Assembly (NCBI GenBank): GCA_963665235.2
Contig: CAXXLX010000001.1
Location: 1,376,001-1,440,000 of the forward strand
Source of the DNA: Candidatus Poribacteria bacterium
GTDB lineage: Bacteria; Poribacteria; WGA-4E; WGA-3G
Length of the DNA stretch: 64,000 nt
Reading direction: 5' to 3'
The position numbers and the translations under genes are program-made. The notes under the pieces were generated by a model that had not been told where the DNA came from, ran no database searches, and worked only from the letters and a program-made list of their open reading frames with translations. This document shows, one piece after another, positions 1 through 64,000 of this stretch; position 1 is the stretch's first letter, and every line of letters begins with the position of its first letter.

Positions 1-81
1 CAAACATCCCGACTCCTAGCAGCAGCGGAATAAATAAAAAATTAAATTCTGGCCCAAATAGTGCTTCAAACATCTGAATTT

Positions 82-372
82 TTATTTCCTTTCAATAGTT
101 TGGGATGCGTGCCGGGCAGTTCGCCGATATTTTGCAACCCTGATTAAGAAAAAGGCAACAAAATTGCCTAATACAACTGCACTGCCGACCCCTGTAAGCA
201 CCAGAAATCCGCCAATCTGAAGGATACCGTTTCCGAAGGGGCAGTGCCACCCTTGAATGAGCATCGCAAGGCCGGGAATCAGCACGCCGAGGACAAATCC
301 TACGCAAGCAGCAACACCAGCAATATTCTGATATTTCTTCAATGCTGGCAATGGAACTTTAAGCATATCCAT
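82..372 (-). CDS. small hypothetical membrane protein
   Basis: 96-aa ORF with two hydrophobic segments; AGAGGA RBS upstream; directly follows the MetE-like gene. Confidence 0.7.
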   Translation of the reverse strand: MDMLKVPLPALKKYQNIAGVAACVGFVLGVLIPGLAMLIQGWHCPFGNGILQIGGFLVLTGVGSAVVLGNFVAFFLIRVAKYRRTARHASQTIERK

Positions 373-387
373 CCTCTCTACATTTGG

Positions 388-1401
388 CTATGCAAGCCCG
401 AGATATGTATCCCTACCTTGCACAAGTGCCTCTATTTTCCGGTCTACGACAGAACGTTTAAGCATCCAAAAGCCGCAGTCCGGGTGTACCCAGCCGATTC
501 GCCCGGAGCCGACCATTTTTTCTGCTTTTTCGATGCTCGCTGCGACATCATCGCGGGTTTCAATCCGGTTGACCTTCACATCAATAACGCCGATGCCAAG
601 AACGATATCCGATGTAACCGCCTTGAGTGCCGCCAAATCGGTTTCGGGTCGATGTTTCAGTTCCAGAACGAGATGGTCGCATCGGAGTGCATTCAAAAAA
701 TCGATGAGTGCTGTCCAACTCCCTTTTTGGATAACCTGTCCACCGTAGTTGCCGAAGCAGAAATGAACAGCTTTCTGTCCCTGAAACGCGTCAAGGACAA
801 TGTTAATCGCCTTAGCAGCAAGCGGTGCGTCCTCAGGATTGCCGGGTATATTCGCTTCGTCAACCTGAAGACAGGCACAATCAAGTTCAGCCGCCTGTGC
901 GGCTAACACCTCTGCTAAAGCGATGAGCAACGTTTCAAAGTCGCCGTAATGTTTATCAAGCAACGTGCGTGCAAGCATATACGGGCTAGTCACTGTAAAT
1001 TTAATGTTCCTACCAGCGGTGTTAGTAGCGCGCGTGCAATCGGCAACGAGGTTTAGTACACCTTCACCTAAGGGGCCCTCAACGACCCCCGCTGGTTTTG
1101 CCCGAAACGCCATTGTCTGCATTTGCCGGAACTCGTACCACTCCTGCCGTCCCACTTCTGCTCTCACGCCTGAAAGCGGCCTGATAAAATAGTCGATCAT
1201 TCCGTTCGTATCCGGATGATTCACATCAAAGCGATACAGTTCACCATCTGTCGGCAGTTCAATGCCATGTTGCCGCTGAATATCTACCACAACGCGTGTA
1301 GCATCAATCAGTGCCTGTTCTGTAGGCATCGCTAAAAGCCACGCCGGTGCTGGATAAGACCCAACAGTTGTGGTTAAAATTTCTGGTTTTGTAGTATTCA
1401 C
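388..1401 (-). CDS. cobalamin-independent methionine synthase II family (single-barrel core MetE-like)
   Basis: TTTVGSYP, TDGE, QVDE, HFCFGN and HPDCG Zn-binding motifs; 337 aa. Confidence 0.85.
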   Translation of the reverse strand: MNTTKPEILTTTVGSYPAPAWLLAMPTEQALIDATRVVVDIQRQHGIELPTDGELYRFDVNHPDTNGMIDYFIRPLSGVRAEVGRQEWYEFRQMQTMAFRAKPAGVVEGPLGEGVLNLVADCTRATNTAGRNIKFTVTSPYMLARTLLDKHYGDFETLLIALAEVLAAQAAELDCACLQVDEANIPGNPEDAPLAAKAINIVLDAFQGQKAVHFCFGNYGGQVIQKGSWTALIDFLNALRCDHLVLELKHRPETDLAALKAVTSDIVLGIGVIDVKVNRIETRDDVAASIEKAEKMVGSGRIGWVHPDCGFWMLKRSVVDRKIEALVQGRDTYLGLA

Positions 1402-1443
1402 CGAAGTGCCGCCTTTTCTAATCTGCCTACAAGCCGGGTGTCC

Positions 1444-2520
1444 TTAATTGCCTATAAGTTCAAAAGATTCAAGTTCAAAAACGGTTTCAACTGTCACATC
1501 GTTACGCGTCTGTGATTGCGTAAATTTGATGATACCGACATTCGGGGCAACCCACTTTTTCACGATAGTTGTATCAAGTGAAAAATCCATGCCGCCTCCA
1601 ACGTCGAACCCCCACCAGAATGACTCCTGAACCACGAAAACGTTCTCGAAAGTGCCAGCCGGCACGGTGACTGTCTCTTCAGCGAGCACCTCAAATTCGT
1701 CAATGCCCCAGCCGAGCGGAAAATTTTCAGGCGGCAGTTGCGCTTCAAAGTGAGTTGTCCATTTCGCACCTGTAATCAGTGGGAATTGGTACAAAGAGAG
1801 AAACGGTTTGAACAGCAGCGTGTCCTCCGTGCCGGAAGTCATATTTTGCGCGTGCTGAATAATGCCTATAACCTCTCCTTCTTCATTAAAATCCTTACCG
1901 AGGTAAGAGTAATTCACCACGTTCTCCAACCCTACCGCTGTGCTGGATTTCTGTAGGACAAAGCTATCAACTGTTGTCCCACCTTCTAATTGGATTTGGA
2001 TAGTATCCACGATTTCAAACGTAACCCCCGTATCCTCTAAATTATTGTCGTGCGTGGGGCCAAACCTAAGCACCGTATCTTCTAAATCATTGTCGGGCGT
2101 AGGGTCTTTAGCACTGCGGTACCGCCAGATATTTCCGACCGCGAGCGGATAATAGTCGCCCGGCCGAATTCGCCAGACGTGAATATCAAGACTACGAGTT
2201 GTGACGTTTTCACCATCGCTCACCGTCACCCGAATGTGGTGCAGCTGCTCCTCTTCAGGGGCGGTCCAAAGGGCACCCGAATCCTGTTCCACTAGCGTGC
2301 CGCCGCTAGCCCCCCAAGTGAATGTCATGAGGTCATTCTCAAGGTCATAAACCTCCAATTGGATGGCTATCTGTCCCCCCGGCGGAACAATGTTGGATTC
2401 CGCTTCGAACACTGAAACCACGGGTGCCCGGTTCGTATCGTCCGCTGCGTCCCCGCAACCGATAGCTAGGGGTAGAAGCAGAAACCAAAAAAGATTGTAG
2501 AAATAACGGACCTTTTTCAT
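1444..2520 (-). CDS. lipoprotein with Ig-like/PKD-type domain and C-terminal beta-rich domain
   Basis: lipobox LAIGC; NRAP..D.END.MTFTW Ig-like motif; YYPLAVGNIWRY, TVTVPAGTF and WVAPNVGIIK motifs. Confidence 0.7.
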   Translation of the reverse strand: MKKVRYFYNLFWFLLLPLAIGCGDAADDTNRAPVVSVFEAESNIVPPGGQIAIQLEVYDLENDLMTFTWGASGGTLVEQDSGALWTAPEEEQLHHIRVTVSDGENVTTRSLDIHVWRIRPGDYYPLAVGNIWRYRSAKDPTPDNDLEDTVLRFGPTHDNNLEDTGVTFEIVDTIQIQLEGGTTVDSFVLQKSSTAVGLENVVNYSYLGKDFNEEGEVIGIIQHAQNMTSGTEDTLLFKPFLSLYQFPLITGAKWTTHFEAQLPPENFPLGWGIDEFEVLAEETVTVPAGTFENVFVVQESFWWGFDVGGGMDFSLDTTIVKKWVAPNVGIIKFTQSQTRNDVTVETVFELESFELIGN

Positions 2521-3257
2521 GGTTCAAATCCTACACCCCGCAGCACCTCACGAGATTGAGAAGTACCGTTGCCTGTAACGTTATACGCAAACGTGTTCAT
2601 CAGCCGGTCATTTTCCGAATTGTTTGGCGCGGACCCGTGAATAATAAGGGCGTTGAAAAATACAGCGTCCCCCGGGGCCATTTCAACTGCGACCGCGTCG
2701 TCCCGTTCCTGATAGTGTCCCGGTAAAAATACGCCGAACGTTTGCTGTTTCCGTTCATGCTCCTGCAAACCCCAGTTATGGCTACCCGGAACAAATTGGA
2801 TACACCCGTTCTCTAGGTTTGCCTCACTGATGGCGAGTTGACAGTTGACCATGACCGGCTTGTTCTGGTCGTTTTTCCAATAAGCGTAATCCTGATGCCA
2901 TGGAATAGCAGTGCCATCGCCCCCTGCCTTCGGCAGCAATTTGCTGTGATAAAGCGCAATGTCCGGGCCCATCATCTGCTCAAGCACATCCAGCACGGCA
3001 TCCGAGCGAAGCAACTGATTGAGCGTAGGACTTACCAACTCGCTGTGCATAAGCTGCTTGATGCGTGGCGGATGGTCAGATGTATCATAGACCTCCCACG
3101 AAATTCCGATGCCCTGGGTAGGATTTTCTGCCATGCGGTTGTGTATATCTTCAATTTCAACCTGAATTTGCGCGACATCTGTTGACGAAACAAGGCTCTT
3201 TTTCAAGAGATAACCGTTCATTTCATAAAAATCTTTTTCTTCCGCTGTAATACCCAT
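2517..3257 (-). CDS. phytanoyl-CoA dioxygenase (PhyH) family Fe(II)/2OG dioxygenase
   Basis: WHQD, ENGCIQFVPGSH and HGSAPN.S..DR motifs. Confidence 0.9.
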   Translation of the reverse strand: MGITAEEKDFYEMNGYLLKKSLVSSTDVAQIQVEIEDIHNRMAENPTQGIGISWEVYDTSDHPPRIKQLMHSELVSPTLNQLLRSDAVLDVLEQMMGPDIALYHSKLLPKAGGDGTAIPWHQDYAYWKNDQNKPVMVNCQLAISEANLENGCIQFVPGSHNWGLQEHERKQQTFGVFLPGHYQERDDAVAVEMAPGDAVFFNALIIHGSAPNNSENDRLMNTFAYNVTGNGTSQSREVLRGVGFEP

Positions 3258-3440
3258 CTGCTTTTCCCTTAATTCAGTAAGATTTATATTTTAAAGTATA
3301 TAATAAGTTTCGCAAAAAGTCAAGGTATTTTTTTGTAATTACCGTCACTAACTAAACGTTCACCGCTGGAAAAAGGTTTACTTTTTCGCTGAATGCTGCT
3401 ACAATATCAACATATTTTTTGAAACCGAACGGAGAATCCT

Positions 3441-3794
3441 ATGGATTACACACTCAAAAATTGCCAAAAAATAGTGGATGACTGGATTCATACCATCGGC
3501 ATCCGCTATTTTTCTGAATTAACCAATACCGCCATTCTCATGGAAGAGGTCGGCGAACTTGCAAGAATTATGGCACGTCAATACGGCGAACAGAGCTTTA
3601 AAGACACCGAGCATAATCTAGACCTTGGCGAAGAAATAGCTGATATCCTATTCGTCCTCCTCTGCATTGCAAATCAAACGGGGGTTGAACTTGAGGAAGC
3701 ATTCGAAAAATCCATGGAGAAAAAGACACACCGAGATAAGGAACGTCACAGCCAAAATCCGAAACTTCTAGAAAACCTTGGAGATAAACAGTAA
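3441..3794 (+). CDS. MazG-like nucleotide pyrophosphohydrolase (YpjD-like)
   Basis: EEVGELAR and EEIADILF motifs; GGAGA RBS. Confidence 0.9.
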   Translation: MDYTLKNCQKIVDDWIHTIGIRYFSELTNTAILMEEVGELARIMARQYGEQSFKDTEHNLDLGEEIADILFVLLCIANQTGVELEEAFEKSMEKKTHRDKERHSQNPKLLENLGDKQ

Positions 3795-6511
3795 TGTTGC
3801 GCATGAGCTATAATTTTCTCACCATAACCGTACTTTTTATGCTCAGTGGGTGTGCGCTTTTCCCGAAAACACCGCCTGCTTCCCCAACTGACCCGTTGAT
3901 TGTGCGGAATCAGAAATGGCGCGAGTATATCGCCCAAGGCACTAGCGAATTAGAGAACGGCAATCTGCGAAGCGCGCTTATCGCTTACCAAGCTGCCCAA
4001 GCAATCCGTCCAGATTCCAGCCAAACGCAACATAAAATCGCTCAGATTTATTTTCAACTTGAAGAGTATGAAAACGCACGGGACGCATTTGTAGCCGCTT
4101 TGGCATTGGCACCGAACAACATCGTAGCTCTTAACGCTATCGGATACATCTCCGAAAAACTAAACGATTATGCAGCCGCAGCACAGTACTATGAACGTGT
4201 TCTCACGATTTCATCAGATAATCTCTATGCGTTGAATCACCTCGGTTTGGCATATAAACAGTTAAACCGGTTTGATGAAGCATTGACGATGCTACGAAAG
4301 GCGTTAGCACTTGACCCGAAGTGTCAGCAGCCTGAAAGTCAAAATTTACACAATTACTTGGGATTAATCTATCTCGAACAGGGGGAGGTTGGCGAAGCCA
4401 TCGCGGAACTGCGGGAATCCATTCGGTTATTTCCACAAGATGTTTGGGCAAGGCAGCAGCTCGCCTCGCTTTACGAAGACCATCAGCGGTACTTTGAGGC
4501 ACGCCTGCAATATCAGCAACTCTTGGCGGTTGACCCAGACAACCTTCTCGCCGTGACGCGGCTGCAAGCACTATCACAATTGAACCCCACACCGCTTCAG
4601 GCGGTCAAAGTCCCCCCCGTACGGCTTTTGACTCCGGCGGTTGAAGAAATTATCGAGAACGCCCCGGATGCTAGCGATTATCCAAACGCTGATGCACTTA
4701 TTCTATTCAACCACTTCAGCCATGATGTTTTGCCGACAGGGAGGTCGCGCTACACCACCCATCAGGTCGTTAAACTTCTCACGGAAAGAGGTATCCAAAA
4801 ATACGGGGACATTGCCATCCCGTATCAACCGAACGCCCAAAATATCCAAGTGAATATTGCCCGAACAATCGCAGCGGACGGCACAGAACTCCAACCGCCC
4901 GATGAGGCATTCAACGACGTAACACCCCCCGGCTTATTGGCGCGAAACCTCTATTCCGATATGATGTGGCGAGTCATCTCCATGGTTGGCCTCACACCCG
5001 GGGTCTGCATTGAATATCAGGTGACGCTTGAAGATAAAACAGAGCAGGCTGCAGGCAGCGAAACGTGGATTACGGGGGGATACAATTTCCAAGGCACAGA
5101 ACCAACCCTTGAGACAACTTACGCCCTCCGAATCCCGCAGGCATTCCCCCTCCAATGGAAATTTGATAACTCTGAATTAACCCCGAAGATATCTTACCAA
5201 GAAAATGATACCGTTGTGTATATTTGGCACACCGGTTATATGCCACCCCTGAAAATAGAGGAAGGCATGCCACCTATTAATGACATTGCACCCCGATTAC
5301 GGTACTCTACTATCGCGTCATGGAACGATGTCTATGCCTGGTATAAAGAACTCGCGAAAGATAGGTATGCCCCGGATACACACATGGCGGAAACTGTTCA
5401 GCACTTGACAGAAAATCTAACAACTGACGCAGAGAAAATTCGGGTTATCTACCACTTTGTCACGAAACAGATTCGGTATGTCGGCATTGAACTTGGCCAG
5501 AGCGCATATCAACCTACACATGCTACCGAAGTCCTTCAAAACCGATATGGAGATTGTAAAGATAAAACAACGCTTCTCATCACAATGCTGGAACTGGCGG
5601 GTATTAAAGCATACCCTGTTATGATTAGCGCAGCCCCTTACGAACGGGTTAATACCGATTTGCCTTCGCTAAACCAATTTAATCACATGCTCGCCGCAAT
5701 TCCTCTTGGCGGTGATAATTATATATGGATGGACGCAACCTCTGACACCTGTACATATCGCGACCTGCCCTATAGAGACCAAGGGCGTACCGGGTTTCTC
5801 ATAGGCGATACGCATGGCACCTTCGTCGATATACCTATCTTTCCAGCGGAATCCAATCAACTTCTGTCAACGACAGAATTATGGATAAATAGAGATGGCA
5901 ACGGACATGGCGAAATTCGCATTCGGCTGAAAGGAGAGTACAGCCAGAACGCACGTTGGACATATCAACAGGTGCCCCCGGAGGAGTGGAAAAATACCTT
6001 CGCCGCTGAACTGAGCCAGCAATTTCAGGATATTCATATCGAGGCTGTTACCATCTCCGAATTGAGCAATCTTGACGTACCGGTGGAAATCAGTATCGGT
6101 TTTCAGGTCAGTAATCACCTGACGCAGTTAGAGAACCGAAGCCTCCTTCCGTTGCCGATTGATGAGTTTGGAGATTACGCAGCTTTAGTCGCCGCAGCGG
6201 AACGGACATATCCGCTTAACATGGGGCATCCCATGAAACTTGAAAAGACAATCCAGATTCATCTGCCAGCGGGATGGACAGTCGCGCTACCGCAGAATAT
6301 ACAACACGACACAGATTTCGCAACGTTGGAAAGAGAGTGCACCCAGCTTGACAATTTAGTCTCTTACCGGCTCACCTTTACGCTCAAGCGGGGGACAATC
6401 CCTGCAACAGCATACTCAGCCGCAAAAATGTTTTTTAAACAACTATCGAGTGAAGATGGAAGCCGCTTGCTCCTAAACATAGAGAGGGACAGCGGGCAGA
6501 CGTTACAGTGA
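3794..6511 (+). CDS. TPR lipoprotein with DUF3857 and transglutaminase-like domains
   Basis: lipobox LSGC; several TPRs; IRYV, GDCKDK, FNHM and WMDAT catalytic-triad motifs. Confidence 0.85.
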   Translation: MLRMSYNFLTITVLFMLSGCALFPKTPPASPTDPLIVRNQKWREYIAQGTSELENGNLRSALIAYQAAQAIRPDSSQTQHKIAQIYFQLEEYENARDAFVAALALAPNNIVALNAIGYISEKLNDYAAAAQYYERVLTISSDNLYALNHLGLAYKQLNRFDEALTMLRKALALDPKCQQPESQNLHNYLGLIYLEQGEVGEAIAELRESIRLFPQDVWARQQLASLYEDHQRYFEARLQYQQLLAVDPDNLLAVTRLQALSQLNPTPLQAVKVPPVRLLTPAVEEIIENAPDASDYPNADALILFNHFSHDVLPTGRSRYTTHQVVKLLTERGIQKYGDIAIPYQPNAQNIQVNIARTIAADGTELQPPDEAFNDVTPPGLLARNLYSDMMWRVISMVGLTPGVCIEYQVTLEDKTEQAAGSETWITGGYNFQGTEPTLETTYALRIPQAFPLQWKFDNSELTPKISYQENDTVVYIWHTGYMPPLKIEEGMPPINDIAPRLRYSTIASWNDVYAWYKELAKDRYAPDTHMAETVQHLTENLTTDAEKIRVIYHFVTKQIRYVGIELGQSAYQPTHATEVLQNRYGDCKDKTTLLITMLELAGIKAYPVMISAAPYERVNTDLPSLNQFNHMLAAIPLGGDNYIWMDATSDTCTYRDLPYRDQGRTGFLIGDTHGTFVDIPIFPAESNQLLSTTELWINRDGNGHGEIRIRLKGEYSQNARWTYQQVPPEEWKNTFAAELSQQFQDIHIEAVTISELSNLDVPVEISIGFQVSNHLTQLENRSLLPLPIDEFGDYAALVAAAERTYPLNMGHPMKLEKTIQIHLPAGWTVALPQNIQHDTDFATLERECTQLDNLVSYRLTFTLKRGTIPATAYSAAKMFFKQLSSEDGSRLLLNIERDSGQTLQ

Positions 6512-6581
6512 GGGGGAGGGGACCTCGCCCCTACGGCACACACAAATGAAACCGGTGAGGGCGAAGAGACCTCGCCCCTAC
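6512..6581 (-). repeat. GTAG-type REP doublet
   Basis: two GGGCGA..N..CCTCGCCCCTAC units; same family at 22473, 24099 and 43458. Confidence 0.7.
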
Positions 6582-6611
6582 GACACAATTTGATGAGGAG
6601 ATTTTTAAAAT

Positions 6612-8216
6612 ATGAACGAAAACAGAAAGCCGAACATAGTTCTCATTCTGAACGACGATATGGGATTCTCCGACCTAGGCTGCTACGGCGGCGAAGTCCA
6701 TACGCCACACCTCGACCGGCTCGCCGCAGGCGGGCTCCGGTTCACGCAGTTTTACAATACCGCGCGCTGTTGTCCCTCTCGCGCCTCCATGTTAACCGGG
6801 CTACACCCGCATCAAACCGGTGTCGGCCACATGATGGGGGACGATGGCCTAGACGGATATCGTGGCGACCTCAATGACCGATGTATTACAATTGCTGACG
6901 CTGTGCATTCAGAAGGCTACGGCACATATATGAGCGGCAAATGGCATATCTCCCGACACACCGGCCCGGACGGGCCGAAACACAGTTGGCCCTGCCAACG
7001 CGGGTTTGATAACTACTACGGAATCATCACCGGGGCAGCGAACTTTTGGAAACCAAATACATTGACGCGGGATAACACGCGGATAGAGAATAGTGAACTG
7101 CCAGAAGGCTATTTCCTTACGGATGCTATCAGCGATGAAGCGGTGAAATTTATCCAGAATCATCACGATAAGAAAGCAGATAGTCCGTTCTTCACCTATG
7201 TGGCATATACTGCCCCCCACTGGCCCCTGCATGCACACGAAGAAGATATCGCCACATACAATGGACGTTTTGCAGCAGGATGGGATGAACTGCGGGAAGA
7301 ACGGTTAGCACGGATGCGTGAGATGAAAATTTTGGATGAATCGTGGCGACTCACCGAACGCGACCCGTCACAACGCCCGTGGTCTGAAGCGGAACATAAG
7401 GCGTGGAATCAACGCCGTATGGAGGTCTACGCTGCACAAATCACACGCATGGACGCAGGCATCGGACGAATTATCAATACACTCGAGGAAACAGGACAAT
7501 TGGATAACACGCTTATCCTATTCTTAGCGGATAACGGCGGTTGCGCGGAAGAACTCGGCGGCCCCCCAGCGAGACGGGATGGCGGTTCACTTATCAGCAC
7601 ACAGACCACCTCCGATGGACAACCGGTCTACCGTGGGAACGACCCCGGTATTATGCCCGGCCCTGAAACAACCTATCAGAGCTACGGCGTTCCCTGGGCA
7701 AATCTGTCCAATACACCGTTCCGTTTATACAAACATTGGGTACATGAAGGCGGTATTGCTACCCCCCTCATCGCACATTGGCCCGATGCGATAAAATCGG
7801 CCGGTGAACTCCGCCATCAACCCGGCCAGCTTCCCGATATTATGGCAACGTGCCTTGAGGTTTCAGGCGCGACATACCCCGAAGAACACAACGGTAAACC
7901 GATTTTGCCATTAGAGGGCACGAGTTTAGTCCCAACTTTCGAGGGAAATGATAACAGCAAGGATATCCTGCTTTGGGAACATGAAGGCAATTGCGCTGTC
8001 CGTCAAGGCGATTGGAAACTGGTCTGTCGATTTCCTGGCGATTGGGAGCTCTACGATTTGCAAGCGGAACGCACAGAACTCAACAACATCGCTGACAAAC
8101 ATCCGCAGAAGGTAAAAGAGCTAGACGGTTTGTACCAAGACTGGGCAAACCGCTGCTTTATCTATCCGTGGGACAAGCTCCAAGAACACCGTAGACAACG
8201 TCGGCAGCAGAGATAG
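6612..8216 (+). CDS. arylsulfatase
   Basis: DDMGFSD, CCPSRASMLTG (CxPxR), GKWH. Confidence 0.95.
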   Translation: MNENRKPNIVLILNDDMGFSDLGCYGGEVHTPHLDRLAAGGLRFTQFYNTARCCPSRASMLTGLHPHQTGVGHMMGDDGLDGYRGDLNDRCITIADAVHSEGYGTYMSGKWHISRHTGPDGPKHSWPCQRGFDNYYGIITGAANFWKPNTLTRDNTRIENSELPEGYFLTDAISDEAVKFIQNHHDKKADSPFFTYVAYTAPHWPLHAHEEDIATYNGRFAAGWDELREERLARMREMKILDESWRLTERDPSQRPWSEAEHKAWNQRRMEVYAAQITRMDAGIGRIINTLEETGQLDNTLILFLADNGGCAEELGGPPARRDGGSLISTQTTSDGQPVYRGNDPGIMPGPETTYQSYGVPWANLSNTPFRLYKHWVHEGGIATPLIAHWPDAIKSAGELRHQPGQLPDIMATCLEVSGATYPEEHNGKPILPLEGTSLVPTFEGNDNSKDILLWEHEGNCAVRQGDWKLVCRFPGDWELYDLQAERTELNNIADKHPQKVKELDGLYQDWANRCFIYPWDKLQEHRRQRRQQR

Positions 8217-8231
8217 CACGTTGTATAATTC

Positions 8232-8256
8232 GGGTGGATATGTCCAATATCCACCC
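8232..8256. terminator. hairpin between convergent genes
   Basis: GGGTGGATAT-GTCCA-ATATCCACCC, 10-bp stem. Confidence 0.6.
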
Positions 8257-8266
8257 ATACCCTAAG

Positions 8267-9364
8267 TTACGAGCTACACGGAAGCATCTTCAAACAGACC
8301 GGTGCCGGTACCTCTACAACATCTCCTGTCGCGGTCAGTTCACCGGTATCCGCATCAACCGCAAACGTAACAATCGTATCTGTTTGCTGATTGGCGGCTA
8401 GGAGAAAAGTGCCAGCGGGTGTCAATCCAAAGTTCCGTGGGGTTTTCCCTTGCGTCGATTCACAATCGATGTAATTCAACATGCCGGTATCCGCATCAAT
8501 CGCATAGATAACGATGCTATCATGCCCACGATTTGACCCGTAAACAAATTTACCAGAGGGGTGGACGTGGACATCCGCGCAGTGACTGGTACCCTCAAAA
8601 TCCTCGGGGAGCGTTGATAGTGTTTGGATTTCAGTGAGTGTTCCCGTATCCGCGTCATACCGAAACGCCGTGAACGTAGAATCCAACTCATTAATCACGT
8701 ACGCATATTTACCGCTCGGATGGAAATCAAGGTGCCGTGGGCCTGCCCCCGGATGCACCTGAGCCGAAGGTTGGGCATTAGGGATAAGTTTACCCGCCTC
8801 CAAATCCAATTGATAGATGAGGACTTTATCAAGCCCGAGGTCAGGTACAAAGGCGAAACGGTTGTCAGGGGCAATCATAATCGCATGGGCATGCGGGGCC
8901 GATTGTCGACCCGGGTTGACGCTGGAGCCGCTGTGCTGAACGAAATCGGAGGCTTCCCCAAGCCGTCCATCTTTCCCAATAGGCAGCGCAGCGACACTCC
9001 CGCCCCCGTAATTTGCTACAAGTAGATATTTGCCTGTAGCGTCTACACTCACATGGCAGGGCGCACCGCCACCCGTAGCACGTTGATTAAGATAGCTAAT
9101 CTCTCCCGTAGCCTGATGGATGTAAAACGCTGTGACCGCACCACTAGCTTGCCCCTCAAATTCACCGACTTCATTGACCGAGTAGAGATAACGACCGCTT
9201 GGATGAATATCCAAAAACGAAGGATTTTCAACGCCTATAACCTTACTCGAATATTCTAAGGCACCTGTCTCGCTATCCAAGCGATAAACGTAGATTCCTT
9301 CGCTATCGCCGTGCGTATAGGTGCCAACGTATACATAATAGTCTTGATTGTTCTCTTGAGCCAT
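8267..9364 (-). CDS. pgl: 6-phosphogluconolactonase / lactonase (beta-propeller)
   Basis: VGTYT, ANYGGGSV, PHAH, DLGLD, GAGPRH, SNRGHDS, PRNF motifs. Confidence 0.85.
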   Translation of the reverse strand: MAQENNQDYYVYVGTYTHGDSEGIYVYRLDSETGALEYSSKVIGVENPSFLDIHPSGRYLYSVNEVGEFEGQASGAVTAFYIHQATGEISYLNQRATGGGAPCHVSVDATGKYLLVANYGGGSVAALPIGKDGRLGEASDFVQHSGSSVNPGRQSAPHAHAIMIAPDNRFAFVPDLGLDKVLIYQLDLEAGKLIPNAQPSAQVHPGAGPRHLDFHPSGKYAYVINELDSTFTAFRYDADTGTLTEIQTLSTLPEDFEGTSHCADVHVHPSGKFVYGSNRGHDSIVIYAIDADTGMLNYIDCESTQGKTPRNFGLTPAGTFLLAANQQTDTIVTFAVDADTGELTATGDVVEVPAPVCLKMLPCSS

Positions 9365-9565
9365 TGTTGATATTCTCCTTTTACCGAGCCCCGGGAGGTG
9401 CGGTTTTCAAGCCACACCATCAAGCGCAAACTGTACGTTAAATTAAGACTGCTAGGAAATTTATGTTGTTTTTACAGAAATTAGTATATCACATTCAACG
9501 AGAAAAGACAAACCTTTTTTGGGCAACTACCCTGCTGCACTATCCCCGTGGGTTGAAACCCAACG

Positions 9566-11170
9566 CTAAAGCCTTGCGATTTTTAAGCAAGTCTCTTCAC
9601 TCTCTTGATACCCGATGCGAATCGCTTTTGCCCGAACGGTAGTTTCACCCTCCGGTAAACGCAGCGGTTCCGTATATAACCGCCAGCGCACATCTTCACC
9701 CTGCTCTGTCGTGTAGGCAATAGATGCACCTTGTGTGGAACAGTGGAGCTGTAAAAGTAGGGGCCCTTCCCACTCCCCGCTCTCATCTGCGACCGCTCTT
9801 CCCGGATTGGACGCGTTAATTGGAATAAAGATAGGCGCTGCCGTTCGCGGTTGTGTCCCATTGGGGTACCACCTACCAACCATCTGTTCCTCTGAAATAT
9901 CCCCCATATCTCCAAACTCAGATTGCCACTGTGTGAGTGCTGCACGCATCCGCTCAAGCACTGTTTCATGGGCTGCATCCGCTGCTAAGTTGTTGAGTTC
10001 ATACCGGTCATTTTCAACGTCATAAAGTTCTTCGGCAGGTCTCGGTGAACGGAACATAACCGATTGTGCTTCGTTCAGTTTACCTTCAGCATGAAGTCGC
10101 CACATCTCCTGCATCACCGGGTGACGGTTCCGATAAGGAATCCAGAGCAGGTAAGGCTTCTCTATGTAATAATTTCGGATGTATTTATACTTTTTATCAC
10201 GAACAGCACGCACCATGTCGTAAGATTCATCGTACCGGTCACGCGTTGCAAAGATATACTCGCGTTCCCTCCGTTGCGGACCGAGGAAGGGTTGTCCCTG
10301 TAAGTGTTGCGGTGCCTGCACCCCACACAGCGAAAGCACAGTTGGGCCAAGGTCAATCAAACTTACCAATTGATTGACCTCACTTCCTGCCTCAAGTGCT
10401 CCGGGCCAACGCACGATTAACGGTATCCGGATTCCTGCATCATAGGGCCACCGTTTTCCGCGGGGGAGGCCCTCACCGTGGTCGCTCCAGAGAAAAACGA
10501 TAGTGCTTTCTGCAAGTCCATCCTCTTCCAACTGGTCTAACAATTGCCCGACACGTGCGTCAGCTGTGGCGAGGTTATCGTATTGACGTGCTAGTGCAGC
10601 GCGTGCCTTCGGTGTATCCGGCAGATAGGGGGGTAGCTGCACGTCATCTGGGTTCGTCGTAAGCGGTCTATCGTCTCGTTCCCACATTCCGCTTTCATGC
10701 GTAACGGTTGGGTTAAAGACTGAAAAGAAGGGTTGTCCCTCCTCACGATTTCGCCAATGCCCTTTGTTGCTACAGTCATCCCACGCGGTAATAGGCGGTG
10801 TGAACTGATAATCTGTCTTGCTGTTGTTCGTGCAATAGTAGCCCGCGGCTCTCAGGTATTCCGTAAACGTTTTGACATAAGGCGGGGGGACAGCAGAATA
10901 AGGTGTTGGCATATCCGGTGTGTTTCGGTTCGTATGTGTTGTCCGCATGTGATGGGTGCCGATAGATGTTTGATACATGCCGGTAATAATGGCGGAACGG
11001 CTCGGTGCACAGACCCCGGCTGTTGAAAACGCATTGGGGAATCGGCATCCCCCTACAGCGAGTCTATCGATATTTGGTGTGCGCGCCAATGTATCGCCGT
11101 AGCAACCGAAACGCGGTGTTGTGTCCTCTAAAGAAATCCAAAGAATGTTTGGACGGTTTTGTGTGCTCAT
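9566..11170 (-). CDS. sulfatase with C-terminal small beta (Fn3-associated-like) domain
   Basis: CAPSRSAIITG motif; start placed at MSTQNRPNI after GGAAAGGA RBS. Confidence 0.9.
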   Translation of the reverse strand: MSTQNRPNILWISLEDTTPRFGCYGDTLARTPNIDRLAVGGCRFPNAFSTAGVCAPSRSAIITGMYQTSIGTHHMRTTHTNRNTPDMPTPYSAVPPPYVKTFTEYLRAAGYYCTNNSKTDYQFTPPITAWDDCSNKGHWRNREEGQPFFSVFNPTVTHESGMWERDDRPLTTNPDDVQLPPYLPDTPKARAALARQYDNLATADARVGQLLDQLEEDGLAESTIVFLWSDHGEGLPRGKRWPYDAGIRIPLIVRWPGALEAGSEVNQLVSLIDLGPTVLSLCGVQAPQHLQGQPFLGPQRREREYIFATRDRYDESYDMVRAVRDKKYKYIRNYYIEKPYLLWIPYRNRHPVMQEMWRLHAEGKLNEAQSVMFRSPRPAEELYDVENDRYELNNLAADAAHETVLERMRAALTQWQSEFGDMGDISEEQMVGRWYPNGTQPRTAAPIFIPINASNPGRAVADESGEWEGPLLLQLHCSTQGASIAYTTEQGEDVRWRLYTEPLRLPEGETTVRAKAIRIGYQESEETCLKIARL

Positions 11171-11198
11171 ATCCTTTCCTTTTGTGAGTGTTCCGATA

Positions 11199-12035
11199 TT
11201 ACGGGTTCCAGCAACCTTCGGTATACCCATCTCGCATGAACAGTTTTTTCCGTTCCGGTGTTGCCCGTTCTATCCATTCCGCAGGAATTTCTTGGGTGTA
11301 ACGATGCGGCGGTCCTGCTTCTTTGAAAATGTCTATGTTGAAGATACGGTAGAGCTGCGGGGAATTTGCTGGTTTTGCCTCTACTGCATGGAAGATACGT
11401 GCGTCGATGTAGACCATACTGCCCGGTGGCAATTCGAGTCGTCTCTCTTCCAAGGTGCATCCCGCCTCTGCGTCAAATTCACCTGCAAGCATTCGTTCCG
11501 GTGTCGCTTCTCTTGTAGGTGCGACCCGATGGCTGCCCGCTATAACCTTGAGATTCCGATCGCCGCGGGTGAAACCGTTCGGATAGTACAAAATCTGGAT
11601 ATAATAGTTATCACGCTCCGCAAGGTTGACCGGGTTCTCGTGTTTCCAATGGTGGTGGTCTTGATGATACTGAATGGGGCCGATACCACGAGGTGCAATG
11701 TTAAGGGCGGAGTGACAGAAGTGGTACGCGTCCCCGATAGTTGCCTGTATCAATGCTGTAATAAACGGATCATCGATGAGGCGGTCGCTATAATCCCCGC
11801 GCTCGTTCCAGGGACGAATAAAATAGGCGCGCTGCTGTTCATCACCGTTGTTCAACGCCTCAATGTACCGACGCACCGGCTCAAAATGTTGTGTGATTTC
11901 TTCAATTAAGCCTTCCCTGCCAACGTCAGTGAAAACATCCGGATACGCAATGTATCCATCGTTATGAAATGAATCAATGTCTTCCTGAGAGGGGCCTGAT
12001 AAGCGAAAGAGTGAATCAAATTTGACTGTTCCCAT
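11199..12035 (-). CDS. PhyH family dioxygenase
   Basis: YHQD, GSH and IFH motifs; AGGAGG RBS before MGTVKF. Confidence 0.8.
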   Translation of the reverse strand: MGTVKFDSLFRLSGPSQEDIDSFHNDGYIAYPDVFTDVGREGLIEEITQHFEPVRRYIEALNNGDEQQRAYFIRPWNERGDYSDRLIDDPFITALIQATIGDAYHFCHSALNIAPRGIGPIQYHQDHHHWKHENPVNLAERDNYYIQILYYPNGFTRGDRNLKVIAGSHRVAPTREATPERMLAGEFDAEAGCTLEERRLELPPGSMVYIDARIFHAVEAKPANSPQLYRIFNIDIFKEAGPPHRYTQEIPAEWIERATPERKKLFMRDGYTEGCWNP

Positions 12036-12191
12036 GATGTTCCTCCTGTTATTGTTTTTATTCATCCAGCCTGATAGATTTCGTTTGACTTTTAATTCGT
12101 TTATAAGGTACAATTCTGTTATGTTTTGATGTGTGCAAAAAATATTTTCGTACTAACACGTCCAATCTGATGGGACGATAGGAGAAAAACA

Positions 12192-12434
12192 TTGCAAAAT
12201 TTCGACCGTATAACATTCAATCCAAATGTGATGGGCGGTAAACCGTGTATCCGTGGCATGCGGGTTACCGTTGGAACAGTTGTTGGATTAGTTGCCTCCG
12301 GCTATTCCAATGCGGAGATTCTGAAAGCCTACCCTTATTTGGAAGAAGAGGATATTCGTCAATCCCTCGTCTATGCTGCATGGCGAGTTCAAGAAATCGA
12401 AGTACCGTTGAACACTTATGAAAGTGCTAATTGA
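12192..12434 (+). CDS. DUF433 antitoxin-like protein
   Basis: GGKPCIRGMRVTV..ILKAYPYLEEEDI signature; TTG start after AGGAG. Confidence 0.9.
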   Translation: MQNFDRITFNPNVMGGKPCIRGMRVTVGTVVGLVASGYSNAEILKAYPYLEEEDIRQSLVYAAWRVQEIEVPLNTYESAN

Positions 12435-12792
12435 TATGAACCTCTCGCCTGAGTGGGTTAATGTGCTTGAACAGCACGGATTATACGCTGCTCATTGGCG
12501 AGAAATAGGTGACCCGCGCGCGTCAGATAACACTATCATGGCTTGGGCGCGCGAAAACGGTTATATTGTTCTTACACAAGATCTGGACTTTGGAACACTG
12601 CTGGCAACCACTAATGTACGAGGGCCGAGTGTGATTCAAGTTCGCGCAAAGGATGTTATGCCTCAGACCTTGGGAGAATTATTAGTCAAGATAATTTATC
12701 AACACAAGTCTACTTTAGAAAAAGGTGTTTTGATTACAGTGACCCAAGATCGGGTTCGGTTACGAACTCTCCCTTTTGTAGTAAACAGTTGA
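12418..12792 (+). CDS. DUF5615 PIN-like toxin (VapC45-like)
   Basis: MKVLIDMNLS, ASD..I and LTQDLDF motifs; overlaps the DUF433 gene. Confidence 0.9.
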   Translation: MKVLIDMNLSPEWVNVLEQHGLYAAHWREIGDPRASDNTIMAWARENGYIVLTQDLDFGTLLATTNVRGPSVIQVRAKDVMPQTLGELLVKIIYQHKSTLEKGVLITVTQDRVRLRTLPFVVNS

Positions 12793-12843
12793 GCTTCAAA
12801 CTACGCCAAAATTTTGCTTTGCCAAATCTCGCGATGTATTGCA

Positions 12844-13524
12844 TCACAATTGCCTTGCGACAATAGCTTTCAAAATCTGAACGATGCATTCAGCTTCAAA
12901 AAGTCCGTTATACACTCGCGAGGAATCAACAGTAAAGGTCGGTTTCTCTGTCTCAATACCGTCGACGATACCGCGAACAAAGGTCCAGCTTTCGTAGACA
13001 GTATAGCAGCCAAAGATTTCCTGTAATCCTTCAGATGGCGTTTCCGATTGCGGTCCTGCATCACTTTTCCAATTGAGCCATGCAGCGGCGAGCATTTCAC
13101 CGTAGAGTTGAACCTGCGGGTCGGAAGCGTGAACGCCACGTTTTGCCTCATGCACGATGATGAAATAGGGAGCTTGCGGTTTTCCTGCTGCAGCGGGAGC
13201 GAGCGCACCATCTGCCTCCCCTTCAAGTTGAAAAGCAGGATAGGTGGCCTTCAGGGAAATACCTGACCAAGCTTGAACGTAAGACCGCTCTGCAAGAACT
13301 AAAAACGGATAGATTGCACGTGCCCAAAGCGTGGCTTCATTCATAACGACGAGGTCACGTTCGCGCAGAATTGATTTAAGATAGTCAATCTGTGCATCTT
13401 CTGCCGGTGTTAAGCCGCCCCTCTGTAGGTCCACCCATGTGTCAGATACACCGACCTGTATCCGTAGGGTTACAAGCGTTCTGAGCGTTTCCTCAGACAG
13501 CTGTGATAAAGTATAGGTTTCCAT
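12844..13524 (-). CDS. hypothetical protein, possible PD-(D/E)XK nuclease-like fold
   Basis: NEAT, GEADG, HEAKR and QLYGEMLAA pattern. Confidence 0.55.
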   Translation of the reverse strand: METYTLSQLSEETLRTLVTLRIQVGVSDTWVDLQRGGLTPAEDAQIDYLKSILRERDLVVMNEATLWARAIYPFLVLAERSYVQAWSGISLKATYPAFQLEGEADGALAPAAAGKPQAPYFIIVHEAKRGVHASDPQVQLYGEMLAAAWLNWKSDAGPQSETPSEGLQEIFGCYTVYESWTFVRGIVDGIETEKPTFTVDSSRVYNGLFEAECIVQILKAIVARQL

Positions 13525-13539
13525 GCCTTGAACCCCCTT

Positions 13540-15012
13540 TTACATTCTACTATGTCCTTCCTGTTCAAACCTATCTAGCAAGGCGGTTAACCGTTGCACA
13601 ATTTCCGGACGATTTGACCAGAGATTGTCAGTTTCCTGCGGGTCGTTATAGATATGATAGAGCTGCCCGGGGGTGTCCGGTTTGGGCCCGCCATCGCTCG
13701 GTGGTGGCCATCCGCCTGAGCCCTGTGTGCCTATAATCAATTTCCATTCGTTATGCCGTATAGAAAAAACGCCATTACTGGAGTGATGCACGATTGCCTC
13801 GCGAAGCGGTTTTTCTGTCTCTTCACCCAACAAAGCGGGCAAAATGTTGCAACTATCCTGTCCTGCATCGTCGGGAATATCCGTTCCGACAATTGCTGCG
13901 CATGTTGCCATCAGGTCTGTTAGGCAGGCGAGTGCATCGGTTTCAGTATTCGGTTCAATGACACCGGGCCAACGTGCGATGAGCGGTTCACGATGTCCAC
14001 CTTCCCAGATGTGTGCCTTATAGCCGCGCCAATCGCCGCAGGATTTATGGTCGTAAAGATTGTACGGCATCGGACTATTAGTGCCGCGAATTCGGTCACC
14101 GGGCAACGCGCCGTTATCGCTCGTAACGAAAATCAGCGTCTCATCGGTTTTACCTGTGCGGTCTAACGCCTCCATCACCTCACCGACCATCCAATCTACT
14201 AACCAGACCAAATCGCCCCGCGGTCCAGCACTGCTTTGGTCACGTGCAAATTCCGGTACAACCTCTACAACACACGGTTCATGGGGTGCGGAGGGGGTTA
14301 GATAGAGAAAAAACGGCTCATCTGAATCGGCTTGTGCGTCAATATATTCCACAGCCTTCTGTGAAATCATTGGGTCAGCATCTTTATGTTGCCAACTTGG
14401 TGCGGTCATCCCCGGTCGTCCCGTAAAATCTGGTACGCCGCGGTATTCACTCGGAATTTCAACGAAAGCGTCATTCTCAATAAAACCGTAAGGGGGCTGG
14501 CACGTTGGGCACCCGGAGGTTCCGTAGAAATAATCGAAACCGATTGCATTCGGTCCACCTGTCAATGGCGCGTGAAAATCGATATGTTCCTCCAATTCAC
14601 GTTTCGCATTGCCCCAGGGCAGTGGGGCATCGAAATCGTAGTCGTAGCCCGGTGTCGTTGAAAAACCGAGTCCTAAGTGCCACTTCCCGACGCAGGCGGT
14701 ATTGTATCCTGCATCTTTCAGCAAACCTGCCACTGTCAAACGTTCCGATTCAATTAAAGGCGGTTCGTATCCGTAAAGCACACCTCGCTTGAGGCGGCTT
14801 CGCCAGCAATACCTCCCTGTTAAAACCCCGTACCGTGTAGGTGTGCAGACTGCGGAAGGGGAGTGCGCGTCAGTGAACCGTATTCCTTCCTGTGCAAGTC
14901 TATCCATATTCGGTGTGGGAATTTTTGAGTCGGGGTTATAGCAACCGACATCGCCGTATCCCATATCGTCTGCCATGATAAAAACAATGTTCGGTAATTT
15001 TTGATTGTGCAT
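13540..15012 (-). CDS. arylsulfatase
   Basis: DDMGYGD, CTPTRYGVLTG, GKWHLG. Confidence 0.95.
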   Translation of the reverse strand: MHNQKLPNIVFIMADDMGYGDVGCYNPDSKIPTPNMDRLAQEGIRFTDAHSPSAVCTPTRYGVLTGRYCWRSRLKRGVLYGYEPPLIESERLTVAGLLKDAGYNTACVGKWHLGLGFSTTPGYDYDFDAPLPWGNAKRELEEHIDFHAPLTGGPNAIGFDYFYGTSGCPTCQPPYGFIENDAFVEIPSEYRGVPDFTGRPGMTAPSWQHKDADPMISQKAVEYIDAQADSDEPFFLYLTPSAPHEPCVVEVVPEFARDQSSAGPRGDLVWLVDWMVGEVMEALDRTGKTDETLIFVTSDNGALPGDRIRGTNSPMPYNLYDHKSCGDWRGYKAHIWEGGHREPLIARWPGVIEPNTETDALACLTDLMATCAAIVGTDIPDDAGQDSCNILPALLGEETEKPLREAIVHHSSNGVFSIRHNEWKLIIGTQGSGGWPPPSDGGPKPDTPGQLYHIYNDPQETDNLWSNRPEIVQRLTALLDRFEQEGHSRM

Positions 15013-15052
15013 ATTTCACCAATAGAACGTAGTGTTTACCAAAGGGCATCTT

Positions 15053-16096
15053 TTACTGTAATTTTGCCTTTAAGTCCGCGAGGTCCTTCTCGATTGAGGC
15101 TTCTTCAGCATACCCGGTAAATTCATCGCTTACCTTCATATCTGTCAACTCGCTATCCGCTTCGACCGCTGCTTTTGCTAGGGTAGCGGCTTCAGTTGCA
15201 TTTTGTTCCATTTTATCGATAATTTCAAACGCTGCGCCATCCTGTACTGCTGTCAATGTGTCCTGAAGATGTTGGTGTGCCTCGACGTTTGTGCTTTGTG
15301 CGACAATAACATCCCTTTTTCTTTCTGCTTCCTCTGCTTTTTTCTGAAGTGTTTCCAATAAGGTTGTGAGTTCCGCGACGACCTGTTTCTGTTCTTCCCA
15401 CTGTGCTTTGTAACGGTTTGCGAGTTGGCGGTATTCGTTGCGTTGTGTGAGGTCTTCCCGTGCAAGGTCTTCCCGACCTGCTTGAATAGAGATAGCTGCT
15501 CGCTCTTCACACCTTTCGGCTTGGACGATTGCCCCCTCGTAAGCGTTCTGAAACTGTTTTTCAATTCCGATAGAGGCATCGACCTTCTCCCTTGCCTCGG
15601 CAAGCCGTTGCGTTATCTCATGGATAGCACTGTCTAAAACCTTCTCCGGTTCTTCCGTTTCGGTTAACACCTTCTCCAGGTGGGGTTGAGATTTGACAAC
15701 GACTGTACCCGCAAGTTTATCACCCATTCGTTGCCGTTTGTCACCGAGGCAGAAAAGCAGGTCAAAAGGTTGAAAAATTCCGACAAGCCTGCGAACGAAG
15801 GAGTCCTTAAAGGTACACGGTTTGCCATCTTTTAACCGGATAACTTTGAGCGATAACAATTTTTTACCGAATCCCTGCCCGTTTTTGAACCCATCCATTA
15901 AAAGGAATCCGAGACTTCCGAACGCGAGACTTAGGGGGCCCGCAATCCACTCGTTTCCACCGGTGATTAACCCGAAGAGAAAAAATGAAATGACATAGCT
16001 CCAAAATGCGAGCACGGTGTCCAGCAAAAGTGCGACTGTCCGCTCTGTTCGAGAGCCCAATCTGAATTTTTTCCGTGCAATTTCAATTAGCTTCAT
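15053..16096 (-). CDS. RDD domain fused to PspA/IM30-like coiled coil
   Basis: R..A.LLD, GFGKKLLSLKV, RQRMGDKLAGTVVV (RDD); A.I.AGREDLARE (PspA). Confidence 0.8.
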   Translation of the reverse strand: MKLIEIARKKFRLGSRTERTVALLLDTVLAFWSYVISFFLFGLITGGNEWIAGPLSLAFGSLGFLLMDGFKNGQGFGKKLLSLKVIRLKDGKPCTFKDSFVRRLVGIFQPFDLLFCLGDKRQRMGDKLAGTVVVKSQPHLEKVLTETEEPEKVLDSAIHEITQRLAEAREKVDASIGIEKQFQNAYEGAIVQAERCEERAAISIQAGREDLAREDLTQRNEYRQLANRYKAQWEEQKQVVAELTTLLETLQKKAEEAERKRDVIVAQSTNVEAHQHLQDTLTAVQDGAAFEIIDKMEQNATEAATLAKAAVEADSELTDMKVSDEFTGYAEEASIEKDLADLKAKLQ

Positions 16097-16214
16097 GTTG
16101 GCACATCCTCTTTTTTGTTGAGAAAACCCGTGTGCCGTTAGCACGAAAAGTCGTTTTTTTCCGGGTTTCCTCTGTTGACCATCTAGCTATAGAGGCTGCT
16201 GGGAACTAAATTGG

Positions 16215-17273
16215 TTACAACGTCGGCACCGTTACCTCTACCTCGCGGCCGTTTGCCTCTGAGGAATCGATAACCCCTTGGATGATAACGTTTGTCAGCA
16301 AAACCCCGTACGGGTCGATAGGGGAGGGTTTTCCTTCTCGGACTGCGTCGATAAACGCGCTATCCTCCTCATGGAACACACTGACCGATTCAAACTCGGT
16401 GTAGGTTTCATCGTGAATTTGGCCATCCTTGTCGCCATAGACGCGAACCCCCTCTTGCGGTCCGCGAACTTCGCCTATACCGATACGCAGCCCGGCTTTT
16501 TTACCGAGGAAAATTGTTCCGCCAAGCGAATCCATATTCATGCACCAACAGGTTTTGAACACCATACGCGCGCCGTTGTCAAAAACAACCCAACCGACAC
16601 CGAAATCTTCTACCTCGGTCTCCCGCAATCCAGGGTTCCATGTATTGTGCAGACTCAGATAGTTGGAGGTAATCCCGGAGACAGCGACAGGTTTCGGGTG
16701 CCCCATCAAGTAGAGTGCGGTGTCCAAAGCGTAGACCCCGATATCTGCGGATGCTCCTAAACCGGCTGTGGCTTTTCGGATAAAGCTGCCCCCCGGATTT
16801 CCGCGCCGCCGGTCCGCCACGGTCTCAACGTAGTAAATATCACCGAGTGTCCCCGCATCAACAATTTCTTTCGCCTTGATGACTTGCGGTGAATAACGGA
16901 GTTTGAGTCCAATCATCAGGATTTTATCGTTTTCTACTGCAGCTCGCCACATAGCGGTTGCGGCATCCAACGTTGCCTCCATCGGTTTTTCACAGAAAAC
17001 GTGTTTACCCGCATTTAGCGCAGCAACGGTCGGTGCTGAATGGACACCTGTCGGCGTACAGACATAGACCGCCTCAATTTCGTCCATCTTGAGCATTTCG
17101 TTGTAATCGTCAAACGTGTGTTCGATACCCCACCGCTCTTTTGCGCGTTCTAAGTGTGCTGGCACAAGGTCAGCCGCGGCAATAATCTCCGCACCTTCTA
17201 TATTAGCAAGCGTCCCGCAGTGTGCTTGTGAAATACCACCTGCTCCAATTAAACCTAATTTCACTGTTCGCAT
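16215..17273 (-). CDS. Gfo/Idh/MocA oxidoreductase
   Basis: GLIGAGGIS and GKHVFCEKP motifs. Confidence 0.9.
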   Translation of the reverse strand: MRTVKLGLIGAGGISQAHCGTLANIEGAEIIAAADLVPAHLERAKERWGIEHTFDDYNEMLKMDEIEAVYVCTPTGVHSAPTVAALNAGKHVFCEKPMEATLDAATAMWRAAVENDKILMIGLKLRYSPQVIKAKEIVDAGTLGDIYYVETVADRRRGNPGGSFIRKATAGLGASADIGVYALDTALYLMGHPKPVAVSGITSNYLSLHNTWNPGLRETEVEDFGVGWVVFDNGARMVFKTCWCMNMDSLGGTIFLGKKAGLRIGIGEVRGPQEGVRVYGDKDGQIHDETYTEFESVSVFHEEDSAFIDAVREGKPSPIDPYGVLLTNVIIQGVIDSSEANGREVEVTVPTL

Positions 17274-17428
17274 AGTTGTCTCCTAATCATGGATTGTATG
17301 TTATAGATTTTATCCTATTTCTGCTATGAAGTCAAGCGAAATTTCTGAAACCTTTAACTTCTTTCTTGCTTTTTACAAAAATATGTGTTATAATTAAATA
17401 AACATTTGACAAAACACAGAGATATATC

Positions 17429-18169
17429 ATGCAATTGCGACCGGAATTTCTGCAGCAGGCCGTTGAAGCGGCCCTTACATTCGTCTACCCTGCTCAATGC
17501 CGGGTGTGTGACAAATCGCTTGGACTCGAAACTGTGCCGTATATGTGCGACGCATGCTGGCACGACATTCAGTTTGTCGAACCACCCTGGTGTGAAATAT
17601 GCGGGACACCGGATATAGAAAATGAAAATACCTGTGAGGCATGCGCCAGCAACCCGCCACGATACGGAAAACTGCGCACAATTGCCCTTTATGAAGCAGC
17701 ACTCCAACAAGCAATACATCTTTTTAAATTTGAGAAGCGAAGAAGGCTTGCTAAACCGCTCACGCAACTGATATTAGCACATATACCGAACGATTGCAGT
17801 ATCGGAGACTATGACTTCATTCTACCGATTCCGATTCATAAAAAACGGTTGCGGGAACGCGGTTTCAACCAAGCCACTCTGCTCGCCAAAGGGATTGCTA
17901 AAGCTACAGGGGTGCCGATTGCTACAGATGTGCTATTTCGCCACCGGTACACGGCACCGCAGAGCAGTTTGGATAGAGAAGCACGACAGACAAATATTGT
18001 TGATGCTTTTCAGCTCCGTGCGGAAGAATCGATACGCGGCAAACACCTGCTGCTCATAGATGATGTTTTCACTACTGGTGCTACTATCCGAGAGGCAGTA
18101 AAAGCGTTATGGCATGCTGACCCTGCTGAAATTGATGTGCTGACCCTGGCGCGAGCTTTACACGCCTAA
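17429..18169 (+). CDS. comF: ComF family amidophosphoribosyltransferase-like protein
   Basis: double zinc ribbon; RERGFNQA; LLIDDVFTTGAT. Confidence 0.9.
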   Translation: MQLRPEFLQQAVEAALTFVYPAQCRVCDKSLGLETVPYMCDACWHDIQFVEPPWCEICGTPDIENENTCEACASNPPRYGKLRTIALYEAALQQAIHLFKFEKRRRLAKPLTQLILAHIPNDCSIGDYDFILPIPIHKKRLRERGFNQATLLAKGIAKATGVPIATDVLFRHRYTAPQSSLDREARQTNIVDAFQLRAEESIRGKHLLLIDDVFTTGATIREAVKALWHADPAEIDVLTLARALHA

Positions 18170-18271
18170 ATGAAACCTTTTCAGGACATTTTGCGTATAA
18201 ATAGTAGGGTTAAAATACAAATTGTCTGTCACAAAAAAATATACACGTGTTAAACTGAAAGGAGGTTACCT

Positions 18272-21200
18272 TTGCATTTAAATCGCATCAAAATCAGCGG
18301 ATTCAAGAGTTTTGCCGAAGAGGTTGAGCTAATCCTGGAGCCTGGCGTTACGACTATTGTTGGGCCTAACGGTTGTGGGAAGAGCAATGTCTCGGATGCA
18401 ATTCGGTGGGTGCTTGGCGAACAGAGTGCCCGCGCCCTTCGGTGTACTAATATGCGCGAGCTCCTTTTCAACGGAGGTGCGAATTTCAGTCCAGCCCGGA
18501 AAGCAGAAGTCGGCCTCTTTTTCTCAGATATCTCCGAGAATCTTACGATTGGGTCCCCGGAGGTAGAAGTGCAGAGACAGTTGACCCGTGATGGAGAAAG
18601 CAGCTATCTTATCAACCAGACCCCCTGTCGTTTGCGTGACATTAGCGAACTTTTTATGGATACAGGGGTCGGTGTCGATGCTTACTCCGTGATGGAGCAG
18701 CGCAAAATCGATGTGATTCTCAACGTTCGTCCAGAGGAGCGGCGATTCCTCTTCGACGAGGTCGCCGGTATCACGAAATATAAGCACCGCAAGAAAACTG
18801 CTATCCGCAAATTAGAGGAGACGGAACAGAACTTGGTCCGCATCAACGATATTATTAAGGAATTACAACACGAAACAGAATCGTTGAAGGCACAAGCGGA
18901 ACAGGCTGAACGTTATCAATCTCTACAAGCACAGCTTCGGGAGTTAGAACTGAGTCTCGCCTATCGGGAGTATATGCAGCTTGCTACAGAGTATAGAGAA
19001 ACGCAGAACAGCTTAGAGGCTGCTCTGAACGATGCAGCGGAGGCAAATCAACAGTTACAAGATGCCGAAGAACAGCTCGAAGGTGCATCGCTTCGCCGCT
19101 CAGAGTTGGATACGTCTATAAGTGGCGTTGAGGAAAAACTCCGCAGCATTTCAGAAGAAATTGAGAAAATTGAACGTCAGATAGTCCTTCACAAAGAGCG
19201 ACAGCTCAGCATCCAACAACAACGCCAGCGGGCACTCCAAACCTTGGAATCGTTGAAGGTACAACAAGAAAACCTGGTCATTCAGAAACGGGAGCGAACA
19301 CAAGAGCAGAAAAAACTTGAATCCGCTTTCAAAATAGAGGAGAGCCGATTGACAGCACGTCAACAACTGCTCACTCAACTGTCCGAACGGCTTAATGCAG
19401 CGAAGGAATCTGTCCAAGAGGCAGAAGCTGGCTTGCAGGAAACCGCTACTGAACTCACGCAACAGGAGAACAAACGTTTAGCAATTGAACACAAGGTAAC
19501 GAATACGTCAAGCAATCTCGAGCGAATTCAGGAAAATTCGGACAGTTTGAAAAGGCAATTAAAAACAGCGACGGATGCACGTTCAGAGGTGCAGCGTGCT
19601 GAAGTTCAGTTGAAGGCGGACTTACTTCAGATTGATACGGAGAAAAAGCAGGCAGAAGCGTCGCTTCGCGAAAACCAGGACGCGCTCCGCAAAGTTGAAT
19701 CCGAGATGCGCGGTTTACAAGATACGTTGGGCGGAAGCGTTTCGCGTCTTAAATCGCTGCAGGAATTGCAATCCGCTTACGAGGGCTATTACACAGGCGT
19801 GCGCGCAATTATGCAGGCAAAAACACACCTCCCTGACGAATTCAACGGAATTTGTGGCGTTGTCGCAGAGCTGCTTAGCACGGATACGGAATACGAACTC
19901 GCTATAGAGGTCGCCCTCGGCAGTGCCATCCAAAATGTTGTCACCGAAACGGCTGAAGACGCTGACGCTGGCATCGCCTTCCTCAAAAAACATCGCGCAG
20001 GTCGAGTGACATTCCTACCGCTTGACATCTTGCGCGGCAGAACGTTCTCCGATGACAGACTCCTCAACGAACCGGGGGTTATCGGCATTGCACAAGAATT
20101 GCTGGATTACGACAGCAGATATGAAATCGCTATGCAACACCTATTGGGCAATACACTCGTTATTGAGGACCTGGATGCCGCAGTTGCACTCACACGCCGA
20201 TTCCGACCGAACGCACGTTTAGTCACCCTAGATGGCGAGGTTATCAACACCTCCGGGGCTATTACAGGCGGACATAGCAATCAGAAGACAACCGGGCTGC
20301 TCAGCCGCGCACGCGAACTTGAGGTGCTGGAAAGTAGAATCGGGCAACTGCAGCAGCAGGCAACTGAGAAGGACGAAAAACGCAAAACTTATGCTGCTAC
20401 GATTGCTACCCTGCAACAGACCCGACAGAAGCTCACTACACAGTGGCAAAACAAACAGATTGAACAGACAGCACTTGCAAAGGATATTGAGCAGGCAAAC
20501 GAACAGGTGACACGTCTTGAAACGCAACTCGCTGCAGTTGAAGTGGAAAACAGAGAACTCCGAGAGACGATAGCGGTGTCACGCGAAGAACAGCAGACGC
20601 TTGACGTTGAAATCGCCGAACTCACCAAAAAACGGACACTCACCCAAAGACGCATTCAACGGATAAATGAACAGATTCAGAGTGAAACCCGCAAACAGGA
20701 AGAAGTTGCCACCGCATGTCAGCAAATGGAGGTCTTCCTAGCAGGACAACGCCAAAAATTGCAGGGGTTGACAGATGAAATTCAGACGCTCACTGAAACA
20801 CAACGGCAAACCGCAGAGAATATCGAAGAACAGCAAACCATTATCGACTCTGACGAACAGACGAAACACGACCTCGGTGAACAGATTGAAACTGCACAAC
20901 GCGAATTCCTCCGAATCGAGGGAAATCGGGCTGAAGCGGAAACGGAACGTGAAGAACGCATCGAAGAACGGAATACACTCATCGCGGAAATAACAAATCG
21001 CCAAAAGGAAATGCGGGCAACGCGCAGGCAGTTCGAGAAGCACAACCGTATCCGACATCAACTCGAGGTCAAAACCACGCAACTTGAGATGCAGATGAAA
21101 TCTAACTCAGCCCGTATCTTTGATAAATATCAACTCTCGCTCGAGGAAATTCCTCTGCCCCTCTTGGGGGAAGTCGCCCCCCCGGAGGCGCATCCTGAAA

Positions 21201-21964
21201 CGGAACACCCTCACACTGCTGAACCCTCGAACCAAGGCGTTGAAACGGTTGTCCCGCTTACCGCAATCGCCGAGCAGGATGTTGGCGAACTTCCTGAAGC
21301 CGCCACCCCGATGGACGATATTGACCTGATGGATAACATTGAAAAATTGAAGGCTGAAATCGCAGCGATGGGGGCAGTCAACCTAAAGGCAATTGAGGCA
21401 CATGAGGAGCATAAAAAACGGTATGACTTTCTCGTCTCTCAACGTGCCGATATACAAAAGTCCATTCAATCCACCTATCAGGCGATACAGAAGATTAACC
21501 AAACCTCGCGGGAGGTATTCCTGAAAACATTTGAGCAGGTGCAAACCAACTTCCAAGAGGTGTTCGTCCAACTCTTCGGCGGCGGCGAAACGGAGCTCCG
21601 ATTAACCGACGAGTCCGATGTGCTCGATTCGGGCATTGATATCATTGCACGTCCGCCGGGCAAACGTCCACAAAGCATCACACAGCTTTCTGGCGGCGAA
21701 CGTTCCCTTGTCGCCATCGGGTTGCTTTTCGCTGTTTTCAAAATCAAGCCGAGCCCGTTCTGTGTCTTAGATGAAGTGGATGCCTCACTTGACGAGGCAA
21801 ATGTCCTCCGCTTCACAAATCTTATCCGTGCTTATGCGGAGAACACACAATTTGTCATTATCACACACAACCGGCGCACGATGGAAATCGCTGACGCAAT
21901 GTACGGCGTGACGATGGAACAGGCGGGAATGTCAAAAATTGTCTCTGCCAAGTTTGCAGCCTAG
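18272..21964 (+). CDS. smc: chromosome segregation protein SMC
   Basis: GFKSF, GPNGCGKSN, hinge region, LSGGE, LDEVDA. Confidence 0.97.
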   Translation: MHLNRIKISGFKSFAEEVELILEPGVTTIVGPNGCGKSNVSDAIRWVLGEQSARALRCTNMRELLFNGGANFSPARKAEVGLFFSDISENLTIGSPEVEVQRQLTRDGESSYLINQTPCRLRDISELFMDTGVGVDAYSVMEQRKIDVILNVRPEERRFLFDEVAGITKYKHRKKTAIRKLEETEQNLVRINDIIKELQHETESLKAQAEQAERYQSLQAQLRELELSLAYREYMQLATEYRETQNSLEAALNDAAEANQQLQDAEEQLEGASLRRSELDTSISGVEEKLRSISEEIEKIERQIVLHKERQLSIQQQRQRALQTLESLKVQQENLVIQKRERTQEQKKLESAFKIEESRLTARQQLLTQLSERLNAAKESVQEAEAGLQETATELTQQENKRLAIEHKVTNTSSNLERIQENSDSLKRQLKTATDARSEVQRAEVQLKADLLQIDTEKKQAEASLRENQDALRKVESEMRGLQDTLGGSVSRLKSLQELQSAYEGYYTGVRAIMQAKTHLPDEFNGICGVVAELLSTDTEYELAIEVALGSAIQNVVTETAEDADAGIAFLKKHRAGRVTFLPLDILRGRTFSDDRLLNEPGVIGIAQELLDYDSRYEIAMQHLLGNTLVIEDLDAAVALTRRFRPNARLVTLDGEVINTSGAITGGHSNQKTTGLLSRARELEVLESRIGQLQQQATEKDEKRKTYAATIATLQQTRQKLTTQWQNKQIEQTALAKDIEQANEQVTRLETQLAAVEVENRELRETIAVSREEQQTLDVEIAELTKKRTLTQRRIQRINEQIQSETRKQEEVATACQQMEVFLAGQRQKLQGLTDEIQTLTETQRQTAENIEEQQTIIDSDEQTKHDLGEQIETAQREFLRIEGNRAEAETEREERIEERNTLIAEITNRQKEMRATRRQFEKHNRIRHQLEVKTTQLEMQMKSNSARIFDKYQLSLEEIPLPLLGEVAPPEAHPETEHPHTAEPSNQGVETVVPLTAIAEQDVGELPEAATPMDDIDLMDNIEKLKAEIAAMGAVNLKAIEAHEEHKKRYDFLVSQRADIQKSIQSTYQAIQKINQTSREVFLKTFEQVQTNFQEVFVQLFGGGETELRLTDESDVLDSGIDIIARPPGKRPQSITQLSGGERSLVAIGLLFAVFKIKPSPFCVLDEVDASLDEANVLRFTNLIRAYAENTQFVIITHNRRTMEIADAMYGVTMEQAGMSKIVSAKFAA

Positions 21965-22005
21965 AAGTCATTTCATTTCGCAAAATTCACAATTATTTAT
22001 ACGCT

Positions 22006-22050
22006 ACTGTTTATGAGTCGGCACACGCTATAGGCCGCCTCATAAACAGT
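22006..22050 (+). terminator. hairpin after smc
   Basis: ACTGTTTATGAG...CTCATAAACAGT 12-bp outer stem followed by T run. Confidence 0.6.
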
Positions 22051-22540
22051 TTTCAAAAGTGTGATGCGGAAGCACACTGCCCCAAGTCCGCGTCAACCGG
22101 AATTCAGCCAATTTCTTCCTTTTACCCTCTTCACATTTAACCTTAAAAAAGTTGACAAAACACAGAAATGAACGGATATATAGAGAAAGATGTCCTGTGT
22201 GATGGACAACACCCAAAAAAGTTGACACCGCACACGTGGGGTGTGTAAAGTTTTTGTACAAGGGAATTCTGTTTCTGATAGAAGGCGGAACATCGCTATA
22301 AAAAACGGCAAAACATCGCGTGCACAGCACGCTCCTACAGAAAAACAGGGATGCTATAATACACAAGGCAGAAAAAACAAAACTCTACAGTCTATCTCAT
22401 AAATCGTTTACCTGCTCTCTTTCAGAAAAATCACACTTTCATTAGTATTCGGGCAAACTGCCCGCTCCTTAAGGGCGAGGTTTCCTCGCCTTCATAAAGA
22501 ATAGCAATACGTCTATCGCAGGCGTTAAGGAGAGGAAAAC

Positions 22541-23323
22541 ATGTTACGTGACTACTTCACAAACCGATGGATTATCGGGGCGTTTTGTTTCCTGATTGTT
22601 TTCGGTATCGCTTGCTACTTCTACTATCAACATGAGCTGGCCCCCTATGAACAACTGGCAGAAGATAACGCTGAACTGCGCCGCCAAGCGGAACAAGCGT
22701 TTGCCGAGCGAAATGCGCGAAAACAAAAATTACCAGAGGCAATAGCAAACACACCCTCTGATGGTGTGTTGGAAACCGACACGCTTTTCACCCAGCAGGA
22801 GACTCCACTTCGGAACTCAGATGAAACTTCCGATTTGGTAACACACACCGCGGGTAGCACAGAGAACACCGTCAAGGTTTCCCCTTATGGGTTCGGACCG
22901 TATCCAGAGGTCCCTCAAGGGTTTATTGATGCCATAGGTCTTCCTTTTTGGCTTCATCCCGCTGAGTTACTCGATAGCAGGGCGAATCCCCCAAGTGCCG
23001 AAGTAGAGTTAATGCAACGCGTTATGGTTAAGCTTTGGAAACAAGGACGGACTGATGTAGAAGCTGCGTACATGGATAATGGAAGAGTTATAGTCCATTA
23101 CAAGAACCGTGCCTATGTCAGGTATGCTATGAAGAAAACTCCCGATGGCAAAGAGCTCCGTTGGCTCAAATCGTGGCGTTCGGGAAGCGTCCCTATCCCA
23201 ACTTGGAATCCAAGTGACCCTTACGATACAGGAGATCGAGACATCCCTCCTGGTGTGGAATTAATAGACTTGGACAAAGTAGATCCAAGCATAGACCCCT
23301 ATGAATTTTTAGGGTTAAACTAA
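22541..23323 (+). CDS. hypothetical membrane-anchored protein
   Basis: N-terminal TM; VSPYGFGPYPEVP and IDPYEFL motifs; AAGGAGAGG RBS. Confidence 0.75.
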   Translation: MLRDYFTNRWIIGAFCFLIVFGIACYFYYQHELAPYEQLAEDNAELRRQAEQAFAERNARKQKLPEAIANTPSDGVLETDTLFTQQETPLRNSDETSDLVTHTAGSTENTVKVSPYGFGPYPEVPQGFIDAIGLPFWLHPAELLDSRANPPSAEVELMQRVMVKLWKQGRTDVEAAYMDNGRVIVHYKNRAYVRYAMKKTPDGKELRWLKSWRSGSVPIPTWNPSDPYDTGDRDIPPGVELIDLDKVDPSIDPYEFLGLN

Positions 23324-23329
23324 AGTAAA

Positions 23330-23501
23330 CTAAACTTTGGACAATTTTAGGAGTTTGCCTAATCGCTCCGCTGGGAAAACCGGACTTTTGCACATCGGAG
23401 GTTATTTTTCCCCTGTTTGTCCTTGTGTGTGCAACAGTGAGAAAAATCAGCAATGCTTTGCGAATCGGGCATCAGGCACACAGATATTGCCCAAACTATA
23501 G
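23330..23501. mobile_element. MITE family A, copy 1 (172 bp)
   Basis: ends CTAAACTTTGGACAAT / ATTGCCCAAACTATAG; 9-bp flanking direct repeat TAAAGTAAA (23321-23329 and 23502-23510). Confidence 0.8.
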
Positions 23502-23700
23502 TAAAGTAAAAGGAGAGAACGACAATGCGTTTTATACGATGCAAAACGTCAAAGGCAAGAGTCATTTAGGGGCTAAAGCCATGGGCTGGATAATAAACGA
23601 AGTAAAATTTCAGACAAATACTGGCCGTAAGTACCCTCTGAATGATGTTGCTTCAACCAATGCAGAGATTTAGTAAACCCGAGCCTTAATGATATTTTGA

Positions 23701-23734
23701 CAGGCAGGCCCTCGTGGGGCCTGCCTGCCTTTTT
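23701..23734 (+). terminator. intrinsic terminator
   Basis: CAGGCAGGCCC-loop-GGGCCTGCCTG followed by T run. Confidence 0.7.
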
Positions 23735-24098
23735 AGCGCAAAGACGGATTCGCTACATAAGCCCGCAACACCTGTCTCCTCACGTTCTCACCGGAAAATC
23801 ATATTTCTGTTGCAATAACGATAACCCCAAATAGATGGAGATAGGCAGATGGGTGTGTCCAGTTTTTGTACTATATGTCAACTTAGGGGTTGATACTTCC
23901 CCCAACACACCGCGATATTTTTTCTGAAGAAAACTGGAACCGTTCGCAACTAACCTAACAGCACCGCCAAACATTTTTCGCTTACGGTGTGTGAAGATAT
24001 TTTCAGTATTCGGACAAACAGTTCCCCGCTCCTCAGGAGCGAGGTCCCCCCGCCCATTAGACGCCCGGCACCGTGGGCACGGCGCATGGGGTTACATC

Positions 24099-24179
24099 GT
24101 AGGGGCGAGGGCACCTCGCCTGTTATACCCTCTAAATCCCATTATCATATCGACTTATCAACGCGCTGCGTAAGGCCTG
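24099..24179 (-). repeat. REP plus partial MITE family B end
   Basis: GTAGGGGCGAGG..CCTCGCC REP; 24128-24179 is a diverged reverse complement of 43397-43448. Confidence 0.65.
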
Positions 24180-24234
24180 CGTAACTATACACCTACCTCA
24201 ACAGAGCACCGTCAACACACGATTCAAAAAAGTG

Positions 24235-24263
24235 TTGACATTTCTATATCATTTTGGTATCCT
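24235..24263 (+). promoter_or_regulatory. sigma70-like promoter
   Basis: TTGACA-N17-TATCCT with TG extended -10. Confidence 0.5.
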
Positions 24264-24708
24264 GTACATACATAATGGAAAAGCACGCCTGTTTTTACCA
24301 ATGCGAAAGGTGAGTACGGCTTCGAGCGTAAAGTGCCGGTCGGGTATAATAACCCAAGTTGCTACTTATAAGTTTTTAGACTTGGAAACACCGTCTTTAA
24401 TGAAAATATGCTGATAATTAGGTAATATTTGTACCGTCCACTTTTAGTTTGCAAACAAATATGCACAATCTGGAAGATTATGCTACTATGTGGCAACTTA
24501 GGTTATGTAGGTGAAATTGACGGTGTCAAATGGTTTCTTGGAATGCCTCGACTCCGGCTTCCCTTATCGTCAGGCATTCCGAAGCAGGTTGATTTTACGA
24601 TACCCACAGAGCTCAATTTAAGTGTCAACATAGACGACAAACCTGATAAGGATGCAAAGTAGGAGACACACGCTGCTGCGGTTTCCATCACCCATAAGGA
24701 AAAACGTT

Positions 24709-25671
24709 ATGTTCAACCGCAATCAACTCAAAATCCTGCCGCTCTCTGAACGCCAGCATAAGATGACTGTGGCAGATGTCTATCCCTTAGATGCCGAAAC
24801 CCTACCGTACCAAAATGAACGGCTCCGCAGCGTTGCCGAGCGTATCCTCGAAGCTCACCAGCACAGCAAACAGGTGATTTGGATGATGGGCGCGCACGTG
24901 ATGCGACGCGGCAACTCCCGCTTTATTATTGACCTGATGACGCGCGGTCTGATAACACATATCGCCACGAACGGCGCGTGTGCTATACACGATTTTGAAC
25001 TTGCACACATCGGGGCGACGCTTGAAGATGTTGAGGTCTACATTCGCGATGGCAAATTCGGCAACTGGGAGGAAACGGGTCGCTATCTGAACGAGGCTAT
25101 CGTCCGAGGCTATCGGGATAAAATCGGTTTCGGCGAAGCGGTCGGCAGATTAATTCAGGAGGGTGAAGCGGGTATCGCTTTTCCGCATCGGGACGTGAGT
25201 ATATTCGCTGCGGCATACCGATTAGGTGTCCCGCTCACTGTTCATAAAGGCATCGGCTATGACATTACCGACCAGCATCCGGCTGCCGATTTCGCTGCTA
25301 TCGGATGGACAACAGGTGAGGATTTTCTCCGCTTTGCACACAGGGTGTCCCAATTGGAGGGCGGCGTTTTTCTCAACTTAGGCTCCGCTGTGATGGGCCC
25401 GGAGGTCTACCTCAAAAGCCTTTCTATGGCACGCAACATCGCTGCACAAAACGACACGGAGATTCGGCACTTCACTACCGCCAACTTTGACCTTATCGAC
25501 TTTCCCGATTTTCAGGCGGAAGGAAAACCGACCGATGCACACTATTATCACCGGCCCAAAAAAACGATCCTTATCCGGACCGTCAAAGATGGCGGCGAAA
25601 GCTATCACATCTCTGGCGATTTTTCTGTTACAGTTCCGCAGCTGTACCGTCTTATTTGTGGGCAAATCTAA
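24709..25671 (+). CDS. conserved hypothetical protein, deoxyhypusine-synthase-like fold (GSU2086-like)
   Basis: MGAHV, ATNGA..IHDFE, GSAVMGPEVYLK motifs; AAGGA RBS. Confidence 0.6.
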   Translation: MFNRNQLKILPLSERQHKMTVADVYPLDAETLPYQNERLRSVAERILEAHQHSKQVIWMMGAHVMRRGNSRFIIDLMTRGLITHIATNGACAIHDFELAHIGATLEDVEVYIRDGKFGNWEETGRYLNEAIVRGYRDKIGFGEAVGRLIQEGEAGIAFPHRDVSIFAAAYRLGVPLTVHKGIGYDITDQHPAADFAAIGWTTGEDFLRFAHRVSQLEGGVFLNLGSAVMGPEVYLKSLSMARNIAAQNDTEIRHFTTANFDLIDFPDFQAEGKPTDAHYYHRPKKTILIRTVKDGGESYHISGDFSVTVPQLYRLICGQI

Positions 25672-25675
25672 CTCT

Positions 25676-26455
25676 TTAATCGGACTTTGAAACCTTTATC
25701 GCTCCCCAGGTGAGTGTTAATTTCTGGGTCGGTTCGACGACAGCGAGTCCCACCGCGTCAAGATTGTTTTTAATCTCCGCTTGACTGAGGCCACGGTTGT
25801 AAATGCGAAGTTCGTCAAGAAGACCGTTGAAAGGAAGTCCCGCCTTTCTGTCACCCATCCAAAAGTTCTCTCCATTGTCTTTGAGAGCCCCTTCGAATTC
25901 CTTCTTACTATCCTCTTCGCCATTAATGTAAATTATCGCCTCAGCACCGTCGTAAACGCCAGCAATGTGATGCCATTTACCTACATCGAGCTGAGCTACG
26001 CTTTGAAAGGGCCACGTCTCTACCGCCCCGTTCCAGATATTAAAATCCACCTGATTTCGGTCTGACCATGCAATCACATAGGTATTACTTCCCGACCTTG
26101 ACAGGCCTGCGATAATCGCCCACCCGGGTTTTTCGGGTTTTATCCACATCTCCAATGTAATCTGAGCACCGAACTCGGTTAAACTCTTATCTGCTCCGCA
26201 ATCAACGTGCCCCCCACTAAACTTGAGTGCTTCACCGATTTTACCGTTAACCACCTCAACATTCCCGTTCATGGTTCCGCTGTTTGCACCGAAGAGGTCT
26301 TTAACCGTTTTACCCGTAATGGAATCCTTATTGAACGACCAATAACTCACCAAACCATCAGTAATTGCATCGCGCGTGTGTGCTACATTTGTAGCCATTA
26401 AAACGAGTCCTATTAGGACTATAACAAACATTTGTCTCGCAGTTCTGTTAATCAT
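25676..26455 (-). CDS. secreted LamG/concanavalin A-like domain protein
   Basis: signal peptide; LVSYWSF, WHHIAGVYDG, FNGLLDELRIYN; C-terminal VEPTQKLTLTWGAIK. Confidence 0.9.
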   Translation of the reverse strand: MINRTARQMFVIVLIGLVLMATNVAHTRDAITDGLVSYWSFNKDSITGKTVKDLFGANSGTMNGNVEVVNGKIGEALKFSGGHVDCGADKSLTEFGAQITLEMWIKPEKPGWAIIAGLSRSGSNTYVIAWSDRNQVDFNIWNGAVETWPFQSVAQLDVGKWHHIAGVYDGAEAIIYINGEEDSKKEFEGALKDNGENFWMGDRKAGLPFNGLLDELRIYNRGLSQAEIKNNLDAVGLAVVEPTQKLTLTWGAIKVSKSD

Positions 26456-26618
26456 TTTGCCCTCCGTTTCGGCATGTTGAACGTGAGTTTGATAAACACA
26501 AGATACGTTAAAAAAGAAACCTTCACAAAAGAAGTTCTCCATGATTATTATATCACTTTTCTGTAAAATTGACATTAGAATCACAACATCTTGCCAATAA
26601 CCAATAGCCAACGGCAGA

Positions 26619-27008
26619 TTAGTCGCTTGTGGTAGGATTTACGGTTACCTCGGGGCGCTCTGCTAAGACGCTGTCGAAGAGGGCGCGTCGCTCTGCTGCC
26701 AAATCTTCATACACAATCCTCGCGATGTCGGGCCCGACTGCCTGGAGTTTATCCTCCAAACCCGCCTCCTGGATACGGACAGTGGCAGTGAAGGCACCCT
26801 TATCCAGATCAAGCGGAAACCCCTCCTCCTGTTTGACACCATCTATGGCATACCGAACACGGCCCATGAAGAGCGGCCCATATCCCTTATGGTACCGGAG
26901 CTCTACGCTGAGCAGTTCTATAGAATCAGTGAAGGGCACACGGCCGGCCAGGTCAAGCGTCCTATACGTGATTTCGAGCCTATTAACGTTATCAACAATA
27001 TGTTTCAT
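26619..27008 (-). CDS. hypothetical protein, separated from its promoter and RBS by the isrB element
   Basis: 129-aa ORF from ATG at 27008, abutting the element right end. Confidence 0.65.
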   Translation of the reverse strand: MKHIVDNVNRLEITYRTLDLAGRVPFTDSIELLSVELRYHKGYGPLFMGRVRYAIDGVKQEEGFPLDLDKGAFTATVRIQEAGLEDKLQAVGPDIARIVYEDLAAERRALFDSVLAERPEVTVNPTTSD

Positions 27009-27038
27009 CAAAATCTTCGGTGTGGAGACCCCGTTGCT

Positions 27039-27836
27039 TTAGCACGGGGAGGAAACACCGCTCCTATATTGAAAGTTCAAGCGTGTGAGGACTTGAAAAT
27101 CTGTGCGTTTCGCACCCGTTGTGAGGCGTTGACCTTCTAAGCTATAGATAGAAAACACCCCTTTCGCATTAATACCCGTAATAGGATGTCCTCGGTGGGA
27201 CCTCGGACGTGTGATACCGTGTTTGCCGTGCTTTATCAGCGTGTTTTTCACAAGTCCTTCGCCTAACACAGTTCCGCCATATCTTGACCGCATTCCGCCC
27301 TTTGCCGGTTGTTCTCGGTGCAAGTTCCGCCTTGCTACGGGTATCGGGGATATGCAAAAAACGGATGTATTGTCGGGTTTCAGTGCCATGGCTTTCTTTG
27401 TGTTGCCATTGACAACCGAATGTGCCATCACCCAACTATCAACACAATGTGCATAGAAGTCATCAGAGAGTTTGTCTTGGCTCTTCTCTAATCCTAATGC
27501 CTTCCTCCGCGCAGAAGTCCACCTGCCTTTATAGCAAAACACATTTCCAACGCCATAGCGTGCTATCAACTCAGAGACAAACCAGCGTTTACCGACTTCT
27601 AACGGGCTAAAAGATGTGTTCCATCGCTTCTTACCCGGTTTTGTTCTTGCCTTGATGTCCTCCACACAGATTTTTTTGACAGGATACAAGTCAGACAACC
27701 AATCCAGGATGCGGAGTTTCCAATCCCAACGGGCACGCGTGCCTAACGATAGGCGGAACACTAGCCCACAGAGGCTATCTCTAAATGTCCACGCCAATGG
27801 TGTCCGTAGATCCTTTGTTTTGACTGGCACAAACAT
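27039..27836 (-). CDS. isrB: IsrB C-terminal half (RuvC-II and RuvC-III, no HNH), translated from a duplicated start
   Basis: TRARWDWKLRIL, ICVEDIKA, AHCVDSW, RRNLH; no HNH between RuvC-II and III. Confidence 0.75.
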   Translation of the reverse strand: MFVPVKTKDLRTPLAWTFRDSLCGLVFRLSLGTRARWDWKLRILDWLSDLYPVKKICVEDIKARTKPGKKRWNTSFSPLEVGKRWFVSELIARYGVGNVFCYKGRWTSARRKALGLEKSQDKLSDDFYAHCVDSWVMAHSVVNGNTKKAMALKPDNTSVFCISPIPVARRNLHREQPAKGGMRSRYGGTVLGEGLVKNTLIKHGKHGITRPRSHRGHPITGINAKGVFSIYSLEGQRLTTGAKRTDFQVLTRLNFQYRSGVSSPC

Positions 27837-28189
27837 AAGTTTGTTTTCTCCTTTCGGGTATATATTGCACACTTCCGAGAACGTCTCCCTCGGCGGAGTT
27901 CACGTCTTTTCTCAACCTTCTTGCCAACTTTGTTATGTGCATCTGCCTGCACGTTCAGATACGTATGGGCCTCAGATTTGACAGTAAATCCCTCTTTCTT
28001 ACTTCCCGGATCCACACCGACAACGATGTCTTGTGTTTCTCTATCACTCGGTTCTTTGTTGAGACGGACACAATAGACACCGTTGTTCCAATAAGGCGTT
28101 GCCTCACCGCGTTTGACAAGTTTCCTCGCACGTGCAGCATGCATCGGCATCAGCTGTTGTCCATCCTTTGTTTTGACTGGCACAAACAT
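27761..28189 (-). pseudogene. isrB: IsrB N-terminal half (PLMP/RRXRR, RuvC-I, bridge helix) with a foreign C-terminus
   Basis: QLMPMHAARARKL, VGVDPGSKKEG, RRELRRGRRSRK; ends in the recG-derived HWRGHLEIASVG*. Confidence 0.8.
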
Positions 28190-28204
28190 AAGTTTGTTTT
28201 CTCC

Positions 28205-28400
28205 TTTCGGGTATATATTGCCCCATCCAGATCAGGGGTTCGTAGTGGGATCAGACTTGGGGAGCATCCGAAACATACTTTAGGCTGCCACGCCCAGAAC
28301 CCCCGATATATTACTGTAGTCAACAAGTTACCCTTGTCTCTGTGATAGCCTTGGCGGGCATCAAAGACAAGCCCCCATGCTTTAGCTGGGGGTTATTGAC
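28205..28400 (-). ncRNA. omegaRNA (HEARO-like) scaffold
   Basis: lies between the element left end and the isrB RBS; starts GTCAA..CCCC..CTAAAG..GGGG; contains GTTGACTA and GGATGCTCCCCAAGTCTG segments typical of this RNA class. Confidence 0.75.
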
Positions 28401-28419
28401 TGGAGTTCTCCTTTTCATA

Positions 28420-28449
28420 AGTTTATCATGCACTATGGCTCTATGTCAA
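28420..28449 (-). promoter_or_regulatory. sigma70 promoter now driving omegaRNA/isrB
   Basis: TTGACA-N18-TAAACT with TG extension; followed by AAAAGGAG SD. Confidence 0.65.
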
Positions 28450-28462
28450 GGCGATTTCTATA

Positions 28463-28491
28463 GTGGGTGTGTAAAGTTTTTATACACCCGC
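28463..28491. terminator. palindrome after recG
   Basis: GTGGGTGTGTAAAGTTTTTATACACCCGC; related degenerate copy at about 22236-22262. Confidence 0.5.
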
Positions 28492-28526
28492 AGAGGCATT
28501 TAGCTCTCCTAACGATAGGCGGAACG

Positions 28527-31199
28527 CTAGCCAACAGAGGCTATCTCTAAATGTCCACGCCAATGTGTCCGTAGCATCCGTTTTAAGAGCTGATGTGCCG
28601 GGGCATTTAACCCCGTATCGGACTTTACCAACGCTGCTGCTTCCTTCTTCGCTATCTCTAAGAGAGAAACATCACTGAGGATATTGGCAATTTTAAAATT
28701 AGGTACACCGGACTGACGCGTGCCGAAAAATTCGCCCGGCCCCCGAATGTTCAAATCTTCTTCTGCGATGTCGAACCCGTTATTAGAACGCACCATCACC
28801 TGAATTCGGCGGTATGCATCATCTGTCTTCGGGGTTGCGATGAGATAACATGCAGATTTGTCGCGCCCTCTGCCGACGCGACCCCGCAATTGATGCAGCT
28901 GTGCCAACCCAAATCGTTCCGCGTGTTCAATTACCATCAATGTGGCATTCGGAACATCAATCCCTACCTCAATGACGGTTGTAGAGACCAGTATGTCAAG
29001 TTCACGTGCATTGAATTTTGCCATAATCTCCTGCTTCTCTACAGATTTCATTTGTCCGTGCAGCAACCCGACCCGCAGATGCGGAAAAACATCCTGCTGG
29101 AAGTGTTCCGCCATGGTTGTGGCAGCTTTCAACTCCTCTAATTTCTCGGATTCCTCTACAAGTGGATAAACGATATATGCCTGTTTGCCACGGCGGACCT
29201 CCTGTTCAAGTTTGGCGTAGAACTGTCCTCTGCCCTTTTCTTTGATCCATCGGGTTTCAATTTTCTGTCTGCCGGGGGGCATTTCGTCAATCACAGACAT
29301 GTTCAGGTCACCGTAAACCGTTAAAGAGAGGGTTCTCGGGATGGGGGTGGCAGTCATGACGAGCACATCCGGTGGCAGCTGTGCTGAGGCGAGTGCATCT
29401 TGTGCTTTGCCGCGGAGCGTTGCACGTTGCATCACACCGAACCGGTGCTGTTCATCAATGATAATGAGCCCTAATTTGTGAAAATCCACGCCCTCCTGTA
29501 TCAACGCCTGTGTGCCGACGATGAGATTCGCTGTGCCATCGGCTATTGTCGCCAACGCCTTCTCCCGTTCCGCTTTCGGTAGGTCGCTTTTCAGTAGCAC
29601 AACCTTCACGTTGAAAGGGGCAAACAACGCTGAAAGATTAGTGTGGTGTTGTTCGGCAAGGATTTCGGTTGGGACCATCAGCGCGCCCTGATAACCGTTC
29701 TGAATTGCACATAAGAGTGCCATCGCTGCGACAACAGTTTTTCCGGAGCCGACATCTCCTTGAATCAATCGGTTCATCACGCGTTTGCTCCGCATGTCCT
29801 CTCGGATTTCGGCAAAAACCCGTTTTTGTGCACCAGTCAACGTAAACGGCAGCGCGTTCACAAATTGACTGAGGAGCGAATTGCTCTCCTGTTCACTTTT
29901 TTCAATCTGAAATTGGATGCCGGGCTGTGAAGTCCTGTCGTCCTTCCGGAGTTCCATGCCGAGGCTGAGCAGGAAAAATTCGTCGAACGCCAGCCGTTTC
30001 TGGGCTGCTGTTTGATGCGCTGTAGATGTGGGAAAATGGATTTCGTTAATGGCTTGCTGTCTGTCAATAAGTTGGCACCGTTGCCGAAGTTCGAGCGGTA
30101 AAATTTCGGGAATTTCGGTGCCGTGCTGATCTAATGCAATTCGCATCCAAGTACGAAGCATTTTCGCTGTCAATTTCGCTGTGAGGGGATATTTCGGCAC
30201 AATCCGCTTTGTATGTATCAGATTATCCTCGTCAAACAGTTCAAATTCATAATCTGTCGCCTGGATTTCGTTGTAACGGCGCGAGAACTTACCGCTTACA
30301 ACCACCTCCGTGTCAACAGGGAGTATGGACTTGATATAGCCGATGCGCCGCCCGAAATTGACGAGCACAGCGACACCTGTACCATCGTAAATTGAGACCT
30401 TACCGATGCTCTTTCGTCCTTTACCCGCAGGTTTGTTGGTCGTATGATTGACAACCCGTCCCTGAATCGTCTCCGGTTCACCATCTTCTCTTCTGCCGAC
30501 TTTGTAAATTTCAACGGTTTTTGACCTATCAATGTAGTCGCGCGGGTAGTATTCTAGCAACTCCCCGACTGTTTGAAAACCGAGTTCATTTGACAATATT
30601 TCGGCACGGCGGGGGCCTATGCCTTTGAGATACTGGAGCGGTTTACGCAGAAATTCGAGCGAGTCAACATCCGTTGATACAGGTGTATCTCCAAGTATCA
30701 CAGGTGTTTCGGGAGCCGCCTCGGCAGCCTCGGAAAGCGTGGGTGAGTGCACAGCAGCACTATCGCTGTTTTTAAGCGTGGTGGGCTCTACATCATAGGT
30801 AGCTGGTGCCGGTTCGGATGGCACAGGTGTTTCGCGAAGAACACCTGTGTTCCGAAAAAGGGATAGGTCTTCATGTCTTGCGTTTGTGTCGCGAGGTTGC
30901 TGTGCTGCAGCCTGTCCCGCTTCAGTCTCAGCGAGGGCCGCATCAAGCTGTTCGGTTGCAACCTGTAGCGTCTGTTGGCGTTCTGCTGGCGATAAACTTG
31001 CATAGTTCTCAAAGCGTGCGGCGAGCCCCTTAAGCACCTGTTTTTCATCGGAGGCGAGCGGAAGGGCGTTCCCCCGTTCTACCCAGAGCATCACATAGGC
31101 GCCCAAACCGTTGACGACGACACTGTCTTGACACCCCATGCGAATCTCTTGCTGGAACGGCCGACGGATGGTTGTCAATATTTCTCTTAAATTATCCAT
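28527..31199 (-). CDS. recG: ATP-dependent DNA helicase RecG
   Basis: QGDVGSGKT, DEQHRFG, MTATPIPRTL, QLHQLRGRVGRG. Confidence 0.97.
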   Translation of the reverse strand: MDNLREILTTIRRPFQQEIRMGCQDSVVVNGLGAYVMLWVERGNALPLASDEKQVLKGLAARFENYASLSPAERQQTLQVATEQLDAALAETEAGQAAAQQPRDTNARHEDLSLFRNTGVLRETPVPSEPAPATYDVEPTTLKNSDSAAVHSPTLSEAAEAAPETPVILGDTPVSTDVDSLEFLRKPLQYLKGIGPRRAEILSNELGFQTVGELLEYYPRDYIDRSKTVEIYKVGRREDGEPETIQGRVVNHTTNKPAGKGRKSIGKVSIYDGTGVAVLVNFGRRIGYIKSILPVDTEVVVSGKFSRRYNEIQATDYEFELFDEDNLIHTKRIVPKYPLTAKLTAKMLRTWMRIALDQHGTEIPEILPLELRQRCQLIDRQQAINEIHFPTSTAHQTAAQKRLAFDEFFLLSLGMELRKDDRTSQPGIQFQIEKSEQESNSLLSQFVNALPFTLTGAQKRVFAEIREDMRSKRVMNRLIQGDVGSGKTVVAAMALLCAIQNGYQGALMVPTEILAEQHHTNLSALFAPFNVKVVLLKSDLPKAEREKALATIADGTANLIVGTQALIQEGVDFHKLGLIIIDEQHRFGVMQRATLRGKAQDALASAQLPPDVLVMTATPIPRTLSLTVYGDLNMSVIDEMPPGRQKIETRWIKEKGRGQFYAKLEQEVRRGKQAYIVYPLVEESEKLEELKAATTMAEHFQQDVFPHLRVGLLHGQMKSVEKQEIMAKFNARELDILVSTTVIEVGIDVPNATLMVIEHAERFGLAQLHQLRGRVGRGRDKSACYLIATPKTDDAYRRIQVMVRSNNGFDIAEEDLNIRGPGEFFGTRQSGVPNFKIANILSDVSLLEIAKKEAAALVKSDTGLNAPAHQLLKRMLRTHWRGHLEIASVG

Positions 31200-31370
31200 T
31201 CTCTCTTCATCAAAAAGTATTTAAGAATTTAGACGTAAATTTAGCGGTAAAGGTTGATTTTCATTGAGAGAACCAGATGTTTTTAGCGAAATTTAAATTT
31301 CCTTGACTTTAGCCAGCAACGAACGTTATAATTCCAGATGTGACGCGTCAATTTCAGAGGTTTTCATATT

Positions 31371-33313
31371 ATGTCAAAACAGAATTTCAACCAAAAGCTT
31401 ACCGCACTCCTCAAAACTCATCCCCGCTTTGTAGACGACTCCGGTGAACTCCTCAACACTGCTGTTAAAGACCACGCATGGCAGCTTGACCACACCCTCA
31501 TCAGATTGCTGCTATCCGATGAAGAGATAAAAGCGAAATTCTTTGACGAAATTGATGGACATTGGATTTCAACTACAACACCTTCATCAGTTATATCAAC
31601 GACAGAAACTTTCTCGCCAACTCCTATACGCAGTTTCGGAACAAAATCGGTTTGAACATTGACGATAAATTCCTGCCCGAACGCGGCGAAGTTTCACTCG
31701 TCTGGCCCTACAAAGATTGTGTGCTGGAGGGGGGACAAACAAAGGAGGCGGAGAAGCGAAAAGAGATTTTCTTCAACGAAATCCTTGCAATAGACGAAAT
31801 CAATCGGATGTTCGACCCGAAGGTGCTTACCAATTGGAAACGTCACACCACCGCAGGTGAAAAAGACGTAACGGACATCCGGCGTGATGAAAACGGCATC
31901 ATTCGCGAAAACCTTATCATCAAGGGGAACAACCTCATCACCCTCCACACCCTCAAACAGCAATTCCGGGGACAGGTAAAACTGATTTACATCGATCCAC
32001 CGTATAATATCGATGGGGATAGTTTTGGCTATAATGATAGTTTCAAGCATTCAACATGGTTAACCTTCATGCGGAACCGATTGGAGATAGCGCGAGAATT
32101 AATGCAGCCCCATGGCGTTCTCTTCATTCACATTGATGACCGAGAAATGCACTATTTAAAATTGGTCGCCGATGAGATATTCGGTAGAGATAACTTTATC
32201 GCGACGGTGCCTAGAAAAACACGAACCGGAAAGAGCGATGTGCCCTACAAAATGTCGAGAGATTTCGACTGGATGCTAGTGTACACGAGGGGAGCCTCAA
32301 AGCAGGATGCACTTTTTCGGCGGTCTGTTTCGCGTAGGTATTACCAAACCCCTGATTTTCCAGATGATGAATGGCGACTCAGTCCAATGACGACACAGCG
32401 TACGATTGAAGAACGCCCAAACTCAGATTTCACGTTGATAAATCCCAAGAATGGACAAGAATTTCCTGTAAATCCGAATCGGTGCTGGGCGGTTACCAAA
32501 GATACATTTCCTGATTACTATAAACAAGGAAAAATCGTTTTTCCCGGTGATTACGATTTTCTTAATATGAAACAGCCCGCCATGCGAATTTTCAAATCTG
32601 AAGAGATTGATAAGAAGGGCGACGACTTCGATAAAGCGTATGTCTCAACTGACTTCCTGAATCATGCCACGGATGAGTTGCTGAAAGGCATGGTCAACAA
32701 AAAAGGGACAGACGAAATTGTGACACTCTTCGGGCGGAAAGCCTTCGCTTATCCGAAAAACGAATTGCTGATGCAACGCATCATAGAGTACACTACCACG
32801 GAAGGTGATATTGTTCTAGATTTTCATCTCGGCTCCGGTACAACTGCTGCAGTTGCACACAAACTGAGCAGGCAATACATTGGCATTGAACAGATGGATT
32901 ACGTAGAAACCATCGCAGTGGAACGCCTGAAAAAAGTAATTGGTGGCGAACAGGGTGGTGTCTCCGAATCTGCAAATTGGAAGGGGGGAGGCGATTTTAT
33001 CTACTGTGAATTGATGCAATACAACCAGGCATATATGGACAAAATCCAAGCCGCACACTCCTCCGAAGAAATTGTGGCACTCTGGCAAGACATCGCCGAA
33101 AACTCGTTCCTGAATTGGTATGTCAACGCCGAAATGCCTCAAGACGCTGTAAACGATTTCATCAACATCGACGACCTTGAGACGCAGAAACGTCTATTGG
33201 CAGAACTGCTCGATAAGAATCAACTTTACGTCAATCTCTCCGAAATAGAGGACGCGGACTTCGCGGTGAGCGCTGAGGATAAGGCGTTGAATAGGATGTT
33301 TTATGGCAAATAA
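31371..33313 (+). pseudogene. mod: type III R-M Mod adenine methyltransferase, frameshifted near 31567
   Basis: ORFs 31371-31655 and 31562-33313 join as GHWIFNYNTF if one T is added; DPPY and FHLGSGTT motifs. Confidence 0.85.
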
Positions 33314-34145
33314 ACAAACCCCAGAAGCACTTTCTTCAAACCGTCACTATTTTGTAGACGAAGGCGGCGACAGCACTCTCTTTTCCCGTAAGGGAAAGGT
33401 ATTGGTCGCTACAGAAGGATGTTCCCGATTTTTCATACTCGGTTTATTGGATGTACCGGCTCCAGTAGCACTAAGCGACCGTTTTGATGAACTGCGGGCG
33501 CGGCTCATGAGCGATTCCTATTTTAAGGGAGTGCCATCTATGCAACCAAACGAGCGTAAAACGGCACTTGCATTCCACGCTAAAGACGATTTGCCTGAAG
33601 TCCGTAGAGAGGTTTTCAGGATTTTGCGGGACACTGAAGGATTACGTTTTTTCGCTGTTGTTGCTGATAAATTGAGTGTTCTTGAGTACGTCCGCCAACG
33701 CAACAAGCGAGAAGCCGATTATCGTTATCATCCCAATGAACTTTACGACTCTCTGACTGAACGTTTATTCAGAGATAGACTACATGAAAGTAGCGGATAT
33801 AATATTATTTTCTCAAAACGCGGTAAGTCTGATCGAACAGCTGCCTTGCGTCGAGCCCTTGAAGCTGCACGCTCCCATTTTGTCACGCCACAAGAGATAA
33901 CTAGCCGCGCATCTTTAAACATTGCTGTGGCAACTCCGAAGGAACATGCAGGTTTACAAGCTGTTGATTATTTTATCTGGGCGTTACAGAGACTTTATGA
34001 ACGAGGTGAAGAGCGGTATTTGACATATCTGTGGAAGGCTTTTAGGCTCGTACACGATATTGATGACACAAGCAAGACAGATTATGGTGTCTATTATACG
34101 CAAAACAGACCCCTCACAGCTGCGGCATTGATAGGAAGAAAATAA
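33303..34145 (+). CDS. DUF3800 domain protein (predicted RNase H-like)
   Basis: N-terminal YFVDEGGD, central FHAKD, C-terminal GLQAVDY; overlaps the mod stop. Confidence 0.8.
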   Translation: MANKQTPEALSSNRHYFVDEGGDSTLFSRKGKVLVATEGCSRFFILGLLDVPAPVALSDRFDELRARLMSDSYFKGVPSMQPNERKTALAFHAKDDLPEVRREVFRILRDTEGLRFFAVVADKLSVLEYVRQRNKREADYRYHPNELYDSLTERLFRDRLHESSGYNIIFSKRGKSDRTAALRRALEAARSHFVTPQEITSRASLNIAVATPKEHAGLQAVDYFIWALQRLYERGEERYLTYLWKAFRLVHDIDDTSKTDYGVYYTQNRPLTAAALIGRK

Positions 34146-34226
34146 AAAAGCCAGGGATATAGGATTGTGCTGAACCGTAGCCTTCCAATCACACGGGTGA
34201 ACCCGAATTTCGTCCACTGGCAATTC
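34144..34226 (-). ncRNA. putative DUF3800-associated structured RNA
   Basis: closing stem GCCAG(U)GGA/UCCCUGGC, inner hairpins CGGGU-UC-ACCCG and GAUUG..CAAUC, terminal U6; own promoter. Confidence 0.7.
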
Positions 34227-34232
34227 AATTAT

Positions 34233-34261
34233 ATTATACCACATTTGACAGCAAATGTCAA
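34233..34261 (-). promoter_or_regulatory. consensus sigma70 promoter for the ncRNA
   Basis: TTGACA-N17-TATAAT with TG extension; inverted repeat ACATTTG-N4-CAAATGT at 34241-34258. Confidence 0.8.
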
Positions 34262-34302
34262 GTAAAAATCAAATAATTTTTCGTATATTTCTGTTTTTCA
34301 AA

Positions 34303-34373
34303 GAGAGAGTCCGCAGATTTTTGCGGTGCGTAAGGAAGATAAAGTGTTGAATAAGGCGTTTCATGGAGATTGA
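34303..34373 (+). pseudogene. relic 3' end of a second mod allele
   Basis: translates (one extra T) to RESADFAVRKEDKVLNKAFHGD* versus Mod IEDADFAVSAEDKALNRMFYGK*. Confidence 0.75.
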
Positions 34374-34398
34374 CACTTTATCCGTTTTGTGGTATACT
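34370..34398 (+). promoter_or_regulatory. sigma70 promoter for the HTH-ImmA gene and res
   Basis: TTGACA-N17-TATACT with TG extension. Confidence 0.7.
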
Positions 34399-34502
34399 GT
34401 AAAAAATAATTCACTACAAGCGGGACATGTTAAGTTTATTTGGACAATTAATCGATAACAGACGGTTAAACGGTATCCCCCTGAACCGTTGGAACGTATA
34501 CC

Positions 34503-35516
34503 ATGGCTAAATCTGTAAAAGCACTCATCACGCCGGAAGTTCTCAAGTGGGTCCGGGAAAGACGTATCAGATTAACAATTGATTACGCGGCTAAAAAATT
34601 AAAGGTAGACCCCGAGCGTCTTGTGGACTGGGAGAATGGGGTAGAAGGCCCTACCGTCGCGCAATTAAAGAAAATTGCCAAGCTCTATAAAACCCATATC
34701 TCTCTTTTCTATCTGCCATCCCCGCCTACCGATTTTCAGCCGCTTACCGATTATCGGATGTTGCCTGACTCTACCGCGCCTGATGAAGAACAGGTCTATA
34801 GATTAAACGCCAATATTGTTGAAGCGTACGAAAGACGCTACACGCTCATTGACCTTTATGAACTGCTAGCGGAATCTCCTCCTCAGGTGACACTGAAGGT
34901 TAGCAAGCATGAAAAACCGGAACGCGCCGCACAGAAAATAACGGAATTTCTTGAATTCAATAGGGAACAGCTCCAGCAAGCCAATACACCTCACGATGCC
35001 CTGAAATTTTGGAAACGAATCGTTGAAGCGAAAGGTATTCTTGTCTGTCAGACCTCTGTGAATCCACACCTCTCTGTTGAGCTGACAACAGTACGTGGAT
35101 TTTGTATTGCAGAGACACCTTGTCCGGTGATTGTGATAAACCCTAAAGACAGTCCTTATGGGCGCATATTTACAATCGTCCACGAGTTAGTTCATGTCGC
35201 CTTGGGGGAAAGTGTCATCCAGAATACCGGTTTTGAAAAGGCAAGTTCTTCGAATTTGGAGCCTATTGAAATCTTTTGCAATCAGGTAGCAGCTGAAGTT
35301 TTAGCACCTCTGAAAAAGTACAAAAGGACAGGCGGAGAATCGAGAGAGACTGTACCGCACCATAATCGGCTCCTCAATACCTATGGTGAGCATTTTGCGC
35401 GAATCGCTTTTACCGCTTATCATGAGAATAAAATCACAATAGCGGGTTTATCCGCTGCTTTTTCTAATTGTGCCACAAAACACCTTCGCGCAATTGATAA
35501 CCAAATCTTCGTATGA
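34503..35516 (+). CDS. XRE-HTH plus ImmA/IrrE (M78) metallopeptidase fusion
   Basis: ITPEVLKWVRE..WENG..PT HTH; FTIVHELVH (HExxH); EIFCNQVAAEVL. Confidence 0.88.
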   Translation: MAKSVKALITPEVLKWVRERRIRLTIDYAAKKLKVDPERLVDWENGVEGPTVAQLKKIAKLYKTHISLFYLPSPPTDFQPLTDYRMLPDSTAPDEEQVYRLNANIVEAYERRYTLIDLYELLAESPPQVTLKVSKHEKPERAAQKITEFLEFNREQLQQANTPHDALKFWKRIVEAKGILVCQTSVNPHLSVELTTVRGFCIAETPCPVIVINPKDSPYGRIFTIVHELVHVALGESVIQNTGFEKASSSNLEPIEIFCNQVAAEVLAPLKKYKRTGGESRETVPHHNRLLNTYGEHFARIAFTAYHENKITIAGLSAAFSNCATKHLRAIDNQIFV

Positions 35517-35561
35517 AGTCCTTGTTAACCTCGAATCAGATAGTTTAGGGAATCAACCGAA

Positions 35562-38171
35562 ATGGCTGAAAAATTCTTATATGAGCGAATATTGGAGGAA
35601 TTCGGAAAGCGAACCATCCAAAATACAGAGATTCCATCTTGCCTCACCGATAATTTGAACCCCGAATTTGAACTCCGCGACTACCAAAAGGAAGCATTCG
35701 TCCGGTTTTTTCTCTGCTTGGAAAACGACTTCCCCGGTGAAGAAAAACCGCCCCATTTTCTGTTCAATATGGCAACCGGCAGTGGCAAGACGCTCATCAT
35801 GGCGGGCCTGATGCTGTACCTTTACGAGCGGGGGTATCGCAACTTCCTCTTTTTTGTTAACTCCACCAACATCATCGAAAAGACGAAAGACAACTTCCTC
35901 AACCCGCGGGCGACAAAATACCTCTTTAGTCAAGACATCCGCTTTGATGGAAAACCTGTCACCGTGAACAGAGTAGACAATTTTGAGGGGGTCAACGAAA
36001 ACGACATCAATATCTGCTTTACGACTATTCAGCAGTTGCACACCGATATGACGACAGAGAAGGAGAACGCGCTAACTTACGAGAATTTCGCGGCACAGCA
36101 AATTGTGCTATTAGCAGATGAAGCACATCACATGAACGTCAGCACTAAGTCCCAGCAAGGGTTGGCACTGTTTGAAAGTTGGGAGAACACAGTAGACCGT
36201 ATCTTTAAGTCTAACCCCGACAACCTATTGTTGGAATTCACCGCTACGCACGATTACGAAACGCCCGCGATGGTGGAAAAGTATCGGAACAAGGTTATCA
36301 ACCGGTACGATTTGGTAAATTTTCGGAATGAGCGGTTCTCGAAAGAGGTGGTGCTGGTCCATTCCGATTTAGAGCAGGAGTCCCGCATCTTGCAAGCACT
36401 GATTCTCAATCAGTACAAGCAAGAAGTTGCGGCAAAATACCAGATGCAACTTAAGCCCGTCATTCTGTTCAAGGCACAGCGGACAATTGCACAATCGATA
36501 GAGAACAAGGAGAACTTTCATAAGCTGATTAATGAGCTCACCGCTGCGCAGCTCAACAGACTTCGCGGGTCGAAGCTTGAGATTGTTCAGCGGGCATTCC
36601 GCTTCTTCGATGAAAATAATATCAATGCCGACCAGTTGGCACAACGGCTGAAATCGGAATTTCGCGAGGAATACTGTCTCTCGGTTAACGATGAATCCGA
36701 AAAGAAGAGCTATCAGATACAGGTAAACACGCTTGAAGACAAAGATAACCCGATTCGTGCCATTTTCGCGGTTCAAAAATTGAACGAGGGGTGGGATGTG
36801 CTAAACCTGTTTGACATTGTGCGTTGTTATGAGGCGCGCGATTCTGGGCAGAATAGAATCGGAAAAACAACGATATCCGAGGCGCAGCTTATCGGGCGCG
36901 GGGCACGCTATTTTCCGTTCGTTCTCCCGGAACACACAGACCGCTTCCGCCGTAAGTTTGACGAAAATCTTGACCACGAATTACGGGTGTTAGAGGAACT
37001 CCATTACCACAGTATCCATGATTCGCGTTACATCTCCGAAATTCGCAGCGCGCTAGTCGATGTCGGAATGATGGACAGAACGCGTGTCACCCGTGAAATC
37101 AAACTGAAAAACGAATTCAAGAATACCGACTTTTACAAATACGGGGTTGTCTGGCTCAACAAACAGGTTCCGAAAGATTATCAGCATGTCAAATCCATTG
37201 ACGACTTAGCAACGCTAAGTGTCCAGCAGAAAAACTATACACATACCATTCGTACAGGTTCCGCTGGCGAAACATCCGTTATAGAAAATAGTGAGACATC
37301 TGTACAAACGGGACACCGAAACAGCCGAGACGTAAAGTTGGTCGATATTGAACAGAACATCGTTAGGGCGGCTATCGTGCGCAATCCCTTTTTCACGTTC
37401 GCATCCCTCAGGAGGTATTTGCCACACTTGACATCCATAAGCGAATTTATCACATCGGAAAACTATTTGGGTGCCCTAGCAATTACTTTCACGGGAGAGC
37501 TCACTTCCCTAGAAGAGAATCGTCCCGAAAAACTGGCTGCGTGTGAAGGACTTCTCAGTCAAATTGAATCCGAAGTCCGGAAACAGATTACGGAATACCA
37601 AGGCACGAAACACTTTTATGAACAGCAAATCCACGCTGTCTTCATGGATAAAACCTTGACATTTAGTGTAAACAACCCGCGTGTTCTGAACGAATCGGAG
37701 ACAGAGTATCTCGTCAATGGAAGCGACTGGTTCGCGTTTGACAGTCTCTATGGAACGAGTGAAGAAAGGGCATTCGTGCAGATGTTAGACAGATGGCTTT
37801 CGGAATCAGGACGAACATACCAGAATATCTATCTTCTCCGCAACGAGGGGCATTTCGCTCTCTATAACTTCTCTGATGGGCAACCCTTCTATCCCGATTT
37901 TGTGCTTTTCTTGCATGAAGAAAACGGTGAATCGCACACCTATCAACTTTTCATTGAACCGAAAGGCGCGTATATCGCAGAAAATGACCGGTGGAAAGCG
38001 GAATTCCTAAAGGAAATCCGTGCTGAATACAACAGCAAAATCCTGACAGAAAACAGCAGGTATCGTATCATCGGTGTTCCATCCTTCTATAATGAGGCGC
38101 AGGAAAACCGATTCAAAGATGAATTGAATACGGCATTGCAAACCTTCCATCAAAAACAAACAGACCGTTAG
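35562..38171 (+). CDS. res: type III R-M Res subunit (SF2 helicase + PD-(D/E)XK nuclease)
   Basis: MATGSGKT, DEAHH, FTAT, EGWDV, QLIGRGAR, YPDF..IEPKG. Confidence 0.93.
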   Translation: MAEKFLYERILEEFGKRTIQNTEIPSCLTDNLNPEFELRDYQKEAFVRFFLCLENDFPGEEKPPHFLFNMATGSGKTLIMAGLMLYLYERGYRNFLFFVNSTNIIEKTKDNFLNPRATKYLFSQDIRFDGKPVTVNRVDNFEGVNENDINICFTTIQQLHTDMTTEKENALTYENFAAQQIVLLADEAHHMNVSTKSQQGLALFESWENTVDRIFKSNPDNLLLEFTATHDYETPAMVEKYRNKVINRYDLVNFRNERFSKEVVLVHSDLEQESRILQALILNQYKQEVAAKYQMQLKPVILFKAQRTIAQSIENKENFHKLINELTAAQLNRLRGSKLEIVQRAFRFFDENNINADQLAQRLKSEFREEYCLSVNDESEKKSYQIQVNTLEDKDNPIRAIFAVQKLNEGWDVLNLFDIVRCYEARDSGQNRIGKTTISEAQLIGRGARYFPFVLPEHTDRFRRKFDENLDHELRVLEELHYHSIHDSRYISEIRSALVDVGMMDRTRVTREIKLKNEFKNTDFYKYGVVWLNKQVPKDYQHVKSIDDLATLSVQQKNYTHTIRTGSAGETSVIENSETSVQTGHRNSRDVKLVDIEQNIVRAAIVRNPFFTFASLRRYLPHLTSISEFITSENYLGALAITFTGELTSLEENRPEKLAACEGLLSQIESEVRKQITEYQGTKHFYEQQIHAVFMDKTLTFSVNNPRVLNESETEYLVNGSDWFAFDSLYGTSEERAFVQMLDRWLSESGRTYQNIYLLRNEGHFALYNFSDGQPFYPDFVLFLHEENGESHTYQLFIEPKGAYIAENDRWKAEFLKEIRAEYNSKILTENSRYRIIGVPSFYNEAQENRFKDELNTALQTFHQKQTDR

Positions 38172-39085
38172 TTCGCCTGGCGTAATTTCTGAAACAGGTC
38201 CCGAAAAATTGCATCCCGATTGACACCCGTAGCAATACGCATGAAATGTCGGCTGTTATCAAAACTCCACGTCACAGCATCTGTCAAGATAGGACTATGG
38301 ACAATTTCTGTCGGTACCCATTGCGGGTTGATAAGATATGCGGTTGCAGCTATATCCCAGATGACCTTTGACCAACCGAAGTGGTCACTATGGTACGCCT
38401 TGAAAATCTCAACGAGGTAATCCCCGATTTTTCCTTGTCCCTGGACATAACGTTCCATCTCCGCCACCGTTGTCAATAGGTGTGAGACGACACCACGTGC
38501 GGGAAGATGAACAAACGGCACGCCGCAATTGAGCACCAGCCGCGCACTGTGAATATCTTGTGCAAGGTTAAACTCACGCGTATGGGGCCAATACAACGGG
38601 TTGCCCCCCAGCCAGACGACGACTATCCGTTTGATAATTTCAGGTTCCATTAAAATAGCAGAGGCTACGTTCGTTATAGCACCGACAGCCGCGACGTAAA
38701 GCGGTTCGTCGGTCTGTGCCATTGCCCGTTCGACCATATCGGTTGCCGCATCGCTCGGTACAGGCGTAGTTGCATCTGCAAGAAACGTTGTGGAACCCCG
38801 GTAGACGAACCCCTCGGCATCGACATTGAGGAACGCTAAAAGCCGCAGAATTTCAGCGTAACTTTTCTCCATACCCTCTTCGGCGTTCGCTGAGCGATTG
38901 TTGTGAAACGGTGCCGCATATATCGCCTCAAGGTTGAGCTGTTCCGGTGAGAGGAGTGCATGGACGACTGCAAACTGGTCATCAATTTCGTTATAGGTAT
39001 CGGTGTCAAGCACCATTCGGACGCGGCCTTCTGGCGGTTGAAGCATCTCTAAACGTTTTGTCTCTAGCAAGCTCGGAAATTGCAT
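38168..39085 (-). CDS. nucleoside hydrolase family protein
   Basis: LDTDTYNEIDDQFA, EFNL, IWD motifs. Confidence 0.88.
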   Translation of the reverse strand: MQFPSLLETKRLEMLQPPEGRVRMVLDTDTYNEIDDQFAVVHALLSPEQLNLEAIYAAPFHNNRSANAEEGMEKSYAEILRLLAFLNVDAEGFVYRGSTTFLADATTPVPSDAATDMVERAMAQTDEPLYVAAVGAITNVASAILMEPEIIKRIVVVWLGGNPLYWPHTREFNLAQDIHSARLVLNCGVPFVHLPARGVVSHLLTTVAEMERYVQGQGKIGDYLVEIFKAYHSDHFGWSKVIWDIAATAYLINPQWVPTEIVHSPILTDAVTWSFDNSRHFMRIATGVNRDAIFRDLFQKLRQAN

Positions 39086-39197
39086 ACTGTTTTTTCCTTT
39101 GACTGTTCTGAATTGGATTATCTTTTATAGTGTATCACATTTTCGGGGGTAAAAGTCAAGCAAAATGGTTTATTGTTTTATTGTCCTGATTAAGCGT

Positions 39198-39226
39198 TTG
39201 ACATAAATTTGGTTTTATAGTATAAT
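39198..39226 (+). promoter_or_regulatory. consensus sigma70 promoter of the DUF368-nadK-recN operon
   Basis: TTGACA-N17-TATAAT. Confidence 0.75.
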
Positions 39227-39304
39227 TTTAGATAGAATTTCAACGGCACATAACGAAATATGCAAATGTGCCTACTTCTGTCAGTTTACAGAGAAAAAAA
39301 GCGT

Positions 39305-40333
39305 ATGAATGTACTTCGTCTATTTGTTAACGGTTTTCTGATAGGTATCGCCAACATTATTCCGGGGATGAGTGGTGGCACGCTTGCACTCGTTTTGGGT
39401 ATTTATGAAAGGTTAATCGCAGCGTTACACAACATCGGCCTTTCAACTGTGGAACGGTTGTTTAGCACTTTCACTTTGAAAAAGGAGGCGTTCGCGGAGG
39501 CAAAGGCAGAACTCCGCCGCATCGATTTCGGTTTCCTCGCATTGCTGGGAATCGGCGCAATTGCTGCGGTACTGCTAACATCGAAACTGATTATCTATCT
39601 ACTGAACAATCAGCACGATGCGACTTACGGTTTCTTTAGTGGTCTTATTTTAACATCAATTTTAATTCCAGCCCGAATGCTAAAAGGGTTTGGGCTTAAG
39701 GAGGCGTTAGTTCTGCTTATCGCGGTGGCACTGATTCTCGGCATCACTGTTGCGGGGATGGGTGGACAACAGACCGTTGAAACCCCTGCAGCGGAAGGTG
39801 TCGGGCCCGCAGCATTAGACAACGCTCAGTTTCCATCTTTCTTGGAACTCACGTTGTTTTTCGGGTGTGGGGCATTGGCAATTTCAGCGATGATTCTGCC
39901 GGGCATCAGCGGTTCGTTTCTCATGCTCGCCTTCGGAGTCTATTTTCCGCTCTTAACGGCGATTAAGGAATTGATGGAAGATATTCCCGCTTTGATGAAC
40001 GGCACACAAACGGATTCGATTTTAGGAAACCTACTGATACTCGGTTTCTTTGCACTCGGTTGTCTGTCCGGATTGGTAGCGTTTACAAGGTTGCTGAATT
40101 ATCTGCTAGCCCGTTACCGTAATCTGACAATCGCTTTCTTAATCGGATTGATGGTTGGGTCACTTTACAGTTTGTGGCCATTTCGTGCATATCTAATGGT
40201 TGGGGATAAACGTCACGATACAGCGCACCTGCTTCCGCAATTAGATATGAATCTGCTTATTACGGTGGGCGTATTTTTGATTGGGTGCGGGGTTATCCTC
40301 GCGTTTTCCCGATTGGATAAGGAGAGTGCATGA
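39305..40333 (+). CDS. DUF368 family membrane protein (undecaprenyl-phosphate translocase-like)
   Basis: IPGMSGGT and AMILPGISGS repeats. Confidence 0.9.
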   Translation: MNVLRLFVNGFLIGIANIIPGMSGGTLALVLGIYERLIAALHNIGLSTVERLFSTFTLKKEAFAEAKAELRRIDFGFLALLGIGAIAAVLLTSKLIIYLLNNQHDATYGFFSGLILTSILIPARMLKGFGLKEALVLLIAVALILGITVAGMGGQQTVETPAAEGVGPAALDNAQFPSFLELTLFFGCGALAISAMILPGISGSFLMLAFGVYFPLLTAIKELMEDIPALMNGTQTDSILGNLLILGFFALGCLSGLVAFTRLLNYLLARYRNLTIAFLIGLMVGSLYSLWPFRAYLMVGDKRHDTAHLLPQLDMNLLITVGVFLIGCGVILAFSRLDKESA

Positions 40334-41193
40334 CAAAAAAGGTCGGTTTTTTTGTCAATACCACGAAGGAGAATGCCCGGCAGGTTGTAGTCGACGTGTC
40401 GCAGTCGTTAAAACAGGCAGGCGTGATTCCGTTATTGCCTGATGAACACGCGGTGGCTATGGAACTTCCGCCAACCGGGTTAACAACAGCGGAGGTGGTA
40501 GAAGCAGCAGAACTGCTTCTCGTCCTCGGTGGTGATGGGACGCTGCTGAGTGCAGCGCACACACCGAAGATTGAAAACGTACCTATTCTCGCTATCAATA
40601 TTGGGCATCTCGGTTTTTTGACAGATGCCTCGTTGGCTGAGCTCAAACCTGCCCTGAATGCAACGTTGCGCGGAGACTACCGGATAGAGCATCGGATGAT
40701 GTTAGAGGTTATCGTAAACAGTGAGAGTCAACATCCGTTTCGGGCGTTTGCGCTCAACGATGTGGTGATACGCCACTACACACGTCTCATTGAGTTAGAC
40801 GCATATATTGATGGGGAGTTGTTTATCCCGTATAATGCAGATGGGCTGATAATTGCTACGCCGAGTGGTTCAACCGGGTATTCGCTTTCGTGTGGCGGCA
40901 CAATTGTTGCCCCGCAGTTAGAAGCGATGCTCCTGACCCCCATCGCTCCGCATAGCCTCACGGTGCGGCCCTTTATCGCCCACGGTGACGCAGAGATAAA
41001 GGTAGAGATGCACTCTACTTACGAACGGCTAGACCTATTTATTGATGGTCAACGTGAGACGCGCAGCCTTGCTAGAGAGGAAGTCATTGAGGTCCGGAAA
41101 GCGAAACGGACTATTCAGCTTATCCGGTCACAAGGACATAGTTATTACAAAGCCTTACGTGAAAAATTGATGTTAGGGGAAAGCATTAAATAA
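40330..41193 (+). CDS. nadK: NAD(+) kinase
   Basis: GGDGT, GHLGFL, ADGLIIATPSGSTGYSLSCGG. Confidence 0.95.
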   Translation: MTKKVGFFVNTTKENARQVVVDVSQSLKQAGVIPLLPDEHAVAMELPPTGLTTAEVVEAAELLLVLGGDGTLLSAAHTPKIENVPILAINIGHLGFLTDASLAELKPALNATLRGDYRIEHRMMLEVIVNSESQHPFRAFALNDVVIRHYTRLIELDAYIDGELFIPYNADGLIIATPSGSTGYSLSCGGTIVAPQLEAMLLTPIAPHSLTVRPFIAHGDAEIKVEMHSTYERLDLFIDGQRETRSLAREEVIEVRKAKRTIQLIRSQGHSYYKALREKLMLGESIK

Positions 41194-41259
41194 AGTCGGC
41201 TCTAGAAGATTTCTCGGCGTAACGTTTTACGTCAACGATTTGATAAGAGGAAGAACTCC

Positions 41260-42999
41260 GTGATAGAAACAATCTCTATCCGCAACATTGCCCTGATTGA
41301 TGCACTTGAATTGGAGCTTGCCCCGGGGTTGAACATCTTCACCGGTGAAACAGGTGCAGGAAAATCGGTTATCCTTCGAGCAATTGGTTTGGTTTTAGGT
41401 CAGCGGGCTCCCGCGGATATTGTTCGGTCAGGTAGCGATTCTGCGTTTGTAGAAATCGGTGTTATGCCACCGGCACCGCTGCCGCTATGGGATGCAAGCA
41501 CGCAGCTCGATGCCTGCGCCACTGCGGATACAAAAGACACAGTGATTCTTTCAAGGCGGATAACAGCTAATGGCAGGAATCGATGCCGTATCAACGGGCG
41601 CTTGGTGAACTTAAAACAGCTCCAGCAGCTCGGCAATTGGCTCGTTGATATCCACGGGCAGCATGAACATCAATCCCTATTTAGGACAGAAACACATCTC
41701 AACCTATTGGACGATTTCGGGGGCAGTAGCGAAGCGCGGCGGCACGTTAGTAAACTCTATCAGCAGCTCCAGACGCTGCAACAGGAGGCAGATAATCTCA
41801 CACATCAATTGAAAACGTCAGAACGGGAAAAGGACCTGCTTGAGTTTGAGATTCAGGAGCTTACGGATGCGAATCTTTCGGAAGGTGAAGAGGAAAAACT
41901 GACAGCGGAGGCACGCGTCCTGAACAACGCGGAAAAACTGTTTGAAGAGGCAACGGCTGCGTATGCACACATAGATGGCAGCAAACGCGGTTTTATAGAT
42001 GTAGGGACAAGTTCTAATTCTTCAGCACTCAGTCGGCTGCGAAGCTCGGCAAAAACGCTCGCAAAACTATGTGAATTGGATGAAAGTCTTTCCGGTTTCA
42101 GCAATCGTTTGGACTCTACACTTTACGAACTTGAGGATATCGCTTCACACATTCAGCAATACGCCAACACGGTGGAATTCAATCCGACTCGACTTACTGA
42201 AGTTACAGAGCGGTTAGCCCTTATCTCAAAACTGCGGCGGCGATACGGCAACACGATTTCGGAAATATTAGCTTACCAAGAGGAAGCCTCACATCGGCTG
42301 GCGGACCTACAGTTCGGTTCTGAAAAAATTGAGAGGCTCCAGACACAGATTCGCGAAACGAAATCGGAGGCAGAACAGGCGTGCATTGCGCTTTCTGCTA
42401 AACGTAAACATGTTGCCGAAAGACTTTCTCGACTTGTTGAGCGGGAGCTGCGAACGCTCGGTATGGACAAGGCCGATTTTTGGGTATCTGTACAGCCCAT
42501 CCAAGATGCAGGTGGCGCGCTGCAAATAGATGACGAACGCTATGCGTTCAGTGCTAGCGGTATTGACGAGGTTGAATTCTTAATTTCGCCTAACGTCGGG
42601 TCTGAAGCGCGGCCTTTAGTAAAAATTGCATCAGGTGGTGAAATCTCGCGCGTCATGCTTGCCCTAAAAACTGTTCTGGTTCAGGTAGACAGCATACCGA
42701 CACTACTTTTTGACGAAATTGATAGCGGTATCGGTGGAAAGGTCGCCGATGTAGTTGGCAAAAAATTGAAGGAGCTTGCTGAGTTCGCACAAGTTATCTG
42801 TATCACACATCTCCCCCAGATTGCCCGCTTCGCTGATAGGCATTTTCGGGTGGAAAAAGAGGTTGTCGGTGAAGAAACCCTGATTACCGCAAAACCGCTC
42901 ACAGCAGCGGAACGCGTCACAGAGATTGTGCGGATGCACGGCGGAAAAGAGACAGAAATAGGACTAGCTCATGCACGAGAATTATTAGATAGAACGTAA
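41260..42999 (+). CDS. recN: DNA repair protein RecN
   Basis: TGETGAGKS, HGQHEHQ, ASGGE, FDEID, ITHLPQ. Confidence 0.96.
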   Translation: MIETISIRNIALIDALELELAPGLNIFTGETGAGKSVILRAIGLVLGQRAPADIVRSGSDSAFVEIGVMPPAPLPLWDASTQLDACATADTKDTVILSRRITANGRNRCRINGRLVNLKQLQQLGNWLVDIHGQHEHQSLFRTETHLNLLDDFGGSSEARRHVSKLYQQLQTLQQEADNLTHQLKTSEREKDLLEFEIQELTDANLSEGEEEKLTAEARVLNNAEKLFEEATAAYAHIDGSKRGFIDVGTSSNSSALSRLRSSAKTLAKLCELDESLSGFSNRLDSTLYELEDIASHIQQYANTVEFNPTRLTEVTERLALISKLRRRYGNTISEILAYQEEASHRLADLQFGSEKIERLQTQIRETKSEAEQACIALSAKRKHVAERLSRLVERELRTLGMDKADFWVSVQPIQDAGGALQIDDERYAFSASGIDEVEFLISPNVGSEARPLVKIASGGEISRVMLALKTVLVQVDSIPTLLFDEIDSGIGGKVADVVGKKLKELAEFAQVICITHLPQIARFADRHFRVEKEVVGEETLITAKPLTAAERVTEIVRMHGGKETEIGLAHARELLDRT

Positions 43000-43056
43000 C
43001 CAAACTAAGGTTTACGCCCGTTAATGTGATAGTAATTATAGATTTCATTATAATTA

Positions 43057-43388
43057 CTAAACTTTGGACAATTTTAGGGAGGCACAACGTTCTTGTCAAA
43101 CGGATAGGTGGAAGGTTGGAAGAATGGAAGGGTGGAAGCGGGGAAGAGGTTTTTGAGGCGCGGCAGAGATATGCTTAGCGTCACAACCTTCTTGCTAACG
43201 GTTTCCAACGGTTTCCAATGGTTTCCAACATTCTATAAACATTCCGCCCCGTTGGGGAAACCGTGCTTTGGAAAACCCATCGGCGGAAACCATTTTTCTC
43301 CTGTTTGCATTTGTGTGAGGCACTTATAGAAAAATCAGAGATGCTTTGAAAGCGGGGATTCGGCTCACGGATATTGTCCAAACTATAG
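43057..43388. mobile_element. MITE family A, copy 2 (332 bp)
   Basis: same ends as 23330-23501; homologous 3' ~140 bp; flanking direct repeat TATAATTA. Confidence 0.78.
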
Positions 43389-43396
43389 TATAATTA

Positions 43397-43511
43397 CAGG
43401 ACTTACGCAGCGCATTGATAAGCCCTTATGATAATGGGCTTTAAAGGGAGACCTGGCGGGCGAGGTGACCTCGCCCCTACGAGGATATGTCTTAAATTTG
43501 CGTAAGTCCTG
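43397..43511. mobile_element. MITE family B carrying a REP
   Basis: perfect 13-bp TIR CAGGACTTACGCA/TGCGTAAGTCCTG; AATTA on both flanks. Confidence 0.75.
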
Positions 43512-43635
43512 AATTATAAAAGAGACGTAAGCCCAACCAACGGGCCGGGCTGGATATACGTAGATAGATGCCAGGCCTACATATAGCCTAACCGAACCGC
43601 AAGGAAATATTAAAAAACCGCAAGGAACTTTTAAA

Positions 43636-46600
43636 ATGGATGACCGAATTGAACAAGCAAACGGCACAAATGTGTATACAGGGTGTGAATTGCTAGTCAA
43701 AGGTGCATTAGAGAGCGGGGTGAGCTTGATGACCGGATATCCTGGCTCGCCGCTAGCGGAGGTTTTCGACGTTCTTCGGCGCAGTGCAAAACTGCTGAAA
43801 TCGAACGGCATTGTTGCACAGATAGCCAACAACGAGGCGTTGAGTATTGCGCGCTTGAATGGTTCACAGATGGCAGACATGCGAGCGATTGCGTTCATGA
43901 AAAGCGTCGGTCTGCATGTTGCCTCCGATGCACTTGCTATCAGCAACATCGCAGGTACCACCGGCGGTGCCGTCGTTGTTGTAGGCGATGATACGTGGTC
44001 CCATAGCACACAAGTGCCAGCGGATTCACGGTTTATGGCACGGCATCTCTATATGCCCCTACTAGAGCCAGCGACATGGCAGGAACTGAAGGATTGGATT
44101 GGATGTGCGTTTGAAATTTCGGATGCCGCAAACCTTTATGTCTGCTATCTCAGCACACAGAATCAAGCGGATGGGGGTGGAAACGTCGCGCTGCATCCGA
44201 ACCGGTATCCAGTCACAAATCGGAACGCACAAATAGAATTGGATACAACCTTAATTAATGGGGATGACCGCGTCGTGTTACCCCCGGATACCAGTCGTCT
44301 TGAGGTTGAAACACTTCGCGAACGTCTGCCGACCGCTCTTAAAACGGCGAAACAATTGGGACTCAATCAGATACGCTATCCACAACGTAGCCGCATCGGA
44401 TTTGTGACATCTGGTTTCAGTTATTGTTATCTGGAACATGCACTTTTGGAACTGAACCTCAACGGAAAAATTCCCATCCTCAAACTCGGCCTGACACATC
44501 CACTTGACCCGGACATATTCCGCGAGTTCGTAGAACAGGTCGATGAACTGTACATTATAGAAGAAAAACGGCCGGTCCTTGAAAACGAAATCAAGGCACT
44601 GCTAACACAGATGTATCAGGCGGACACCCTCAATCGATTTGTGAAAGTATGGGGAAAACAGTTCCCTGACGGTTTGCCCGGCATCCCCACAGCTGCAGGA
44701 TTAGACGCGTCCCTTCTCATTGAACGGTTGACTCCCCTTTTCTCAAAAATGGAAAAAACGGGTAACCTCAACAATATTCCTGTTGATACGACAGTTTTTG
44801 AACGAGCACAGGCGCACCAACAACAGGTAGCCGACTTGCAGATTGATATTCCAAAACGCTCTCCGACCTTCTGTCCCGGATGTCCGCATCGGGACTCCTC
44901 TAGTGTCCTGCTTGAAATTACGAAGCAATTTATGGACAAAGGCTACATGAAGAAGCATCATAACACACAACCGGTCGATCTGATTTTCCACGGGGATATC
45001 GGGTGTTATTCTATGCTCAAATACGAGCCGTTTCCGCGCCTCATGCACAACCTTTCCGCGATGGCCCTCGGCGGCGGCACAGGGGCAGGCATTGACCCGT
45101 TTATTGTCAATAAGCAGATTGTTTTTATGGGAGATTCAACCTTCTTCCATGGCGGCATGTCGGCAATTTCCGATTCTATCAAAAACAACCAGGATATCAC
45201 CTATATTATCCTAGACAACCAAACGACAGCAATGACAGGACACCAACCGACTCCTGCCGGCGAGGTGGACATCCTCGGCGAGCCGACCTTTGCACAAGAT
45301 ATTGAAAAAGTTGCACAAGGCCTCGCCGGAAATTCTAATATAGACATCGTTCGCACAAATCCGGAGGACCGACTGAACTATAAAAAATACCTTGAGAAGA
45401 CTATCCTGAAACCGGGTGTTAAAATTGTCGTCGCTGATAAAGAGTGTGCAATTACGTACCAGCGGCGATTACGGCGCGACAAACAGAAAATTAAGCAGAA
45501 AGATGGATTTTTGAAGGTCGAAAAACACATTAATATTACGCCAGAGGTCTGTGAATTTTGCTTGGCGTGCACCGAATCCACAGGATGCCCCGCCCTAAAA
45601 ATTATCGATACCGACTACGGGAACAAAATTGCAATTGACCGGTCTAATTGTGTAAGCGATGGGGCATGTGCGCGGATTAAATCGGCGTGTCCCTCCTTTG
45701 AAGAGGTGGTTGTTACGCGGAAACGGCCGCCTCGTCCCCAACAAACGTCGTCGGTAGGTCCGGTTGAACAAAATGGAGCCGAACACCTGAATCTTGAGCA
45801 TATCCTCAACGCGCCTTTACCGCCACCGGCACCCCCTACCTTTGACAAAGCGTGGAGTGTTTACGCAGCAGGCGTAGGCGGGATGGGCATCGGTCTGATT
45901 TCCAAAGTCCTTGTCGTTGCCGGACACCTCCAGGGCGTTGATGTACACTTCCATGACAGGAAAGGATTGGCAATTCGGAACGGCGGGGTCTATACGCATG
46001 TGACGTATACGAAACCCGGCGTACAGATTTCACCGATTATTCCGTACGGCAAGGCTGACCTCATCCTGGGGCTTGATATTTTAGAGGCGGTTCGCGGTAT
46101 GATGGCGGAGTCATTCGCCCGAGTCGCATCGCATGAAAGGACTGCTGCCGTTGTCAATACCGCCAAAACAGAGACAATGACAACGCTCATCGGCAAGGAT
46201 AGCTTTGATGTCGTCGATTTGGAAGAGACAATTTCGGAAAATACAAACGCCTACATCGGTCTGAATCTATTCAGCATCTCGGAACAGCTGTTCGGCAATA
46301 AACTGTATGCCAACATTATGCTACTAGGGGTTGCGTTCCAGCAGGGTTTGATACCGCTACAGCTTGAACCCCTAAAATTAGCACTGAAACAGATGGTCCG
46401 GCCCACCGATTTGGAACCGAATTTGAACGCCTTTGCAGTCGGTAGGTATCTCGCCGCGCAGCACGGTAAGAGCGATTTCGCAATTACAGATGAAAACTTA
46501 CGCTCACAACAATCTGCTGCTGAAATGGTGACAGAAAAAGCAAATATTCTCAGGGAGAAACGCAGCGGGAAACGTCTCGCTGCCGCATACCGTTCCCTCG

Positions 46601-47238
46601 TTGAAAACGCAATAGCGCAGATGTCCCTCGATGATGCAACACACCGAGACCTCGCCCTCTACACGTATGACCTAATTCAGTTTGAAAATTTGAACTATGC
46701 ACAGAGGTACGTGGAAAAGATTCGACAGATTTACGAAAAAGACTACGGAGATTATCGTGCCACAAAAGCCGCGATTAAATATCTACACAAGGTTATGCTG
46801 ATTAAGGACGAGGTATATGTCTCTCACCTATTGACGAGCAAGGAGAAGCTTGCACGGGATAAGGAACGTTATAACGTCGACACCGAAAACGGCGATAAAA
46901 TTCGATACCTGCATCTCAATCGACCCCATTTCACAGTTATGGGGTTAGATATCGAACGAGACTTCAACACCCGAAACTGGCAGCTGAACCTCATGAAGCG
47001 AATGAAGTTCCTGAGACGATGGCTCTCACAGTGGCATGCAAAAGAGAAGGCGTTCCGGGAATGGTACATCACCGAAGTGATAGACACGTTCGCGCCAACA
47101 GATGCTGAACAGTATGATAACCACGTCCGCGCTTTGGAGACAGTAGAGCAGGTTCGGGGCTATCGCGAAATTCGCTATCCGAAAATGGAGGAGGCGAAAC
47201 AGGAGGTCGTGAAGCTGCTCTCGCGGGAACAGGATTAA
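43636..47238 (+). CDS. fused indolepyruvate:ferredoxin oxidoreductase family protein (alpha + beta)
   Basis: TGYPGSP, FCPGCPH, GDIGCY, GDSTFFH, AMTGHQ, ferredoxin Cys motifs, AGVGGMG. Confidence 0.9.
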   Translation: MDDRIEQANGTNVYTGCELLVKGALESGVSLMTGYPGSPLAEVFDVLRRSAKLLKSNGIVAQIANNEALSIARLNGSQMADMRAIAFMKSVGLHVASDALAISNIAGTTGGAVVVVGDDTWSHSTQVPADSRFMARHLYMPLLEPATWQELKDWIGCAFEISDAANLYVCYLSTQNQADGGGNVALHPNRYPVTNRNAQIELDTTLINGDDRVVLPPDTSRLEVETLRERLPTALKTAKQLGLNQIRYPQRSRIGFVTSGFSYCYLEHALLELNLNGKIPILKLGLTHPLDPDIFREFVEQVDELYIIEEKRPVLENEIKALLTQMYQADTLNRFVKVWGKQFPDGLPGIPTAAGLDASLLIERLTPLFSKMEKTGNLNNIPVDTTVFERAQAHQQQVADLQIDIPKRSPTFCPGCPHRDSSSVLLEITKQFMDKGYMKKHHNTQPVDLIFHGDIGCYSMLKYEPFPRLMHNLSAMALGGGTGAGIDPFIVNKQIVFMGDSTFFHGGMSAISDSIKNNQDITYIILDNQTTAMTGHQPTPAGEVDILGEPTFAQDIEKVAQGLAGNSNIDIVRTNPEDRLNYKKYLEKTILKPGVKIVVADKECAITYQRRLRRDKQKIKQKDGFLKVEKHINITPEVCEFCLACTESTGCPALKIIDTDYGNKIAIDRSNCVSDGACARIKSACPSFEEVVVTRKRPPRPQQTSSVGPVEQNGAEHLNLEHILNAPLPPPAPPTFDKAWSVYAAGVGGMGIGLISKVLVVAGHLQGVDVHFHDRKGLAIRNGGVYTHVTYTKPGVQISPIIPYGKADLILGLDILEAVRGMMAESFARVASHERTAAVVNTAKTETMTTLIGKDSFDVVDLEETISENTNAYIGLNLFSISEQLFGNKLYANIMLLGVAFQQGLIPLQLEPLKLALKQMVRPTDLEPNLNAFAVGRYLAAQHGKSDFAITDENLRSQQSAAEMVTEKANILREKRSGKRLAAAYRSLVENAIAQMSLDDATHRDLALYTYDLIQFENLNYAQRYVEKIRQIYEKDYGDYRATKAAIKYLHKVMLIKDEVYVSHLLTSKEKLARDKERYNVDTENGDKIRYLHLNRPHFTVMGLDIERDFNTRNWQLNLMKRMKFLRRWLSQWHAKEKAFREWYITEVIDTFAPTDAEQYDNHVRALETVEQVRGYREIRYPKMEEAKQEVVKLLSREQD

Positions 47239-47353
47239 TCTCGCTTCTCTAGCAGTAGCAAGCCACTCCGTAACGGAACACGTGAAGATGCGTGCAAACA
47301 GAAGCAGAATTCATTAACCCGCCGGCAACAACGACGCAGGCGATTAAGAGGCC

Positions 47354-48217
47354 ATGATTCAAAAAATTACAGGAAAAACTCGTATTGTTGGTGTTATCGG
47401 TGCCCCAGTCGAACATAGTCGTTCACCGCAAATGCACAACGCAGCACTCGCCAAAGCGAAGCTTGATTACGTCTATGTTCCGTTCCATGTTCCCGCGGAT
47501 GCGGTTGCGGCTGCGATAAACGGATTCAAAGCCCTTAACGTTGTCGGAATCAATGTCACGCTGCCGCACAAACATGCGGTTATTCCGTTTCTCACCTCTA
47601 TTTCGCGTGAAGCGGAGCTCATAGGGGCAGTGAACACGTTGACCTTTCAAGATAACGGAGACATACACGGTGATAACACGGATGCCCCCGGCTTCCTCCG
47701 GGCATTAGAGGAAATAGGTGCCCGTGTGCCTATAGGTGAAGCTGCCGTTGTGTTGGGTGCGGGGGGTTCCGCCCGAGCGGTTGTCGTCGCTTTGGCACTT
47801 GCCGGGGTGCGGTCCATCGTCATCGCGAACAGAACAATAGCGAAAGCGACCGCTCTATCAGCAGAGCTGTCTGAAAAAATCCGGAGTACAGATAACGTTT
47901 CCCTCACAGGCATCGGATTACAAGATTCCCGATTGCCGGAAGCAGTGAATAGCAGCGCGCTACTTGTCAATACCGCATCAGCAAGTATGGACGCTTCGCA
48001 CCCGCTTTTGATTAACCCGGATTGGCTTCAGCCAAGCACAACGGTTTACGATATTGTTTATACCCCTCCAATGACAGGCTTGTTAACAGCAGCAGCGGAA
48101 AAAGGATGTCCGATTGTTGGCGGCATCGGCATGCTAATACATCAGGGGGCAATCGCTTTTGAAAAGTGGACCGGTGTTAAACCTTGTATAGACACAATGC
48201 GAAAAGCACTCTTGTAG
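47354..48217 (+). CDS. aroE: shikimate dehydrogenase
   Basis: HSRSPQMHN, NVTLPHK, AVNT, NTD, GAGGSAR, DIVYTP. Confidence 0.95.
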   Translation: MIQKITGKTRIVGVIGAPVEHSRSPQMHNAALAKAKLDYVYVPFHVPADAVAAAINGFKALNVVGINVTLPHKHAVIPFLTSISREAELIGAVNTLTFQDNGDIHGDNTDAPGFLRALEEIGARVPIGEAAVVLGAGGSARAVVVALALAGVRSIVIANRTIAKATALSAELSEKIRSTDNVSLTGIGLQDSRLPEAVNSSALLVNTASASMDASHPLLINPDWLQPSTTVYDIVYTPPMTGLLTAAAEKGCPIVGGIGMLIHQGAIAFEKWTGVKPCIDTMRKALL

Positions 48218-48331
48218 TAGGCGCAAGCTCCGAGCGTGATAGAAGAAATTTTAAAGGAAGTTAATTTGAAATTTTTACGGTAGTAGGCATTCTCCGAATG
48301 CCCTGACTATTGGAAAACGGAAGGAACAGCT

Positions 48332-48430
48332 GTCAAGGCACCCCACCGCTTTGACATTATTTGTTAAGGAAAAAGGAGCGGGCATTCCGCCTCGCCTTAA
48401 AGGGATGAGGTTTCCTGCCCGAACGTTTTG
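48332..48430 (+). mobile_element. 99-bp non-autonomous IscB/IsrB-type IS200/IS605 derivative
   Basis: starts GTCAAGGCACCCC; 3' 60 bp aligns with the isrB element right end (AGGAGCGG..TTCC..TAAAG..GG..TCC..CCGAA..TTTTG), followed by ATGA. Confidence 0.7.
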
Positions 48431-48724
48431 ATGAAAGATGAAGAACGGACAGAGGAAGAAAATACGCCTATTCGATTTTTCATTCTAGGTATCCCCTATT
48501 CTATCAAACCAACGGATGACTTAACCGCGGATGACATCGAAATCCTTGTTACCTATGTCAAGGAACGGATAGCGGGATACAGCCAAAAAGGGCACGATGA
48601 AGCACGGATTCCAATGCTCGTCGCTCTCGACATCGCGAACGAGCTGCGGGAATTGCAGCAGTACTATGAAATGCCGATTAACCGTGCGATTGATAAACTA
48701 AAGTTCGTCCTTGAATCTGAGTGA
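48431..48724 (+). CDS. zapA: cell division protein ZapA
   Basis: ILGIPYSI, YVKERI and MLVALDIANEL pattern. Confidence 0.75.
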   Translation: MKDEERTEEENTPIRFFILGIPYSIKPTDDLTADDIEILVTYVKERIAGYSQKGHDEARIPMLVALDIANELRELQQYYEMPINRAIDKLKFVLESE

Positions 48725-48904
48725 ACGGATGGTTAATGGTTGTTAGGGGAACGAGCTTCGGTTGCCTTCAGGCTTCAGTCCCTGATAACCGTTTAGTTGT
48801 CAGTCTTTAGATTAGCGCGCTTTGCGAATAGCTATCTGCTAACTGCCATTCTCGAATCATGTCGGGGTGAGCTCCCGAGCATGATATAGTGATGTAAGAA
48901 TTGT

Positions 48905-48933
48905 TTGAATTAAAACGATAGTTGTGTTATAAT
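48905..48933 (+). promoter_or_regulatory. sigma70 promoter upstream of the tnpB relic and ompA-like gene
   Basis: TTGAAT-N17-TATAAT with TG extension. Confidence 0.65.
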
Positions 48934-48950
48934 ATTATAACCTATTTAAC

Positions 48951-49477
48951 ACCTCCCGTCAAATCCCCATGCTTTAGCTTGTGGGATGTAGATGGCTCAC
49001 ACGTGCAAGGGCATCACGAACTGCCCAGCGAAAGAACTAAGGTGTAATGCCACATCGCAATAACCTATAAAGTCGGAGGATAGCGTCCTTAACAAGCCAA
49101 TGCAGTTGAAACTAAACTGTAGACTGGAATGCGTGAGCGGGGAGAGGAGCGGGCTGTTTGCCCGAATACTGGAAAACCGTATCCCCCGAAGTTTGAGGAG
49201 CGGGCTGTTTGCCCAAATACTGGACTTGTCGCGCGGCGTGCCTGGTAGGAAGGGCGGCTGTAAAACATGTGGAATCAGAGCCAGCATGCGACGTTAGCGA
49301 AAAACAAATCAAATGGGCGGGCATAGCCAGCACTCATCCAAGCTGATAAATCTGCTGAACGTTTAGCCAGCAGACAATCGCCCTAAGTGGAGCGGACGTA
49401 AGACGGTGGACGCTTAGCCAAAACCGCAGACCGCAAGGAAGCACAAGCCTCAGCATTTATGCTGTGGGTACTATGAC
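48951..49477 (+). mobile_element. decayed IS605-type (tnpB) non-autonomous element
   Basis: preceded by TTTAAC; left hairpin CCCCATGCTTTAGCTTGTGGG; CKTCG Zn-finger remnant; right end GAAGCACAAGCCTCAGCATTTATGCTGTGGG..TGAC. Confidence 0.65.
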
Positions 49478-49529
49478 GATAGTACAAATATTTTGCACAC
49501 TTAACGCATCAATTTTTTGGAGGAATTCC

Positions 49530-50405
49530 ATGAAAACAAAAGGTAGATTTACTGTTGCTGCTCTTTTGATTTTAAGCATTGCCGTCATCGGTTGCGGTAA
49601 GTTAAATCAGGAAGAGTTTGAAATGTGGAAAAACGAACACGTCGCCCAGCTCGATAAGACCAATACAGAGATTAAAACGCAAATCTCTACTCTTGATGGA
49701 AAAGTCGAGCAGCAGGGGAAGGACACGATGGAGGCAATCTCTAAAGCGAAGGACGAGGCAATTGCTGCTTCGCAACAAGGAGATGCCGATACGATTGCTG
49801 CTGCCAACCAAAATACTAAGGAACAGCTTGCGAAATTTCGCTCAGACACAACAAAGAGTATTGAGGCACAAGGCAAAAAATCGATGGATTTCGCCAAGGC
49901 AGAAGTCGCGAAAGCCCAAAAAGATAGTAAGACAAATGCTGATGGCTTGAAGGCAGTGCTAAACGACATGAAGGCATTCGGCTCTCGGCTGATGGCACTT
50001 GAAGGAAAACTCGCTGAGCTGCAAATGGATGTTGCCGCAAAACCAACACTTCTCACTACCGTCAATTTCGCAAGTGGACAGACCGGGCTCTCAAGCACGG
50101 CAAAAGAGATGCTTGATGGTATCGTTGAGCAGATTATGGAAAATTCGGACGCTGAAATCCAGGTCATCGGACACGCAGACGGAGCCCCTGTCTTACGAGG
50201 CACCTATCGAAGCAACTGGGATCTGTCCCAAGCTCGCGCGAACGCAGCCGCCAAGTACTTGGCAAGCAAAGGGATTGATTCCAACCGAATCACATCTGTC
50301 GGCAAGGGACACACGAACCCTGTTGCTGCACAGAATACGGCAGCCGGCAGAGCCCTGAATCGACGGGTGGAAGTGATTCTTCATCCCCCGGGGTCCAGTA
50401 AGTAG
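49530..50405 (+). CDS. OmpA/MotB-family lipoprotein with long coiled coil
   Basis: lipobox VIGC; VNFASG, GHAD, NWDLSQARA, NRRVEV; GGAGG RBS. Confidence 0.9.
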   Translation: MKTKGRFTVAALLILSIAVIGCGKLNQEEFEMWKNEHVAQLDKTNTEIKTQISTLDGKVEQQGKDTMEAISKAKDEAIAASQQGDADTIAAANQNTKEQLAKFRSDTTKSIEAQGKKSMDFAKAEVAKAQKDSKTNADGLKAVLNDMKAFGSRLMALEGKLAELQMDVAAKPTLLTTVNFASGQTGLSSTAKEMLDGIVEQIMENSDAEIQVIGHADGAPVLRGTYRSNWDLSQARANAAAKYLASKGIDSNRITSVGKGHTNPVAAQNTAAGRALNRRVEVILHPPGSSK

Positions 50406-50487
50406 TCTCTCATCGCTTGGGGCTTGCGTGCCTCGGTCTACCGATACACGCTATACACCTATTGAGCTGAAGGGGGGGGTGCCAGCC

Positions 50488-50597
50488 GTAGCATAAACTG
50501 TTAGTTTGTGCCAACATCGATTGGGCATCCCTCTCTGCACACAATAATCACAATGTATAAACGAATATCCGTATAGCATAAACTGTTAGTTTGTGCC
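50488..50597 (+). repeat. REP-like 24-bp direct repeat pair
   Basis: TAGCATAAACTGTTAGTTTGTGCC at 50489 and 50574, each a hairpin. Confidence 0.65.
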
Positions 50598-50626
50598 CCC
50601 TCCGACTCATAAACTTTGAGAAGCTT

Positions 50627-51319
50627 ATGCCTTATCTGTTAACAGTGCTGTTCCTTATCTATCTAAGCACCGGCATTTCAGTGGCAGACTCTACTGATGC
50701 CGAGTCTTCTAGACCTTTCCTTCCCGATTTTTTAGAGGTTCAAACGACATCGCTTCAACTTTCCCTATTTTCATACAAACCGGAGCTAGGCGATTTAGCA
50801 GAGCTTCTCCGAAACCTCGGCACCCCCGAAGTGTCTACCGCGGCAATGCCATCGATAGCAGTTGTCCTACAACATACATCGGAACTGGACTCGCGGTTAG
50901 AAATCGCCTATTGGGACACAGAGCTCGAGGTGCCACCGCCGACTTCAACGACGTTGTCTGCTACCCTCATGCCTATTTCATATCAACTCATTTATCGACC
51001 AGGATTGCTGTCCGGCTATATACCGCTCTATTTCGGGGGCGGCATCGGTTTTTTGCGGGTCAATTTCAGTAATAACCTCGAACAAGCAGGACTCACAATT
51101 CCGGAAGGTGTTTTCGGATGGACAGGATACTTTATCATCGGAATTGAACTGTTCCAGTGGGAGGCGGAACCAGGGGCGCGTGCTTACGTCACCAACAACA
51201 TATCGCTCAACTTTGAACTAAAACGAATTCTCAAAACCCTAGAGGCCACCGGACCGCCACCGCTCAACGTGGTTTTAGATGGTACTGCCATCGGAATAGG
51301 AATCAGAACACGGTTTTAA
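50627..51319 (+). CDS. putative outer-membrane beta-barrel protein
   Basis: signal peptide; YFGGGIG; terminal GIGIRTRF. Confidence 0.6.
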   Translation: MPYLLTVLFLIYLSTGISVADSTDAESSRPFLPDFLEVQTTSLQLSLFSYKPELGDLAELLRNLGTPEVSTAAMPSIAVVLQHTSELDSRLEIAYWDTELEVPPPTSTTLSATLMPISYQLIYRPGLLSGYIPLYFGGGIGFLRVNFSNNLEQAGLTIPEGVFGWTGYFIIGIELFQWEAEPGARAYVTNNISLNFELKRILKTLEATGPPPLNVVLDGTAIGIGIRTRF

Positions 51320-51337
51320 ACGTTTGGCAAGCCGCTC

Positions 51338-52738
51338 TTGAGACATCGGATGTCTTTAAAAAAACTGGGAAACCCTATCCCTCTGTTTCTAGTCTGCCTC
51401 GTGTTCGGAGCAATCCTCGGACGCTATTCAGAGACACCCCTCGCCCTCCTTTGCCTATTGGTCGCAACCGGTCTATTTGTATGCGTTGGGATGGAGTTCG
51501 CGCTCTATCTTCTGCTTGTCTGCTTACCCTTTTCGTTCCGCTATATCATTCCGAAGTTGTTGGAGGTTCAGACTCCTACCGAACCGTTGTTAGGTATGTT
51601 GAGTGCGGTCTATCTGTTAAAAAAGATTGTGGATTACGCGCGCCGCCAGCCGAAGCAGACCCCGCCCTTTCCGTTTCTAAAACCGCTCTGCTTTTACATT
51701 TTCGTCATGTTCCTGTCTGCAATCAATACCCCTGACCTTTTTGTCACTCTCAAAGGGGCCCTCCGCGCGAGCATTTATGTGATGTTCAGTCTGGTAGTAT
51801 ACGACTTAATCCGGAATCGCCAACGTTTGAAACGCCTTTTTATCGCCACGTTTCCGAGCGCTGCCGTTGCTATTGTCTGGACGATTATTGTGCTTATCTA
51901 TCATATTGACCAATGGCAGTGGACGAGTGCATATCGGAGTTCGCCTTTTACGAACTACTCCGTTTACGGCTCTTTCACGGCAGTTTTCTTCTTAATTTGC
52001 CTCAGCCGGTTGTTATTTGACAACAGCCGTTATGACCGCGTTCAGTGGGTAGGGTGGTTCGTCTGCTTTGGAGCGGGGCTCATTATGTGTTTTTCGCGCG
52101 GCGTGTGGCTCTCTGTCATCGTAGCGGTTGGACTTATGCTGCTCCAATTAGACAGCGGTGGGACACATAAAAAAATCCTGTTTATCGGTGCTGCCTGTCT
52201 TATCTTACTGATAGGTTTGAACCTACCGGGTGTTTACAACATATTTGTGGAACGAATTTTATCTACGGTGGATGTGGGTTATGCCTCAAACCGAGCGAGG
52301 CTACTCCGATGGGGACAGGCGATTATGATGTTCCTTGAAAGTCCTATTTTGGGGAAAGGTTACGGGGCTTTCGCGATGCTTTACGAGGAGGATGTCGGAC
52401 TTGTTGGCACTTACACGGCACAGTTTCAGCTGGGCGCGCACAGTGAATACCTACAAGTTATGGCGGAATTAGGGATTGTCGGGCTGGCAGCGTGGATATG
52501 GCTCAACCTTGCATTTCTACGTTACGGTTTTCGTGCGCTCAAAAGAATAGAAGACCGGTTTTACCGCGCAGTTGTCATCGGCCTCATGGCAGCCGAAATT
52601 TCGTTGATGGTGCATTTTATCGTAAACAACCTACTCAATGGCGATGCCATCGGCGTGCCGTTCTGGGGGATTTACGGACTACTGCCAGCAGTCGTCCAAA
52701 TAGCAGAGCGTCCGCCCAAGTCCCCGCTTACTTGTTAA
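51338..52738 (+). CDS. O-antigen ligase family protein
   Basis: multi-TM; SRGVW, SNRARL..W, PILGKGYG, AHSEYLQVMAELG. Confidence 0.88.
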   Translation: MRHRMSLKKLGNPIPLFLVCLVFGAILGRYSETPLALLCLLVATGLFVCVGMEFALYLLLVCLPFSFRYIIPKLLEVQTPTEPLLGMLSAVYLLKKIVDYARRQPKQTPPFPFLKPLCFYIFVMFLSAINTPDLFVTLKGALRASIYVMFSLVVYDLIRNRQRLKRLFIATFPSAAVAIVWTIIVLIYHIDQWQWTSAYRSSPFTNYSVYGSFTAVFFLICLSRLLFDNSRYDRVQWVGWFVCFGAGLIMCFSRGVWLSVIVAVGLMLLQLDSGGTHKKILFIGAACLILLIGLNLPGVYNIFVERILSTVDVGYASNRARLLRWGQAIMMFLESPILGKGYGAFAMLYEEDVGLVGTYTAQFQLGAHSEYLQVMAELGIVGLAAWIWLNLAFLRYGFRALKRIEDRFYRAVVIGLMAAEISLMVHFIVNNLLNGDAIGVPFWGIYGLLPAVVQIAERPPKSPLTC

Positions 52739-53333
52739 ATTTGACATATCGCCACCCATCAATAAGCACAGGGACCCCTCGGATGAGACATATTATGACA
52801 GCCACAGTAGCACCTATAAAGGCTACTGTCCGGAGAGTTCCAACATAGGCAACCTCCTGATGAAATTTTTCAAGGGTCATCACGATAGGAAGAGAGAGGA
52901 AGGCGAAGGCTTTGGAGGCACCAGAAAGAAGTCGAGAGATACGCGAACTTGTCAACGCACGGGTCCAGGGAACAGCCATCATTTCAAAAGGGGTTTTCCC
53001 CTGTTTGAGTGCCATGCTTCTCACACTATCGGTTAGGATACCGCGAACTACGACAGCAATCGGCATCCAGATAGGTATAATGTTATTCTGTATTCCTGCG
53101 AAGTAAATCCAAAAGACGTTTTCAATAATCCTGTCCGCGGCAATGTCAAAAACTGCCCCGAATGCAGAGGTCCGGTTCTGTTTACGCGCAATATAGCCAT
53201 CAATCGCGTCAAGCGCGAAGATGAGACCGATTGTTGCAATGCACACAATGTCCAAGTAGCGATGCTGTCCAAAGAGCACAAGAACAATCAAGGTTAACAA
53301 AAGACGATAGAACGTTATAGCGTTTGCTGTCAT
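52728..53333 (-). CDS. CDP-alcohol phosphatidyltransferase (PgsA-like)
   Basis: DAIDGYIAR..TS.FGAVFDIAADR motif. Confidence 0.9.
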   Translation of the reverse strand: MTANAITFYRLLLTLIVLVLFGQHRYLDIVCIATIGLIFALDAIDGYIARKQNRTSAFGAVFDIAADRIIENVFWIYFAGIQNNIIPIWMPIAVVVRGILTDSVRSMALKQGKTPFEMMAVPWTRALTSSRISRLLSGASKAFAFLSLPIVMTLEKFHQEVAYVGTLRTVAFIGATVAVIICLIRGVPVLIDGWRYVKFNK

Positions 53334-53523
53334 GACCGTTTATTCTCCTTCATTAGACATATTTTAACAGACATCCACCTTGCATGTCAAACATATAACG
53401 TTTTTTAGACAGTGGATATTGTTGCAGGGTTAGACTGTTTTGTGTTATAATCAAAAAAGAGAAATCTATTTGAAAATTGGCGAAAGTTTGTGGTACAATA
53501 CTAAAAAGATAGGAGGAAAAATT

Positions 53524-54288
53524 ATGAAAGTTGGTATTAGAGATGGGATGTTACCCGTTTCGTTTGAAGAATCGTTTCGGAAAGCAAAAGAGATTGGGTT
53601 TGATGGCATTGAGCTCTGCATGGGCACCAATTATCGGTCCCACCCACTTTGGCAAGAGGGCGGGATTGACAAGATAAATAGCCTCGCTGCGGATGCGGAT
53701 ATTGAGGTATCCTCGTTGTCTCCGGGCGGGTTCACGGCTTACTCGTTTATGCATCCGATTGACAGCGTGCGGACAGAAGGCATTGCGAAGCTGCAATATC
53801 TGGCGGAGACCTGTCCGAAATTAGGGACAAACGTGATTTTGGTGCCGTTCTTTGGGGGCGGTCAAATCAAGGATGAGCATATCACTTCACCGCGTTTTTT
53901 AGATGGGTTGAAAGCAGCAGCGGAAACCGCAGAGAAACAGAACGTTTTTCTCGCTATTGAATCCACGCTAAATGCTGCACAACACCAGCAAATTATTGAG
54001 CAAGTGGGTTCAAACGCCGTCGGTGTGTATTACGACATGGGCAATGCGACAGGTTTCGGCTACGATTCACCCACTGAAATACGGGACTTAGGCACATCGA
54101 TTGTTCAGATGCATATTAAAGACACAGGCGGCAATCACGCGGGGGAAGGTGAGGTCGATTTTCCGGCGGTTTTTGAGGCTGCACATGCTATCGGCTACGA
54201 CAGTTGGTTTGTGTTGGAAACGCCTGGGAAAGATGACCCGACTGCGTCAGCAGCGAAAAACCTCAATTTTGTCAGGAGCAACTTTTAA
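53524..54288 (+). CDS. sugar phosphate isomerase/epimerase (TIM barrel)
   Basis: GFDGIEL, YYDMGN, MHIKD, LET; AGGAGG RBS. Confidence 0.88.
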   Translation: MKVGIRDGMLPVSFEESFRKAKEIGFDGIELCMGTNYRSHPLWQEGGIDKINSLAADADIEVSSLSPGGFTAYSFMHPIDSVRTEGIAKLQYLAETCPKLGTNVILVPFFGGGQIKDEHITSPRFLDGLKAAAETAEKQNVFLAIESTLNAAQHQQIIEQVGSNAVGVYYDMGNATGFGYDSPTEIRDLGTSIVQMHIKDTGGNHAGEGEVDFPAVFEAAHAIGYDSWFVLETPGKDDPTASAAKNLNFVRSNF

Positions 54289-54395
54289 GCTGCATCGTTT
54301 TCGACTGGGGCCTATATTTCCTGTCCTTGCTACAGAAAAACTGACCCGCTTAACTACAAAAAATATAAGCCTTCACACCCCTTGGAGAGGTTGAT

Positions 54396-55208
54396 ATGAA
54401 CCGTCCAAAATTGGTTATCCCACGTTCGGAATCTAAAAAATTGCTGGCACTGCCGACACGTGAGGCGGAGCAACTGTTTCAAAGTTATGAAAAGGAGCAG
54501 CAATTGGAGATTCTTCGCGCCACACGCAATCCGAAGGACCGAGAACAATTATATTATCTTGTGCCGGATTGCACCGAGTTAATTCAAGAGAGCCCAACGG
54601 AAGAGGTCCTGCAGGTTTTGGACACCTTGCTCGGCACCGGGCTTGCCTCTGGATTATTACCCTGTTTGTCAAATGAGCAATTTGAGGAACTGATTGATAT
54701 TGCCGTTTGGCGAGACGGTAAATTGGATGAAGAATCCCTGAGCCTGTGGTTGTTTGAGTTCTCTGAATGCGACAGAGATGACCTCGGTCGATTTCTCGGT
54801 GAGATAGATATGCGGCTTATAGCGAGTCTGCTCAAAGAACGGGTTCACTTAAAAGAGGATTACGGCGGATTGATGATTGAGGAAGGCTACATCGAGCCTA
54901 ACTCCCCAGGGATTGACTACAAAGATGAGCAAGCCAAAGCGATTCTCAATGCAATTTGGGAAGCGGATAGTGAGCTCTTCACGCTGCTCCTTTTTGAACT
55001 CTTCGCTATTGACAAAGAGGGTGATGTTGAAACAGAGCTCGATACTGCATTAAACAGAGCACGCGAAGCAAGAGCCGAAAGGATGAAAGCGCGCGACCGC
55101 GAAGCAGGCATCGATATCACCGAAGCAGACCTGGTCAGGCAAGTTGACCTAGATACATTTGAACTTGACGAGGCCGAAGAGGACGAAGAGGACGATGCGG
55201 ACGAGTAA
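54396..55208 (+). CDS. hypothetical acidic protein (DUF6178-like N-terminal part)
   Basis: DIAVWRDGKLD..WL pattern; GGAGAGG RBS. Confidence 0.6.
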   Translation: MNRPKLVIPRSESKKLLALPTREAEQLFQSYEKEQQLEILRATRNPKDREQLYYLVPDCTELIQESPTEEVLQVLDTLLGTGLASGLLPCLSNEQFEELIDIAVWRDGKLDEESLSLWLFEFSECDRDDLGRFLGEIDMRLIASLLKERVHLKEDYGGLMIEEGYIEPNSPGIDYKDEQAKAILNAIWEADSELFTLLLFELFAIDKEGDVETELDTALNRAREARAERMKARDREAGIDITEADLVRQVDLDTFELDEAEEDEEDDADE

Positions 55209-56151
55209 GTTTTCTCTCGTAGCCGATACAGTCATTGATGGACATCTGTTTTTGGCACAGACTTTGGCACACGGCGATGCTACCGGTAAAATTAATACCG
55301 AAAAATCGGAAACGCTTTCCGACGACATCGCCGCAATTGCCCATAAACTGATTACAATGAAGGTAGCTGACCTTGCTGATGCCGCAGAGCTCCAAACGCA
55401 GGTTCAGACCGCATTCGCTTTGACAAGCTTAGGCTTGGAATACGGCAGCAAGGGAGATTTGGATAAGGCTGTGCGCGTCCTACTCGCCAATCGGGTTATC
55501 AAGTTTTACCAAATTGGCAATACGCTCACCGATAAATTGTGCAAACAGGCGAAACACCTCATAGAACATGCAGTGATTCTACCGCCTGCTACTATTAACC
55601 ATCTCGATATTGACCCTATCCGAATCTATAATCACGTCGAGGCGGAATTTTTAGAGGCAGTGACCAAATATAATAGCACTACTGCTACACCACAGGTGAT
55701 AATAAAAAACGACCATCCGCCTCGCACCTTCATGCAACTTTCCGACTTAACGGTGGTACATCAACAACTAGATTATATTGAAACCCGGTGGGCTTATGTT
55801 CAAGCATTGCCGCTTGATGATATTTTCACAATTGACCCACCGCTCAGTCTTACCGTTGACCCAATTCAGACGTTGACGCTCGGTTTGATGGCGAATTTAA
55901 GCCTCTACTCGCAGCTGCGTTTCCAGATGGAATTGGACGAGTTTAACGATTTTCGGGACATCGTTTATGATGAAGATAGTGAAAATATCCGACCAAGGGC
56001 ACGGCAACGCTTGCTCCACTGGATTGAACATTATCTTAAACAGGACAACCAGCCGGAAGCGGTCAGACAATACGCTGCAGCTTATTGGAATGCTTGTCTC
56101 GAAGAGATAACAGCATCTCACAGTCAATGGCAAATGTCGAATAGCGAATAG
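55195..56151 (+). CDS. hypothetical protein (DUF6178-like C-terminal part)
   Basis: SLGLEY..DL..AVRVL..IKFYQIG pattern; overlaps the upstream stop. Confidence 0.6.
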   Translation: MRTSKFSLVADTVIDGHLFLAQTLAHGDATGKINTEKSETLSDDIAAIAHKLITMKVADLADAAELQTQVQTAFALTSLGLEYGSKGDLDKAVRVLLANRVIKFYQIGNTLTDKLCKQAKHLIEHAVILPPATINHLDIDPIRIYNHVEAEFLEAVTKYNSTTATPQVIIKNDHPPRTFMQLSDLTVVHQQLDYIETRWAYVQALPLDDIFTIDPPLSLTVDPIQTLTLGLMANLSLYSQLRFQMELDEFNDFRDIVYDEDSENIRPRARQRLLHWIEHYLKQDNQPEAVRQYAAAYWNACLEEITASHSQWQMSNSE

Positions 56152-56226
56152 CTGACGACTAAATTGTGTGGCATGCAAAGTATCATGTTTTAATCAAGAA
56201 CTTTTGAGATTTTAGGAGGTGCAAAG

Positions 56227-56766
56227 ATGCAATTAGAAATCGCGACGTTGGGCGCAGGGTGTTTTTGGTGTGTCGAAGCAGTTTTTCAGCAGGTCGAGGG
56301 CGTTCATGAAGTCGTCTCCGGTTACATGGGCGGCACGACCGTCAATCCAAACTACCAAGCAGTGTGCACAGGGATAACAGGCCATGCGGAGGTCGTTCAG
56401 ATACAGTTTGACCCGAACGTTATCTCCTACGCTGCTTTGTTAGAAATCTTTTGGCACACACATGATGCAACCACGTTGAATCAGCAAGGTAATGATGTCG
56501 GAACGCAGTACCGTTCTGCAATTTTTTACCACTCCGAAGCACAACGGCGCATCGCTGAGGACTCCAAAGCAGAAATGGATAGCTCCGAGATGTGGGATGA
56601 CCCAATTGTTACGGAAGTTACGCCGATTGACACCTTCTATCCAGCGGAGGATTACCACCAAAACTATTTTCAATTGAATCCGAAACAGGCATATTGTCAA
56701 TTTGTGATTCATCCGAAGATGCGAAAGTTCACAAAGGATTTCAAGGATAAACTCAAAACGACCTGA
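56227..56766 (+). CDS. msrA: peptide methionine sulfoxide reductase A
   Basis: GAGCFWCVE, GHAEVV, QYRSAIF, AEDYHQNY. Confidence 0.96.
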   Translation: MQLEIATLGAGCFWCVEAVFQQVEGVHEVVSGYMGGTTVNPNYQAVCTGITGHAEVVQIQFDPNVISYAALLEIFWHTHDATTLNQQGNDVGTQYRSAIFYHSEAQRRIAEDSKAEMDSSEMWDDPIVTEVTPIDTFYPAEDYHQNYFQLNPKQAYCQFVIHPKMRKFTKDFKDKLKTT

Positions 56767-56805
56767 TGTCGTAAAGGTTATCCTTGAAAGGGAGATAATG
56801 AAACA

Positions 56806-58383
56806 ATGTTAAAACCGTTTTTTATGGGTTTCACAGCCCTTATCTGTTTTTTTATCGTTGGCGATGTGATTGCACAAGAAACCGCCCCACCACCGGTAGC
56901 TGTAAATGTAATAAAACCGCGCCGTGGCACGATTGTCTCCGAGAAGGGTTACAAAGGTTACCTACAACCGCGAGCGGAGGTTAAGGTTTTTGCGAATATA
57001 CCGGGCAAAATTATTACACTGAGTGCTGAGGCCGGGCAAACCGTAGCAAAGGGCGCAGTGCTTGCACAGAGCGATGCCCAGGCAGCAGGGATTACCGCAA
57101 TAAAAGCGGAGGTGGCGTTAAGCATTGCCCAATCGCAACTCACAACCACAGAAGCGAATGCCCAAACGCGTGTAGAATCACAACTTGTGACTGCACAGGA
57201 GACGCTTATGGCAACGCAGGCAAAATTAGAGGAGACAAAATCACTTGCCGAAATGCGGATTCGCAATCAGCTGACACAGGCAGAATCTGCCTACAAAGCA
57301 GCGGAGGCGAACGTTGAACGCTCAAAAGTCAACGCGCAGCAAGCCTTGGAACGTGCAAACGCCGAGTTTACCAAAGCGAAATCCGATTTTGAAAGAAACA
57401 AAACCCTTCACGAAAAGGAGCTCATCAGTGACAGTGCCTTGGAATCTTCAGAGACGACTTTCAAACTTGTGCAAAGTCGCTATGAAGAGGCGGTAGCTGC
57501 AGCGAAGCAGCATCAGGATAGCACTGCACAGCTTGCAGTGGAAAAGGCGAAGGCAGAACTATCAGTAGCGCGAAAGGTTGTGGAAAACCGCGGCTGGGAA
57601 CGTGAAATCGCCTCGGCTGAATCGAAGGTCACCCAGGCGCAAGCGAACCTCCGCACCGCCCAAAAATTGGTTGAAGCGAAGGCATGGGAACGGGAAATCG
57701 CAATCGCTAAAACCGCGGTGAGCGAAGCCGAGGAGCAGTTGAAACTTGCACGGGAGCAGGTAAATAAAGCAACAATCACGTCACCGATTGATGGCGTTAT
57801 CGCTACACGCCACCTCGGGGTCGGTACCTATGCAAAATCTGCTGAATCGTCAGGCACCCCTATATTCACGATTGTTGCGATGGATATCCTTAGGGCGGTT
57901 TGGACGGTGCCAGCCAGCGATGTAAACCAAATTAAAAACGGGAATATGGCACTGATTACGACAGCGACCGGCATTCAAAACATTGTCGGCACAATTGACT
58001 TCATCAGTCCGGTTGTTAAACAGGGGGAGAACACGGTTGTTGTTCACGCCACGCTTCTGAAGACGGAGGCAATGCCTGCCGAGGGCGCGCCGCCCGCGCA
58101 GAATAGCAGCTTGAAACCTGGCACCGCTGTCACGATTTCTATCAAAACCGGAGAACGGAAAAACGTCCAGCTGCTGCCACGGCGCGCGGTTTTGCATATT
58201 CAGAACGGCAGCGGTACAATTTTCGTCGTCGAGGAAAACGTCGCGCGGCCTAAACAGGTAACGGTCGGGGCAGTTTACGGCGGTGAAATTGAGGTTACCT
58301 CGCGCCTCGCCCAAAACGTCCAGGTCATTGTTGATGAACAGCATCGATTGCAGGATGGCACCTCTGTTTCAATCGTTCGTTAG
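56806..58383 (+). CDS. efflux periplasmic adaptor (HlyD/RND MFP) with extended coiled coil
   Basis: lipoyl halves GQTVAKGAVL and ITSPIDGVI; LKPG; V.VG motifs. Confidence 0.85.
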   Translation: MLKPFFMGFTALICFFIVGDVIAQETAPPPVAVNVIKPRRGTIVSEKGYKGYLQPRAEVKVFANIPGKIITLSAEAGQTVAKGAVLAQSDAQAAGITAIKAEVALSIAQSQLTTTEANAQTRVESQLVTAQETLMATQAKLEETKSLAEMRIRNQLTQAESAYKAAEANVERSKVNAQQALERANAEFTKAKSDFERNKTLHEKELISDSALESSETTFKLVQSRYEEAVAAAKQHQDSTAQLAVEKAKAELSVARKVVENRGWEREIASAESKVTQAQANLRTAQKLVEAKAWEREIAIAKTAVSEAEEQLKLAREQVNKATITSPIDGVIATRHLGVGTYAKSAESSGTPIFTIVAMDILRAVWTVPASDVNQIKNGNMALITTATGIQNIVGTIDFISPVVKQGENTVVVHATLLKTEAMPAEGAPPAQNSSLKPGTAVTISIKTGERKNVQLLPRRAVLHIQNGSGTIFVVEENVARPKQVTVGAVYGGEIEVTSRLAQNVQVIVDEQHRLQDGTSVSIVR

Positions 58384-58442
58384 CTTAACGCGCGGCACTT
58401 GTTCAGAAGGCGTGTATGAGCACGACGGCACGCCTCCCTAAA

Positions 58443-59840
58443 TCACTCCCACAAATAGATGTGAATTGTCCTATCTTTGGCACGAGCGTAGGCGGGCAAT
58501 GTTCTGACCATGCGTCCTCTTTGACGAATCCAATCGCGCACCTTTTGATTGGCATCAAAGACGTTGAAGCTCGCCACGTCCACTAAAAACCATAACCGCC
58601 TTTTCCCCAAAGGTGTCCACTGCTTCTCAAACCCTTCCGCGTCACGCAGCAGCCTGTCAGCGTCGAACGCCTCCATTTCCGGAAGGTAATACGTTCCCAT
58701 CTGTGGTTCCGAAAGCACGATGCTATCTATAGGTTTCATCTGTGTCCTGATAGCGGCGAACGCTTCCCGCCACTTCGGTCGCCCCCCATTTTCGAGGTTA
58801 AAATAGAGATACGCTTGTGACAGCAACACGATGATGAGCAGGGCAGGCAGAAGTGCTTTAGATAGATAAGACTTGTCCGCAACGTGTGCTTCCCAAATAG
58901 TGGTACACCCTACAGCTGCGAGGATGAAATAGGCTGGCGTTGTCCAAAACAGATAATAACCTGCGACGTTCTGAAACTGTGATGCAACAAGCAAGAGTGC
59001 TAATCCTACTCCTGCGTAGCAGCTGAGAAAGCGGATGCCACGTTCAGTAGGTTTCGTAATAACGGCAAAAAAGGCGGTAACGGCTACCGGAATGCTAACC
59101 CCCTGGACAAGTGTTAGCACAATATAGAGCGGACTACGTTGCCATTCGTTGCGGCCCCATCCGGCAAAAAAGTAATCCCGAATTTGTGGAAGCGCGAGCA
59201 GGAGCACAGGTAAGGCGAACGGCATAAAAAAGAGTAGCAGAATTAACCATCGCTTTCTGGTACGCGCCTCTAATAAACACAAAACAGCATAGACTGCCAA
59301 GGCCGGCACGATAACTACCGCAAGGACGTGTGATAGAATTAGGCAGATACAGCTGACAAGTGCCCCCCCCATGAAAATCAACGAATTGCGTTCTAAAGCG
59401 ATATAGAAAAACCAAGCTGTTAACACCGCGAACAGAAAGGTGAAGATATAGGAACGCGCATTCTGTGACCAAAACAGATGCCAACTTGAAAGGGCTACAA
59501 ACGTCGCTGCAAGCAGCCCAACCCGCCTATTGAATAAGGTCCGTCCGAATCCGAAGACGACCGGGATAGAAAGAATCCCAACCACACACGGAATTAACCG
59601 ACTGCCCCATTCTGTGTCACCAGCAATTGTCAAAGAGAGTTTTACGGCAATGTAAGGAAGCGGATTAATCGGTGAATTGGAGAGTGAAAAGTTTTGTGCG
59701 TCAAGCACGGTGAGGACTTCATCAATCCAGAAACTCCATCCTCCGAGGTGCCACAATCGAAGTATCCCCCCGATGCTGACAATACCGATGAGCATGATAT
59801 GCCTATTTTTTAGGCAATTTTGTGATGAAAATTTCAGCAT
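58443..59840 (-). CDS. GT-C (family 39-like) glycosyltransferase
   Basis: SFWIDE and SQNARSY motifs; multi-TM. Confidence 0.85.
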   Translation of the reverse strand: MLKFSSQNCLKNRHIMLIGIVSIGGILRLWHLGGWSFWIDEVLTVLDAQNFSLSNSPINPLPYIAVKLSLTIAGDTEWGSRLIPCVVGILSIPVVFGFGRTLFNRRVGLLAATFVALSSWHLFWSQNARSYIFTFLFAVLTAWFFYIALERNSLIFMGGALVSCICLILSHVLAVVIVPALAVYAVLCLLEARTRKRWLILLLFFMPFALPVLLLALPQIRDYFFAGWGRNEWQRSPLYIVLTLVQGVSIPVAVTAFFAVITKPTERGIRFLSCYAGVGLALLLVASQFQNVAGYYLFWTTPAYFILAAVGCTTIWEAHVADKSYLSKALLPALLIIVLLSQAYLYFNLENGGRPKWREAFAAIRTQMKPIDSIVLSEPQMGTYYLPEMEAFDADRLLRDAEGFEKQWTPLGKRRLWFLVDVASFNVFDANQKVRDWIRQRGRMVRTLPAYARAKDRTIHIYLWE

Positions 59841-59984
59841 GTTTGTTCAAAAATCTATCGCTTTAAACTGCGAAAATCGGTTCGCTATACATTGATATTT
59901 ACAGCGCAGAAGATAGGCTAAAGTAAGGCTCCCGCTTATGTTTATCGTGTGCTATCTACCGTGTTATCTTTCATAAAAACCAAA

Positions 59985-60001
59985 TTGGCACGTATATTGC
60001 T
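59985..60001 (+). promoter_or_regulatory. sigma54 -24/-12 promoter
   Basis: TTGGCACGTATATTGCT matches TGGCAC-N5-TTGC. Confidence 0.75.
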
Positions 60002-60139
60002 TAAATAGGGCAGTGCTAGTAAGCACAAATTCTATCAAAAGTTGGTGCCGGAGTCAAGAAAAGTTTTCACATCTGGCACACACGACACTATCGCACGGCA
60101 TATACCCGTGCTTGTACATAATACAATAAGGAGATATTA

Positions 60140-60871
60140 ATGAAAACTAAAGCGTTTTGGTTACCTCAGTTGTTGGCAATAATTTGTATCCTCACAGTGG
60201 GGAGCGTCCCGATGGTTTATGGTGGTGCCCACGAAGAGGGTGAAGAGATAGAAATGGAAGAGGAATCGGGTATTTCCGGGTGGTTCCGGACCGATACGGA
60301 TGGCTACGGAACACAAATCTGGTTCGGTGCGAGTCATCCGATGGGCAGTGTTTCCATAGACACCGATATATACGTTGTGGATACGTTTGGTGAATTTGAC
60401 CTCGGGCTTGGCATTCCGGTAGTCGATAGCGAAGACATGTCCCTTACTTTTCTCCCGATGGTGGGTATCGGGTTTGATTATAAATCAGCGAACGGTCCTT
60501 CTTCTCTGATTGCGCCGCAGCTGTTTACCTACCTTACTGCCGGCTCTATCTATCTTGAATCGTGGCTTCAATTTTTCTTCAACACGCCATTTGATTACGG
60601 TGATGACTCTTTTTATACCCGCGACTTTCTTCTCTATTCACTGAATGATACTATCGCTATCGGCCCGCAAGTAGAAGCAACAATTCTATTAAAGGGTTTA
60701 GAGGAAGAAACTGAAACAGGTCTTAGTAGTCTTGTTGTCGGTGGACGTATTAATCTAGGTTACGGTGAAAACAATACGTTAGGGCTCTTTGTCGGATACG
60801 AAACCCAACTCGAAGAAAAGTCAGAAGATTCGGGAATTACCGGCAGACTGACTTTCGTCCGTATGTGGTAG
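60140..60871 (+). CDS. putative outer-membrane porin / beta-barrel
   Basis: signal peptide; amphipathic strands; terminal aromatic (FVRMW); AAGGAG RBS. Confidence 0.65.
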   Translation: MKTKAFWLPQLLAIICILTVGSVPMVYGGAHEEGEEIEMEEESGISGWFRTDTDGYGTQIWFGASHPMGSVSIDTDIYVVDTFGEFDLGLGIPVVDSEDMSLTFLPMVGIGFDYKSANGPSSLIAPQLFTYLTAGSIYLESWLQFFFNTPFDYGDDSFYTRDFLLYSLNDTIAIGPQVEATILLKGLEEETETGLSSLVVGGRINLGYGENNTLGLFVGYETQLEEKSEDSGITGRLTFVRMW

Positions 60872-61278
60872 AAATGGGTATCCTAAACAGCCACGGACTA
60901 AACAGACCGAGGCAACAAATTCATCGCGAATCCGAGTTAAAGCAGATTACTCATGATTCGCATTGAGGCGCGAGCACCCACAGAAAGTTTTACTGATATC
61001 CCTGAGTTTTCCTTTCCTATTTGTGGGTGTTCGTCTTTTAATGTCTAAAGCATGCTGTCTTTTTAAGCAGTTAGTGCTAATCACTCGATACCGTTATTAG
61101 ATTTTGATAGAATGGTAGGACAGGATAGTTCTTACTTTACGATGCTACGGCACACGGCGTGTGCCTGCTACTTTTTCACAATTTTGAGATTTAAGGGTGG
61201 ACAAAGTTGCATACCCTTACCGAAACAAACACGTAACAAGCATCATTTGCTTAAAAGTATTTATTAAGGAGGCTACAG

Positions 61279-62709
61279 ATGCGACAACGATGTGCATCAC
61301 AATTTACAAAGAAGCGATTTTATTACACACGAATTGGAGCAGCCCTTCTGATTTTATTGATGTGTGGAATGCTGAGCCTTGCCATGGCACAGGACGCACC
61401 GACAGAAGAACAGGCGGCACCTGTGGAACAACAAACGGAAGCGACAGCGACAGAAGAAGCCTCGCTCAGTTCCGGGGATACCGCGTGGATGCTAACAGCA
61501 ACCGCACTCGTGCTGTTTATGACGATTCCGGGGCTTGCTCTCTTTTATGGCGGACTTGTGCGCGTACAGAACGTACTCTCTGTGCTCATGCAGTGTTTCG
61601 CTTTAACAGGGCTCATCACTATTTTATGGATTGTTATTGGGTATAGTCTTGCCTTTAACACCGCTGGCATGGAGGCAGGAAAAATCACACTCAACTCCTT
61701 TGTTGGCGGACTCGGCACGTATTTCCTGAAGGGTGTTGGTGTAGATAGTTTAAGCGGGACTATTCCCGAAACTGTTTTTATTGTTTTCCAAATGACATTT
61801 GCGATTATTACGCCTGCCCTGATTGCTGGCGCGTTTGCCGAGCGGATGAAGTTTTCTGCTATGCTGCTCTTCTCCGCCGTTTGGTCACTCATCGTCTATG
61901 CACCTCTCTGTCACATGGCCTGGTCTGGTGATGGTTCACTGTTTGGTGATATTATCGGCGCGCTTGATTTTGCGGGCGGAAATGTAGTGCATATTAACGC
62001 CGGTATCGCTGCATTAGTTGCCGCAATTTTAGTCGGAAAACGACTCGGTTATCAGACAACTGCAATGCCACCGCATAGCTTAACACTCACTGTCGTCGGT
62101 GCATCAATGCTCTGGGTCGGATGGTTCGGGTTCAATGCTGGAAGTGCTGTTGCTGCTGATGGCACTGCTGGCATGGCGATGCTTGTCACACAGGTTTCAA
62201 CCGCTACCGCCGCAATTACATGGATGTTTATTGAATGGGCGAAACACGGCAAACCGAGTGTTTTGGGTATCGTCACAGGTGCCGTCGCTGGGTTAGTAGC
62301 AATTACACCTGCCTCAGGTTCAGTCGGCCCAATTGGTGCACTTGTTATCGGGCTCGTTTCGGGTGCTGTCTGTTTCTGGGGTGCCACTAGCTTGAAAACG
62401 AAACTCGGTTATGACGATTCGCTTGATGCGTTCGGTGTTCACGGCATCGGTGGAATTGTTGGTGCATTGTTGACAGGTGTTTTCACCGCAACTGCATTAG
62501 GTGGTGCGGGATTAGGTGAAGGTATTACTATAGGAATGCAGGTTTGGAAGCAATTCCTTAGCATCGTCATCACTATTGTTTGGAGCGGTGTGCTTTCGTT
62601 TATTATCCTTAAAATCGCTGATGCCGTAGTCGGTCTACGCGTTGAAGAGGATGACGAACGGATGGGACTTGACCTATCACAGCACAATGAGCGAGGTTAT
62701 AACCTCTAA
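61279..62709 (+). CDS. amtB: ammonium transporter
   Basis: GDTAWML, FQMTFAIIT, DFAGGNVVH, WFGFNAGS, DDSLDAFGVHG. Confidence 0.96.
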   Translation: MRQRCASQFTKKRFYYTRIGAALLILLMCGMLSLAMAQDAPTEEQAAPVEQQTEATATEEASLSSGDTAWMLTATALVLFMTIPGLALFYGGLVRVQNVLSVLMQCFALTGLITILWIVIGYSLAFNTAGMEAGKITLNSFVGGLGTYFLKGVGVDSLSGTIPETVFIVFQMTFAIITPALIAGAFAERMKFSAMLLFSAVWSLIVYAPLCHMAWSGDGSLFGDIIGALDFAGGNVVHINAGIAALVAAILVGKRLGYQTTAMPPHSLTLTVVGASMLWVGWFGFNAGSAVAADGTAGMAMLVTQVSTATAAITWMFIEWAKHGKPSVLGIVTGAVAGLVAITPASGSVGPIGALVIGLVSGAVCFWGATSLKTKLGYDDSLDAFGVHGIGGIVGALLTGVFTATALGGAGLGEGITIGMQVWKQFLSIVITIVWSGVLSFIILKIADAVVGLRVEEDDERMGLDLSQHNERGYNL

Positions 62710-62726
62710 TAGGTTGCTAAGAATTT

Positions 62727-62814
62727 GGACTTACGCGATTGCTTAGTAGGTGCGGTTTCCTAACTGCACCTACCAAGTGAAAACAGACGTAATTCTGTAC
62801 GCCTGCGTAAGTCC
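62727..62814. mobile_element. MITE family B short copy carrying a GTAG palindrome
   Basis: GGACTTACGC...GCGTAAGTCC ends; internal GTAGGTGCGG..CTGCACCTAC. Confidence 0.6.
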
Positions 62815-62999
62815 TATATCGAACAAAAACTTCAGAAGTTGTCTGCTGTCCAGAAACATTTAGTTCTCCTATCGTTGTGGGGACGAGCTCCCGGGCACGA
62901 TTCCTGAGGCAGAGGCATAAAAATCCGAAAATTGAATGCTTGATTTATATCGACAAATCAAGTATAATAGAGATAGTGTTATTTGAATGGAGGAAAACC

Positions 63000-63443
63000 T
63001 TGAAAACAAAACCGAGGGCACCGCTGTTATCAGCACGAATGGATTGGATTGTCATAGAGATTTTGATACTTTTCGTTGCCACAGTTGTTTATACCGTAAT
63101 AATCTGGATATCTGAGAGCGGTGGCACACTGCGAATAACATTAGATACGTTCAAAGCGACCATGAGGGAAGTTGCGCCCTTCTCTCAAGTTACGTTTATT
63201 TATATCGTCGGCGCATTTGAATTGGGAGGTGAAATCATGCTTCGTTTCACAAGCAAGATACAAAAAGCTATCGAACAAGGCATCGAACAAGGCATCGAAC
63301 AAGGCATCGCCAAAGGACGGGATGAAGTTTACCGCGCATGGTACGCTGAATGGGAAAAAAGACGACAGGACGCAGCAGACAGGGGAATACCCTTTAACGA
63401 ACCACCCCCGACTAATCCCAACAATACCACCACAGCTGAATAG
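63000..63443 (+). CDS. membrane protein with Rpn-like C-terminal (IEQG)n tail
   Basis: TTG start after GGAGG; two hydrophobic segments; ATCGAACAAGGC x3. Confidence 0.7.
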   Translation: MKTKPRAPLLSARMDWIVIEILILFVATVVYTVIIWISESGGTLRITLDTFKATMREVAPFSQVTFIYIVGAFELGGEIMLRFTSKIQKAIEQGIEQGIEQGIAKGRDEVYRAWYAEWEKRRQDAADRGIPFNEPPPTNPNNTTTAE

Positions 63444-63611
63444 CACAACCTCATAAAAGGGTATCGCGCGTAATTGATTTTAGATTCTACGCGACTCCCT
63501 AATGGGTGTGGCATCCCAACTACACCTACTACGTAAGAATTCGCGTGAACCTTGTTTTTATTATCCGGCGGATTTTAATATCCGCCCTATTTTTGGGCAT
63601 TCTGTCCACGG

Positions 63612-64000
63612 TTACGTTGCTGTAGCCTGCGCGACTATTTCGCCATCAGGCAGCACACCGTTTGCCACAAGCAGCTGCAGTCTTGCACCGATATTTCGGT
63701 ACACCGCTTCAACCCACGTCGTATCAAACGTATCCCCCGTGTTGTGGATAACAAGCGTCCGGGGGGCAATTAGGGCACCAGCTGTACGAAAATCACCCAC
63801 CTTGCGGAGACTTGGAATCGGTAAGGTTTCCAAATAGGCAGCATCACTGCTGTTATCAAATTGTACTACATCCACGACGACATTTTTGACATCAGCGAAT
63901 CCTGCTGCGAGCAACCCCCACAAACCAGCCTTCCCTATTCCGATTAAGCTCACATCTGAAACATCCCCTCGGGTTGAGAAATACTGCAACGTTGTTAAGA
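63612..64000 (-). CDS. C-terminal part of an alpha/beta-hydrolase-like protein (runs off the window)
   Basis: LIGIGKAGLWGLLA and ALIAPRTL..HN motifs; frame open to the window edge. Confidence 0.6.
   Translation of the reverse strand, partial: LTTLQYFSTRGDVSDVSLIGIGKAGLWGLLAAGFADVKNVVVDVVQFDNSSDAAYLETLPIPSLRKVGDFRTAGALIAPRTLVIHNTGDTFDTTWVEAVYRNIGARLQLLVANGVLPDGEIVAQATAT

Follow-up and report, generated by a model that had tools for sequence, protein, structure and literature searches.

An IsrB element between Shine-Dalgarno sequence and start codon of a Poribacteria gene, and the enrichment of its family at gene starts

In a genome of Candidatus Poribacteria bacterium, an insertion of 1392 nt separates the start codon of a gene for a 129-aa protein from its Shine-Dalgarno (SD) sequence. 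The locus raises the question of how the insertion came to lie exactly there, and whether gene starts are a niche of its whole family. It lies in a window of 64,000 nt (assembly GCA_963665235.2, contig CAXXLX010000001.1, positions 1,376,001 to 1,440,000), to which coordinates without a contig name refer. With 31 dated copies and an empty allele, this sponge-symbiont genome offers natural data of unusual clarity on a question about OMEGA systems, namely the source of the guide-bearing transcript and the sites that let IscB and IsrB elements persist.

The element and its insertion site

The insertion at 27009-28400 on the minus strand belongs to the ISC1/IsrB kind of non-autonomous IS200/IS605-type elements. 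Its parts are a 5' omegaRNA (HEARO-like), an IsrB gene that is broken in the window copy, and subterminal hairpins, with ATGA directly 3'. The features at its ends and in its flanks are:

26619-27008, minus strand: host gene, a 129-aa ORF whose multi-copy Poribacteria family has no known function
27005-27008, minus strand: ATGA, the transposon target and predicted TAM, also host start codon and first base of codon 2
27009-28400, minus strand: complete non-autonomous ISC1/IsrB element, from an eight-copy alignment and the empty-allele joint of 27008 to 28401
27029-27049, minus strand: left-end subterminal hairpin CCCCGTGCTAAAGCAACGGGG, whose loop holds the IsrB stop TAA, 30 nt upstream of the host ATG
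28372-28392, minus strand: right-end subterminal hairpin CCCCCAGCTAAAGCATGGGGG, which doubles as the first stem of the omegaRNA and has covarying pairs (alignment columns 9-29)
28401-28416, minus strand: 5' flank GAAAAGGAGAACTCCA, an SD-containing host leader and predicted omegaRNA guide segment, read from the sequence
28420-28449, minus strand: sigma-70-like promoter match, TTGACA-18 nt-TAAACT, agreeing with the consensus at 10 of 12 positions and having TG ahead of the -10

When eight close copies were aligned with 60-nt flanks, similarity began at GTCA (CTCA in one copy) and stopped at TTTTG; the following bases were ATGA in seven copies and AGGA in one. In minus-strand reading, the window copy starts with GTCAATAACCCCC... 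at 28400 and ends with ...CCGAAGATTTTG at 27009. Intact copies range from 1262 to 1410 nt. The hairpins at both ends are conserved in all aligned copies, and there are no inverted terminal repeats. Across the genome, ATGA is found directly 3' of 30 of the 31 complete copies.

An earlier note on this DNA had claimed that the element sits exactly between SD and ATG, that the ATGA is host sequence outside the element, and that the host gene loses its SD; it had also predicted the junction of an empty allele. That junction was found in public run X1, where a 1130-nt contig (depth 41.4) joins 27008 to 28401 and skips exactly 1392 nt. The short side of this contig has 88 letters, the joint shows no ambiguous overlap, and 1042 + 88 = 1130, so nothing lies between the two sides. 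The same joint occurs in run X6, weakly, as one of its sides spans no more than 18 letters. The genome also holds two uninterrupted paralogs of the host gene, ...GAAAAGGAAAACTCCG|ATGAAACATATTG (C1:4494) and ...AAAAAGGAAAACTCTG|ATGAAAAAACAT (C2:316588), which display the same SD-ATG arrangement and likewise bear out the claimed junction. The target is a fixed 4-base N|ATGA without duplication; the flanks of the empty allele are joined without gain or loss. ATGA is kept in the empty allele and is host sequence, in agreement with the N|ATGA of ISC1 (PMC4810608) and the NTGA TAM of DtIsrB (PMC9581776) in the available text of both papers.

The 3' flank ATGAAACAT is the beginning of the 129-aa host ORF. 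Paralogs in the same genome are 88-91% identical, and matches were detected in 18 of 40 relatives, none of the 40 being of the same genus. The host protein had no Pfam or NCBIfam match, and its best score against the protein atlas (0.85) was to unnamed clusters. Loss of the SD was confirmed by pairing with the 16S tail, which reaches -1.8 kcal/mol for the element's final 20 nt compared to -9.3 for the native leader. A substitute SD in the element end was also considered as a candidate and rejected (-1.8 kcal/mol, against medians of -2.9 for random 20-mers and -6.2 for native leaders). The empty allele is the only form of the window locus seen in run X1. Contigs of public runs X1, X5, X6 and X7 contained neither the filled allele at this locus nor a bridge that links the filled junction to the 5' flank found in the window, which does not prove its absence.

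The IsrB gene, the omegaRNA and their known relatives

The interior of the element, together with the gene tail that appears to have contributed to its damage, is as follows:

27039-27744, minus strand: C-terminal part of IsrB, out of frame with the N-terminal part, inside ORF 27039-27872 (277 aa)
27745-27868, minus strand: 124-nt patch in place of 53 nt of intact IsrB, shifting the frame, from alignment to intact copies
27761-28189, minus strand: N-terminal fragment of IsrB, 142-aa ORF (PLMP motif, RuvC-I GVDPGSK), Pfam RRXRR PF14239
28190-28400, minus strand: omegaRNA scaffold, beginning with GUCAA and reaching to the IsrB start codon, from the HEARO match and covariation
28508-28582, minus strand: recG 3' tail, likely template for part of the patch, 93% identical to element positions 585-659

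PF14239 matched the window fragment over profile positions 1-105 of 174 (E = 8.4e-24) and the intact 359-aa IsrB of the copy at C1:1442411-1443734 with E = 3.4e-30. The intact protein showed no HNH domain and no Pfam family besides RRXRR at E <= 1. A phmmer comparison with PDB 8dmb covered IsrB residues 3-299 (E = 6.8e-26) and placed GVDPGSK, VEDI and HCVDS opposite VDPGAK, TEDV and HANDA of the 8dmb IsrB; these aligned RuvC motifs are presumably the catalytic positions. The C-terminal part of the window copy is collinear with the same intact protein. The patch leaves ORFs of 142 and 277 aa by frameshift, and the IsrB frame of the window copy is not intact. It is made up of a 59-nt exact copy of 28163-28221 and about 75 nt that are 93% identical to the recG 3' tail, which is unchanged in the X1 empty-allele contig. 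No contig of runs X1, X5, X6 and X7 covers the patch region 27758-27824. Outside the patch, the window copy is 99.7% identical to C1:1442411-1443146. Full-length IsrB ORFs (342-367 aa) were present in 16 of 21 copies scored. Because IsrB is broken in the window, any nicking there must come from intact copies in trans, of which there are at least 16 with full-length ORFs.

The omegaRNA resembles HEARO (RF02033) in aligning over its full length from GUCAA and in lying directly upstream of the nuclease ORF; the match over 28213-28400 (model positions 1-211, E = 4.8e-4) differs in scoring 32.8 bits where the gathering score is 83. The genome has 13 HEARO matches, of which none was at or above that score. 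Compensatory changes were observed in 24 of 40 predicted omegaRNA pairs in an alignment of 23 Poribacteria copies. A 2009 description of HEARO by Weinberg et al. reportedly mentions insertion next to ATGA or GTGA. HEARO is not mentioned in Weinberg 2010 (PMC2864571).

By the rule of the family, the leader at 28401-28416 would serve as the guide. The leader of a paralog matches it at 14 of 16 positions. Near-matches of such a guide at other gene starts had been anticipated in the earlier note, and five sites with the 16-nt leader followed by NTGA were indeed found with at most three mismatches, one being the start of a paralog. That note also held that the element captures the host promoter and takes a 14-nt leader for its guide, which the consensus promoter match would allow. 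The TTGACA/TAAACT pair is a consensus match only, and scanning found 2 promoter sites in the region compared to 2.4 expected in shuffles. A transcript from the predicted promoter would carry a leader of only about 11-15 nt, possibly too short for a guide, and this counts against the explanation preferred below. Contigs of the RNA library X7 that are 90-99% like the window sequence cover 27073-27734 and 27869-28401, and some continue past 28401 into unlike sequence. Their source is related copies, possibly as DNA, and they hint weakly at read-in transcription.

The nearest described system is ISC1-1_MA of Microcystis aeruginosa NIES-843. According to the available text of Kapitonov, Makarova and Koonin 2016 (PMC4810608), ISC1 are the IsrB transposons, and ISC1-1_MA shares with the present element its non-autonomy, an HNH-less IscB, a 5'-GT(CA) terminus, subterminal palindromes and insertion at N|ATGA without target duplication, its boundaries having been proved by empty sites. 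It differs in sequence and phylum and in having 4 copies compared to 31 here. That text contains neither "start codon" nor "initiation codon" and does not analyse a gene-start bias of ISC1. As far as the accessible part of Hirano et al. 2022 (PMC9581776) goes, DtIsrB-omegaRNA of Desulfovirgula thermocuniculi (8DMB) has nickase activity and resembles the Poribacteria system in its size of about 350 aa, PLMP domain, split RuvC, lack of HNH, NTGA-type TAM and upstream omegaRNA with the IsrB SD in its last hairpin. The relation is distant, however; the scaffold measures about 211 nt to the ATG here and about 300 nt there, the window copy is frameshifted, and the Poribacteria system is known here from sequence alone. 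For IscB, read-in transcription and orientation bias are described in the accessible portion of the Meers preprint (10.1101/2023.03.14.532601). As is seen or predicted here, the guide is encoded beyond the right end and the omegaRNA depends on read-in transcription, elements point in the direction of the gene upstream, and the TAM is the transposase target; IscB differs in possessing HNH and cutting both strands. A start-codon niche is not mentioned in that portion. Element type, target and homing logic are already known, and the element itself is ordinary. A search of the main texts of openly accessible papers yielded no paper on IscB or IsrB insertions at start codons, and none that quantifies the niche.

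Insertions at gene starts

A total of 31 complete copies were retained in the genome, 17 of the 48 matches to the 3' end having been excluded as solo ends or members of other families that lack a 5' partner. By a strict test, 16 of these 31 lie at start codons, compared to 1696 of 39596 ATGA sites genome-wide (4.3%; binomial p = 2.1e-14), and by inspection 18 do. When only start-like and intergenic sites are compared, the count is 16 of 22 copies against 27% expected (p = 1.1e-5). The bias extends to other Poribacteria. Among 80 related loci, 15 were dropped without a usable 3' end (11 had no end-model match and 4 no ATG[AG] at the extrapolated end). In the other 65, the junction ATG opens an ORF of at least 100 aa in 30, compared to 16.3% in the flanks of these loci (p = 1.7e-8). 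The strict test gave 13 of 35 against 4.0% (p = 4.6e-10), loci L070 and L071, whose flanks are identical, entering as one count. The earlier note had reasoned that an ATGA TAM directs insertion to start codons. The enrichment it implied exists in both sets, whereas "directs" is too strong, as filters alone predict about 50%.

The copies are not evenly spread over subfamilies and ages. The five youngest pairable full-length copies (A673k, C934k, G2880k, D1197k and E1841k), 99.6-99.9% identical, are all at start codons. In the subfamily with the GTAAAG end, 10 of 12 full-length copies are so placed, compared to 3 of 11 with the GTCAAT end, and so are five of the eight miniature copies, which lack an ORF. 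With regard to the 13 copies away from start codons, a sense ORF ends just upstream of the site or spans it in 12, and the remaining copy lies 7 nt before a sense ORF. The genes with insertions include leuC, argJ and murJ, each intact and the only copy above the family cut-off. Their N-termini are genuine, as judged by full-length profile matches: LeuC 1-465 to 1-466 of 466, ArgJ 4-401 to 1-405 of 405, and MurJ 5-528 to 2-505 of 506. Additionally, rpmJ lies behind a related element in another genome (L118). An extended target motif was discarded as an explanation of the bias: of 504 AAATGAAA sites, no more than 66 (13%) are start-like. On contig C1, neither cumulative GC skew nor gene-orientation skew showed a clear origin or terminus from which a preference for the lagging strand could be judged.

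Origin of the share at gene starts

We consider it likely that the window element is an IS200/IS605 insertion of the ISC1 kind with IsrB and omegaRNA, that it is maintained by homing, and that filtering produces the share at gene starts. A Y1 transposase in trans would insert the element as single-stranded DNA beside N|ATGA (in IsrB orientation), without target duplication, and would thereby split the SD of the 129-aa gene from its ATG. Following the family rule, the omegaRNA would be transcribed from outside the element and carry the host leader as its 5' guide. The sole perfect target, guide plus ATGA, would then be the empty site left after excision; IsrB-omegaRNA, with protein supplied for the window copy by intact copies, would nick this site, and repair would restore the element. 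The share at start codons would follow from a target that contains ATG, from the sense read-in needed for the guide, and from the loss of copies inside genes, gene starts making up about half of the sites left. As for the predicted mobilising enzyme, the genome has 13 PF01797 matches with 8 full-length open frames, none within an IsrB element. No TnpA with an ATGA target was found among these Y1 genes, and one TnpA element with similar ends has GATAA 3'.

What steers the family onto gene starts is its ATGA target combined with sense read-in and with the avoidance of coding sequence. In numbers, start sites are 1696 of the 3411 start-like and sense non-coding ATGA sites (50%), and the observed share among eligible sites is 16 of 22, 18 of 24 or 19 of 25 (73-76%; p = 0.025 to 0.007). 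The N|ATGA target, the uniform sense orientation, which arises because the guide needs read-in transcription, and the loss of gene-disrupting copies account for most of the bias. Besides the excess over 50%, two points speak against filtering as the whole cause. Since all five youngest copies are at start codons, there was little time for slow purging, and an insertion between SD and ATG should harm a host gene as much as disruption does, so that the insertions at leuC, argJ and murJ are left unexplained.

The 1.5-fold residual excess over the filter model, the youngest copies and the contrast between the GTAAAG and GTCAAT ends could be taken to mean that the transposition machinery prefers translation-initiation regions beyond the four bases of ATGA, possibly because these are unstructured single-stranded targets or because an RNA-guided step takes part in site choice. 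Such targeting is quite improbable, as extended motifs fail to explain the bias (13% start-like at best), copies off start codons do not carry AA after ATGA (3 of 13 at each position), the SD alone is common to leaders and too short for guide pairing, and the mechanism is not described for Y1 transposases in the available portions of PMC4810608, PMC9581776 and 10.1101/2023.03.14.532601. Even less probable, and scarcely to be credited, is an assembly or read error in the window copy or at least in its 124-nt patch. The two nearby templates of the patch, the two substitutions and two single-base indels that separate its recG-like part from the template, and the exclusively empty form in run X1 would fit an error; an error would not yield an entire element that lies at N|ATGA and has precisely the boundaries of the family, young insertions are expected to be polymorphic, and the rest of the copy retains its 99.7% identity to C1:1442411-1443146.

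Tolerance by the host was considered from two sides. It is possible, if somewhat unlikely, that ribosomes ending IsrB re-initiate at the host ATG and keep the host gene expressed, which would leave the element close to neutral, or even difficult to remove by imprecise deletion. Of the 21 full-length copies scored, 14 have the IsrB TAA 30 nt before the host ATG and 2 have it 28 nt before, the element end offers no SD-like pairing (weaker than the median of random 20-mers), leuC, argJ and murJ all stand behind full-length copies, and rpmJ stands behind an element in a relative. However, the 30-nt distance is also set by the left-end hairpin that the transposase requires, 5 of 8 ORF-less miniature copies are likewise at start codons, and in the window copy ribosomes would not reach the element end through the broken IsrB. 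A slightly more doubtful extension is that start codons have become an evolved safe harbour, in which the host promoter and leader are taken for the guide and translation is handed back after the IsrB stop. If so, copies could sit before the single-copy leuC, argJ and murJ, and before rpmJ in a relative, the host would tolerate exact excision only and no sloppy deletion, and this would stabilise the element in a way similar to homing introns in conserved genes.

Under the preferred reading of insertion, homing and filtering, the puzzle is that intact housekeeping genes that lost their SD to a 1.3-kb insert, each the only copy above the family cut-off, apparently remain in use. Annotation of genes that follow such elements can easily miss the true leader.

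The element and its insertion junction

The features around the junction between the Shine-Dalgarno (SD) sequence and the ATG of the 129-aa host gene are as follows.

27009-28400, minus strand: IsrB/omegaRNA element, 1392 nt, start GTCAATAACCCCCAGCTAAAGCATGGGGG, end CCCCGTGCTAAAGCAACGGGGTCTCCACACCGAAGATTTTG
28527-31199: recG, upstream of the element
Upstream of the element: sigma-70-like match TTGACA-18-TAAACT, 10 of 12 consensus positions
Upstream of the element: leader GAAAAGGAGAACTCCA
Downstream of the element: 129-aa host ORF, opened by ATGAAACAT

The Rfam HEARO model (RF02033) aligned over its full length to 28213-28400 with 32.8 bits (E = 4.8e-4), not reaching the gathering score of 83, and Pfam RRXRR was matched by the first IsrB ORF fragment of this copy. 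The solved IsrB structure 8DMB was matched (E = 6.8e-26) by the intact 359-aa IsrB of another copy in the genome; a Pfam search of this protein found no domain besides RRXRR and no HNH. Additionally, the common fold of 23 aligned Poribacteria upstream regions has compensatory changes in 24 of 40 pairs. Therefore, this is an ISC1-type element with IsrB and omegaRNA. Earlier publications describe the N|ATGA target and the 5'-GT end of ISC1 (Kapitonov 2016, PMC4810608), the NTGA TAM and nickase activity of IsrB (Hirano 2022, PMC9581776), and both read-in transcription and an orientation bias (Meers 2023, 10.1101/2023.03.14.532601). No report of a start-codon bias of such elements was found in literature searches.

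In an alignment of 8 close copies with their flanks, the element begins with GTCA... and ends with ...TTTTG; ATGA comes next in 7 of them. The empty allele was found in the public sequencing run X1, where a 1130-nt contig joins 27008 straight to 28401, exactly 1392 nt being absent; it matches over 88 letters on one side of the joint and 220 on the other. Therefore, the ATGA belongs to the host, and nothing was duplicated at insertion. Two paralogs of the host gene that lack an insertion show the same SD-spacer-ATGAAACAT arrangement. The empty allele and the paralogs confirm the earlier observation of an insertion exactly between SD and ATG. The interpretation attached to it, in which an ATGA TAM leads to start codons and the host leader becomes the guide, is supported in substance.

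Compared to intact copies, the IsrB ORF of the window copy carries 124 nt (27745-27868) in place of 53 nt, which shifts the reading frame; the ends and omegaRNA scaffold are undamaged. In this patch, 59 nt identical to 28163-28221 (omegaRNA end and IsrB start, element positions 180-238) are followed by about 75 nt with 93% identity to the recG 3' tail (28508-28582, 108-182 nt before the element's 5' end). The two templates are near each other and joined at a short common GGAT, and the order of the pieces resembles that at the join of a head-to-tail duplication of the intervening 420 nt, with GGAT at the join; this suggests a local template-switch repair event.

Insertions at start codons

By profiles of both element ends and subsequent pairing, 31 complete copies were found in this genome, 23 full-length and 8 miniature, with ATGA directly after 30 of them. 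With elements removed in silico, a site was counted as start-like when its ATG opens an ORF of at least 100 codons and has an in-frame stop at most 20 codons upstream. By this test, 16 of the 31 copies are at start-like sites, versus 4.3% (1696/39596) of the ATGA sites genome-wide (p = 2.1e-14). Two further copies, C934k and O2_342k, are at evident true starts, which failed the upstream-stop rule alone. Real N-termini are confirmed by full-length NCBIfam matches for LeuC, ArgJ, MurJ, MTHFS and a BatA-type protein; for each of leuC, argJ and murJ, the assembly (92.6% complete) contains no other family member above the cut-off.

The miniature copies (450-652 nt) have kept the 5' part of the omegaRNA and the 3' end but lack the IsrB ORF, and the strict test places 5 of the 8 at start codons.

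Miniature derivatives (contig C1 of the same genome, G000)
19462-19938
337433-337901
504553-505002
532866-533432
680877-681345
1154421-1154878
1512440-1513091
1888074-1888563

A decayed copy (C2:382529-383487) lies where an upstream 205-aa ORF ends in the TGA of the ATGA target, so the insertion severed this ORF from its stop.

With the intact IsrB as query, 80 related loci were found, every one in Candidatus Poribacteria assemblies, and 65 of them allowed the junction ATG[AG] to be located. In 30 of these 65, an ORF of at least 100 aa begins at this ATG, versus 16.3% for ATGA sites in the flanks of the same loci (p = 1.7e-8); the strict start-like test gave 13/35 versus 4.0% (p = 4.6e-10). 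Shorter true genes also carry such insertions, such as an rpmJ-like ORF at one related locus (L118), identified by eye.

Orientation, guide and translation of the host gene

An extended target motif was rejected as the cause of the start bias, only 13% of AAATGAAA sites being start-like. Sense orientation accounts for much of the bias. The 13 copies that are not at start codons all run in the same direction as an adjoining or spanning ORF, as expected if the guide needs transcription from outside the element, an argument made by Meers et al. When eligible ATGA sites were limited to those that are start-like, or non-coding and sense to a gene at most 150 nt away, starts made up 1696/3411 (50%). 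Among eligible copies the share was 16/22 (73%), or 19/25 with C934k, O2_342k and a probable start, m532k. The residual excess over the 50% expectation is about 1.5-fold (p = 0.025 to 0.007), and every one of the five youngest copies that could be paired (99.6-99.9% identity) is at a start; therefore, some direct targeting might occur. What merits further work is the start-codon niche, now quantified, and the housekeeping genes that lack an SD.

By the family rule, the guide is predicted to be the 16 nt preceding GUCAA; transcription from the predicted promoter would leave a leader of only about 11-15 nt. A perfect guide target was not found in the filled genome. The anticipated near-matches do exist, as five sites followed by NTGA have at most 3 mismatches to the 16-nt guide, one being the start of a paralog (2 mismatches).

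The host gene has lost its SD, as had been proposed: pairing with the 16S tail is only -1.8 kcal/mol for the element's final 20 nt, versus -9.3 for the gene's own leader and a median of -6.2 for native leaders. Of the 21 copies scored, 16 have the IsrB stop codon 30 or 28 nt ahead of the host ATG, a spacing at which re-initiation after IsrB translation would be possible. Miniature copies without any ORF are likewise found at starts. The 129-aa host protein family, without match in Pfam and NCBIfam searches, is multi-copy in Poribacteria (26619-27008; C1:4111-4494, C2:316199-316582, C1:1215360-1215698) and in some copies forms the N-terminus of 460-560-aa proteins.

Related ends and neighboring families

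A solo relic of about 59 nt (48372-48430, plus strand) resembles the 3' (left-end) hairpin region of the element and stands immediately ahead of ATGAAAG, where a 97-aa ORF begins, with SD-like AAGGAAAAAGGAG just upstream. ATGA likewise follows similar solo ends at C1:607424, C1:3590413, C1:1970579, C2:361857 and C2:569780. Another family, of the IS605 type and about 1.36 kb long (C1:63530-64915, 170118-171503, 212325-213735 and about 10 more), has the same hairpin loops, GCTAAAGC; TTGACATAC is always before its left end, so the family abuts or carries TTGACA (-35 consensus). Additionally, three 420-nt hairpin-ended elements (C1:646156-646574, 1142318-1142739, 4266336-4266757) and a 1.8-kb element with a Y1 TnpA gene (C2:338531-340328) have in common the ends GTGATAG...CCGAAKA, related to those of the IsrB element, and are followed by GATAA, not ATGA.
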